This document shows, piece by piece, positions 1-64,000 of a stretch of 64,000 nt of DNA. The DNA is from Bugula neritina (Eukaryota; Animalia; Bryozoa), in assembly GCA_964035545.1 (NCBI GenBank), contig OZ037771.1, positions 12,895,133 to 12,959,132 of the forward strand, given 5' to 3'. A model generated the notes under the pieces. The model was not told where the DNA came from. It saw nothing but the letters and a program-made list of their open reading frames with translations, and made no database searches. The first letter of the stretch is position 1, and every line of letters begins with the position of its first letter. The position numbers were made by a program, and so were the translations under genes.

Positions 1-72
1 GGTGAAACAGTTGAGGAGTCAGTGTCTATATACTGTAAGATAAGAATATTGTCCATAGTTGTTTCAACATAC

Positions 73-685
73 CAATAAACTCCTCCTTAGACAAATTGTA
101 AATATGACTAGTTGGCCGCGTAGAAGGAAATAAAACTTTCCCATTACCTCCGATAATCACCTGAAACATATAACAATTTACACAATAAACAATTGTTGAA
201 AATTAAATCAAAACTAAACGACAAATAATTAAAATTTTCAATAAGTATATCAAAACTTTTAATGAATTAACAATATACACAGTTATACATGTATTATAAC
301 TGTGCACACAGGCACTCACACATATACACATTATACACACATGTAATATATATATATTTGTATTATTGTAAACCAAATAATATGCTAAGGATAAATTATT
401 CATCGCTCATAAATTTTATGATAAGTCAATTTAAAAGATGTGGAGCTTTGATTCTTAACTTAAAATAACCGATTTTCATTTAAAATTGTCAAAGCTAGCG
501 TAGGTACAGACCCAAGGTTCAAATTTCTGAGAAACAATGATTTAAATAAATGATCTTCTTGGTTTCTATTTTATACACTGCTGTGGTTGTGGCAACAAAA
601 CAATTGATAAATCTAAATTATAACAACTTTTTGCACTTACTTTGAAAAACTGAAAAATTATGAGAAGGAGAAAAGCTCTCATCAT
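73..685 (-). CDS. 5' coding exons of an unidentified secreted/membrane protein gene (continues off the left edge)
   Basis: Exon 641-773 (tttttag acceptor, gtaagt donor) has an ATG at 685 giving MMRAFLLLIIFQFFK. It splices in phase 0 to exon 73-160 (tttcag / gtatgt), VIIGGNGKVLFPSTRPTSHIYNLSKEEFIG. The N-terminus is signal-peptide-like. Confidence 0.6.
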
Positions 686-2565
686 ACTTCTTAGTCAACG
701 AACTTTAAACAATGACTGGACTTATTAAAGATTTCAAAATATCAGGAATGAAGCTTGAACTTGTTCTGGTAACCTAAAAATTGTATAATTATGATTTAAT
801 TATTAAGACCCACCATCTAAAACTTAAATAATTACAGTCGCTATTAAGAATTGAATTCAGTTTAACTGAGTATTGCATCGCTGGTGTTACAGTCTACATT
901 TGATGGAAGTCATCTCTACATAGAAGTTATAAGAGTCAAGTCAAGACACTAACTAAACCTACAGAGCTTCAAGTAATGGCAAACAATGACTTGAGTTGAA
1001 TTAAGTTGCAAATTGTTGATCAAATTAATATACACATCAAATGCTTATTTAAAAATGATTAGTGCACATTAACAAAAATAATTTGGTGATTACTACAATT
1101 TAGCTAGACATAAAAATAAGTTGTAAAATTTAGTTTTAGCTGATAGTGTTAGCTCTATCTAATAGCTTTACTTTTTATTTTAGCTTTAGGTTAGATTATT
1201 TTTAATTTGCTGTTTAGTCAAGTTGGACAAAAAAAAATTAGTGAAATGGCTGAGGGCAAACTTAGAATAACAGGTTTGCTTTTTTAAAGACATAGAAAAA
1301 ATTTTTATGAACTGAAAGATGTTGCATGAAGTAAATTAATTACATAATAATACTCAAACATATATCACTTGTATCTAATATAATTTATACTCATAGTCAT
1401 TAGCTTCCTACCTTATCAGCAGGTTTTGTTCATGAAATGCAGTGCTAAATTTAAATAAATCAATCTCCCACCTATCAAAATGTCACTGTCAGTGTGGTAA
1501 ATGATGTATACTTATAGTACAACAATATTTATTTTAAGTAAAATATACACGATACTAAATAAGATACAACTAATACTAGATATCAACATCAATATGATAC
1601 AACTAGCATCATATTCATATTAATATTGGAAAATGTAATGGTCAGTGGAAGTATACTCTCAAGTGTCCCCTGGTAAACATAATGCAATAGATTATGGTCA
1701 AAAACGGCAACTCCAAGTCATGCCGTCTTTACATGCGGTGCCCGCTAATACATGCGGCGGCACCGCCAATAAATGCGCCAATAACTGCGGACAATACTAC
1801 GGAAATCTGTGTCGACTAATCAGGGTCGACCACTCATTTATAAGCAACGCCTTTCAGCGCCCACGGTCAGTCTTGGACAGTACTAGTAACTATCAGGATA
1901 ACTATATGTAATCGCTTTGACCCTTGTATATTTTTCTCATTTATGTATCATACTTTTACTCGTGTGAAATTGACTAAATACAATCCTCTCGCTTCTATGA
2001 TCAACTTGTTCGATTCTTCACATAACCCTACAGTGAATATGCAGTAATTACTAGCACACAATAACACCTAATCTAGTAGTAGTAGTAGTAGTAGTAGTGC
2101 ACGAAACTACAACAATAATTGATATTTACTTTCAGTATTAATTTAGATGTGTTACTACATACTAGTATCAAGTATTAACTAGCTTATACTTATAGTATTA
2201 GTTAATTATTAATTTATTTGTAATTTTAATTTCTGCCAACTGCGACATTGACACTAAATTGCTAACTCAGTAACTGACTTGCTAACTTAGTCTCAGTCTG
2301 AGTCTCAGACTGAGTGACTGAGACTCATTCTTAAGTCAAAAGGCCAATATCAATATGAATAGGTAATAAGTAACATATTTATAAGATAGATAGCTATAAA
2401 TATGCTACAGCTATACAATTTAAGTCTATGAAAATCATCATCATTACTATTAGTATTATAAATGCTAACACCATAATAACAAATGACACTCATTACGATA
2501 AACTTGAAATGATCAATGGATGATCAATTGGTCGCCTCTCTACCAAAGTACAAACGGCAAACGGC

Positions 2566-2611
2566 TGACTCGCTAGAAACTGGAAATTCCCCCTTATATT
2601 GGTCACGTGAC
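2566..2611 (+). promoter_or_regulatory. Putative promoter elements upstream of the RLR gene: kB site, ISRE-like motif, E-box/CLEAR palindrome
   Basis: GGAAATTCCCC at 2582-2592 (reverse GGGGAATTTCC, consensus NF-kB site), overlapping GAAACTGGAAA at 2576-2586, and GTCACGTGAC at 2602-2611. Confidence 0.5.
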
Positions 2612-2829
2612 GTGTCTCTAACCGCAAAAAGTATCAACAATAATATCGGCGTAAAGTCAGTTAGATTCTTGCCACAGTTGAAACAAGATATGACATTGTG
2701 TGTGTGTGTGTGTGTTACACTTACAGGTATCAACGTTTTATCAATAGTCAACCAACAGCTTCTTTAGTTACTAGATTGAAGAATAGAAAGTTTATTGGAT
2801 TAGAATTCAGTTTGGTAGAGTGCTACATT

Positions 2830-2870
2830 ACTAGTAGTAGTACTAGTAGTAGTAGTAGTAGTAGTAATAC

Positions 2871-2932
<62 letters not shown>

Positions 2933-3006
2933 CTAGTAGTAGTAGTAGTAGCAGTGGCAGCGGCAGCGGTAGTAGTAGTAGTAGTAGTGGTAGTAGTAGC
3001 AGCAGC

Positions 3007-3044
<38 letters not shown>

Positions 3045-3390
3045 CAGTAGTAGCAGTAGTAGTAGTAGTAGTAGCAGTAGTAGCAGTAGTAGTAGCAGTA
3101 GTAGTAGCAGTAGTAGTAGTAGCAGTAGTAGTAGCAGTAGTAGTAGTAGCAGTAGCAGTAGTACTGTAATTACATTTAGTTTTACTACTAGTACTAGGTC
3201 TAGTAGTAGTACTAACTGTCTAATGCTAGTACTATACACTTCGAATACAACTACTACTAATACTACTAGTACTAGTAGTACTACTAAAGGAACTACTGCA
3301 TCACTACCACACTCACCATTACTATAATTGCACCCACTACTATTTACTCTTACTACTGTTTTACTACTACTACTACTACTAGTACTACAC
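2830..3390. repeat. (AGT/AGC)n microsatellite followed by a degenerate (ACT)n tract
   Basis: Directly visible: AGT repeats ~2830-3165, ACT-rich ~3240-3390. Confidence 0.95.
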
Positions 3391-3537
3391 TCACCACTAC
3401 AAGTACACCCACTACCGTCACGTGTACTACACTCACAGGTATATGCATAACTTCTCTTACATAGAGCTGAAAGTATCAACTGCTATGAACTTAAACTTGA
3501 GGGGAGAAAACACTAGGATATCAAGAGCTTGAGTGTA

Positions 3538-6500
3538 ATGGAAGATACTGATGACAATGAGCATAGCTTGGGCAAGATCCTTGAAACTTCTTTAGTTCTT
3601 CCAAGTGAATCAAGTAAGTTGAACTTAAAAAGTAAGCTTGTTCCAAGCTCTCATTTCAATAGTTTTTAGTTTTTTAATCCATCAATATGTGGACAGGCAA
3701 CTCCTAAATTATAAATATTTTTTTCAGAATAGCTTGTGTTCCTCATTGCTACCATTTTTCAAATTATCATTATATCAATTTTATAGATTCAACATTTACG
3801 AAGCAACCTGCAAGTGAAACACCAAGGCAGTCTCTGGAACTTCTTGGACCTGACTTCATAAAAAGTATGTCACCCTGTTATCTTTTCCAAGATAGTATTA
3901 TGGTGGGCTCTAATGCTTGCAATTATTATTCCAGTGTTTAATTATTAAATGGTCATAATAACGCCGGCTTTTATAGAAGAAATGATAATCATATATTTAA
4001 GTAATTATACAAGGAAAAAGGGTTGCATTTCGCTACCCTGAACTAAAAACAACATAAGTCACATTGTACACATCTAGATTCTAGTACAGCTAAACTCTAA
4101 CTTGATAGTCCCGAAGCTCTCTGCTTCACAGGGGGGCAATCACGTGATACAACGTGATTGGATACTTTCCATAGTCTGTCACGCCTTGAGATACCACTAC
4201 AAAGTGTAATCTGTGCTGCAACTGCACCTACACTATCCATTACACCGACTACTAGATTGTGTTGAGAAATCAACTCCTTTGCTCTGTTGTTCTTGTAGTT
4301 GTTAATACAACTTGCTCTTAAATTTAGAGATGGTGGTTTTGCTTAGTTTAAGTTTCTAATCTTCAGTTTTACATTTATAGAATGAAAGTTTAATATTTTT
4401 AGTTTAAAATTAGACAAACTGTTGACTAGAATTAGTGCTAAATCTGTAACTTTGCTTCTTCCTTATAATGTGTCCCACCCAGCGAATTGTTTTATTTTTA
4501 CAATCATCATTTCAGTGTATACAAGTGTGTAATATAGCACTGTGCTAGGGAACTGGAAATTCCATCTAGGGAATTTCATAAGGCTGGAATTTCCGACTGC
4601 GGTGCTATCAAATGACTCACCAAAATGAAAGTTACTTACTTACCAGATACAGCCTAGTAAAAGGCATTGTTAAAGTCAAGATATGGCTGGATATTTGAGA
4701 AACTGAAAATAACAAGTTTATTTAAACCACTTTTATGCAATAAGCTGTCAAAAGTTACTATATATGCTGAATAGTATGAGAATGGAAAATTCCCATCAAT
4801 TAGAAATTAATAGACTGCTGGAATTTCCATGTAATCAGCTACAAAGCCTGCTGCAAAGTGAATTTTGAGACTCTGCATGTGATTATTTGTTCAGCTGATT
4901 ATTTCTGCTAATATGTCTCACCTCCTTTACTTTAATTTCTAGCAAAGTAATTCTGCCCTTAACTCTACAACATGACTTTACTATTAGTATGATGTGATAT
5001 TAAGAGTTATTTGAGTGGACATGTCAAGGATTGTCAAACATAAACTAAGTGGATTTATGCTCTCATTTTACAATCTATTGCAGCTCACTGAGCAAATGTT
5101 CAACGTAAAAATATATGCTTAAAATATAAATTTCGTGATATTATGAAAACTAAAGAATTGATGAACTGTATTAAAGACTTATTATATAATAGTAGGTGTT
5201 CCTAGTAGGCTAATTTATTGCAGGCAATGGGGAGCCAGTATATCAAGACTATTCGGCCCCTACAGGAAGTTATGGCAAGCAGGCAGAACCTAATTCTGAA
5301 GTCAATGAGTCCTTTGCAGAACCTAGATCTGGTATAGAAATCAGCAAACTGCTAGGATCAGAGGCTAAAGGTGAACTGCTTATGCAATGCAATATGCGGT
5401 GGTTAGAGATGTCACGATACTCAATGATTTAAGATACAAAAGCGAAGTGTTAGGGAGTTTCAAGTATTGTATTAGCATCAAGTGGTTAACAAACGTCAGT
5501 ATCATCACATCTCTAGCAGTGGCACAAGTCTCTTTAAACTCACGCAAGTTTACAGTCACTATCCCTGTGAGAAACCCTCATGAAAAGGGTTTTTTAAAGC
5601 AGTTTAAGAATTTATTCATATGTGGCACAGGAGCAATTATAACTGGATGCTCTTCCTAACATCACTAATGGCCTTTACTGGGTTTGAACTTATGACTTCG
5701 TGTTCACATAGCCATAGCACAAGTATTTTTAAAGTATACAAAATTCTGTTCCAAATTACTTAATAAATTTTATGAAAACTTTTCTATTCAAGAGAATATT
5801 AGATGATTTCCTGCAGTCTGAAAAAGACTCTGTTGGTTTTGTTGTAGAGCTCATTAGCAGCCAGCCACCTAGATATAGCAGGGAGGATATTGTGGCTCTC
5901 AGAGATACTCCAGCCATCTTTCAATTGTGGAATTTAAATTACAAGGAACTTATTGCATCGGAGTTCTCTCAAATCTTTGTTGGAAATGGTATTACATCTG
6001 ATTTCTTAAAACCTCTTGAAAGTAGCATTTTACGCTAAAAACTTGAAAAATTTATTGTTTCTTTGATTACAAAACTACAATGTAATAGTCACAAAAGGTG
6101 AAGGCCATTTTTCCACATAATAAAGTTAACACTGTACTTCTGCTAGGATTTACTTTTGTGTGTGCTGTAGTCACGTGATGTGTGTGCTGTGCATACTTTT
6201 GCTATAGTACAGAACTTTGCATTACTCTCTTCTAGTCATTGATTTGGCGAATGAAGAAGAAGGTGACAACTCCAACTTCTTTCTTCGTCCGTATCAAGAA
6301 GAGATAGTGAAGAGATCATTGGCCGGAGAGAATGACATCATTCTACTTCCTACCGGCACCGGAAAGACACTCGTGGCCATCAAGGTCATTATTCAGCATA
6401 TTCAGAATAGATTGAAGAACGGTGAGCTTCCACGTCCATGATTTGTGTTCATCTGCTCCTAGAAATCATTGCCATAATATTGTGCTAACTCTGTGCAAAA

Positions 6501-9500
6501 CTGCCCCTTGTATTCGGAAAGAAATGTGTCTATAGTTGTGTTCAGTATTTGTTAAGTTACAAATACAGCGTCTACCAAATATAATGTATAATATAACTTG
6601 TAATATAGTTAAAATATATACTTTAACATGATATATAATGTATAATAAAATTCAATTATATTATATAATATGATGTATGGATATAATATATATAGTATAA
6701 TATAAATATGTAACTTAATACAGGTATATGACGTACAATATAATTAAAACAAATAATATAATACTAGTGTATGGTGTATAATATAATATAATACAAATAT
6801 AAAAGTATATAATATATATAATAAAATTAATGAAATCTAAATGAAAGTGAATAAAGGAAACTCCCTTGGAGAACTTTGGCTCTGGTGATTTCAATGTAAA
6901 TATGCAAGTTATACTTTATATTAAATTATCTAGGACAAAAGGTGAAGGTCATTTTTCTCGTGCCGAGAACTGATTTAGCTACTCAACAGCTAAAACAAAT
7001 TAGAAAGTTTATTCCCTCTGAATGGAAGGGCAAGGTGAGTCATTAGATCTCAGTGAGTGAAAGGGTGAGTCATTAGATCTCAGTGAGTGGAAGGGTGAGT
7101 CATTAGATCTCAGTGAGTGGAAGGGTGAGTCATTAGATCTCAGTGAGTGGAAGGGTGAGTCATTAGATCTCAGTGAGTGGAAGGGTGAGTCATTAGATCT
7201 CAGTGAGTGGAAGGGTAAGGTGAATCATTAGCTTTGTTTTTCGTTTCTGTCTCTTAAATATCAACACACATGAATATTATTTTCACAGCAAGCACTTTCC
7301 TTCCAAATCATTTTTTATAACAATAACACTTTCTTTACTTGACATATTTATTGAAGCATTTTCTCCCTGTGCTATCCTTACCAAGGGCACATTCCCTCAG
7401 TGTCATTTCTGTAATTGCTATAAACATCTGTCAAATTTAATGTACAATGTAACCCTCTGTACATTTGGTAGTCTGATAATCAAAATCACCCTATTTGCAT
7501 TTATGTATTTTTTTTATCTTCCTCTACCTACTCATTATTTTATATAAACTATGTTAAATATCTGTCATAATTGGTAGAACTTATGATATTTGTATACCAA
7601 TGTTTTAACAGAAGCATTATTCTTTATTGTTGCTTGTTGTTTGAATCAAGTTATCAATAGCTCCATGCATGTAGTAATAAACTTCAAGTAGTTTGAGTAA
7701 TGGGTTGCAGTCATATAATGTAGTGAAATTTGTTGGAATGTGATATAGTGCAATGCAATGCAATATAGTGCAATGTAATACAATGCAATATAGTGTAATG
7801 AAGTTTATTGTACTGCATTGCAATGCAATGTAGTGTGTTGTGCAGTTTAGTACATTGTAGTGCAATGCAGTGTAATATAGTGCAATGTGGTGTAATGTAA
7901 TGCAATGTACTGAAATTTAATGCAATGTAGTGCACTGTAATGCAATGTAGTGCGTTGTAGTGCATGAAGATAACTGGAGATGAGAACATGTCGGCCCACA
8001 TGGTCAAGTTCTACATGCGAGACACGGATAATCTTGTCATAGTCGTCACTCCGGCCATAGTCAGCAATTATTTCAAGACGTCTCGGGAGGCGTCGCTGTC
8101 TGACTTCTCTCTGCTTGTCTTTGATGAGTTTCACCATGCGACTAAGAAGCATGACTACAACTGGCTCATCAAACGATATGTACAGGCTCTAAATGGTGGT
8201 GACTCAGAGCTGCTTGACAACTCTCTACCTCAGGTTAATCTTATACTCCTCTCGGAAGTTCTTATCAGAAAGTCGCAAAATATTTCGACATTTTCTACAA
8301 TACAATTTGCATGTCATTATGTTCATACATGCATGTTTTTTTTCGGCCACCAGTAATGTATTTTAATGTGAATTCAGATTTCTACATATTTTCACAGAGA
8401 AACAACATTAGTAATACAGCGCATAATATCATATTTATAGTACATAGCAAAGTTATATGTAGTCTATTGTATATAACAGTATGTTGTTTTAACATATAAT
8501 GTAATATATGTAGGATTATATAGCACAATTGTATATAGTATATTATGTATAGTATGTAGCAATATGGTATGCAGTATATCATTGTATAGCAATACCAGAT
8601 ATAATATACTAATGAATAATATATAGTATACTAATGTATAGTAATATAATATATAGTATACTAATGTATAGTAATATATTACATTGTACAGTATATAGTA
8701 TATACTAATGTATAGTAATATAATATATAGTATATACTAATGCATAGTAATATAATATATAGTATACTAATGTTTTTCAACAGATGATGGGAATGACTGC
8801 CACCATTGGGATAGGATGTAGTAAAAGCCTTGATTCTGCCAGAGAGTTCATCCTCAGTCAGTGTGCAAAGTTTAACTTGAGAGCAGCCCCTTCTCAAGTC
8901 ACAAATCTGGATGGTTTCCTTAATCTTCCAGCCGAAGGTACAGAAATCTTATATCTGGTAATAGTAGCGTATAATGTTATTAGGATATAAACTATATAAC
9001 TCACCCAAGTTTATAGTCACTATCCCTGTGAGAAACCCTCTGATGGAAAGGGTTTTTTGTTAAATTCGGCTAAGGACTTATTCATATGTGATACAGGAGC
9101 AATTATGACTGAATGCTCTTCCTATAACATCACCAATGGCCTTTGTCGGGGTTCGAACCCATGACTTTGTGTTTACTAGGCAAACGCTCTAACCCCTAGA
9201 CCACGGTTACTCCCTAAGATATATATTATATAGGCTATATATAATAGTTGTGTGTTGTAGAATTCATTGTTGTGGACAAAAGGCTAGACAGTGTTTCCCA
9301 GTTCATACAGCATAATCTCATGTCGGCCATTGAAGCTCGAATCCTTAGTAAAAGTAAGCAGCTTGTATTTTATATTGGTCGGGAGTAACGGCTGCACATT
9401 TCTTACTGTTTTTTTATTTGCTGTAATTTGCCAGTAGATCTTTGCTGATTGCTTTTTCTACACTTTTTGCTGAATTGTTCAACATTCATTGGTTAGTTTC

Positions 9501-12500
9501 ATAATTCAAGTTGTTAGTCTACTGAAAAATTTTATTTAATGAAAAAACCAATCAAGTTTTAATTTAGTCGAATTTAGAATACAACCTTATATTATAGTAT
9601 AGTCTAGTATAGTATAACATAGTATAGTATAGTATATAGTGTAGTATATAGTGTATAGCATATTATGGTATAGTCTAGTGTGGTACAGTCTATAGTATAG
9701 TATAGCATATAGTATACAGTATAGTGCGTTATAGTATAGTAGGCCTATAGTTAAAAACTATTCAAAGTGTGTGCCTGTAAGAAAATATTAACCTAAATAT
9801 TGTTAGAGTAACCCCTTTCCAAGCATGTCAGCAATTTAAAAATGATTCTGTATAGGTACATGTCATGTTTCAAATAGCATGCCATGTGCTAACGTATTCT
9901 TACTTTACCTTGTATTCCTACACTACCTTGTATTTCTACACTACTTCGTATTCTTTTGCTACTTTTTATTTTTAGTTTACTTTATTTTCCTTTTCCACAC
10001 TGTATTTCTACACTAATTAGTATTACTACGCTACATTGTATTCCTAAGCTACTTTGTATTACTACGCTATATATTCTTCAGTTGAAAACAATGAAAGGTT
10101 AAGATCCTCTCTGTTGGGTGACGATAAACCACTAGAGTTTCCAGAGACTCGTACCGATCAGGTCTACCTTCAGATGGTCGTCGCTACCCAAACTGCACTG
10201 ATTAAGATTTCTCACATCCCAGACATCCAATTGGATACTCAGTATTGTAAAGTAGCCTTAGAACATCTCAAGGTACGTGAAATATGATCGAGAGGGGTCT
10301 TTGTTTAGGTATATTATTCGTTGTGCAGGCATTTCCTGCTATAAGTAAGTTGTGTATATTCATAGCTGTAGTTAAATCCCTGGTATATAATTTTACAAGT
10401 ATTTCATTTATCAATTACATATGTTGGTTACCATAGCTACTTTAACATGGCACAGTGACATTTAAAAAGTCTAAAAGCCTAAATTGTTTATTGTTTATAC
10501 AAATATACCTTGATTTGTTTTTGTTAAAATTTAGCAAAAGTTCACTGAAGATTTGAAGAGAGATCCTTGTCAATAGTGGTATACAGATGGCTTGCTTATT
10601 GCAAGCAAACTTTCAAATACTTGACTTTTTAATTTACTTAGTGTATACTGTAACTTTGTTGATAGTTTGATAACTTGAAAATATTTTAAGATGTAAACTT
10701 TTCTGGCTCTCCATTGGGTCCAGCGTCTTTTCTAAGGGATAAAGCATCTCATTTGTAGTAGCAGTGATAGTTTGATGGGCATTGGACCTGATTGTGTTTG
10801 TTTACTTTGTTTGTTATCCAGATGTATACTATTAACTAGTGGTGTATAGTATTCTGTATATTTACAAAGGTACTGCTGCTAGTGGTGTATATAATATTCT
10901 GTATATTTACAGGGGTACTGTTGCTAGTGGTGGATATAATATTTTGTATATTTATAGGGGTACTGCTGCTAGTGGTGGATATAATATTTTGTATATTTAC
11001 AGGGGTACTACTGGTGTTTGTATCTCAATAATCTTCTCACCTGCAAGTATGCTGTGAAGTATTTATTGCAATGGAAACATGAACCACACCTGAAAGGTGT
11101 GCGAGAAATCTGGGATATGTTTGAAGGTACGTATACTACTGCTGCTCCTACTGCTACTAAAATAATACTATATTTAGCTATAATTTGCTTCGATAACCTC
11201 GTGTTTTTGTGAGCTTTAAAAGAGTAAATAGTCCTTATCTTAATATTTTTTCAATTTAGAATTTTGCAATACATTATTAAAATAATATAAATAATAAATA
11301 GTGAATGGCAATATAGAACATGTGTAAAATGTTAAAGTATCAGTACACAATGATATGAAACTTTGTTTAGGAAATCTGGAAGCTATAATTCAGTTGCAAG
11401 AGTTTGAAGACCAACGGAATAGTAATGTCAAGGTCGAACGTTTAAAAAAGAGGCTGGAACAGCAACTCAGCCATCAAGAAGATTCTAAAGTAATAATATT
11501 TGTGCAGATGCGAATTGTAGCCGAATATTTGGCTACACTCCTTAACTCACTAAGTTCAAAGTTCAAGGCCAACAAGTTCATCTCCACTGGCCGATCAAAC
11601 TGGGATACATGTAAGACCTCTTGCCAACAAAATATGCTTTTGTTTTGTTAACATGTATGTCATAATAATGCTTTAGTTAGTGATCATTTTGGTTGTCTTT
11701 CAAACTTTGTTTTCAATCAAATTGTTATTGGCCTTTATTGTATTGCATGACAATGCACATCATTGATTTCAATGGTGTAGCCTCAGCACCTATGTGACAA
11801 CATAGAACATGTGTAAAATGTTAAAGTATCTGTAAATAATAATATGGAACTTAGTTTAAGAAATCCGGAAGCTATGTGACAAAACTTAGTTACTTCCGTT
11901 TTCAACCTGCCTTTGCTACATGACCCATACAAGCAGATAGGATCCCAGTCTATCTTTTGGTATAGCAACATGGCTATTTGTAGCTATGAACGCACAGCAA
12001 AGAATTGACATACGGGCAAAGTTTGAAGGTGACAGGTACAACATTCTGGTGGCTACTTCAGTTCTAGAAGAGGGTATAGATATCCAGGCTTGCAACATGG
12101 TGGTTAGATACATGTATGTTAAAGACATGATTGCCAAGATACAGAGTAGAGGTTAGTTTAACAGTGGCTAGTCTTAAGACTCTCTCAGGTTTATCAAACT
12201 CAATTATTACAGAACTCTGGCAGGGAGAGAACGCTTTGTCTAAGTATAGGGTGTAGTTTGTGGTGCTGTGGAAGTGAAAGTTTTTAGGTCATTCTTCTGT
12301 AGCGGTTTTAGCCAAATATGTGAGTGCAGAGGACCCCAAAATCCCAGCCTATAGTTTATTAACATAAAGCATGTGTATAGAGTTATTTTATCATCTATAA
12401 GTAACAGACTACTAGTCTGAGAAAGCATCATGTTAGGGCAATCAACACTATTTAGTGGATGCTCTATTATGTAAATTATTTTTCTTCACAATTTCAAATC

Positions 12501-15027
12501 ACTATTCGTTTATAATAATCAATGAGTATCATGATATCTAATGACGTTGAAGTACTGAATTACTGAAGACTGCTGATAGATATCAGTTGATTGCCTGCTT
12601 TTTTATATTCACACACACATGCACACACGTACATACAATATACTACTTCTAATCTAACATCTCACACAATAAAGTATTTTCGTTGCGACAGGCAGAGCTC
12701 GGAAAGTTGGCGCAACTCTACTCACAATTCTAGATGACAAGTTGAAGGAACAGGAGAGGACAAATGACGTCAAGGAGAAATTTATGTATGATGCCTTACA
12801 AGAAGTCAGAGGTTGGTTCTGCTGTTCTAGCTACTCTTATGAAGTCATAAATTATAATGGAATGTTAAAAGTATGCAGTACTGTCGACTGATTATACGGA
12901 ATGTGATTGCTAGAGCTGTGATGGTGCTGAACTGATAATGGTTGAAGATGGCTTGGTTACCAGTAGAATTTCAATAGATTATAACTGTCGCTTTATAATC
13001 ATTCCAGCAGTAATAATGTATTAATTTAATTAAATGTAATTATATATAATTTTACTGTATATTATATTACTAAATTTTTAATTGATAAATTAATAATTAT
13101 TTGATTGTTAATTATTATTAAATAATTATAGTAAATTTATGATTTAATTAAATAAAATATTAGTCTATACATTGAGGTAAAAAGTTCCACTAGGTGGTGG
13201 ATATTTTCGCTGCTTCATACAAAACTGATTTCCTATTTATCACATGATGCAGTATTGTTTCAGCAAAAACTTTCTTTCTGTATTTCCTGAGAGTCCGATG
13301 TGATTTGTAGATATGAGTCCGGAAGTGTTTTCACAGGAAATATACAAATACCGTTTGTTGATGAAGACGTCGAATGATGAGGATGAGTCATGGTCAACTC
13401 CGGAAGATCCCGGGGAAGCAGTTCGCGTCTGCTGCCCACTGTGTAACGCTTTCCTTGGCCTTCTCACCCATGTGCGAGTTTTCATGGAGAGTCATCACCC
13501 TGTACTTGATGCTTCTATTTCTTACCGGGTGCTGGTTCACCGTAAACCTCCAAAGACCATGTATGATGGTTAGTGTTGTTGGCATACTACTATTTCTATA
13601 TTTATTTGTGTAACTTTTACATAGTGTTCAGTGTGTAAGAAAAAAAATGAACAGGAACTTTTAGCAGCCATGCAAGCTAACCTCTATGAACTACATACTG
13701 CATACCTAGTAGATATAAACAACTCACTCAAGCAGGTTTATAGTCGCTACCCCTGTGAGAACCCCTGATTGAAAGGGCTTTTGTACAGTGGGCTAAAGAT
13801 TTATTTAGCGTGTAGCTGGTTATTTATAGCAACGGTATGATCTGCTGTAGGTATAACAAGTGTCGGGTTCTTACTGTGTTCTAATCGTAGTCAGTCAGAA
13901 AATAAGAACCCGTGTGGAGCGAGAGTCGGTGTGCTGACACAGCTGACGAAAGGTAAACTTGTCTCAATGTTTGTGATTCACAGCCATTGTGTAGCTGTTA
14001 GTTTATTTTAACCATTTTCTGTTTGTATCAATTCGTTCTACGTTGGTTGACATAAAAATGATACTATTATTTTTTATTTCTACCGCTAGTACAGTAGTGT
14101 ATTACCAATGATTACCTTCAAATTTCACGATGCAGCATGGTACTCAGATGCTCATGCCAATGTATGCATGAGTAGATGAAAAGTTACTTGCAGTAGTGAG
14201 TGTAGTCATGTTACTAGTCATGTGACTAGTGTGTATAGTCATGTTACTAGTCATGTGACTAATGAGTGTAGTCATGTTACTAGTCATGTGACTAGTGAGT
14301 GTAGTCATGTTACTAGTCATGTGACTAGTGAGTGTAGTCATGTTACTAGTCATGTGACTAGTGAGTGTAGTCATGTTACTAGTCATGTGACTAATGAGTG
14401 TAGTCATGTTACTAGTCATGTGACTAGTGAGTGTAGTCATGTTACTAGTCATGTGACTAGTGAGTGTAGTCATGTTACTAGTCATGTGACTAGTGAGTGT
14501 AGTCATGTTACTAGTCATGTGACTAATGAGTGTAGTCATGTTACTAGTCATGTGACTAGTGAGTGTAGTCATGTTACTAGTCATGTGACTAGTGAGTGTA
14601 GTCATGTTACTAGTCATGTGACTAGTGAGTGTACTCATGTGATCAGTAAACATTCTCTTTAAATGTATGGACATTGTGTAAATTTCTATATCTGAGTATT
14701 TTTCTAATCGGTTTTTGTAAACAATATATTGCTAACAAATGTAATGGAAGTATTTTATGCAAGTTTTTCTATTTTTAGGCTATCCAATGTATATTGTGTA
14801 AAGCTTCGTGCAGCTTAAATTTAATAGATTTTGGTCCCTCAGTTGTGTGCTCTATTTCAGAGTACAAGTTCGCCATGTGGAGTATTCGTGGTATCGTTGT
14901 GAGCAGTGATTCTCTCACCATGCAGCCTTCCAACTATAAGGGTATCAAGGAACAGTATATAATTAAACCATTATATATCGAAGATATTGATGAAGCTGGG
15001 CAACAATTCCAGTTTAGGGAACACTAA
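3538..15027 (+). CDS. RIG-I-like receptor (RIG-I/MDA5/LGP2 family) DExD/H RNA helicase with C-terminal Zn-binding regulatory domain, ~887 aa, no recognisable CARD
   Basis: Phase-consistent exons: 3538-3613, 3787-3864, 5224-5370, 5803-5988, 6236-6421, 6934-7034, 7961-8233, 8784-8937, 9261-9353, 10082-10272, 11003-11126, 11371-11610, 11984-12151, 12692-12811, 13311-13568, 13851-13952, 14861-15027 (2664 nt). Motifs: Q LRPYQEE, I LPTGTGKT, Ia FLVPR..L..QQ, II DEFHH, III MTAT, IV IIFVQMR, V ATSVLEEGIDI, VI QSRGRAR. CTD: VCCPLCNAFL...SHH...LLCS...PCG. The first four exons are less certain than the helicase and CTD exons. Confidence 0.93.
4548..4829 (+). promoter_or_regulatory. Intronic cluster of NF-kB-like, AP-1 and ISRE-like sites (putative immune-inducible enhancer or alternative promoter)
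   Basis: GGAAATTCCA 4555-4564, GGGAATTTCA 4569-4578, TGGAATTTCC 4585-4594, TGACTCA 4613-4619, GAAACTGAAA 4699-4708, GGAAAATTCCC 4784-4794, TGGAATTTCC 4819-4828. Confidence 0.6.
5538..5712 (-). mobile_element. tRNA-derived SINE, partial copy
   Basis: Aligns by eye to the 8998-9214 copy (cactatccctgtgagaaaccct...ggagcaattat...gctcttcct...aatggccttt). Confidence 0.8.
7035..7230 (+). repeat. 30-bp tandem repeat (6 copies plus a degenerate unit) beginning at the RLR exon 6 splice donor
   Basis: Unit gtgagtcattagatctcagtgagtggaagg at 7035, 7065, 7095, 7125, 7155 and 7185. Confidence 0.95.
7715..7960. repeat. Degenerate pentanucleotide repeat (tgcaa/tgtag/tgtaa)
   Basis: Visible 5-bp periodicity; the last unit supplies the AG acceptor of the exon starting at 7961. 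Confidence 0.85.
8998..9214 (-). mobile_element. tRNA-derived SINE, near full length
   Basis: The reverse complement starts gggagtaaccgTGGTCTAGGGGttagagcg...catgGGTTCGAACCCcg (Pol III A- and B-box-like). Related copies occur at 5538, 13721, ~23750-23920 and 37928. Confidence 0.85.
10835..11013 (+). repeat. ~45-bp tandem repeat (4 copies) spanning the acceptor of RLR exon 11
   Basis: Unit ctagtggtggatataatattttgtatatttacaggggtactgctg; the last copy contains the acceptor used in the model (exon starts at 11003). Confidence 0.9.
13721..13806 (-). mobile_element. SINE 3' fragment
   Basis: gtttatagtcgctacccctgtgagaacccctgattgaaaggg matches the SINE family above. Confidence 0.7.
14194..14645. repeat. 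33-bp minisatellite, ~13 copies, in the last RLR intron
   Basis: Unit gagtgtagtcatgttactagtcatgtgactagt, containing the near-palindrome actagtcatgtgactagt. Confidence 0.95.
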
Positions 15028-15229
15028 ACGTCAGCCATATTTCAGTCATTCTCTCTCTTTATCATGAAATAATCAACTTAAATCGTTACTTTATTAACCA
15101 TAAATTTCATGCTTAATTCATGTGACCACATTTGTTGTTTACATGATCAAATATTTGTTTTTTGCTAGATGTTTTTACCATTTCTCAGTGTAGCTGGTGT
15201 AGTCCTTTCTGCAATCATTACTGTCCATC

Positions 15230-15890
15230 TAACTCTAACCCTTGCTATTCAATTTTTACTTATGTCTACCCCCTCTTTTCTTTCTCTTGCCCTCAGCACT
15301 GACATTACTGACTCTCTTTATGTTCTTCTCTTTGTTTTTTCTGCATGCATTTCCATACCATTCCAGCCTCTTCCTCAACATTGCTTTTACTCCTGCTATG
15401 ACACAGGTTCCTTCATTTTTTCTCTACTTGTCCGGGCTGAAGCTATGGATGTAAATCTGGATTGACCTTCCAGGTGCTGTGCGAGTGACCATATCTCACT
15501 GCCATGCAAAAATGTCGTTCAAATGCACACTTTACATAGCGGCATCTTCATTCTTGCTAGAACTTTCTTGTCACACACCTCATGGGTAAGATCTCTTCAT
15601 TTATCCCAAGCCTTCTCTATTCTTTTCTCCATCTCTGGTTTGCATCCCCATCTTGGTGAATTGTTGTCCTAGAGTATTTATATAAATGAAGTTTTCTTTG
15701 GGAGTTCAGTGTATTTCTTGCCATCATACTTTTCATCCTCGAATTAGCTGGTTGGTGCTCAGCTTTTCTTCTATTCAGTTTAGGAATTCCTCCTTCTAAG
15801 CATCTTTTCTAAATATCTAGTCTTTTCTTCATGATTTCATACAGTACTAGACAGTCTGTTTTTAAAGATCTTAGTTAATTTAATCCATAG
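15230..15890 (-). mobile_element. Possible degenerate non-LTR retrotransposon fragment
   Basis: Strongly A-rich on the minus strand with broken frames; only an impressionistic resemblance to a LINE ORF2 N-terminal region. Confidence 0.3.
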
Positions 15891-17415
15891 GTGCTCAAGT
15901 TGCTCAGCATAATGCAGGATTTATTTAGTTTGCTTACATTACAATGATGGTATGCTGTGATATACTATTTTTAATTATATTTGATATTTGTTGCTAATTT
16001 TAATTTAAATTTGAGTTAATTTACTATTTTTTTACTAACATGTTATATAAATTGATGTTTCTTGTCTAGGCTACAAGAAATCTTTTATTGGTTTTCTGTT
16101 ATTTTTTTTTATAATTAATTTATAATATAATTATGTTTTATAATGATTTTCAATCTTATATTTTCAATTAAAAAATAAATTATTTCAAACTTTAGGCTGA
16201 GTTTAGCTGCCCTATTCTATAGTAAACATCTAACCTTTAAAGACAAATGATAATTACTCTTACTAAATTAACAGAGCCATTATACAAGCCATTAGCAAAT
16301 GCAGCTCATTGATATCTCTTTTTATCAAGTATTAAATTATATTCACTCAGTTTGACTTATGAGATACAAGTATGACATTAGTGTAGTTTTCCAGGCACCA
16401 TAGCCTATACTAAGAGCACAATTTTTAAATTTGTTCTATCTATGAAGAGTTGTGTGCACTTTGGAAAACACATTCTGCAGTAATGAGCAATTGGTGTTAT
16501 TTATTCGTTTATAACTGTGTGATCCTACAGTGAGAAGTCTATTTAATGTAGCGGTTATAATGCTTCATCAGTATAATATATTAAATTCAGTATATAGACC
16601 TCGAAGTAATTTCTAAGGGTGCAAAATTCGTAGAGACTTTCAACAAAGACTTATTGAATAGCGCAATTATATCCTGCTGGAATCAATAGTATAAAATAGT
16701 ATGTTGAGCGTCACATTATCTTTCCATTATCAAGGCATATGTAGCAACTTATTAACATAATTTCAAAAAGTCCAATGCATTGGTATTGCTTCAACATGAA
16801 TTACGAAAAGTATAGATATTGTAGTAATCATTGAACTATAATCCTATAGTTTCAGTTCAGTGGTAGTAATTTGTGCAATTACTGAGCGTGAGTTATTTAC
16901 TTGCGTATAGTTAGCTGGTTATTCTGCTAGCAATTACTAGGGTAGCTGTCGAGTAATTATATTTATTATCCACAATAAAGCATAAAACAAACATCACATC
17001 AAATTATCCTATACATCAGTCAACTACTAACACATGTTACTACTTCAAGCCTCCGCTTACAACAATTTGATATAATGTTAATAGCCCGGGAAGTGTCACG
17101 TGAATCGGAAGCATATCTTCCGGAGCTGCTAATTGGTTGCTACATAAGGGCTAAGTATTCCAAGAGTAGGGAGAGGGCGATTCCCGTATTTGTACTTTGC
17201 ACTACTCACTACAATATTCACTAATTAATAACAGTCTGAAAATAAATTAATTCAAAGGAATAATAAGTAAATGCAGACAAATTAATTTTAAAAATAGCTC
17301 CAGGATGAACAAAAGCAACTTCCAACAGCTACCACTTCACAAAAACACCTTGCATGTATTAACTAAAATGTTATCATATTATAGGAATTAATAGAAACTA
17401 TATTAGCATATGTTT

Positions 17416-17646
17416 TTACACATTGAATACAGCAATAACAGCTGTTGCAGCAGTCAATAAACCAAAATGATCTTACTAGGCAAAAGCACTCCACTGTTAT
17501 TAACAGACTTTTTAACTAAATTGCATAAACTTAATTTAAATTTCATTAATTATACACACATCTTTGAAGCAAGGACACAATCTTTCTTCAGCCAAAAATA
17601 ATCTTTTATTGTTGCACATCTATCACTATATCCTGCATCACATATT
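17416..17646 (-). pseudogene. Ly6/uPAR pseudogene (exon-3 remnant of the C/D subfamily)
   Basis: Minus strand reads gagtttactag|a ICDAGYSDRCATIKDY..., with a frameshift before the CxC...C motif. It ends in ctagtaagatc...ttattgactgctgcaacagctgttatt, matching exon 3 of the genes at 38795-39014 and 43237-43468; the 3' flank also resembles ~39085-39130. Confidence 0.8.
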
Positions 17647-18929
17647 CTAGTAAACTCAAAAAGTGCAGTTATATGATAAAACTAGCAAGATTATTAACAA
17701 TAAATGTTTAGATTGTTTAAACACCTTCGTATTGACAGGTTGGTAAAAGCTACCATTTAATTATCAGCTAGCTTTAAGCCTTAACATATTGGAACACTAT
17801 GCGGTAATTATAACTCATTCCGAGCGAAGTGAATGCCTTACACTAATTTTATATATTTAGAATGAATTGGTACATACAGCAGAACATTGTTAAAAAGATT
17901 ACATTAACATTAGTCTAGACTTGATGGTATTTCAAATATATTTAGCAAATGCTGAGGAATTAGACTAAACTTTTTCTGTTGAATTTGGAGTTATGTTCTT
18001 GTCAATAAAAGACACTTCAATACTACGTTATATAAGTTGCAAGTTCCGCTGACCAATAGAAAAACTGCAGTATTGCATGGTGTATATGTCACAATATATA
18101 GGTTCAAATGTGAGACTGTTGTATGAATGAAATTTACTGTAGAGTAAAAAAATCAACACTATTGCCAATCCATTACAATGGATACTTTTTTTCAAAAGAC
18201 TTCGAATATCAAAATTGCTTATCATTAGATTCAAGTTTGGGAATACAACTCAGAATGGTCATGACCACAATGTTATAAATTTGTTTACAATATTTTGTTT
18301 CATTAAAAATAGAGAATTGGATGAATTATTTTAAAGAAAATGGTGTTCCAGTTTGTTTTAGCAGTATGCAATCAACTGGTTGATTACAGTCTTTAATGCT
18401 CAGTTATATAATGATCAACATTATACTACTCATTACCATATGCTAAACAACAGAACCATATGTTACTATTTACTAAATATAATGTGACAATATGCATGAA
18501 TGATAAATAGAAGTGGCCTACTAGGAGTGCATGCTGAGACTGAGAAACTATACCCATCTCAAAGAACTTGTCATTGTGTATATTTTTAAAAGCACTTTTT
18601 GGTAAATTGTTGAAATTGTGTGATCATCTTTTAACTCGTTGGGACTGCTTTTTTACTTTTTAGAACTGTGTAAAATGTTTGTAGATTTATATTTATAAGT
18701 ATACATAAACATAAAAATAAATTACAGTATACTCAACACATTATTTAAAGAGCATTTCTCAAGGAATAAACAATTTGCAACAACCACACAAAATTAACTA
18801 AGCATATGACCTATTAAATGGGTTTGTCCAATTTTCTAACAATATCATTTACATTATATACATAATTTGCCAATTATCACAATCTAGCATTACATGATAT
18901 TATTTTACTTTATATATATGCCGCAGTGC

Positions 18930-19995
18930 TTACAAAAGATGCTGCCACCAGCATGAGAACATAATGCAAAGTGAATTGGCAACTCCAGAGTTAGGCATAG
19001 GTTCTGTTATTATGATGTCATTTCCTTCATTACACAGGTCATCAGAGCACACACATATTGTATCACTAAATCCCAGGTAATTTTTTATCACTGCACAACC
19101 TTCAGAGTAACCTCTGGTACAGGCTCTATAAGTAACACAAGAAAGTGGACAATTCCCACAGAAAGGGAGACGGCACTTAATGCACAACAATGTGACTAGT
19201 GAATATAGTACTGAGTAGAAAACAACTCCAACTGCTATAAGAACTTACTAATTAATCATGAAATAAAGAAATTATTACCTTCGAATTGAAGATATGTCTT
19301 GTACATCATCGCCATGAAACATTGTAAATATCGTTTCACACTTTTGCGTTGTATCTGTATCGCATTCCGTATCAAAACTTGACAGTGAGCCATTGTTATA
19401 GCACTCTGACTCCAAATTGCCTGAGCAGGCTTTACATTTCAGGCCATTCACTTCTGTGCATATAATTTAACTATTAGAGCATTTATAACAGAAAAATTCA
19501 TATCTACATAATGCGTGTATAAAGACCATCATTAGTAATATTTTTAATTATCCAGGCATTGGCTCACACAATGCATTCAGCTGTAAATAACTATAAAAAA
19601 AATTTCAATTCAAAGAAGCACATGATATATAGGTAATAGAGCAGTATACATTATGTTGAGCAGTTGCCCTATAATGAACAGTTATTGTTAGCAGTGTTAG
19701 AGGTCTTGTTTGAGAACAATTTACACTTAAAAAATTTGGAATTTATGATAACTAGAAGTTAAGTTACAAACTAGGGCCTTCAAAACACAGACTTGCAAAA
19801 AGTTATGTGATTTTTCTACAAGCATACCTGCATGTTTGGATGTTTTGTGTATTTGCACCCTTTTTTTATTATCACTCAACTCAATTTTTAAACTGAGTAA
19901 ACAACATGGCACCACCTACCTGTTGACAGCTGACTTAGAGAAACAAGAAGAATGGCCATTGCAGAAGGAAAGATGAACTCCCAAGATGTTTTCAT
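18930..19995 (-). CDS. Ly6/uPAR three-finger (quiver/sleepless-like) protein, copy A; C-terminal tail frameshifted relative to copy B
   Basis: Exons 19920-19995, 19279-19453, 18930-19125. Signal peptide MKTSWEFIFPSAMAILLVSLSQLST, then LKCKAC...ECY...ECD...KCE...RACT...GCA...ICVCSDDLCN (10 Cys, ending in CN). Confidence 0.85.
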
Positions 19996-20369
19996 CTCAA
20001 ATAAATTAATATATTTACTTGATATTCTTCCTGTTGACAAATAAATAAAAGTATTATAGGTATGGCAAAAACTACTGGCGTTCAGCTTAGAATTATTCAT
20101 CACTATACAAACTAAATAATTTATTTGATATAATATTATGTTTATGTTATTATTATTATTGTTTGTATCACAGCTTTTTGCTGGTGTAGCCTTCTACCAT
20201 AAACCTAGTTCCACTAGGCTAAGATGAATGGAACTTTTCTCAAGTAAGGCTGGTTGTTGAATCAGTGAGTATTTCCTTTCAGCTACCCTAAGTAGTGCCA
20301 TTCAGTCTACAGTCTTGTATGTAGCTCTGAGGGCCTAAATTACAACGGGGATGAATTTTGTTGGTGTTT

Positions 20370-20710
20370 TCCAAAGGCAGGTTATTTCTAGTGCTAAATC
20401 CTGATATTTTCTTATCTTCTCTGATTCTTCCTCTTTTACTCTGTAGTCACCAGAAACTGTGACATCGATAATCTTTGTTTTGCATTATGCTTCTCAACTA
20501 CCACCATATCAGGCCTCTTAACTTTGATAACTCTGTTGGTGTGTATGTTGAAATCCCACAAGATTTTTACGTAGTCAGTTTTCAGTACAACCTTGCTCCA
20601 CTGAAACCCATGAACTTCACACAGTTCCCAGTGAATTACCGATGCCACATGGTCGTGGTAAAAATAAATGGTAATACTATCAAGAAACTCCACTACCAAC
20701 TGGCAAATTT
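20370..20710 (-). mobile_element. Non-LTR retrotransposon 3' fragment with a restriction-like endonuclease region (R4/Dong-like)
   Basis: HDHVASVIHWELC...KILWDFNIHTNRVIKVKRPDMVVVEK is the typical C-terminal motif series of RLE-type non-LTR elements. Confidence 0.75.
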
Positions 20711-20739
20711 TCTCTATAGAATCTTTATATTTTCATAGA

Positions 20740-21260
20740 CCTCAGAAGCTAGCTAAACAAGTTTACCCAAGCATCAATGTGGTTTTATACAAAGCCTGTG
20801 TCCTTAGTACACTTCAATATCATGCAGATAAACCTATTTACTTCAAGAGTCCAAACTGAGAGCTTTTCCCACCTATAGTTTGTAATTTATCTAGAATTAG
20901 AGTGAAACTTGGAAAGACACAATGACTAATGAGAATGTTGTTAAGATAACTGGTTCAGCACCACTCTTTTTCTAAGTAAAAGCTTTTTTTCTACGTTGAG
21001 CCGGACATGTCTGCAGAATTTCTGAATACCCTACACTTTGACTTCTGCTTTTTAGTATAAACTAAAGAAAGAGACACTACACATTGATATTTATTGGTGT
21101 CATCAAACGGGATCTGAAAAACTTCAATGGCTGGTCCAGGGTTGCTCATCCAAATCAAAGCTTTTGTTAATATGAAGCCGAACATGTCTACCTCATTCCT
21201 TGACTTTTGCTTGATAGCATGCTGGAGAAGATGACACAGCATATTGGAAGACCATGGAAG
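20740..21260 (+). mobile_element. Degenerate LINE (RTE-like) RT C-terminal fragment
   Basis: VLYKACVLSTLQY, followed by broken W.D..TNE.V and GHV.R-like motifs. Confidence 0.55.
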
Positions 21261-22406
21261 GCTAGAAATTATTATATGATCATCATAATCATTTACCAAA
21301 CAAAACCAAACAATTTTAAAATGAATGACTATTCAAATACTAACAATCATATAATGGAATAATATCAATTATAACAAATACTAATACTAATAGCAGTAAA
21401 AATAAAATTGATGCTATGTCATTATAACCAATATAGTAATAGTAATAGAGATTTTACCAATTAATATTATAATTATTAGTATAAATAAAACAACCCTTAT
21501 AGTTGTATCAACAATTATCAATGATAATAAATAATAATATTTATCATTATAATAATTATAATATTTAATAACAATCAGTATTAGTAAATATTAGTATAAA
21601 TTGAAATATAAGTATAATTGCATTTACTTATACTTATAGTGTTACATTTGTAGTTACTGGCAAACTAAAAATTTGAACACAAATTAAAATATAAGTATCA
21701 GCAACTAAGTATGATATAATTATATTATCATTATATAATTAATAGATTATTATCCATATTGATATTCAATTTTATAATTATAAATATTAAATTTAATATC
21801 TATCGGCAATAATTATATTTATATTAATAATATAAAACAAACTAAAGCTAAAAGGCAAGCAATTATTAACTTTAAATTTTTATAAATAATTTAACAATAA
21901 TAATAATGTTATCAATTATTGATGTAATAGTTAATACATATAATTATTATTATAATTTCAATTATAATCATAATATTATTATTATTAATAATATTAATAA
22001 TTCATTAATTCTTAATTGTGTTGGCAAGAAATGAAGAATGAAAATAGATATCATATGGTTATTAAAAATATGTTGTGTCGTATTATATTGAACTTTATTG
22101 CTATAATACTATCACTATAATTAATAGTTAAATATGTGATGTTTGTAATACTGGATAGAATATAGTAAAAATATTTTATCAAAAATACTACAGTGCATAG
22201 TGATAGTGATAGTACGAAATGTAAGTTCGTCTGCTAGTTGAACGGAACTGCAAGCCAACGCATGCGCTGTTTTGCCATCTAACCAACAATACTATAATTA
22301 TTATGAGATTATTGTTGCGATTGAAAAAGTTAGAAAATGCAAAATTATACGGAGTTGTTTTCTCAGTTAGTAGAACATGGTTGTAATTATAAATAAATTT
22401 TTCATA

Positions 22407-22595
22407 AGTTTTGTCACATAATTATTATGAATGATAATATTATATAATTTATTTTAACTACTATCAAATGTTAAAATTAGCTACGCACACGATTAACAAT
22501 ATCATTGTTGATCGTGCGTGTAGCTAATTTTAACATTTGACGGTAAGTAAACTAAATTATATAATATTATCATTCATAATATGTGACAAAACTTT
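22407..22595. repeat. Long inverted repeat/hairpin (MITE-like)
   Basis: aagttttgtcacata...aaaattagctacgcacacgattaacaat | atc | attgttgatcgtgcgtgtagctaatttt...tatgtgacaaaactt; arms of ~90 bp. Confidence 0.85.
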
Positions 22596-23110
22596 ATTTC
22601 GAGCTACCTAAAATAGTATAAGTTTATGATATACCAGTATATTCGATCTGTCAATAAATCGGCATTGATCAAGTCATTTTGGAATAATGATTCTGCACCG
22701 GAAAGATAAATCTAAAAATTTACTGACATTTTGAAATATGCTTTAAAGATAGAGATCGAATTGTGTTTGCTTGTTATCAGTTGCTGCCCATAATTACACT
22801 CACACACTGCATGGAAAACTTTCAACTAATTCAATTTTAATACAATAGCAAAATTCAAGCTTCATCTACTATGCTCATTAGCCAGCTAGGGTGTCAATTC
22901 TTGTAGATATCAAGTCTCTGAACCATAAAATTATATGCATGATTTTTCAATCCACTATCATCAGTGATGAAATTGTACACTATTATAAAAGCGGTTTTCT
23001 TTTATAATATAATATATAGAAGGTTTGTCTAATTTGGAAACAATATATATTATATACATATTTGCCAATTATCACAATCTACATGTAGCATTACATAATA
23101 ATAGTTTATG

Positions 23111-24257
23111 TTACATGTGTGTCACAGTGCTTATACATGCTGCCACCACCATAAGAAGATTAGGCAGAGGGAAGGCAACTCCAGAGTCAGGCATAGGTTC
23201 TGTTATAACGATGCCATTTCCTTCATTACACAGGTCATCAGAGCACACACATATCGTATCACTAAATCCCAGGTAGCTTTTTATCACTGCACAACCTTCA
23301 GAGTAACCTCTGGTACAGGCTCTATAAGTAACACAAGAAAGTGGACAATTCCCACAGAAGTGGAGACGGCACTTCATGCACAACAATGTGACTAGTGAAT
23401 ATAGTACTGAGTAGAAAACAACTCCCACTGCTATAAGGATTTACTAATTGATCATGAAATATAGAAATTATTACCTTCGAATTGAAGATATGTCTTGTAC
23501 ATCATCGCCATGAAACATTGTAAATATTGTTTCACACTTTTGCTTTGTATCTGTATCGCATTCAACATCAAACTTTGATAGTGAGCCATTCTTATAGCAC
23601 TCTGACTCCAAATTTCCTGAGCAGACTTTACATATCAAGCCATTCACTTCTGCGCACATAAATTAACCATTAGTGCAGTTAACAAATAAGATGTCGAGTG
23701 TATAACAACAAACATTAGCCTACACAAACATTCATATTTTGCTTGAAGTTTCCATCCCTACAGGTAAGGGTTTTTCTAAGAACTTGTTATTTGTAGCAAG
23801 AGAGAAAATCTATGATAGAATGCTCTTGATAATAATATCATGATCAATAAATAAAGTTTACCGAATTTAAGCCAATGACCTTGCGTTTACTAGACCAGAC
23901 TCTAGCCATTATGTCATGGCTGCTCTCTAAGTTGTTAGAATGATTTTATAAACAGCTACATGTTGGGGGTGAATGAGTGCAGTAGTTAGGGTTCTCGAGT
24001 TTAGAGTCGGAAGCTCCACTAAGCCCCACAAAGCCCCCAACTCTAGATTCGAGAACCCTAACTATTGCACTCATTCACTCCCAACTCAGAGCTGCTTATA
24101 GAACCATTTAAATTGTTAAGCCTCATAAAAAATTTAGAGCAGGCTTCTAAAATATTGAGTGAATAAATTGGCATCATTTACCTGTTGACAGCTGAATTAT
24201 GGCAGCGACAAGAAAGACAACTCCAAATGGGAAAATAAATCCTCTTGAAGTTTTCAT
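23111..24257 (-). CDS. Ly6/uPAR three-finger (quiver/sleepless-like) GPI-anchored protein, copy B
   Basis: Exons 24182-24257, 23475-23649, 23111-23321. MKTSRGFIFPFGVVFLVAAIIQLSTEVNGLICKVC...ICVCSDDLCN...DSGVAFPLPNLLMVVAACISTVTHM: signal peptide, 10-Cys LU domain, hydrophobic GPI-like tail. Confidence 0.9.
23939..24108. mobile_element. Palindromic MITE in intron 1 of LU copy B
   Basis: gttgggggtgaatgagtgcagtagttagggttctcga ... tcgagaaccctaactattgcactcattcactcccaac; same family as 25596-25739. Confidence 0.8.
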
Positions 24258-25595
24258 GTTTCAAAGAATTGCTATACAATATATATTCACACAATACTCC
24301 TTTTGTTAATGTGCAGTGACAAATAGTAGTACTTGAACACAAAACACTTCTGTTCAGCTTTACAGTGTTTATAAGGAACTCCGTGAATGTAGTAACTCAG
24401 CTAATACTGTACTTGATAAGGCTGTAAGCCGTCTCTTAGTAAACTCAGCAGAACAGTAGGCTAAAATACATATTAATTTTGCTATGTTACTCATACACTT
24501 GACAATAGCCAACACTAATCCATAACTAGTAGGCTATTAGTAGCGTGATGGTAGCTATGACTAACTGGAGTTAGAGGAAATGCATGAGTCATAATGATAA
24601 GCATTCACTTAGTCTAGTTCTAATTAGCCCAAGTTTCTATTTATACTTCCAGCTTTATGACTGAGGCCTGCCTGAGCAGTTCAACTGACTCAGTATTAGC
24701 TGAAATTCATGCTATGCTAATTCACATATCATTTTACATCATCTCATACCAGTGTTGAAGTTACTTAGCAATAGTTAGTAGCAATGCATGGTAATTGGTA
24801 CATAATAATTGAATATTTATAAGTGCACTTCAACTAATAAGTTGGCATTATCATAAAGACACTGACAGCCACAGTGTATTCAACTAGAAAGAAATGATAT
24901 AGTTATGAACAGATAATGATAAATATAAGGAAGGGGTTCACAAATGAGACTAAAAAAGAGAAGATTGTGTTTTTTGAGTAGACAATTGATTGTGGAAAGC
25001 AAACAATGAGAACATCTCTCAAAACTTTTCTGTTAGCAGACAATGTATCAACAACTACAAGACAATATCATCTTTATGATGAACAAAGCATAATGTATAT
25101 TGTATACATACAACTTACAAGCTATAAATGAGGGTCTGTAAAACGACAAGTTTGCTAGTTTTGTATAGAAGGGGTTTTACAAGATTCAGGAATCAATAAA
25201 GTGAATTTTATAACAAGGCAAGATTCTAACAAACCCAAAAATTTGCAACTTCAGAAAAACTTTATAGTTTAGACTGTAAAATAACTTGTTCTTATACGTA
25301 AACTATAGGTTAGTGTATATCTAGTAACACTCACCTCCTTTGATTTACAGATATCCTCACTATAGCCACTTAGTTCAATGATAAAAAATAGGATGATGTG
25401 TTTGCAATGCTTTCGCTGTCAAACCATTACAAACAATGAGCAATTCTTTTGTGATCAATAAGCTAGCTTAGCAATAGCAGTACATATTATAAGTATGTTA
25501 TGGTTACTAGCAGTCGGGATGGGAGTCTTGCCAAGTGGGTGGAACTTATAACTGAATGAGTAATTACCTTATTGAAACAATCAAATGCTCTAAGC

Positions 25596-25739
25596 TGTTC
25601 TATAAGCAGCTCCGAGTTGGGGGTGACGGAGTTCAGTAGTTCAGAGTTTTTGAGTTTAGAGTTGGGGGTCCCAACTTTACATGGAGAACCCTAAGCTACT
25701 GCACCCAGTCACTCCCAACTCGGAGCTGCTCATAGAACA
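25596..25739. mobile_element. Palindromic MITE (same family as 23939-24108)
   Basis: tgttctataagcagctccgagttggg ... cccaactcggagctgctcatagaaca. Confidence 0.8.
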
Positions 25740-27101
25740 ACGTTGTTGCAAAAATTATAGTAGTCCTGTATTTTATTATATTCTATTATTATACATAGTA
25801 TGCCACTACTAAATATAATAGCAAATAGTTGTTGCTATAATAAATAATAATAAACAGCCATATTTATTTATTGTTACTAAGTATACAGAGCTAATCTGAA
25901 CAATATTATTTTTAATATAATAGACTATGTATATAGAGCACTGTTACAGGAGCTTTTTTCGTAGCTTTAAGAAAACTATTGTGTGATGAAAGCTTTTTGT
26001 AAAAGCTTTCGAGATAGCTGTTTACTGGCAGTTTTTGTTCAATGAGTCAGTGTAGCTCAATTTTCCTCTTGCTAAAATGCAGGCAACTTAAATTTTATCG
26101 TCCAAAGTATCAAGTATTGTACTATCTTTTGTTTTTAACTTCATTAGGTAACTAAATGTCTTGTCAGCTGTGTTAATTAATGTTAAGTTAACAAGATGTT
26201 TTTACAGTTATAGGTTACAGTTTGAATTTGAGTTTTGTGAGAGAAATATACTGTTGGCAATAGACAAAAAGTAGAGTTGTGGCCTGCTTCTGTGTCCTCC
26301 ATCCATTCACCTTTCATTAAGTGAATCACAATACACAGGCATCCGTGCCAAACAGCACTCGTGCTGACACAAGCACCACTCTCTCACCCCAGTCAATGAA
26401 AGCTCAGCAGTCTAAATCTGCTAGTTCCTAACAATATTGTTTGTTATATGAAAATATAACCTACTTTTTTAAAAGTTTCCTTTGGCACCAAAAATAGCTT
26501 TTGGGTCCTATAAACTGAAATTGAACAATATAATTTTTTTTCAGCTTTCTTAGAACTTTACAGCTGCTTGATTGGTGCAAAGAATTTCTTATCACTTGAC
26601 AAGTTATACTGCAAACGACCAGTTTTTCTGGAAATGATACTTTTTACACCTGAGACTTTCTAATCTACGTGGAAGAGGGAATGCGGTAGTGAGCAAGAGC
26701 TAGGAAAAATAGTGTGTGAACTGTTATGTGGAGAATATTAGCAATGGTTTCTACTGAACATGTTAAAATTTAGGCTGCAAAAGTCATCAATTACTTATGA
26801 CTGTATTAATGGCTTTATAGTATAATCAGTTGACATAATTATAGATAGTTTAGTTTTAGCTCATCACTCTACTTGGTATACACTATAGCCAGGTGTTAAT
26901 ATGTAATAACTTATTGCCTGCACTCTTTAGCTTTACATATGCTTTTTTCTGTGGAAATTTTATTTTAGCCACAAACGTACACTGTGCTGGGACTACTTAT
27001 TTATATATAGGAGTTATGCCTCTTGGTTTAGAATGATCACTGTCTATACAGAATATAAAATCCATAAATGAGTAGTAGTAGAAGTGCACTCTAAACTCTA
27101 A

Positions 27102-27447
27102 GCCTAGGGCCACACTGTGCATGCATGCATGCATGCGAAAACTGAAACCACAAGTAGCAAAGGTGTCCACTGTAGCGCCAGTAATGAAGGATAAATAAAG
27201 TTTTCATTTTTAAATCGCACTCGCCTATAATAAAACGCAATTTACTGGAATGTAGCACTAAAATAAAGAAATTGGGCTCGCTGAATAACTACCAGCCAAT
27301 TAGGTGACGACGACAGAGACGATTCGCACTTGAGTTCAGAATGCTGAGCGACAAGTGCGAATGTTTTCTCAACGCGTACAGTGGACACCTTTGCTACTTG
27401 TGGTTTAAATGTTCGCATGCGAAAATACGCACAGTGTGGCCCTAGGC
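27102..27447. mobile_element. PIF/Harbinger-like MITE
   Basis: Imperfect TIRs of ~75 bp (gcctagggccacactgtgc...aaaccacaagtagcaaaggtgtccactgta), flanked by TAA on both sides. Confidence 0.85.
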
Positions 27448-27501
27448 TAACAGTAGTCAAGAGTCAATATATTCACATCCTGGGGCACTACTATGCAGTA
27501 A

Positions 27502-27674
27502 TAATTCACTGCGTTTCCATTATCGCATAAATGGATTTTTTCATTCCGTTGATGGAAACAGTTACATCGAATGAAACCGAAACTATAAGTTAATGCAAAC
27601 CACAAACCACAAACCACAAATAATCCGTACGGGCATTCATTCGCATTATGCACAGTCATGGAAACGCAGTGATT
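27502..27674. mobile_element. Short TIR element, intact copy; a second copy (27692-27718 plus 33036-33165) is split by the Kolobok-like element, and a fragment lies at ~42150-42225
   Basis: Termini tcactgcgtttccat ... atggaaacgcagtga; the internal sequence is shared among copies. Confidence 0.75.
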
Positions 27675-27718
27675 GATATATATCAATATGCAATCACTGT
27701 GTTCCCATTGCTCATTAA

Positions 27719-30700
27719 ACATCGTAGGCATCCAGGTTATTTTGATAAAATCAATTACTGTTAGTTGAAAGATCATACTTTTTTAGTTACATTCACAAAA
27801 TATATAAAAAAAATCTCAACTCAATATACCAGAAAAAATGAATTAAAATATATGTGTTAATAGCACTGATATTGACGTGACCGTGGCACATGAAAAATCT
27901 GAAAGAAGAGTTGTCTTCTTTTTTTCTATATTAATATATAGAGCTTGTCGTGAAAATAAAGATTTTAAAAAAAAATATTGTGACCCTCTGGTAACTTCCA
28001 GAATTTAGAAAATTGGCTCATATATTTCCTTTCATGTGGACAACAGCTCACTTTTTTTTAAATTTATTTTGAAGCTCTTTTCGTAAAAAATATTTAAAAG
28101 TAAAAAATCCAAACTTTTTACAAATTGGTTCGGGCTTGATGTGAAAGGCATTTAGACGAAGATGTCAAGGTCACCATTAATAAATTAATTTTATCACAAT
28201 ACTGCACGGAAAGTTAATGAAGTGAGCTGAAAATTAGGTTGCTAGCATATTGATATACATTATATTGATTGTTGCAGTATTATTTTTTAAATTTGTTTTA
28301 TCAGTTATGTTTAACTTCTTCATAGAGCTGCTGTTAGACTAAGAGTAAGACATAATATTAGCAACAATGATAATAATATTAAATTCACGAAGAAGTATCA
28401 CTATCACTATGTACTTACTCTATGAGTATGACTATGACTATCAGTATCACTATGAGTGTCGTAATCGTATAAATTAATTATGAGTATGAGTATCACTATG
28501 ACATTAACTCAATCAGTGATTGACTAATACTGTGAATATGACTATGCATAACTCAATGAGAATATCAATATGAAGATGGCTTCTAATTCTTGTAACTTTT
28601 GACTATGACGATGCTGATAGTGATAGTGATAATCACTGCCAGCCCAAGTCTCATACTCATAGTGATACTATTACTATTGTTTATTAGTATTAATAATTAG
28701 TATTACTATTAGTACAACTACTAGTATTACTCATAGTTCTGTTAATGATAGTTTTAGAAGTTCTACTTCTACTTTTATAGTACGCTAGATTGTATATGTT
28801 GAACTCTACTCATTTTTTTACTACTAATGCTAATACTAATAGTAATAGTAATAATGATTATAGTTGTAATAATGATAGTAATACTAATGGTAATAATAAC
28901 TATTTAAATTTGATAATTTATGTTTTACAACAGCATTATCACTTATCAATTACATTGGTTCATAATATGCTTATTTTAATTTTGCTTTGTGTGTTTTGTC
29001 ATGTTATAAAATTAAGTTCGTATGGTCATTTAATGAACTAGAGAACTAGCCAAATGTTATGTAACAGTTGCAATAATTTACTATAAACTCAGTGAAATTT
29101 AAAACCTAATTGATATTACTATGACATTGATTGTACAGAGGTAGCTAAAATATACATTAAATTACCAATAATTTTAACTCGCCAATACACTATGAGTAGA
29201 ACAATCAAATGCAATGATAGAAAATTAATTAGTCACAGCAGCCCGTTGCTTGAAGAACATCGAGCTACAGGTCTAAAATTATGTAGTTTTGCGATCCATT
29301 ACATAACAAAATAATTTTTTTCAAACTGGTTTAATACTTTTATTATGAACATGCTTATCAAAGTAACATGTTTGTAATGTATATTCTATTAAAAAGCAAT
29401 CACATCAGGTTTTCAATTTGTATGTTGTACAATGTTTATTATGGTGACAAGTTACTAAATCATATGGTTCAGCTTTGTAAAGTAAAGCTGATAAAATAAA
29501 TACAAGTATGTGATTGTTTTACTGCTATATATTAAATTTAAATAAGTTGAATAATATCCTAGTGCAGTGAATTAGATATTTTTTAGCTTTGGTACACCTG
29601 TTTGTTATAGGCTAACATTCCACCAATAGAAGAATGGTGCAAGTAGAAGAAATTTCAGGCGCAGAAAGCTGGGGAGCAGTCAGAATGCTGCCAGAGTTGT
29701 GAAGAGGCACTTAAAAAATCTGAATTTCAATAATGACATGACATTCGTAACATATCACCCTGGTGTATTTGAACTGACATGGCCAGCAGAGTTCTCGAAG
29801 TCACATTCAACAGCTATTTACATCATCATGGTTAGCTTAAATTTAATTCCTTTATCAGTCTCTAATATATAGTTTGATATCTGCTGTAAATTCGCTTAAG
29901 GAGCATACACATAACCAAAACTGAGTTACACTATAGTATTTGTTCTTGAATATATTTACCAAGATAAGTAGATAATTTGCTAATTCATTAACAGTAAAAT
30001 TATAATGATACAACAATTTTTCTTTTAGATGATTCAATCAATAACACAAGACACTACAACATGGTTTTGCAGTTATAGAGTATTAATTTTCTGGCTCTTT
30101 CCAAATCTTCATAGAAGGCAAAGAAAACCACCGTCAGCTTGCCTTTATAACTGAGTGCAAGCTTCTTCCACCTACAGATGATGATAAACAATTTGCTGAT
30201 GTGGAACTTTCTAATTTTGTTTACAATGAAGATAGATTATAGGACATTATTCTTTATGTAAAGATTGTCAAGTTTTGTTATAATTAAGAACAGTTTTAGT
30301 TTCAATAAATCAGTTCAACATTACGGACATCATTGCACAAACATTTTAATCTTTACTACCTACAAAGGTATCTGATGGACTACTTGAAAATACAAAACTA
30401 TACTCCAGATACACAATGAACTGACCAGCAAAGTTAAAATGAGTTGGAGATGTAGAACATAATATTTTGTTCAAGGCTTTTCCCTGCTGTTGGAACCTTC
30501 TACTTCAGAACACTGAATTGAACAAACATATGTAGATATATAAAACTTTGCAAACAATAATAATGTGAAATTAGTTGCTAAGTATCACATTGCTAATAAA
30601 TACAGCGTTGTGTAATGTTTTATTTAATTTTTTTTGAGCCATTTGATCTATAGGCCCGCATAGTAATTACTATATTATAACTAATAAATGGCAGACACAT

Positions 30701-33031
30701 TATGTCAGACCAGTCTCCATTTAAATAGAATAGTGTAGGCTATCAAATTTGTAGAAGTAAAAAACTTTCTTATTGAGTAAAATACTTACCTTTTTTTTCA
30801 TGATGCCTCTACTGCTAAAAAGAGAAGTTTTTATCAATACAGCTCCATCAATCTGTATCCCGATGAAGCTAGTAGTTTAGGAACATTTGTGGCGGGGAGT
30901 GTAGGCTGAGCTGCAGTATAGGAAGAACCCCAACATATGTAATCTATTCAGCACATTATATGTATTGTAGAAATTTATTCAAAAAAGAATTTAGAAAATG
31001 CTTTATGAAGCATGAACAAAGTAAAAATTAATGCTGGTGAAAGTAATATTATTACACCCATTAGAGTTACTAGCAGCTATAGCATTAAAATTTGTATTTT
31101 TATAAAATGTGTCTAATTTATGCTACAAAGTTATTACTGCCAAAGGTTACAAAATTTACCAGTCGCATTCATGCAGCTGATGGAGAATAACTAACCTTCA
31201 CATGCAATAAATACAATTAGTAGCTCAATCTAAAACTAATGTTATGAGTATAAGTTATAGTTATTCTAAGGAATAATTGCAAAAAAAGTTACTTGGAGGA
31301 ATTTAACTCTTATTATAATGTAATTATCTTCCAAGATATATTACAACATCACTACTTGGATGCATACAATGTCATATTTATATTGGCATCAACATAATTT
31401 TCAATAATTTCCAATCTATTAACTTGAGCATTATGATTGTGATTATTTTTTAAATAAGGCGATGATTAGGCACTGTTGGTATTTTGGTTCAATTTATTTA
31501 TAACTGTAACAGGCAGAGTTGTAAATATAATGGATATATCAAAATTCCAATGGGTATAGTACTCTAACACAACATTGATACTAATAATTGTAGTCACTTA
31601 CTCTTAGAGTTAGTGAATGATGATACAGTCATAACAATTTGAATATCAATCAGCATTAGAGATAGACTGACTGCTTTATAATATTATAGTTATTATGTCA
31701 AATTGAATTTATTCACTATAACTAAAAAAATTATGATTATAATTATAAATTAAAATAATTTAAATATTATATAATATATTGATAATTATTGGAATCATAA
31801 TTATATTTATTGTTATGATCATTATGATTATAATTATTTAATATTATCTTTATGTTTGTATTTAAAGTTGTTCCTTAAATCTAAAGTTGTTTAAGTTTTA
31901 TAAATTTATTATAATTATATTACTGTATAAGTATTGCTATTAGTATTAGTATAATTAAATTATTATAATTTATATTTTATTATTTATATTTATTTTACTT
32001 TTTATTTTAAGACCAACAGTTCAAATTAATACTTGTGTCGTTTGCTTTATATTATAACTTACAAGTATAACTATTAACATAATAATATTAGATTTGCTAT
32101 TAGTATTACTATGAATATAAATATTTATGTTAATATAGCTATCGGTATAACTTATACTTATAGTTATAACTAATATTACAAGTATTACTGTTAGTATTAC
32201 TGTATTAGTTTCGAAACTGATCCTGCTCCGTAACATTTACATACTGATACTGTCATATGATTATCATTATGACTAATAAGTAATAATGGTATTAATAAAT
32301 ATAACCATTGAATATTATTAATAATAGTTCACCAATACTAATAGGCGATAGTCATAGACTTAGAGTGAGAGTCATAGACATAGACTAGTGATACTCATAC
32401 TGATAGTCATAGTGATAGTCATAGTGATACTCATACTGTGATTCACTGATTCAATTACAAATTTTAAAACTTGGTTTCACGTAAACAACTACTAACCTAT
32501 ACTTCATCACAAAACGGTTGAAAATCATCATTTACTGCATATTTAAGAGTAATTTTCTGGTAGTGTGGTCGACATGATAATTGAAATTAAAATAGGAAAA
32601 ATAATTATTTTGTGATTTACAGCAAGTTACAAACTAGCGAAATGGAATAGTCTATTTGAAAACAGTCAAATTAGTTACCTTTCTTGATGTTGCGTAGCTA
32701 ACGTTAGTTATTAGTAGCCGCCCGAAGAGTAACATTCATGTGATTTGAGCTACGAATAACGAGAATCTGTGACAAACCCGCTTCTTAATAACTTTACGCG
32801 AAATAAACTCACGCTACAATAGGGCTATTTTGCCATCCCCACGTCAGAATAGGACACGGAGGGCAAGCTCGCGGGCAAGTCTGGGCAAGTCTAAGACACC
32901 TAATATGACCACTTTTACTTGCATTTTTGTAGTGTTTTCGTATAAGAAATTGGATAAAATGCTGATAAAACAGTTGAAAAGCATGCAAACTTTTGCTCAA
33001 ATGTAATAAATAACCTGGATGCTTACGGCCT
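27719..33031. mobile_element. Kolobok-like DNA transposon (decayed), ~5.3 kb
   Basis: TTAA at 27715-27718 and 33032-33035. Left end acatcgtaggcatccaggttattt matches the reverse complement of the right end, aggccgtaagcatccaggttattt, at 20/24 positions. Removing the element rejoins a MITE. Confidence 0.75.
29192..30200 (+). pseudogene. Decayed intron-containing gene for a P2X7 C-terminal 'ballast'-like Cys-rich protein (transposon accessory gene)
   Basis: Putative exons 29192-29270, 29630-29830 and 30029-~30200 give ...EEWCK*KKFQAQKAGEQSECCQSC..., then after a frameshift VTYHPG..., and SYRVLIFWLFPNLHRRQRKPPSACLYN*. The motif order matches WCxC..CC..HPG..YR..W..L.R..R.PLP.C. Confidence 0.6.
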
Positions 33032-33451
33032 TTAATCGAATGGATGCTGTACGGATGAATTTGTGATGGCGGTTTGCATGAACCTGCGGTTGCGATTTCA
33101 TTTGATGCAACTGTTTCGAAACATTAAATGAAAAATCCAAATTCGAAGCATGGAAACGGAGTCATTAATCAATTAGTAAATGTAGATTTGTTTATAATTA
33201 TACTGCATGCCTGATCTACTATAATACCTTGTATAATTAACTATGCTATATATACTTTTGTATCAGGTTAAACACTAGCTACTAGAAGCATTACTGTACT
33301 GCATGTATGATATTAGCTACTTCACTCCTCTTACCAGCATATTATGATCCTCCTCACCAAATACTTTTATATTCTCTTCCTACTATACTATAATAATAAT
33401 ATTGTATATAAAGTACAGTGTTTATATGTGGCTGATGAGTGTGTAGTGTTA

Positions 33452-33753
33452 CCCCCTCATTCACACTTACCGTACCATAAGCCGTAACAACAAATATCAG
33501 CCATTTTTACAAATGTCTGAGCTTCCTGTACAGTGCTACAGTACATTAGGATCAAACGCCGCTTGATTCAAACAAGTTGCGCCGAGCTCCTATTGGACAG
33601 AAAGACTTTTGCGTGAACTCATCGGATATAATTGTCTAATGAAGTGTCATAGATCGTGCCTAATAGCGGACATTGAAAACTTCAACCCGGACACATTAAA
33701 AATGGCTGTTATTTTACGTTACCGCCTACGGCACGGTAAGTGTGAATGAGGGG
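33452..33753. mobile_element. Harbinger-like MITE
   Basis: TIRs cccctcattcacacttaccgt ... acggtaagtgtgaatgagggg, flanked by TTA/TAA. Confidence 0.8.
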
Positions 33754-34480
33754 TTAAGGATTTTGTGCCAGTTTCTATTACAAGATATACAATAGACATT
33801 AAATTAACCAATGAAATTCCCACTTTCAAAGCAATAATATTTTAAAGGACTTTCAAGGGCAATGTCTCACACTTCCAGCTATTGTCTAACATGCAGTAGC
33901 ACTCAAACATTTTTATGCAACAGCAAATGCTGACGTAGTTGATCTAGCAAGAGTGGGAGAGCTCTCAACAAACTGCCTTCATATGGAATGCTTTTATAAG
34001 AGTACACCATTCTGGCATCTAACTAGAGGTTGCGCAACTTTTTAGCAGGAACAAATAGTAGGAAGTTGAAAGTGTTTATCTTTTGATGTCAGCAACTGGC
34101 AGGCAGTGCTAAAAATAATAAAGAAATTGGATAATTCAGTCAAAACAAGCACCTGCTAGAGAGGGTGTCAAAAACATCAAGACGGCCTTCTGAGAGACTA
34201 CTATAAAACACTACATTTCCCAACACCAACAATCCTGAGAATTGCAATCTTGGATATGCTAGACAATTTTTCTGCAGTTTTATAGCATATAACATAAAAT
34301 ACAAGTCACTCAACAGGATAGTGTAGGATATGAAGGAAGCAATAAAATATACATTAGTTATGCAAGCAGTTGAGAAAATCTCGGAGACTACAGATGAAAA
34401 TAATACTAGAAATTTCAAGTTTGAAATTTTGCAGGAAGCATTTATGACTATAACATATACAAGCAAGTAGAAATAAGCAA

Positions 34481-34776
34481 TTCAATGAGCACAGGCTAGG
34501 TTTACATATCAAATATGTTCAATGAGCACAGGCTAAGTTTACATATAAAATGCATTCAATGAGCACAGGCTAGGTTTACATATAAGATACATTCAATAAG
34601 CACAGGCTAGGTTTACATATAAAATGCATTCAATGAGCACAGGCTAGGTTTACATATAAGATACATTCAATGAGCACAGGCTAGGTTTACATATAAAATG
34701 CATTCAATGAGCACAGGCTAGGTTTACATATAAAGTATGTTTAATGAGCACAGGCTAGGTTTATATGTGAAATGTG
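34481..34776. repeat. 37-bp minisatellite, 8 copies
   Basis: Unit ttcaatgagcacaggctaggtttacatataaaatgca. Confidence 0.95.
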
Positions 34777-35781
34777 ATACATTTTAATTAAACATTATTA
34801 TATTACTGCAGTGATCCAATTTGGGCTTGTAACTAATAGCATGGCGTGTTGTTACCAATGTGACATTGCAGTTTTCTCACTGCATGTTTGTAAGCTGCAC
34901 TTCATAATTAAAGGCTTATATTCAATGCTGCATGTTGGATGATTATATCTTCCATGTTTAAACTAAAAAGGAAAGTTGTTGAAACCGTTTTTCAAACACA
35001 GTGACTTGTGTTTTGATCAAGAGAAGATTTACTTTGGCCAGGTATATGATGTTATAAGGCATTCCATTCAAGGGATAATTACACTCTTGCTTTACCTTGT
35101 AATATAACGGAGGCTTTGCTAGGGAATATACTATTGCATAGGTTTGGTCTGTCAACATCCCAGATCACAATTGATATGTGTGAAGGATTTACTTATTTTT
35201 ATTAAAATTTATTTCATGTGTAACCTATCAGAATGGCCTATTTGCCCAGCTCTTGCATATATAATGTATAAAAAGCATGCCAAGTGAAGCTGCGCTTATA
35301 TTTTAGTGTACTAAAAATGCAACTGGTCCCAACAATGCAGATATCAACTTTGATTTTCTATATCCTAAAACTTACAGGACTTGATATATGCTAGCTTTGT
35401 TTCTTAGTTAGCTATTGATTTATTTTAGATGTTATCTCCCTTGGGAGTGTTCTTTAGTGACTAGTTTAGCATTCTATTAATCATCCGTGTGATTCACGCT
35501 GATGAAAGGAAGTGCAAGTATAGAGATAGAATCTCTACTAGTAGTTACAGAAGACAAGAATATTCCGGTAGACCCGGCTACTCATAGGTAACCAGGCAGA
35601 TGCTGCAAATGCTTGAAGCATGCTGTCCACGTTGCTTAGCTGCAAATTAGGAGCTTATTATGTTTCTTGGAAACTGAAAATCATAGTGTTATAACTACTG
35701 CGTACATAAATCAAATTTTGCATGTCTGAAGATATATACGAATAATATCAACTAATTTTCTCAAGAGATGAATATAATAAG

Positions 35782-35783
<2 letters not shown>

Positions 35784-35864
<81 letters not shown>
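35784..35864. repeat. (TA)n microsatellite
   Basis: About 40 perfect TA units. Confidence 0.98.
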
Positions 35865-35865
<1 letters not shown>

Positions 35866-37380
35866 CTAATTCCCCTTAAATTAGTCATGTATGCTATGAG
35901 AACAACAATTTAAAAGACAGTTATTAAGAAAAAAGCAATGAATACACAACAAGGAGAAAACATCTGGTACAAATTAAAGCATAGCAGACTATTGTAAATT
36001 TGATTTGAATTGTGGTTCAATGTAGTATAATTTGCATTAGCTACTATAAGTAAAACTATTTAACAAAGCCATAAAGGAAAAGAGAACACAGGTAAATAAC
36101 ACAAGCAATTATTGCAGAAATAATATGAATTGCCAATAAGGAATAATTTGTTATTTCAATTTGCGTTGCAGGATTTTCTACGTTACCGGGTTCACACTAT
36201 AATCATAAGCCCGAACTGTTATTATGTCCATATAGTTCACACCTATTCCAATGTGTCTTACTAATTGGTAAGACAACTTCGTTTGCAATTATGTTTGGCT
36301 CATTATTGGATTTATTGTACCTATGCACGTGCTGCAGGTGTCTGCTCGCATTAGCAGACTAACGGATAGTAACATCTTGGTACTGTGATTGTTACGACTT
36401 TTTAACGGCTGCAATCATAATCATTAGATTTAGTGACAGTATATTTTAGTCTTTCTACTGATTGTTTCATTTCTCACCAATACTCAAGCTATATTTCTTA
36501 GTTTTTATTTTTTATCATTAACTTCAAGTCATCGCTGCTAAGTGTGTACGATGACCATCAGGCATAATGGCATGATCATCATCATGATATTGATTATCAC
36601 TTGATTATCATTATGATTATGATAATCATAATGCTAATTATGATTATCATTATAATAATGTTCATAATTCATATTCATATTGATGTTTATAATATAATGA
36701 TAATGGTAGTCATAGCGATAATCCTAATAAAATGATGAGGAACGTCATTATTGTTAAACTTTAAGTTAATAATAATAATATTAATAATAATAGCTGTGAT
36801 ACAACCAATATAATATTAATTAATATTATTATGATATTCATTTCCAACTCCATTATATTTTGTATTCAAATTGAAGTTCTTAGAGGTAGTATTAGTATTA
36901 CTATTAGTATTACTATTATTATAAGGTGTAAGATAATGCTGTTACTATTAGTATTAGTATTTACTATAACTTACTTCTTCTACTAGGTACTAATGAAATA
37001 AAGTTTAATTAGCTCACCATAACGATAAGTATAAGTATATATTTGTAATAATATTGCCATTGGATAGTAATAACAAATTTTACTATTAATAATTTATAAT
37101 TAATTTTACTGTTGTGACTGTGTAGTACTCACATGCAAGAACATTATAAGAGAGAAACTCTAAAATAGCTGACAAAGGCAAATATGGATAGTATGTAGTT
37201 ATATATAGTTGTAATTATTTGTATAATCTTGGCTTTATTTGAAAATTTAGAACCAGAAATGAGCAGTTACATAATGATAGTTAATAATGAAATCCTATTC
37301 AATTAGGTATATGTATTATCAAACTGCATATTTCTATTGTTTCAGACAGATGTGTCTTGTAAAGTGACATCAGAATTAAT

Positions 37381-39014
37381 ATGGAGTCAATCTGGCCCAA
37401 GTCACCAGTCTTTACTCTGGTTGTTTTCTATTATATTACTATATCTCAAGTCTCTGGTAATTATCAATAAGTATATAATATGATCAATAGCCAGATTTAC
37501 AATTCTTCTATCTGCTATATATAACATTTTTTTGATAAATGCTGACTCACTAATGGCTGCATTTGTAAAATATATAGCTATAAAACTAGCACTAAGTTTG
37601 CACAAATAATGAAACATTTGTGTGTGGCTAAACAGCAGCCCATATAAATCTAATCAGCATTGTTTGGCATTGATGAGTTCCTGAGTGTCATGCACCAAAA
37701 ATCTTTATGCTAAGATGGCCTCGTAAAAGTTTTTCTAAGCAAAAACATGGAAAAACTATAGATTAGGTTAAACCAAGTCTAGTACAAAAGGCTACATAGC
37801 TGGTTTATATAAAATTAATTTAGAGTTTATATTATCTAACTAATTAGCATAAAATATTTATGACAGGCTTATCTTACATAAGATTAAACCCTAATTATTA
37901 ATTATTACTGTATAACTATACATGCAAGGGAGCAGCCTAGTAAGCACGAAGTCATGGGTTCGAGCTCTGACAAAGGCCATTGGTGATGTTAGGAAGAGCA
38001 TCCAGTCATAATTGCTCCTGTTCTCCATCGGAATAAGTCCTTAGCCCAATTTAACAAAAACCCCTTCCATCAGGGGTTTTCTCACAGGGATGGTGACTAT
38101 AAACTTGCGCGAGTTACTGTATAACTACATTCCCGGTATATTTGCTCGATTATTCTTCATGACATAACTTTGATAAAATGTGTTGTAGATGTAAATGGTC
38201 TGACATGCAAAGTTTGCCAAGGTTTTCAGACCTCGGAATGCTACCACAATTCTTCCTCATCAGACTTTGATCGTGTTTGTAATGCAAACCATAATAAAAG
38301 TGTTTGTATACGAAGATATGTCTCATTTGAACGTGATCCAACTGCTGATTCTATTTTAAGGTGCTAATATTTACTTCAATTATATGTTCGTTGCTTTTCC
38401 TTTATATATAAAACTAGTAAAATATGAATGAACACACCTAAATAATCAAGGTTCTTCTTAATTTTGCTTGATTTCCCATGTTTTTTCTAATTATTCAGCT
38501 ACTTTTGATTTCGGAGAGCTATGGTTTTTTCATAACACCCTGCAATCAAAAGTAGCTGAATAATTAGGAAAAAACATGGGAAATCAAGCAAAATTAAGAA
38601 AAACCTTGATTATTTAGGTGTGTTCATTCATATTTTACTAGTTGTGGGCACAACCCATGTTCTTTAACAACTAAATTGTAAAAACGTAGCTAAAAACTGA
38701 AGATTTTCAGTGTGTACTAAATTAAGTAAAATGACTCCTTATTCATTTATAATAAATTTGTCAGTTTTATCACATCCTTTGAGTTTTCTTATAGAGAATG
38801 CGGAGAAAAATTTGACGATGGATGTGCAATATTGAGAAATATTCTTGGATTCAAAGAAATAACGTGTGTTTGCTCCAAAGAGCTGTGTAATAATGGAAAT
38901 GCAATAATTTTGAAAAGTAGATATGTTAATAGCAGTGAAGTACTTTTGTCTAGTAAGATCATGTTGCTTTTATTGACTGCTGCAACAACTGTTTTTGTTG
39001 TGGTCAATGTTTAA
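37381..39014 (+). CDS. Ly6/uPAR three-finger (quiver/sleepless-like) GPI-anchored protein, copy C
   Basis: Exons 37381-37456, 38189-38360, 38795-39014. MESIWPKSPVFTLVVFYYITISQVSDVNGLTCKVC...ECY...VC...VC...REC...GC...TCVCSKELCN...SSKIMLLLLTAATTVFVVVNV. Same intron phases (1, 2) as copies A and B. Confidence 0.9.
37928..38115 (+). mobile_element. tRNA-derived SINE in intron 1 of LU copy C
   Basis: B box GGTTCGAGCTC and body matching the 8998-9214 copy; flanking direct repeat ttactgtataacta at 37905-37918 and 38114-38127 (TSD-like). Confidence 0.85.
38412..38643. repeat. Near-perfect long inverted repeat (MITE-like) in intron 2 of LU copy C
   Basis: aactagtaaaatatgaatgaacacacctaaataatcaagg...cagctacttttgatt and its reverse complement; arms of ~95 bp. 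Confidence 0.9.
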
Positions 39015-41672
39015 TGTGTATAAATCGTATACAGTATGCAGTATAAAATATGTAATGATTTTTTAGTTGAACTGGTATTTGTTTATTTTTGTTCATTATG
39101 CATGCTGGAACTATTTTTTAAATTAATTTTTCTGGGGCTAAATTTTATGCCTTTTTGTTTTTTGGCCAAGTAAACAATTAAGGTTGTTATTATATATAGC
39201 TGTTAATTGTAATATTATGCTTTGGTTGTTAGTGTTAGGGAAAATATTAGTGTAATAATCAAACTCGGTACATCTTATCAACATGAATGCATTATATGTG
39301 CTACATCAGTTTTTATTAAAAATGTTTAAAAGAAATTGCGAAAAAGTGATGAGCAGCCATTAAGGCTGGATGTTGAACATTTTCCTAATATCATTATATT
39401 TTTGTTGCATGTAGTTTCAATCAGAATATATGACTGTTTCATCAACTCAATAGTCACCTATTGTGCTAAACATGCCTTTGTAGTTGCATGTGTTATTTTA
39501 TGCAGCTTTTTCAAGGCAGTGAGAGTTTTAATTTTTTTTATTACAAAAATTCACTAGTAATGTTTTTTAACCATGTTTTTAGGGCTAAACTTGATGCAGC
39601 AGCGCTACATTGGTCTTTAGATGTAACTATTAACTTCTAAACCTTAAATCAATTTTTTTCTGATACTACTATGCTAATGGATCAAACTTTCTAATTACCA
39701 TATTTATCTTGAAAACATTGCATAAATTAATTGTACACATGTTGCTCATATGGTAAAACTATGAATTTATACTGCAGCACCATTACTAGCAACTGGCAAG
39801 GCAAAAAACATTAATTTTTTAGGCAACTGTATTATTTAGGTACAATGAGGGATAAATAATTTAAACTGTAATTTTGACTTTTTATTCAAGGCCTCATACG
39901 TTTTCTATAAATGTGTTAATTGGTAGAAAACCTAAAGGTACGAGTACATCACTGATGGTGATAGCACAAGCTCTGAAAACGGCTAGATTATGTTAAAGTT
40001 TTTCACCTTAAAAATTTTATAACGGAATTAATTGTCAAATCATTAGAAAACATGATGTAACAATTAAAAGCTTCCAGAAAAATGAAAGTTTTTCTCAACC
40101 AACCACATAATATTCTGAGCAAGATTTTGATGCAAACAATAATGTTACCTATATTAACTAAAAGTTTATATTAGGCCTACAGCCTGCAATCCATGCTCAG
40201 CTTATTATGTGCTGAAGCCTTGGTACTTTCAGTAAAAATGGTATTTTAATGAACTGCATGTAAATACAGTGAGAGATTTCCACAATAATTTGTTTTCTCC
40301 AACCCAAAAATATTTTTGAGAATACAAATATATATTTTAGCCATTATTAGTTTTCATATTAAAGAACTCAACATAAATAGTGTGCCAGACACATATGCGC
40401 AACCAGAATTCTGATTGAGTAGAGCAGCTTTACCCAAGTTTTGCTAATTGATAGGATAACTCCATATGACACCCATGAGTAATTAGTGCAATGTTGTAGG
40501 TTATGCAATGTGTATGCCACATGCGCGTGCGCACCACATTAGCAGACTGGCTAATATTTAAACATTTCTTCCTGACTACTCCTAAACTTAGAGTTGGTGA
40601 GATGTAACTGTAGGTGTAACCATCTGGCATCTCATTTCTGCAGTGACTTGATAACTCTTTACTCTCTGTAATCATTACTCTCCAAATAATAGAAGTCACT
40701 GTGAAAAATATAATTATTACTTTTAGAATTAGTAATACTGAGAGTGAGTATGACTATAACATAACAGATAACTATAAGTATTACTATTACAGTATTAGAA
40801 TTGCTACTTAAAGTACTAGTACTACTAGTAGTAGTAGTACTATACTAAGAAATGCAACTATAACACTAATAGTAATAGTAATAATATATTTTCATATTTT
40901 GGTATTAATAATTATTTTGATTTTTAATTAAATATAATATATATAATTTACATGTTGATAATCGAATTCGATCCTCATCTTGTCATTGATGATTGTCAAT
41001 GTCACTCAATGTGGATCATCGAACGTTTTTCATTATTTAAATATTGTAATGATCATGATAAATATAATCACTAATATAATGATTAGAATAATAAAAACTA
41101 TAATAGTATTACTATCAAGTATTAATACTTATTGGTCATTTGTGAATAGAAAAGAAACAAATTGTTTCAGTAGCTCACCTTAGTTTCTCATGATTATATT
41201 AACTATGATAGTGAAGACCTAATAATCATAATGGCCATACTTTATATTTATATTGCATGATGTCTATGTTGAATAATTATATGCTAGCAGTAGTGATGGT
41301 AGTGGTGATCACGATGATAGAGCTGGCTGTGGTGGTGACGGTGGGGTATTAGTAGCAGTAGCATGCTTGTGTTCGGGTCTGTCTTCGAGTGTGCGTGCGT
41401 GCGTTTGTGTGAAGCAGTGATGGTGGCGTTGATCATGGTGGTAGTAGTGGTTATGGTAGTGGTAACGGTGGCAGATATGGTAGTGGCAGCAGTAGAGCTG
41501 TGTGCATGCTTAGTGTGTAACATTAATTATATTCTTTAGAAGTTTTAGAGAGGAGATTATTGGTTCTATAATTATAGGTAAACAATGCTACAATAAGGCC
41601 AACTAATATTTAAATGTCATATTTCAATTGTTTCAGAAAGATGTGTCTAGTATGAGTTATCTCAGAATTAGG

Positions 41673-43468
41673 ATGAAATCGATTTGGCCCAAGTCACCAG
41701 CCTTTACTCTGGTTGCTTTCTGTTATGTTGCTATATCTCAAGTATTCCTAATATCTGGTAATTATCAATAAGTATGTACATATGTATGTATGTATATATC
41801 AGGGTTGGGGTAATTGTAATTTGTAATGGTAATTGGTTGTAATTAATTACATTTTTTCAAGTAATTGAATGTAATTTGTAATTGATGTATAAAAATTTAA
41901 TTGTAATTGTAACTAATTACATATCTAATGCGATCGATTTTTACAATTACTTTATAACTACATGTCATGCAATTGCTTCAAACTTTTAAATCTTAAAAAA
42001 TTCACGATTTTGCTACGATGTCTACTGTTTAATAACAAGTTCAAATTAATCCAATGTAGTATATTATAGATTTAAAAACAAGCGCCTGTAGGCGAACAGC
42101 TAATAAATTTTTCACCTACAACAAATTTTCAAGTATGTGGACTGAAAAGTGCTTCGATGCAACTGTTTCCATAGGGCGAATGAGAAAATCTATTCGCATA
42201 ATGCGATAATGGAAACGCAGTGATTGTATAATTACACACTACTAATTCACTATACTTTTCCATTTGATTATTCTTCTACAGAGCTGCACATAACTGCCAT
42301 CAAATTTGTTGTAGGAGTCCATAGTTTGACATGCAAAGCTTGCAATGGCCTAGTGAACTCCGAATGCTACAGCAATTCTTCATTATCAGACTTTGATACT
42401 GCTTGTCCTCCAGTTACAAGCCCTGTTTGTTCACGTTTATATCTTTCATATAACAAGGAACCAAGCTCTAATTTTGTTTCAAGGTGCTGATATTTACTTC
42501 AACTATGTGTTTATATAGCCTTTACTATACATAAAGTGCCCATATTTAATAATAGCTAAATTCTTTTAATAAAAGTTTGGTTGAAGGAAGAGGGGATCTA
42601 GGCAGACTGTAGGTTTTCCTTCAATTCATGCTTGCAACATAAAGGCTTATGGCCCACTCAGACTACAACAAAAAATTACCATTTATCACTGCTGTTCATG
42701 CAGCAGATGTATTCATCTCTCATGATATCAACTTTGTTTGGTTTTAGAAAGAATCAGCTAGCTTTAGCTATATAACCTATTTTGTTGACTGTTCAAATAC
42801 TTAATAATTGAATGTTTCTGAAAAATAATTACCCCAACTATTAATTCTATAGCCTTACTTATAGAGCTGATACATAACTGATTTGAGTAGATTAAACTTA
42901 ACATGCGCATTTGCTAAATTTACATTACTCGAGTTTTTCGTGACAAAATTGCTTTTTGTGTGTAGTAGAATAATTTTCCCCTCCAGTGGAGAACATAATA
43001 TTAAATATTTCTGCTTTTTCTTTATTTTTAAAGTTTATAGAACTTCCTCATAGCTTAAAGCTGGTCATAAATACGTTATATTCCGATACGCTGAAGTCAG
43101 CTATAATTAAATAGATAATATTTGTAAGAAAGGGTATACATGTTACTAATTTGCCAATTCATCCATATTATGTTCAAACATTTGCTTATAATAATCTTGT
43201 TAGTTTCACTCCAATTACATCTTTTGAGTTTTCTAGAACTTGTGAACGAAGATATAGCGATGGATGTATGGTAATAAATGATTATCTTGGGTTCCGGCAA
43301 ATCAGGTGCACCTGCTCCGAAGATTTGTGTAATGAAGGAAATGAAATGTTAAATTTATTATATCCTATAAATGAAGTGTGTAGTGGCAGTGAAGTAATTT
43401 TGTCTAGTAAGATCAAGTTGCTTTTATTGACTGCTACAACAGCTGTTATTTTTGCGGTCAATGTTTAA
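41673..43468 (+). CDS. Ly6/uPAR three-finger (quiver/sleepless-like) GPI-anchored protein, copy D
   Basis: Exons 41673-41757 (alternative in-frame ATG at 41652), 42315-42483, 43237-43468. MKSIWPKSPAFTLVAFCYVAISQVFLISGVHSLTCKAC...RCTCSEDLCN...SSKIKLLLLTATTAVIFAVNV. Confidence 0.9.
41800..41970. mobile_element. Probable DNA-transposon end with gtaatt subterminal repeats
   Basis: cagggttggggtaattgtaatttgtaatggtaatt...; the other end was not identified. Confidence 0.45.
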
Positions 43469-43939
43469 TAATGTGTATAAATTATAATTTATATTTAGTA
43501 TGATGAAATTTTAGTTAAAATTTACAAGGTATGTTGATTTGTTAATATTTCTTTATCTTCATCATTCTAATGCTAATTTGTTTTCAGTTTATTCTCATGA
43601 TACATGCTTTTGCTTTAATTTTTTGTCGAATAAATAAAATTTGTATATTTTGAAATAAATTGGACTGATGGTTTAAGCTGTTGGAGAAAATCTGTATTTG
43701 TATTTAACGAATAATTTTTTACTTCATATATACATTTGTCTTTATGAAATAATGTTAATAAGCTGCTGCGCATATGCTTTAATTGAACAAAAATGTGATG
43801 CTTCACGGGTGTTTTATTATACAATCAATTCCTGCATAATATAATTGTACTATACTCAGCACTGATAAAGTGTTGCCTAGGAATAAGTTTAGAAAATCAC
43901 AACAGAAATGAAGAGATAATGATAGAGGCTAATATATGC

Positions 43940-44210
43940 CAATCAGAGACGTCTTGAGAAAAAAAAGGCTGGAGTGGTAAGGCCATGTTTGAAAGATGAG
44001 GATATCAGGAGAGTATCTGAAACAAGGGTAGAGGGAAGCAGAGGGCGTGGTCAGCCGAAACAACGGTGGAGCGACACAATCAAAGCTGATCTCTGCTGGC
44101 TAGATCTAAACCAGAATGACACAAGTGACTGAGTGAGATGGAAAGTCTGGTTCACCTTGGGGTTAGGCAAAAGCCCGCCACTCGATCAGGATATGGCGGA
44201 GAAAGGTGAA
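43940..44210 (+). mobile_element. RTE-like LINE 3' fragment
   Basis: Translates as RLEW*GHV...VEGSRGRGQPKQRWSDTIKADL, the typical RTE C-terminal motif. Confidence 0.75.
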
Positions 44211-44819
44211 AAATTCTCAGCACTGATTAACCCAGTCTGCAGGCTAAAACAATTTGTCTTTGAATTGAAAATGTATAAGATTCAAAATTAGGCTTTAATA
44301 ATTACAACTTATATGAAATTTTTATATTGCCTTCCTTTTCTTAGTTTTATAAAAGAAAGGCAATAAACATGCTTATAACAATAACTCATATACATTGCAT
44401 AACTTGTATATATCTGGCTTTGTGTAATGAGTGATGTAATGTAATGTAATGTAATAGAGAGTGAAATCAGTATATACATGAGACAGTAGCTATTTTACTG
44501 AAAGCTTTTTATAGCTTTTTCTCTGGAACCTTGTATAGTAAATATGCTATAATATTTTATAAGCCAAGATTCTGCAATCCATACGCCCAGCTTCACAATT
44601 TACTGACCCAGTAGTATAGCACCGATCCAAACTATAAAGACTTCAGGCTAGAAATAAGTGCAGCTGCATATACCCTTGGTAAACATTATAGCCTATTATG
44701 TTCTGAAGTATTTGTATTTTTAATAACAAATAGTATTTTCATTAGCTGTCGATATAGTAAGACAACTCCACGTTGTTTTTAAAATCTAAAACATGTTTTT
44801 GAGGCCATAGAATAGACTG

Positions 44820-45816
44820 CAGGGCTGTCCAACAAGCAGCCCCAAAGCTGGATGGGGGGGGCAGCTTACATTTATATGGCCCTCAAGGGCGTAACAAATA
44901 ATATTATTTTTTACACATCTATGAATTAGAGTAAAAAACACCTTTTAAAAGTTTTCATTATATACATACATTTTACCAAAATACGCAGCTTGCTGTAACC
45001 ATTATATGACTTTATTACGTAATGGTTCATAAGAATTTATAATAAAGGTATTTTGAAAATGCTGTGGCCCCCAGCTTAAACCAACTTTTACAATCACCGG
45101 CTTTCCATGTACCGATCTCAGATCGATCTCAGCGAGATCGATCCATGGAAAGACGCCAAAGATCGATCTGAGAAGTAGAAAAAGACTGCTCGCTACAATG
45201 TTGTCTGCTAATAAAAATGATAACTTATTGATAATTACTAAGCAAAGTATTAAATAATTATGATAGCCACCTTTTCAGATGCCAAAACTTTGACTTTCAG
45301 TACAATGATTAAGAAAACTCAATTATATGCAGTAAAAGGTGAAAAAATGGGAGAATTTAAATTGAATTTAAATGACTATTAAAACTTAGTTTCATTAGCT
45401 ATTTTCTTTGTAATTTTAAGCCTAACAGTCCTGTAAGTTTATTAATAATCTGCAAGACAGCCATTAATTTTATATAAGCTGTCAAGCTAAAAAATTATCA
45501 TTAATTATTTTAAATTGGCCAAATTACTACTATACACTGAAAGCTTTGCTGCGTATAGTTTATAGCTGGGATTAAATTTTAGACTACAACCATCTTGTTT
45601 TCAACAGTAGAAGCTTTAATCACTCAAATAGGTGAACAAATTATACTTTTAATCGATCTGACACTCTCATGGAAAAACGATCGATCTGAGCACATGTTTC
45701 AGATCGATCTCAGCGAGATCGATCTGAGATCGGTACATGGAAAGCCCGTGATTGTGGCCCTCGCCACCTAACTCTTCCCTTTCAGTGGCCCTCGGTCTCA
45801 AAAGGTTGGACACCCC
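44820..45816. mobile_element. hAT-like non-autonomous element containing a nested MITE
   Basis: Ends cagggctgtccaac ... gttggacacccc, with tggccc subterminal motifs. Confidence 0.6.
45091..45754. mobile_element. Nested TIR element with gatc-rich inverted termini
   Basis: caatcaccggctttccatgtaccgatctcagatcgatctc ... gagatcgatctgagatcggtacatggaaagcccgtgattg. Confidence 0.85.
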
Positions 45817-46851
45817 CCCCTCCATGTCCTACAGCCTCAATGTAGAGAACACAACTCCAGGAGTAGAGCTACTTAACGAATAATCAGTTTACACAGCGAA
45901 AAAATCAACACAAGGATAGTGACTATGATTTAGTTGTTTATTAGTAACATCCTTAACAACAGTTAAAATATAACAATTTTAAGAATACAAAAAATATGTT
46001 CCAGTATATGTATGAGTGTGTTGGTCATGGGTAAGAATTTGTGTAGTCTGCAATAATATCACGTGCCAATAAAGTACTGCCTAAACATAATATATATTCA
46101 TATATAAATAAGTCAACTTCTGCAGTTTATCCTTAAAATCATCAATCATAGTATAAAATATATATAGTATATATTGCTGCAGCAATTTAGTTAAGAGGCA
46201 GCAGACTGTACGTCATACGCTGCCTCTCTCGTGGTATAGACTTATCGATTATGCATGTATACAACGAAGCCTATCCTCAAAGATAATGAAATAAAAGCTT
46301 TACAAGCACCATAGAAAATAAACCAGTAATAAGTAGTGTAACAAGGCAGAGAGTTATGTCCCCTGACGCCTGTCTGAGTAACGAAATGTGTAATCATTGA
46401 TAAAATGACTTGTAGTTTGAGGAGAGCCTAGCTGCGCAGTTGGGTGGTTCAAGCACCACCACGTCCTCTTACTAAGTGGAAACAGGGACCTAAGACTAAG
46501 ATTTAGCAGCTACCATTAGAGTGTCAAGCTCACAGAGCGAGACGTGTCAATAAAGAGAAAGGTGGGAGGGGTAGTTGAGAAAACAGGAAATTCCTAACTC
46601 TATTTGGTAACGTTGCCGCTAGCTATATGGCTCTCCTCGTCACTGCAACTCGAAAAAACTTGAATAGCTACATTTATAAATTATATCGTACAACATCAGT
46701 GACACGATGAGATAAAACAAGACATAAATCTGTAAAAAGTTATCGCTATAATATAAATACTGACACAGGAAGTGTGCTATATACATGTACAATAAGAAAC
46801 TACTCTACTGTTAACATATCTAATAGGTGTTAGTCAGGCGGTCAAGTAAGA

Positions 46852-49800
46852 CTACACCTTTGTTTCATGTACGTCAATAGCTTTGGGCTTAGTAAAACTT
46901 TCTTTGATACGAAGAAGGGTATTGGCCGCAATGCTCCCGTAGGATCTGTTGTACCATTTCGCCTGACGGCCTCGCCCATCTATTCGTGAAATATATGTGA
47001 TTCGAGATTTGCCTGAGCCACAAGGTTCAATCATGTAGTGGGAGGCGAGCACAATGCCCCATATTCCCCCTCCTAAAGAGGCTACGTCATGGTCTATGGA
47101 ATGCATAACTAACACACATGATCCCTTCGGTAGGTCTTGTTTCCATGCTCTAGAAACAATACAACAATACAGTGTATACAAGGCGCGTATAATTGCATAT
47201 AATGTTCCCGTTCTATATACTATGCTATGCTATACTATATTACAACATGCTATACCATGACATACAGTGCTATACTATAATATACAGTGCTATACTATAA
47301 TATAACATGCTATGCTATAATATAATGTGTAATACTATAATATACTATGTATAGTGCTATACTATAATATAACATGCTATGCTATAATATACAGTCCTAT
47401 GCATATAAATACTAAGAGTTGTCCTAACCTGAGAATCAAGTATTCCCGAGAAGGTTGGGGGGCCATACTGTGACACACATACTGATAGATGTCTAAATTA
47501 TCTTCAAGTTTTTCCACTGACCGCCATTTTAGCAAATCTTCATCCCACTTCTGTCTTTCTATAAAGGTTAAAAGTTAAATGGTAAAGGTTAAAGGGTAAA
47601 TATTAAACAATATTGGTACCTATAACATAAATATCTAACTTTTATTGGAAAAACTCCATTTACACAACCTAATGTTTTGTAATAATTAAGAAAAAGTTAT
47701 CAATTAATAAATTGATTCGTATTGCGTCCTAATATGTCAGATATTCACAAGAGATAAATCAAAGAGTGAAGCATTTCTGAGCTGCTCTTTCATAATCTAA
47801 CAAATATTAAAAATTAGTTTACTTTGCTTTTCTTTTAAAATAAGGACAGACAACTCTGACAACTACCTTAGCTCACCAGCTAAGGTAGTTGAAATCACTA
47901 GCTTTTATATGTTGTTAGAGTTGTCTGTCCTCATTTCGAATGAAAAAGAAAAGTAAACTTACAAACACAAAATACTAGTAAAGGTCTAAGAAGTCAGTAT
48001 AAACAAACCATTTAGTACTCGATTGAGAACTTCCACAGGGGGAGCCTCGATTTCAGTTGAACATTTCCATAGCCTCAGAGGGTTGTTGTCGTGCACTTTC
48101 TTGTAAGAGACCTCAATAGTATTGTCCTCATTGTATAGACAAAGTCCCATGGGCTGCACACTAGTCCAAGCTTTATCTTTCGATTCCTAACACAAGGCAA
48201 AGGCATATACATGTATATCAAAACACACAAATCTAGTTGGTGAAAATGTATTTCTTATTAGCGTTACAAGAGCTTGAGCATAGTGAATGTGCAGTAGAAA
48301 TATGTGTAACGGGAAAAATGTATACTGGCTTTGCAAATTACAGTAGATAAATTGATAAATACTTTTACTAACATGACTAAAGTGGTGGTTAAAATATTCG
48401 TAAAACTTTTCGACGAATTTACCACATTTTTTCAACTTTAATAAAGAATATTTTAAATGGCTAAAAAGCATTTAGTTAACCTTTTCATCACATGCAAGTA
48501 AAACCAGCTCACCTTGAGTATCCCTTTGATACAGGAATCTACGTGTGCTCCATAGTCTGAAGTAGCATCGACAGACAGCAGAGAAAGGGGCGCGGGCTCC
48601 CCAGCCTCCATGTACGATGAAGACGAAGAACATTTGCTAAGAAAGTCTTCGGGTATTTTGAACACTTTCTTGCAGTCATTTATCATGGCGGTGAGACAGT
48701 CAGTGGCAGACCTCTGGTCTTGAAACTCTCTCTGATCTACGACAACTCCCGCATTCTTCTGTCCAGACTTGGGACTTTTAGTTTGTGGCATTCTGCATGA
48801 CATAACAGCATTATGTACTACCACTGTGATAGATTCTAAACCCAAATATTTATTAACTGATTTTTTTGTTGTTCCTGTGTTGCCCATATTACAATGTTCA
48901 GCCATGTTTTTTCTGAAACTTTTTGTAATGTTGCCAAAGCATTTTACAATTATGAAAATTTTCTATGAATAGCAGCTTGAATTAATTCAAGTTACGTCAA
49001 AGAGGGAATTTGTTATTGAGTAGGTCTGTTGTGTGTGCACCTCACCTTGTATGTATGTTGAATAGACTAGGAGCAAAACACATTGCCAAGTTACTAGCCG
49101 TCATCTGATTCTTCTCGTGATGAGCGGCCATGTCTGACAGGAAGTAGATCAAACTTTCCAAGACTTCGCGATTTTCATCTACAAGAACAAAAAAAGCAAA
49201 TGCAACTAGCTGTGTGAATACATAGAGATCACATGTTGACTATAGCCTTGGATCTTAAAGCAACTCACCTGGTAGAAGGAGGGAGCAGGCTTGGAGCGCC
49301 TCCAGTCTCAGATCTTGTGGCACATGCTGGTATATTGCTAGGAAGGTTTCAGACAGCTTATTTGTCACGAGACACTCGGGCAATTCTCTCAAGTACTGCT
49401 TGAACATATCCGCCACGTCAAACGACTGCATCGAGTCAAACTGGGTCACATTCTCTGTTAAAGCAGAAGAAAAGACAAAATATAATACAAGTAGTACAGG
49501 AACAGCGCCATTAGCCCACTTACTGTAGTCAGTCACTAGTTATAGCACATCATTTCTCTTTACACACCTGGATCTTGTTCCAGATCATTCCGGAGTTTTT
49601 GAATTCTGCTTTTCACGCCAGGTTTCCTAAAGATGCCGACAGCGTCTGGCGCTGACTTCCTGAGGTATCTCATAGCGTGTAGGATGCACTGAGGTAGAGG
49701 CTGACCCGTTCTTTGCAGCATGATGGACAACGGCACTCCAAACACTTTCTTGTCGCTGTAATCCGGAGTACGGCTAGTCTTCTTCATAAACTTGTTTACT

Positions 49801-52800
49801 AACCTACAAGGTTGTTGCGCTGTATAGCCTGCATCTTAGAATACGAAGGTATTTGGCGTAGATAAGTAATACGTGTATGTGTGACCATGCTGTCAAATTT
49901 GGCACTAAATTGCTTCTTCGCATGAATGTTGGACATTTTCAATGAACTGCCTGTCACTCTCATACACCACACAGGGAAAATATGAGCATACTGATGCTGG
50001 TATTACTAGATCGAAGCGTCTTAATATACCGATTCTATGGCACATTTCCTGTTTTGAATGCTAAACTTAGCAGGATATCAATTACTTCACTTTCTAAGAT
50101 GTAAATCCGTTCAACACTCGTCAATTTACATGAAGCCCATTGGCTAATTCACAACATTTTGGTTCTATAACGAGACGACAACTTCTGGGAACATCATATA
50201 GAACAACATTACGAGTGGATACTTACTGTAGAGAGAAGCCGGACTTGTGTGGTGGTGAATACTGCTCCATTAAACTCGTTACTTTCAGCAGAGCGAGTCT
50301 CTTGAGAAACATCAGTTGACCCGCTGACAGACTGGATATCTGCTGACTCTGCGAGTTGAAACTTGGTCTGTGTGACGCTACAAAGCTGTGCCAACGAAGT
50401 CTTACTTTCTTTTTTCTTTCCCTGGATACAGAAAACAATAGCCTTTCACTCTTTTATGGGAGGCATCTGATTTCACTGGTGCCAAAGTAATAAATATTAA
50501 TTATTTTATAGGTTGTAGATAATTATTAATTTATATTACATGCAATAATCATTAGTAGCGCCCAAGAGCGCGTAACCTTATGTACAGCTCATGCTACAGA
50601 CACTTACATTGGTTCACGCGTCAAAGAAGAGCCAACGCCTGAATCTCTCCTTTCCCGCCATATTGTTTCCTGTGCCTCTCTTATAGAACCATCATCCGCC
50701 TCTACTTCCTCCACTTCGGCAATGTTCTCTCCACTGACACAAAGTTCCTCCGTACTTGTTAAGAGTTCGGGCTGAGTACTTCCTGTTATACTTCGTTTGA
50801 GTTCAGGAGTATCGGCGGGCGTGTCTAAAGGAGTGTCAGCAGGCGTGTCTAGTGGACTGTCATTGAGAGAAGACAACCCCTCACTGCCGGGTGATACTAT
50901 TGCAGAATCAACTTGCAGATGCATACCGTTATTATGACTTCCACCATTATGGACGCTAAGACTACCTAAGCTTTCCTCACCACTCAGTAATAAGTTGTTG
51001 GAAATATCGTCAGAATCTAAGTCGAGGTTGGTTATATTATATAGCAAGTCTTTTAACACAGCATCTAGCTCTCTGCGAGCATCACGCGCTGCGGGACTTT
51101 GCTCTGACGTAGAACTTATCTCATCAGTTTCGGATTCTGTAGTTGCTAAGTCGACCGGTTCGAAGTCTTCATCTAAAGACAAGTTGTCGTAAATACTGAG
51201 TCTGTTAGTTGGTTTGTTAGAACTGTTTTGATTGGTCACATCATTAGCGTGAGTGCATGTGTCGTGTGGCAGCAGCTTTGATCTGCTGGATATGCTGTTT
51301 TGCCGCGAAGGTGCTTCACCCGGTAAGAGTTCTTTAGGGAATGTACCGAGCACGTAGTCTTCTGGCAGCATGTACTCTATAACAGAGCTGTCGATGGAGT
51401 ATGAGTCACAGTCACAACACGATGCTGTAGCATCTGCTGACGCTGACCTCAGCAAGGGTTTGCTTGTAGAGCTGTTGTTGTTGTTACAAAAGTCATGTAT
51501 TGTCTCGCTGCCATTTTTGATGTCTATACACCCCAGTTGCTGCATCCGAACAGTCATATCCGGCGTGTTAACCAACGTGGGACCGCTTATCAATGGGACA
51601 CCGCCGTTAGATTTTGCTTTCTTAGAGCTCCTTGCTAAAGTTTTTCTATTAAGAGATCCAACATGTCGCTGGAAAAAGTTGCCATTTCGTTGTTTTGATT
51701 GCTTGGCCTGATTGTCTGGTACGGAGTCGACCTACAATCAACAAGAATGCGTTTTGATGCGAGGCAAGGTCTGCGATACGCAGAGCAAATATTTAGTGTT
51801 TATCCAAGAGTAAACGGCTACAACTCCAGTCTGCTTATTAATATTACCAACAATGTCTCAGCGTCCACACTGACTCAAGCAAACACGAGTCTGTAGATAA
51901 AAATTGATAAATTGACGCAACAGTGGATAAGAAATGGTATGCCGACACATGGCAAGCATTGTGATAGATAAAGGTATGGCCCCATTCATGTGCATGCCAG
52001 GTGCTTACTCTTATTATATATATATATATATATATAAAATGCAAAATTTTAGAACATAAACAATGATACAGCTAGAAAGTTGCATCTTAGACTAGGAATT
52101 TTTTACAATATGTATTGGCAACAATTAAGGGGTGAGTAGACTGTCTAACCTCACCCATAACTTGGTTGGCACACAGTCTATCCATTCAACCACTCATTTA
52201 ATATAATATTGGACTAGTATTCACCAAAACTTACCTTGTGAATATTGGTGGAGTTACTCTCACTATGACTTGGCTCTACCATTGCAATGTTGATTAAATG
52301 ATTATTGTTTATTGAACTTTTAGAGTGTGGGACCGGAGAGGCGCTGTCACCAGTCTCGTCACCGTCACCGGTTGTAGCATCGGTCATCACGCTGTCCCTG
52401 CTAGAACATGACCTCATTCTAGCAACACTGGTGTCGGTAGGAGAGCTGGTGTCCACGTGTGACCAGCGGCCAGACGACTTCTCAAAGTGCCATTTATCTG
52501 AGAGAACACAGGCTTCCTCGTCGTCCTGTTCACTTCCTCTTACATACTGAAAGCAAAATCACGATTCCAATTTTATCACTTTGACTACTAACAATAATAT
52601 AACTAATTGTTTGTAACATAAATGTATCACGTTAAACAAAATTGATACAAAGAAAAGAATTGTTGGAGGGTAAAGATACTTGAAATGTTCAGTAATTTCT
52701 GCACCACAAGTTGTGGTAGTGTCCAAATTCGATATAAAAGTTCATATAAATAATAATTGCCAAGAAACTAATTCAATCTAAAATCTGCATAAAAAAATAG

Positions 52801-55800
52801 ATTTTGAAATAGATATGTAGAATATGGAAATAAATGATAAAATAAAGAAATACCTATAAAATACAAAAACAATTTTTCCCTTTGATTGATAGTATTCTGA
52901 GCTTCATCCACTTTTCTATTTTGTAAAAGTAGTTGGCCACAGTCCAACTGATATACCTATTCTTTCCTATAAACTACTAACTCTCTAATATCTTTGTTAT
53001 TCAGTACAAACCTAACTTCAATTTCTAACATTGAGTCTGAAAGTTTGAAATATTTATTTCTTTTCCAATAGTTTGAGTTTTGATTCTGAACTAACAAAAA
53101 CTGCAAAGGAAACCCGTCTTGCATTGAAAGCAGAATAGATGGATAGATGTAGTTTACAACATACTATCTAGTAAAAGTTGCTGACTCGAAGCTAGCAGTA
53201 CAAGTAGTAAATACGCAGCTGCCTATGTAATGCAGAAGGAACTCCAGCTAAGAAAGCCCAGCTATGGTATGTAGTTACATAAGTGAAACAGTGCTAACAC
53301 TTTTACACTTAGCATAAAAGAAATGGCTGAATTCACTAATAGATTAATTGTGAATGTAATTAATATAAATACACTGGGAGAATTGATATCTTTGAAATTT
53401 AATAATAGCTCATTATGTGATTATTTAGTTAAGTGAAAGTTGCAATTGTGAGTTAGATTACATAATGGATAATGTATACTTGTACAAGTTTAGCCCACTT
53501 GGTCTGCTAAGTGTGTGTATGTAATAATTATTGGTTTTAGCAATTTCATTACCCTGTGTACAGTGTAGCCTAATGGAAATTTGTAGAAAGTGGTAAAATT
53601 AATTATCTTATGAGTGAGAAGTATTTGCTATTAATAAAAGAAGAGATAGAATGACGATGTTGAAGCATAACAACACCCATAATAATAGAGTAGCTAATGA
53701 ATACAGTGGACTTCATGGTTGAATCAATTCTTAGTTTAAGGCACACCTATTTTGCTACTATATTTGAGTGGGATGTATTTTGTTTGTTAATTTGCGAAAT
53801 TTATCTCATAAACAAAAATCTTTTCAACGAAACATGACGTGATAACGCAATAGCAAATAAAAAATACATTTCTAAGCTAACTTGATGTAATTTTATTAAT
53901 TAATTTAAAAAACATACCTTTGACCAAATCGATAAATTGGTTACACAAATACTGTGAATTATATCCGATATTATCAATAGCAGTAAAGTTAGTAAAATAG
54001 CTAGTTTCTAGTTCAGAAAAGTCCTTTAAAATGCAACAAAGGATGGAGTTAGTTTTAACTGAGTGCTTTACATTTATGCTTAATTAAACCTACAAACATT
54101 ACAAATAAGAAACTGTTATATCCAGTGACATTAGATGTACTCAAGTGATTGAACCTTTGCAGTTTCTGCATTCATCTAATCAATTTAAAAAATGGTCAAG
54201 TCATTGAATTAAATACTTTAATTGAATAAACTGCATGTCGACATTGTGTAAAACTTTGTCAATAGAATTCTTTAAACATGAATAAAACTGACTGGAGGGT
54301 TACATGATTTGACTCGTGTAACAACAGCTTATTTGCTTTCATTCCATCAAACAAAAAAGTTTTGGCGATAACATCTGTGGTTTGAAAAAAGACTCAGATG
54401 AAAGAGTGAAGACAATGGATGCTAAGAGAAATCACTTTGGAATGAAAAGGAAGTTGAGTTGCTCTGATTATTAACTTTAACAAGTTAATAATGCAGAGGG
54501 GTATTTAGCAAGAGAGAGTTATAATAGAATTAGTAGCTTGGTTAGCCCTGTTGATACATACACCCAAACAATAAAGCAGGTGCTAGACTCATTCAAGCTT
54601 TCAAAATATTTATATATAACTTTATATTTAAAAAACTAAATTTGGTGCTTTTTGTAAAATTCATAAAATTTAATTAGAAATAATCAGAAAAGTATTTATA
54701 AACTTCTAAAATGTAAATGTAATGGTATGTATTTGTCTTATATATATTTTGACGACCTAATACAACGGAAAGTTACACAGCAGTACACCCATTGCTGATG
54801 TGTATCTATAGATCCACGAATTCAACATGGCAAACTGGCAGTTTACTGGAGTTTACTGGAGTAATTCAATTTAAATTTAGTAGATTGAATTTCACAGCAA
54901 CTTCAAGTGACTAGATGTCAATTAGTAACACCTTGACAGCATTCCAACACTTTGAAATTAAATCAACACCATTTTCAGCTAGTTAGACAATTAGTACATC
55001 AGAATGTTGTTTCTAATTGAATTCTATTAAAACTTGGTAGTACATTTTTCTGCTAGATTTTAACAATTAATGCAAAAGAATGTTCAAAAGTTAAAGAAAA
55101 TACTGTACCTTTACAGTTTCAGCATGCTTTCTGTAGCCCAGTGAAAACATAGCTAATAAAGCTAAGGTGTTCAGACTGTGAAGTTGAGGGTCTAAATGAC
55201 TCATAATAATTTAGTTCTATAAGCACAATAATATTCTCTAGCTAGTTGAGAAATAGGAATCTAATGCATATTTAGCCTACCATAGCTAGCAGTGCCACAT
55301 TCATGTTGCTCTAGCAGTTGCACTATAAATGACCATGATTTATGATTATCATTCGATCATAAAAACCAATAGAATATGCTTTAGTTCAACAGGATAGACA
55401 ACTCCGAGAGGTTGTTGGCCGACCGTACAATAAAGCTATTGCTAATAATAGCATTTATCAACCCCGCTGACTCTCTTAATTTGGCTGCAATACTTATCTA
55501 ATATAAACGATTAGCTTAACACTTGTACAGACTTTACGAAATGGCATTACAGGGCATGGCTAATTAATGTCTGAACGATTTTAAGCGATTCTATTATAAT
55601 AAATGCGATAATAAATATTTTATTCTGGTGTAATATAGAACAGACAGGCTGAGAAGGAGTAGAGGGTAAAGACCCAACGCTGTAGCCTAAGTTCTACAAC
55701 TGTTGATAAGAGACTGAAGTGATATCGGTAGCATGTCTATAGGAAACCCATAGCGTATCTATGGATCACAAGCTAGAATACCTGAGGTTGTACTGGTAAT

Positions 55801-57827
55801 GAAACAGGAGTGTCTACCTGTCGCAATCACATGAGTAATACAGACAACCAAATATACTAATTGATAAACATTGCAATATGTAGCTTAGGAGTTATGTTCC
55901 CACAATTTGCTTTCTTCACTTTACCTCTTTTCTCAAAGACTCAGACTTGTTATAAGAGTACATTAAGAGAGATCAATGTATAATTGTTTGCTATTTTTTG
56001 CTGTAAACAGTTTTGTAAATAGAAATTGTAGTTGATTTGAATTTGAAGAGTTGAAGAAAGTGAACGAGTGTGAAGCTACGAGTATCACACACAGAGTGTT
56101 GTCACTTTAGACCTGACTCTTGTAAACTCAAGGGGTCAGTAAACAGAGTAGTGAGTGTTAAACCCAACTAACGTGTTACTACAGCCTCCCATATCTCCAG
56201 TTTCACTCCCAAGCGAAGGCTTATATTACCGCTAGGCCTTAAGTAGCATCAATATGTGGTCAATTAATCCCCATAAAACATGTTAGTTTACAACTTGAAT
56301 GGCTGATAAAACAAGAAAGCCCTAAAACTTGATAGTAGAGTATTATGCTGGCTTGGGCCCAATTTTTTCATAACTGTAGAGTTTGGTGGTCATAACCTGG
56401 TACTGACCCTGCTGACTGTTAGAGGCAGCTACAGAGCCTGACTGCTGGGAATACAGTACATGTTTGGGAACAGTTATATACAGTGTCTACACTTACCATG
56501 TGTTTCTTGCTGTTTATGTCTAACTTCATATGTGCACTTTTATTTAGGGTGTTCAAACGTCTACAACATATCAGAAATATATCAACTCTCTATTCAAGAA
56601 GGTAAAATGTTAGGTAATTTAAAATTTGAAGTTTAACTATTAGTAGACCTATTACTTATATATTTTTGCCCAAACTTTCACGTTTTTCAATAATAATAAC
56701 ACAGCTACAGTGATGAGGAAATTTCAATAGGCCAAGTCTTTGAGCGTCTTTGTAAATTTTGATTTGGGGTGCAGCTTAAAAGTCTCAAAAAAATATAGTT
56801 TCTTTGCTATAGTCTCTTAAGGAATGCAGACTTTCCCCAATTTCTGGGCGACATGAATACATAAGGTGCCGTATGAGATACAGGAAGTGAGAGAATATGT
56901 AACTATGCAACAGCACAGCTACAAAGACACATTGCCGGCACATAAAACAAGATTTCAGTTCATCTCCTTGAAACAATGCAGTCTGTGCATCTCCACAGCT
57001 AACACAGAGGGCTTACTATCTAAAGGCAGCAGGCAGCATGAGGCTGATTCAAAGATAGGATGATATGAATTGATGGCAAGTGGCAGGGCTAACAGGTGCA
57101 CTGCTGTTATCTATTATCTACTTCTAAAATGCCTGTACATTAGAAACATAAGTTCTAGCATGTAGACTGACTATTAGACACCCAGGAGGAAAGTATTTCA
57201 TGTGTCATCCAGGTGCTTGCAAGTGAGTGCTACATTCTAACCACGCAATATCATAACAATTCATATGACATAAACTGTCATTGAATTTGCAACTCTCTAA
57301 ATAGCAATGTGCTAAGAGAGGAAAATTAGAATTGAATATTTAAAAATATTTGAAAAACAGGCATCACTAGTAGCAAGCCCTGATCAGTATAAATTACAAT
57401 TGTCAATGCTCATAGTGAACATTTTAAAAATGTAAAATAGAGAGGAAAAGCAAGCATAGATCATACTGAGGAGAAATATTGTGAAATAATTTTCACAAAG
57501 CCTAAGACTGCAGTGAAGCATCTCAACGCTATCGGCATGGGGAAGGAGGTTTGTGTGAGAGAGAGGGAGGCGAGGTTTTCGAGACACATGGGAGGTTTGT
57601 GAGAAAAATAGAGAGAGAGGGGGGTTTGTAAGAGAGAGAGAGAGGGGGGTTGTAAGAGAGAGGGGGGTTATACCTGAATAAACTCTGCAGTTGCTGCTGA
57701 TCAAGGAACTCGTGATCTTTCTGTACTGAAGGCAAGTCTATGGGTAGTCTAGACTCTTCCAACAGCTGCACATACTGAGGGAAACCAGCCTGTTCCAGCC
57801 ACGTGCACGCTTCTAGTAGTTCTATTT
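46852..57827 (-). CDS. DLC1: SAM-RhoGAP-START protein (DLC1/STARD13/STARD8 family, crossveinless-c-like); first coding exon not located
   Basis: Exons 57674-57827, 56497-56560, 52235-52546, 50608-51731, 50227-50421, 49568-49803, 49269-49454, 49046-49178, 48513-48792, 48009-48186, 47429-47558, 46852-47149. SAM: EACTWLEQAGFPQY...DHEFLD...RRLNTLNK. Linker: ERRDSGVGSSLTR, LRWHSF. GAP: VFGVPL...GIFRKPGVKSRI...NQMTASNLAMCFAPSLF. START: PLRLWK...IEPCGSGKSRITYISRIDGRGR...ETKV. Confidence 0.95.
47816..47961. repeat. Imperfect nested inverted repeat in a RhoGAP intron
   Basis: agtttacttt...aggacagacaactct ... agagttgtctgtcct...aaagtaaact, with an inner caactaccttagct/agctaaggtagttg hairpin. Confidence 0.7.
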
Positions 57828-60800
57828 CTACAACCAGATCAGAGTACCAGTGACTTAAAGTAGCAGTGACTTAGAGTAGCAGTGAATTAGTGTACTAGTG
57901 ATTTAGAGTAGCAGTGACTAAGAGTAATGTGTGCTACTTGACAAGGTGAGTACTAGCAATGCAATGGTCACCCATTCATAAATTTCCTCCTATCAGCTGT
58001 CTTGTCTTTTGTGGCAAAACATTACATAATTATTTGGAAAACATGTTTTTAGGCCAAGATTAACAATTCACTGCAGCAAGACTAGAGCATGTTTACTCTG
58101 TATCTGTGGTACTGTCATTAGTCAGTATGCATCTTCATATATCAAATAAGTTCTAGGGTATCCAGACAGCATTCTCAATATTCATGGTTTTAGTTTGTAG
58201 GAAAAAATTATGATGAGACAAAATATAGAACTTTCCGAATTATTCTATAAAAAACTTTTGCTAAAATAGTTTCTGTGTAGTTTCTGTACACTAATAGCTG
58301 TTTCGTATGCCGGTGAAGGTAAAGTATATATTCAACTGAACCTATATTTCCACACATCAAACTAATGAATACTGCATTAAATACTGATAACTTTACAGAC
58401 AAATTTACTTTTGCTAATTTTAAGTAATATTACATAACGTACAAGCAAGCTTCTATGAAAGTCTAAATATTGTCAACACAAAATAAATTGATTTTATGCA
58501 AAATGCAGTCATTAAAAGGGTACTTACTCTGCATTGTGATGTATTATTTTTTATTTTATTACTTTTATTAATATAATAAATAATTAGCTGTTATTATTGA
58601 TAACATTACAAAGAATACGTACAGATACTACAGAGAAAGTCCAACTTCGAAAAATTTGATTCATCTCAATCGTGCATCGTTACACGGACTGATAACAGAA
58701 CTTAATAAATTAATAAGCGTAGTCTATAGAGTAGAGATTAAGAGTGTAAAACAGATGCCTTAGCAGCATGGCAGCAGCTAATAACCCACACCCATGTTAA
58801 TAACTACCCCCAGACTGTAATTAGCTCCTGGATTGTTTAAGAAACAAAAATGTAAATGCAGCTGTCCAGTATTTTAACTTCTGCCTTTGTTTATAAACAA
58901 GAGAATATATCTTCCCAAAGTTACTCAGCACGCATTTATCTTAGTCTAGGTTTGAAAACAGAAGTGGAAAACATGGGTTGTAGAAGCACCACCCAGCTTT
59001 ATGGAGAAAACGTAGCCTGTGCAATGAGAGAAGCTATTTATATCACAACTCAAGGGCTCCCACTACATGCTAGAAATACCTCAAGTTATTCTAAACAAAA
59101 CTTAGTAAACTTAGTAAAACGTAGCACATGGTGACTAATCTCTTTATCCACTCCTGGCTGACCAGGAGATCCTAGTAAAGATAGAGTGTGAAGCCCTGAT
59201 GCTAATAAAATTAACGAAGGGGAAGATATGCAATTACACAGATAGACAATAATCTCACTGGCTGACTCACAAAGGAGGGACGTAGTTAATTTAATAATTC
59301 GTATGGGAAGCAGCATTGACAGCATATCTGAAAAGACTAGATCTGATTGTGGAGTAAATGAAGTGACGAAGCGTACTACTAATTAACTGCGACTCAACCA
59401 ACCACCAACAAACTGTCTAGTCACCGAGGAAACACAAAACCCCAGCAAGAAACAAGACCCATCCCCTGTGTAACTATATCCGGGCATTGTTGTATGAAAT
59501 TAACGATTTTGCAAGATTTAGGGTATCGGGTGATCAAATCTTACATCCAACACCCTTTAGCACTGCTCGTGGAGAAAGAGTTTAATTATAAATAAATATA
59601 GATGACGGAACCCGAACAAAACATACACCTGCATGGACAACCAAATCTATAGAATAAACCCCCTTCTCACCAGGACAGCTGCTACAGTATTGACGTTCGT
59701 GTCAAGGTCAATGTTTATAACAAATGTTTATACTAAGCACTTTGGGTGAGGAGAGGCTGGCATACATTGATAAGAAGAGCAGTCCCTTCAAGCACCTTCC
59801 CCCTTCAATTATCATAACTCTCTATTGTTAAGTATAACCTCAAAATAAGCCATAAATACCAGAGGTTTAACAACATAGTATGCAATGTAGACATGCCATC
59901 TAAATTTAGTGCTGTGTAAAAGCCTAGAAACTAGACAGACCTAGGTGGGTCTCCAGACATCATAAAGGGCTCACAACAGTTCCACTTTATACCAGTTGGA
60001 GAGGAAACGTTTATTACTTTGTGATTCATTGTAAACAACTAATAAACTTAATTACAAGTTGTAAAAATCGAGCAGAAAATTTATGATTTCTTAAATTACT
60101 GATGCATAGTTAGAGACTGGCTAGGGTTACATGATTAATCTCTTCACATCAGCAGTGACGATAAACAATAGAGAAGCTTATATTTCAAATCCTGTATGAA
60201 ACTGTATAACCTCTCCCGCCACAGCTCAGCTTGAATCTAGAGGAGTGCTTACAGCAGTCGACACGACTTATTCTATTTGCTAAAGATATAGAGATAAGAT
60301 TGTGAATTGACACTATCAAAAGGAAATATCATCTGTTGCGTTTTCACTTTGATATAACAGTGTGTAACAATCGTAACAAAAACAACAAGCGCCCTGGTCA
60401 GTGCTATCTCTCTAATATCTAACACATTGTTTTATTCCATTGTCCTCACTTCAAAAACCATTATTGCAGATGTTAGATTTTCCACGCTGAAGAATAAATT
60501 TTAATTTAAAAACTTAATTGCGTGATGAGACAATGAGAGGCGGCTTTTGAGTTACTAGAAAATAATGAAGTTGACATTATAAGGCAACTCCGTAAAGTCA
60601 CTGTGTATTAGCTGTTAGAACTTCCTTTTAAAATGAAACTAAATCAGTTTTGTAAAAACTCAAAAAAAATTTTTGTCACACAAACCTTATATCAATTATC
60701 ATCATAATTTTTCGACAGTTTAAATTCTAGCACGAGTTACTATATACTAATACTATAATAATGAAATCATAATAATTATATGCAATACTCAAATAAGAAT

Positions 60801-63800
60801 ATCGGTGAAATAATATGATATAAAGTATAATCATTAAATCATAGTAAGTTGTTAATATAAAAAATAACATACTGTAAGTGTAAGCATACTATTTCTAGAA
60901 ATTCATCTAGCTTACCTTTGTAAAAAACAATCAAATTAAAAGTTGACTATTCTTAAAATGATTACCAGACTTGTACGAAAAGCTGAATAAAGAAGTTATA
61001 ACCTGCACTAACGGCATCTGAGAAACTTGTGAGGGGGAGAGATGAAACACGGCACACCAGGGATAGAAAAACATGAATAACCACAACAAACCACACGAAA
61101 CTTGAACGCAGAATCTCTCTTGCAACTAGATAAGATTAAAAAGTTTGTTTAGCTTGTGGTCGCAGCTACTGATTGCAGTTGGTTTCTAAATAAAAAGAAT
61201 CAAGTTTAATATTATTTTCTTAAAAAACCATATCGCATATCATAGGCTGTACTTACCACAAGCCTTCGGGAGGTACGAGATTAATTTAGAAATACAATTT
61301 GATAATCTTGGATTAAAAATGATAAATTAGAATATATTAAATATGCATTATTCTGTTTGTACTCACATGTGCCCACAACAATAATAGTCCTTAAATCAAC
61401 ACCTCGGGTAACTTACAATTTAATCCTACAGTGCGAATACAAGGTTTGTGGGCCCCCAGCTCTCTACCTAACACAATGAGATGGCCAACTACAATGTTAG
61501 TCTTGCCTGATGCATGCAGCGTGCCTGAGTGCTTTCTAGGATAACAATTATTGTAATGGGCACATTCAAAGACCCAGGGTCATTAATCAAATACTCGCCA
61601 AATTATGAATGGGCAGAGGGTGACAATTAGTCACGTGATGCTGATTAACAGACCCGGTGCTGCGGGGCCAGCAAATATTTTAAAAGTTGTTTACATGAGT
61701 TGTGTTGATGTTTATACAGCTGTAATTAGATACTATAGCAAACTCTGTTTACTGTAGCCATCTCAGTGACATAGTTTAAACAGATAAATGTAGTAAATTA
61801 TGACAGTTATGTTTTACAAGGTTGAGTGTCATATTCAAATAATTCCTAAATAATCTCGGTCCCTCAAGAGTATGAATAAAATAATCCTGCAAAGTTGCTC
61901 TGTAATTTAGTCAAATTACAAGGTAACTCCAGCTTCAAATTTAATTGCATTCTTTCTTTTCATTTAAATCCAAAAGGGCACAAGCCTTTATACATTTTCG
62001 AATTCTGCTCTTACAGCTTACCTGTTACGCCACTTTGGTTAGCCTCTCTCTGAGCTTTAAATACGAGTTTATTCAACATGCTTCGGCAACAGAAATCCAA
62101 CAGAAACTGATTTTCCGGTCAATAAAGTTACTAAAAGTTGCATTCATTAAAACGCAACAGCTATTTCAAGATGTGCACTAAATCTGCCTACAGCATGTTA
62201 GCTTTCGTAAAGGAGATAAAAGAATTCATTAGCCTTTCTTATTTGACATTCCCCAAAATCAGAGCCACTCAAGTATCACCTCATCTACTAGCAGGTTTCC
62301 GGTGTCATAGAAAATCTCGGAGCATTGTTCGTGATTACAAGGGGTTGAATAATCATCCCTCAAAAAGATTTCATCAAAAGATTTCGTGAAAACAGAAGCA
62401 CAACAGGTGATCACGTAACCTAATCTAAGCTAATACAATAGCACCTTTCATCAGCTCACAATATAATACTAGCCCAGTGCAAGTCTTGGAACAATCCATT
62501 CAGTAAAGCTTTTACCTCTCCTGTTTAAACTACTCACACCTCTCCCCTTACAGTATGAGTGAAACACAGTAATAAGCAACTGTTGACCAATAAACTATCA
62601 GATTTGCAATCACAACAAACAAAATTTGAAAGAGAAAGTGCCACATTTTGAACACCCTTGAGTCATTTTTAAATTGACTAATTGCAGTAATTTCACTTTT
62701 ATTTTGCTGCAAAATGAATTGAAGCAAATTGCTCCTATGATACGTTTTATTGAATAAATTAGACTCAAAAGCTTATAGGGGGTTCTACCAGTAAACCTGC
62801 ACCCTCTCTCTGAATTGTATAAGCCAGCTTTAATCTAACAGTGACTCCCCCACAACCAAAAGATTATCCTAAACAGAATTTATGAAATCCCCCTTATTGT
62901 TTCACCCAGTGTGTTTAGACATTCACTCTTCGTGTCAGTTTCCTAATCTGTTTGGTATTTCAAACAACTCAACAAGACTACATGCTGAAAACTTGCATAC
63001 CACACTTGGAGTTATCAGCTCAAATCAAGAGTAAACAACTCCAGAAACTTTTACACAATTATTACTAAGCATTCAGTGAACAAAGCCTTGGAAATGCCAG
63101 TGTGGAGTTTTTAGGTGCATCATAAAAATCTAATCAAGTTTTTTCTCTGATTCACTGGACAAACTAGAACATAAATGTAAATTAATTGCTTCCAGAACAA
63201 TATTTAGCTCATTAGAAATAGTCTACACCAGCATAATATGATGATTTATAGGTACTCAGACTTAAACAAATGATGTCATCAGGATATACTATGCTGACTA
63301 ATACTTCTAAACATCTTGGCTGACAATCTCAATACCCATGAAAAAAAGGCCCTGTCAGACTATCATTTGGTGAACAGTTCTATAAGTTTTCCAAGTTTTC
63401 CAGTTTTCCAAAGATAAGACAATTCTACAGAGCGGGTTTTGTAAGACAAGGGTGAAGGCGCTATGTTGAGTCACACTTTATCGTAGGGTTGACTGAATTA
63501 AATGTACTTTTACTAACTTAAAAAACCAAATGTTGGAATAATTTCATGATTTATTAAGATAATATTAAATCTCTCACATTCTTCAGTTATTTGTTTATTT
63601 ACACATTGAAATCACTTACTAGCTTTTATCAAACTCAGAAAAAATCTAATTGCATCACAATACTAAATTAATTCACAGTGTCCTAAACTTAGATTTGTAA
63701 CTTTTGGTTTGGGTTTATTTCATGGGCAGACAACTTACTTTGCTTTAAATATTTATTAGAATTAGTTCTACTCAAAAAACAACATAAATTCCGCATCTCC

Positions 63801-64000
63801 TCATTTCTAAGACACAGGCATTGTAATGAATATCACGCCTTAACTAATGAGATTATAAACACAAACCCAACAAATATAGATAAACTTAAATGATAATCTG
63901 GCAGAAGGTGATGGAAAGTCAATTTTGCGGAAAAAATATTCAGAGAGCAGAATACAAAAATTCCTCTTGGAGAGGTTGATCCCTCCCCCCCCCCAAATAA

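Follow-up and report, generated by a model that had tools for sequence, protein, structure and literature searches.

A constrained N-terminal exon of a bryozoan RIG-I-like helicase gene and its likeness to eIF4E-binding motifs

The helicase gene

Here we describe a gene of the bryozoan Bugula neritina encoding a RIG-I-like receptor (RLR) helicase, together with a short exon joined ahead of it, hereafter the motif exon. The window, i.e., the whole stretch of DNA that was analysed, comprises 64,000 nucleotides, and positions refer to it unless a contig is named. Exon 2 (6236-6421, + strand) encodes an acidic linker (ANEEEGDNSN), the stretch LRPYQEE and helicase motif I (LPTGTGKT), and is matched by the Pfam DEAD/ResIII models. 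Downstream of it lie helicase exon 3 (6934-7035, +), an open reading frame piece with motif II (DEFHH; 7964-8176, +) and a Hel2 (Helicase_C) exon piece (11986-12156, +; Pfam E=4.7e-11), whose best PDB matches are MDA5 (2.3e-10), RIG-I, LGP2 and Dicer. A last piece, containing CCPLC (13313-13573, +), weakly resembles the RIG-I C-terminal domain (CTD): its Pfam RIG-I_C-RD match (E=0.082) falls below the cut-off, and the PDB matches of this single-exon query are weak (E=0.23-0.39), yet colinear with the duck RIG-I CTD. With motif I (GxGKT) and motif II (DExH) in Hel1 and a Hel2 closest to the RLR/Dicer type, the gene can be placed among the RLRs.

The substitutions that separate exon 2 from its relatives are distributed over the three codon positions as 0/1/8 and 0/1/11. 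Its open frame contains no in-frame ATG upstream of LRPYQ, so that a 5′ coding exon is needed. No match to the CARD_2, CARD and Death HMMs, which do match elsewhere in the same genome, was obtained on contig C7 near 12.87-12.91 Mb at E<=10, and a CARD or Death exon is absent from about 40 kb around the 5′ end of the gene. An inverted paralogue located 14 kb away (C7:12874983-12880638) matches the gene from exon 2 onward only and lacks the motif exon.

A coding exon ahead of the helicase

A sequence-only reading of this DNA had proposed an exon at 5803-5988 encoding an eIF4E-binding-like peptide. The peptide is indeed present, the frame of 5805 encoding ...LISSQPPRYSREDIVALRDTPAIFQLW... within the translation of 5805-5990 (DFLQSEKDSVGFVVELISSQPPRYSREDIVALRDTPAIFQLWNLNYKELIASEFSQIFVGNG). 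The proposed 3′ end was also right: a donor (AAT G|gtatta) lies at 5988|5989, and intron 1 (GT...AG; 5989-6235, +), in which relatives differ by large indels and diverge by 16-20%, ends at the acceptor ttctag|TC (6235|6236). A GTC codon is thereby rebuilt across 5988/6236 and reads on into VIDLANEEE...LRPYQEE...LPTGTGKT, joining the motif exon in frame to the exon of helicase motif I.

The proposed 5′ start, in turn, has to be moved. A start at 5848 rather than at 5803, and hence a span of 5848-5988 (+), is most likely for the exon, its inferred content being 2 bases that complete a split codon, LISSQPPRYSREDIVALRDTPAIFQLWNLNYKELIASEFSQIFVGN and 1 further base, because an indel and neutral divergence are found upstream, over 5733-5847, and because an acceptor with a polypyrimidine tract (ttgttgtAG|AG, 5846-5847) is conserved in relatives and is used, with the same donor, by the AUGUSTUS model P0004 of a sister assembly. 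The open frame at 5733-5847 (+), which includes an ATG at 5772 as well as the start at 5803, behaves as non-coding: its 14.2% divergence, with substitutions of 3/7/6 by codon position, is intron-like, and the sibling-species sequences L002 and L015 both carry a 2-bp deletion at 5829-5830 that sets the upstream ATGs in different frames. Although this region evolves neutrally, the ATG at 5772 in the window, or the ATG equivalent to 5803 in the relatives, may still act as species-specific starts.

The motif exon was compared with L002, L015 and a contig of DNA run X1, whose reads confirm the sequence and give a fourth haplotype; the relatives, which are sibling species or strains, are separated by only 2-16%. 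Divergence in the exon is 4.2% and 8.0%, vs 14-20% in its flanks, i.e., 2-3.5 times lower, and the changes are mostly synonymous or conservative. The one confirmed indel, an 18-bp deletion in L015, is in frame and removes the ISSQPP codons (5853-5870, +), a flexible Ser/Gln/Pro linker directly before Arg-Tyr, giving VVEL-RYSRED. Conserved splice sites flank the exon, and every sequence compared reads into exon 2 exactly in phase.

Counting from the Tyr as position 0, the core YSREDIV (5874-5894, +) is identical in L002 and L015, and Tyr, Arg+2, Ile+5, Val+6, Arg/Lys+9, Thr+11 and Pro+12 are kept in both and in the X1 contig. The Tyr codon is TAT in the window (5874-5876) and, synonymously, TAC in L002 and L015; that of Arg+2 is AGG in the window and, again synonymously, CGG in X1. 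Ile+5 (ATT, 5889-5891) is Ile in all sequences and Val+6 is encoded by GTG (5892-5894). The contig of X1 has Ala for Glu at +3 (5884), and L002 has Lys at +9. In this comparison, which is at sibling level only, the entire exon is as conserved as the motif positions. Judged from these sequences, the motif exon is coding and selectively constrained, and its predicted use in the gene rests on frame continuity, constraint and the gene model of the sister assembly.

Several candidates for coding exons farther upstream were rejected. The first upstream exon of P0004 (MLLQSEL...) is interrupted by a stop codon in the window, and the second (NGEPVY...) is put out of phase by an 8-bp indel and diverges by 10.9%, which is the neutral rate; the same model contains a 17-nt micro-exon that compensates a +1 insertion. 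Among ATG-to-donor exons screened for conservation in L015, none was convincing, and the junction of a candidate exon at 5143-5198 would create a TAG.

An orphan module with a predicted helix-turn-helix

Database searches were run exon by exon. An exhaustive HMMER search among 1.84 billion representative proteins (1.84e9) found no relatives of the motif exon outside the Bugula neritina complex, returning nothing but P0001, P0004 and a repeat protein, P0005 (E=5e-4), which is spurious, its OSBP-like model containing LWNLLYKNIGKDLSQIS in six artefactual repeats. A word search matched nothing but a sibling-species fragment of 67 aa, metagenome scans for deeper orthologues gave Bugula-complex sequences only, and no second copy exists in the animal's own genome. 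Neither Pfam, nor PDB sequences, nor the Atlas contain a match to the exon, and Foldseek retrieved no structural relatives.

The AlphaFold2 (AF2) model of the exon, built from a three-sequence alignment only and with a mean pLDDT of 74, starts with a coil, which is followed by an 8-residue helix and, past a turn, by a helix of 18 residues. The coil covers the ISSQPP linker before the Tyr, which is also where the indel is tolerated; the first helix runs from +2 to +9 and breaks at D-T(-P), and is followed by amphipathic helices (AIFQLWNLNYKELIASEFSQIFVGN; 5913-5987, +), 13-37 residues past the Tyr, modelled as H21-38 and H40-43 with a pLDDT of about 78. The fold of residues 80-229 of P0004 (pLDDT 44) is uninformative.

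Resemblance to eIF4E-binding regions

The resemblance to eIF4E binders pointed out by the sequence-only reading, with Ile at the Leu position and Val at phi, not only holds but is closer than it had been described. The extended string Y-S-R-E-D-I-V-A-L-R-D-T-P (5874-5912, +; Y0, R+2, I+5, V+6, R+9, T+11, P+12) adds to the core an Arg at +2, an Arg/Lys at +9 and, at +11/+12, a Thr-Pro, a context that the animal's own 4E-BP (G000:C5:10836795-10838337; RIVYERKFLLQCRNSP) also shows. With respect to YX4L-phi (ELM LIG_eIF4E_1), the Tyr at 0 and a hydrophobic residue (Val) at +6 are present, and the Leu at +5 is replaced by Ile. The string agrees with the extended consensus YX(R/K)X2L-phi-X2(R/K/Q) (PMC5538437) at four of the five specified positions (Y0, R+2, phi+6 and R+9); the basic residues at +2 and +9 are important in the competition with eIF4G (PMC4573856). 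The Thr-Pro stands at the place where 4E-BP, Thor and Mextli carry a Ser-Pro in the elbow loop (PMC4573856), its counterparts being S65-P66 in Thor and S592-P593 in Mextli. CUP, Mextli and p20 are known to carry helical non-canonical motifs at a distance of 12-30 residues downstream.

The Leu at +5, together with phi, makes the most conserved contacts in eIF4E binders. The sole documented alternative that we found is the Met of GIGYF1/2, and no validated eIF4E-binding motif with Ile at +5 was found. The documented cases consulted have Leu or Met at +6, not Val, and the Ile+5 and Val+6 of the bryozoan string are both beta-branched.

YxxxxL-phi is too frequent for informative use (PMC3763552). 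About 1.5 matches to Y....[LMI][hydrophobic] are expected per 950-aa protein, and the same RLR contains two further ones (YAVKYLL and YKYRLLM). With Ile allowed, chance alone predicts about 270 occurrences of the extended pattern in a proteome of 10^7 residues, a number that falls to about 1.5 once [ST]P at +11/+12 is added. The core motif alone is thus no more than chance and the extended context is uncommon, a rarity that has to be read in the light of the post hoc choice of the site in a whole-genome scan. Among peptides with refined motifs, of which six could be produced, only Angel1 was reported to be retained on an eIF4E column (PMC3763552).

Comparison with known systems

One parallel is with 4E-BP/Thor, which shares the Tyr at 0, Arg+2, hydrophobic residues at +5/+6, Arg+9 and [ND]-[ST]-Pro at +10 to +12 (RNSP in the animal's own 4E-BP), a helix over +2 to +9 and hydrophobic sequence farther downstream. 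Unlike it, the bryozoan RLR has Ile for the defining Leu and Val for Leu/Met, carries the string on a large helicase instead of a small disordered protein, lacks similarity to Pfam eIF_4EBP, and continues into a long amphipathic helix, not into a non-canonical motif of the IPGVT type. Weighed against coincidence, the Arg+2, the Arg/Lys+9, the Thr-Pro, the helix predicted exactly over +2 to +9, the disordered linker and the hydrophobic helix predicted 13-30 residues downstream would all mirror bipartite 4E-BPs.

The 4EHP-binding region of GIGYF1/2, in which YXYX4L-phi is combined with non-canonical and auxiliary motifs, is likewise N-terminal, tolerates a residue other than Leu (Met) at +5 and has its hydrophobic non-canonical motif about 12 residues farther on; however, the bryozoan string has Pro at -2 (P-R-Y) instead of Tyr, GIGYF has an aromatic residue at +9 instead of Arg, and neither a GYF domain nor auxiliary motifs are recognisable in the bryozoan gene. 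As to novelty, we found no paper on an RLR with an eIF4E motif, in agreement with the sequence-only reading; the docking of a helicase on eIF4E is nevertheless not unprecedented, as DDX3X is reported to contact eIF4E through YxPPx-phi-R (PMC3510515, PMC8558276). DDX3X/Ded1 resemble the bryozoan protein in being RNA helicases whose N-terminal region contains a Tyr-based peptide, which in their case is reported to compete for eIF4E at its dorsal surface (PMC3510515, PMC8558276), but Y-S-R-E-D-I-V has neither the Pro-Pro at +2/+3 nor the Arg at +6, and they belong to the DEAD-box family whereas the bryozoan protein is of the RLR/DExH type.

Among the RLRs, the CARD-less vertebrate LGP2 (DHX58) is a protein of helicase and CTD that, like the bryozoan gene with its candidate CTD, has no detectable CARD, but it begins at the helicase, whereas the bryozoan gene has at least 46 extra residues and an acidic linker before LRPYQ. 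Lophotrochozoan RLRs are documented to owe their diversity chiefly to the grafting of domains at the N-terminus and to exonization (PMC8998645). The case described here shares with them a helicase core with a candidate CTD, a lineage-specific exon at the N-terminus by which sibling paralogues differ, and the pattern of exonization/pseudoexonization. The difference is in the graft, a 46-residue orphan predicted as a helix-turn-helix, not a recognised domain such as DED, Death, IG, SAM or CASc. Bryozoans are absent from the main text of that survey (PMC8998645).

Origin and possible roles of the exon

We hold, with moderate confidence, that this is a constrained, lineage-specific N-terminal exon of a bryozoan RIG-I-like helicase gene whose likeness to an eIF4E motif is most likely coincidental. 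The module would have arisen by exonization or domain grafting, as in lophotrochozoan RLRs, and, with its short Ser/Gln/Pro linker and the predicted helix-turn-helix after it, would occupy the position taken in other RLRs by CARDs or different grafted domains. It would probably be the receptor's own small protein-contact or regulatory tail, its first amphipathic helix probably using Ile, Val and Leu to pack on the second helix or on a partner. That the resemblance is probably coincidental is suggested by the Ile in place of Leu, the high chance expectation and the low base rate of refined motifs that bind. Distinctly unlikely, in our judgement, is that the exon constitutes a genuine bipartite, phospho-regulatable eIF4E/4EHP-binding region replacing the signalling domain of a CARD-less RLR. 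In such a region, REDIVALR, preceded directly by the Tyr, would dock as a helix on the dorsal surface of the cap-binding protein, D-T-P would serve as a phosphorylatable elbow, and the amphipathic helix after it would extend to the lateral surface. Once bound to dsRNA, the helicase would either compete with eIF4G or bring in 4EHP, silencing translation locally as opposed to signalling through CARD-MAVS. The fit to the extended consensus, the T-P and a compatible AF2 secondary structure argue for such a dock, as do the Met of GIGYF1/2, by which the “Leu” position is not absolutely invariant, the precedents of CUP, Mextli and p20 for the downstream helix, the retention of every consensus position across four haplotypes, in which the Tyr and R+2 codons vary synonymously and +9 shows an R>K exchange, the lack of a detected CARD and the precedent of DDX3X as an eIF4E-binding helicase. 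Against it weigh the beta-branched pair with Ile for Leu, relatives too close to reveal motif-specific conservation, the number of extended matches expected per proteome together with the post hoc choice of the site, the scarcity of binders among refined motifs, and the fact that no paper found links an RLR to an eIF4E-binding motif. If the motif were to work, dsRNA sensing would be directly linked to repression of the cap-dependent translation of the RNA that is bound, in a sensor-effector fusion undescribed for any RLR; an antiviral RNA sensor would be wired directly to the cap-binding machinery, providing a signalling-free effector route and a new RLR output.

The helix could also be a docking or regulatory element for some other partner, unrelated to cap-binding proteins, either a kinase-regulated adaptor contact (R-x-S, T-P) or an autoinhibitory helix folding onto the helicase or the C-terminal domain. 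We consider this rather unlikely, given that no homologue, domain or structural match indicates any partner, though the amphipathic helix-turn-helix, modelled with moderate confidence, the constraint extending over the whole exon and not over the motif alone, and the wide variation of N-terminal effector modules among lophotrochozoan RLRs are all consistent with it. This alternative overlaps the reading as a lineage-specific tail and differs from it only in naming a specific class of partner. That the exon lies outside the mature mRNA, as a pseudo-exon or gene-prediction artefact, the protein then beginning in exon 2, farther downstream or from other 5′ exons, appears very unlikely. The paralogue does without the exon, and the sole gene model that includes it, P0004, is AUGUSTUS-derived and flawed elsewhere, as illustrated by its broken upstream exon and its micro-exon; nevertheless, the lowered divergence, the in-frame 18-bp indel, the conserved splice sites, the exact phase into exon 2 and the requirement of exon 2 for coding sequence 5′ to it all speak against an artefact. 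Read as a lineage-specific N-terminal exon, the locus provides a bryozoan case of the rapid N-terminal remodelling known for lophotrochozoan RLRs.

Rel-like sites upstream of the exon

The orphan 46-residue exon, borne by one of two inverted paralogues, is found near a dense cluster of NF-kB-like sites. Five matches to the NF-kB/Rel-like motif GGRAWTTYC lie at 4555-4828 (no strand assigned), about 1 kb upstream, and the window as a whole contains 15 strand matches vs 2.06 expected, a number that none of 100 shuffles reached. The block at 4482-4660 is 95-97% identical to L015, and the 4555-4828 cluster is a candidate immune-responsive promoter or enhancer.

Boundaries of the motif exon

The sequence-only reading had described an exon at 5803-5988 carrying an eIF4E-binding-like motif, and this observation is real once the exon bounds are corrected. 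In the frame of 5805 the plus strand of the window (G000:C7:12895133-12959132, AT-rich at about 32% G+C and intron/exon-structured) encodes the peptide ...VGFVVELISSQPPRYSREDIVALRDTPAIFQLWNLNYKELIASEFSQIFVGN, whose translation places the tyrosine (Y0) at 5874-5876, the core YSREDIV at 5874-5894 and the last base of Pro+12 at 5912. The 3′ end also stands: the exon closes at G5988, directly followed by GTATTA, and exon 2 opens at T6236, preceded by ttctAG. Since this splice rebuilds a Val codon (G+TC) and the frame runs on into IDLANEEEGDNSNFFLRPYQEEIVKRSLAGENDIILLPTGTGKT, the motif string lies about 50 residues N-terminal to helicase motif I.

The start at 5803 does not hold. The boundary evidence consists of a three-way alignment and substitution counts by codon position, and three extra versions of the locus were available: a 1.8 kb JGI metagenome contig (L002), 12.7 kb of the draft assembly GCA_010799875.2, bearing AUGUSTUS models (L015), and a contig assembled from DNA run X1, which spans 5820-6362. 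Both L002 and L015 have a 2-bp deletion at 5829-5830, and the region 5733-5847 shows 14.2% divergence, its substitutions being distributed 3/7/6 among the codon positions; it is thus read as non-coding. A conserved acceptor, a pyrimidine tract with AG at 5846-5847, is also used by P0004, a gene model of the draft. From 5850 to 5987 divergence is 4.2% (L015) and 8.0% (L002), that of intron 1 being 16-20%. L015 lacks exactly 18 bp (ISSQPP), the frame being kept, and has one additional A close to the exon end, which its gene model offsets with a 17-nt micro-exon; the window counterpart (6081-6097) has CAA, not CAG, as acceptor. As PacBio data were used in the draft assembly (PMC7576161), the extra A is probably a long-read homopolymer error followed by gene-finder rescue. 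The same AUGUSTUS annotation divides the helicase gene into two, P0004 (L015:356-2763) and a following 620-aa model.

GCA_010799875.2 is a Bugula neritina draft genome (PMC7576161), whose contig VXIV02002838.1 encodes the exon-bearing protein. At this locus its neutral DNA is about 16% apart from that of the animal's own assembly (216,009,554 bases; the Darwin Tree of Life assembly of B. neritina has 9 chromosomes and 216.00 Mb, PMC11480708), a difference that would be compatible with cryptic sibling species.

An orphan segment on a RIG-I-like receptor

All searches and folding were done on separate exons. Downstream pieces match Pfam DEAD, ResIII and Helicase_C, the Hel2 piece has MDA5, RIG-I, LGP2 and Dicer helicases as best PDB matches, and a later CCPLC piece bears a weak, colinear likeness to the RIG-I C-terminal domain, with E=0.08 in Pfam and 0.2-0.4 in the PDB; judged by these matches, the gene is a RIG-I-like receptor (RLR). 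Exon 2 substitutions fall 0/1/8 and 0/1/11 by codon position in two relatives, and the gene is therefore considered to be under purifying selection.

The motif segment, as far as the sequence searches reach, is not a known one. It occurs once in its own genome, a word search returned a single 67-aa fragment, and Pfam, PDB sequences, the ESM Atlas and Foldseek gave no match. An exhaustive search of 1.84 billion representatives recovered only the proteins P0001 and P0004, besides a spurious repeat protein that was discarded. Furthermore, an inverted paralogue on the minus strand (C7:12874983-12880638; L008, L011-L013), up to 88-93% identical in amino acids in the Hel2 exon and separated from the left end of the window by 14.5 kb, has exon 2 onward in common (motif I to CTD), whereas the motif exon is absent and its N-terminal region is different, being Ser/Asp-rich. 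Its orthologue in a relative (L006) likewise has exon 2 onward without the motif exon.

Likeness to eIF4E-binding motifs and its meaning

The extended canonical motif is YX(R/K)X2L-phi-X2(R/K/Q) (PMC5538437). Arg/Lys at +2 and +9 makes it a stronger competitor of eIF4G, and an elbow loop, often with a Ser-Pro phosphosite, comes after the canonical helix (PMC4573856). Hydrophobic non-canonical motifs, helical in some cases, lie 12-30 residues downstream (PMC5538437, PMC4573856). The RLR string Y-S-R-E-D-I-V-A-L-R-D-T-P shares Y0, R+2, R+9 and P+12 with the animal's own 4E-BP (RIVYERKFLLQCRNSP...LPTIPGVT) and differs conservatively at +5, +6, +10 and +11. From a three-sequence alignment, AF2 predicted (mean pLDDT 74) coil to Tyr-Ser, a helix R-E-D-I-V-A-L-R, a break at D-T and then an 18-residue amphipathic helix.

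These identities speak for a true dock on eIF4E or 4EHP, as does the retention of the specified positions in four closely related haplotypes, with synonymous changes at Tyr (TAT/TAC) and Arg+2 (AGG/CGG) and R to K at +9. Such a dock nevertheless appears improbable. With relatives this close and an exon this uniformly conserved along its whole length, conservation is uninformative on the motif itself. Moreover, position +5 is Ile in place of the canonical Leu, whose contacts, together with those of phi, are the most conserved (PMC5538437, PMC4573856), and the sole documented alternative found is the Met of GIGYF1/2 (PMC5538437). Chance expectation is high. About 1.5 core matches are expected per protein, and this RLR has two more of them in its folded parts. 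For the extended pattern, about 270 matches per proteome are expected when Ile is permitted and about 1.5 when [ST]P is required as well; because the site was chosen from a genome-wide read, even this rarest figure is not significant. The core motif has been considered too common to search for, and among six producible conserved refined-motif peptides only Angel1 was reported as retained on an eIF4E column (PMC3763552). Helicase docking on eIF4E has a reported precedent in DDX3X (PMC3510515, PMC8558276); in the literature, no paper connects RLRs to an eIF4E-binding motif.

That the helix serves to dock a different partner is unlikely, and that the segment is not expressed very improbable. We rather favor, with some confidence, an N-terminal helical module that would have been grafted onto the RLR, its likeness to eIF4E motifs being coincidental. 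The N-terminal diversity of lophotrochozoan RLRs is described as stemming mainly from "domain grafting" and "exonization", and the bryozoan orphan exon is consistent with these processes (PMC8998645).

The upstream region and other features of the window

Upstream of the motif exon, a search for conserved ATG-to-donor exons yielded nothing convincing. The two upstream exons of P0004 were rejected, one for a stop codon at the window equivalent and the other for an 8-bp indel that puts it out of phase and for neutral-rate divergence. CARD_2, CARD and Death HMMs gave no match on C7 near the locus, the same models matching elsewhere in the genome. The only above-cut-off CARD_2 (RIG-I/MDA5-type CARD) match in the genome lies on another contig (G000:C2:9945614-9945877, minus); as it adjoins none of the four helicase matches found with exon 2, it may be part of a MAVS-like adaptor or another RLR.

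About 1 kb 5′ of the motif exon, between the two head-to-head RLR paralogues, five NF-kB/Rel-like sites (GGRAWTTYC) form a tight cluster at 4555-4828 (4555, 4569, 4586, 4785, 4820), within a block 95-97% identical to the sister species. Over 64 kb the motif has 15 strand matches where 2.06 would be expected, the observed number being reached by 0/100 shuffles. This conserved cluster, a candidate immune-inducible promoter or enhancer, suggests that the promoter would be near and the N-terminus short. A further site lies outside it, at 2582.

A tRNA-derived SINE with a GGTTCGAACCC-like T-arm lies at 5536-5710, with copies at 8995-9206 and 37935-38113; its copy number is very high, contig depth in DNA run X1 reaching about 10^6. 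A long trinucleotide repeat (AGC/TCT-type) at 2698-3479 leaves poly-Ser, poly-Leu and poly-Val/Ala frames open on both strands. Within an RLR intron, a 45-bp tandem repeat has about 4 copies (10836-11013) and >20 in the sister assembly (L015:8782-10094). A long tandem repeat at 14144-14674, probably an intronic minisatellite, lies between the last RLR exons and leaves both strands open (HMTSNMTTLTS... / SHVTSHVTSEC...). Finally, a small cysteine-rich ORF of two exons (CRLPFCGNCPLSC...DDLCNEGN), present in two tandem copies on the minus strand (18930-19451 and 23111-23659), looks like a three-finger / Ly6-uPAR-type secreted protein.
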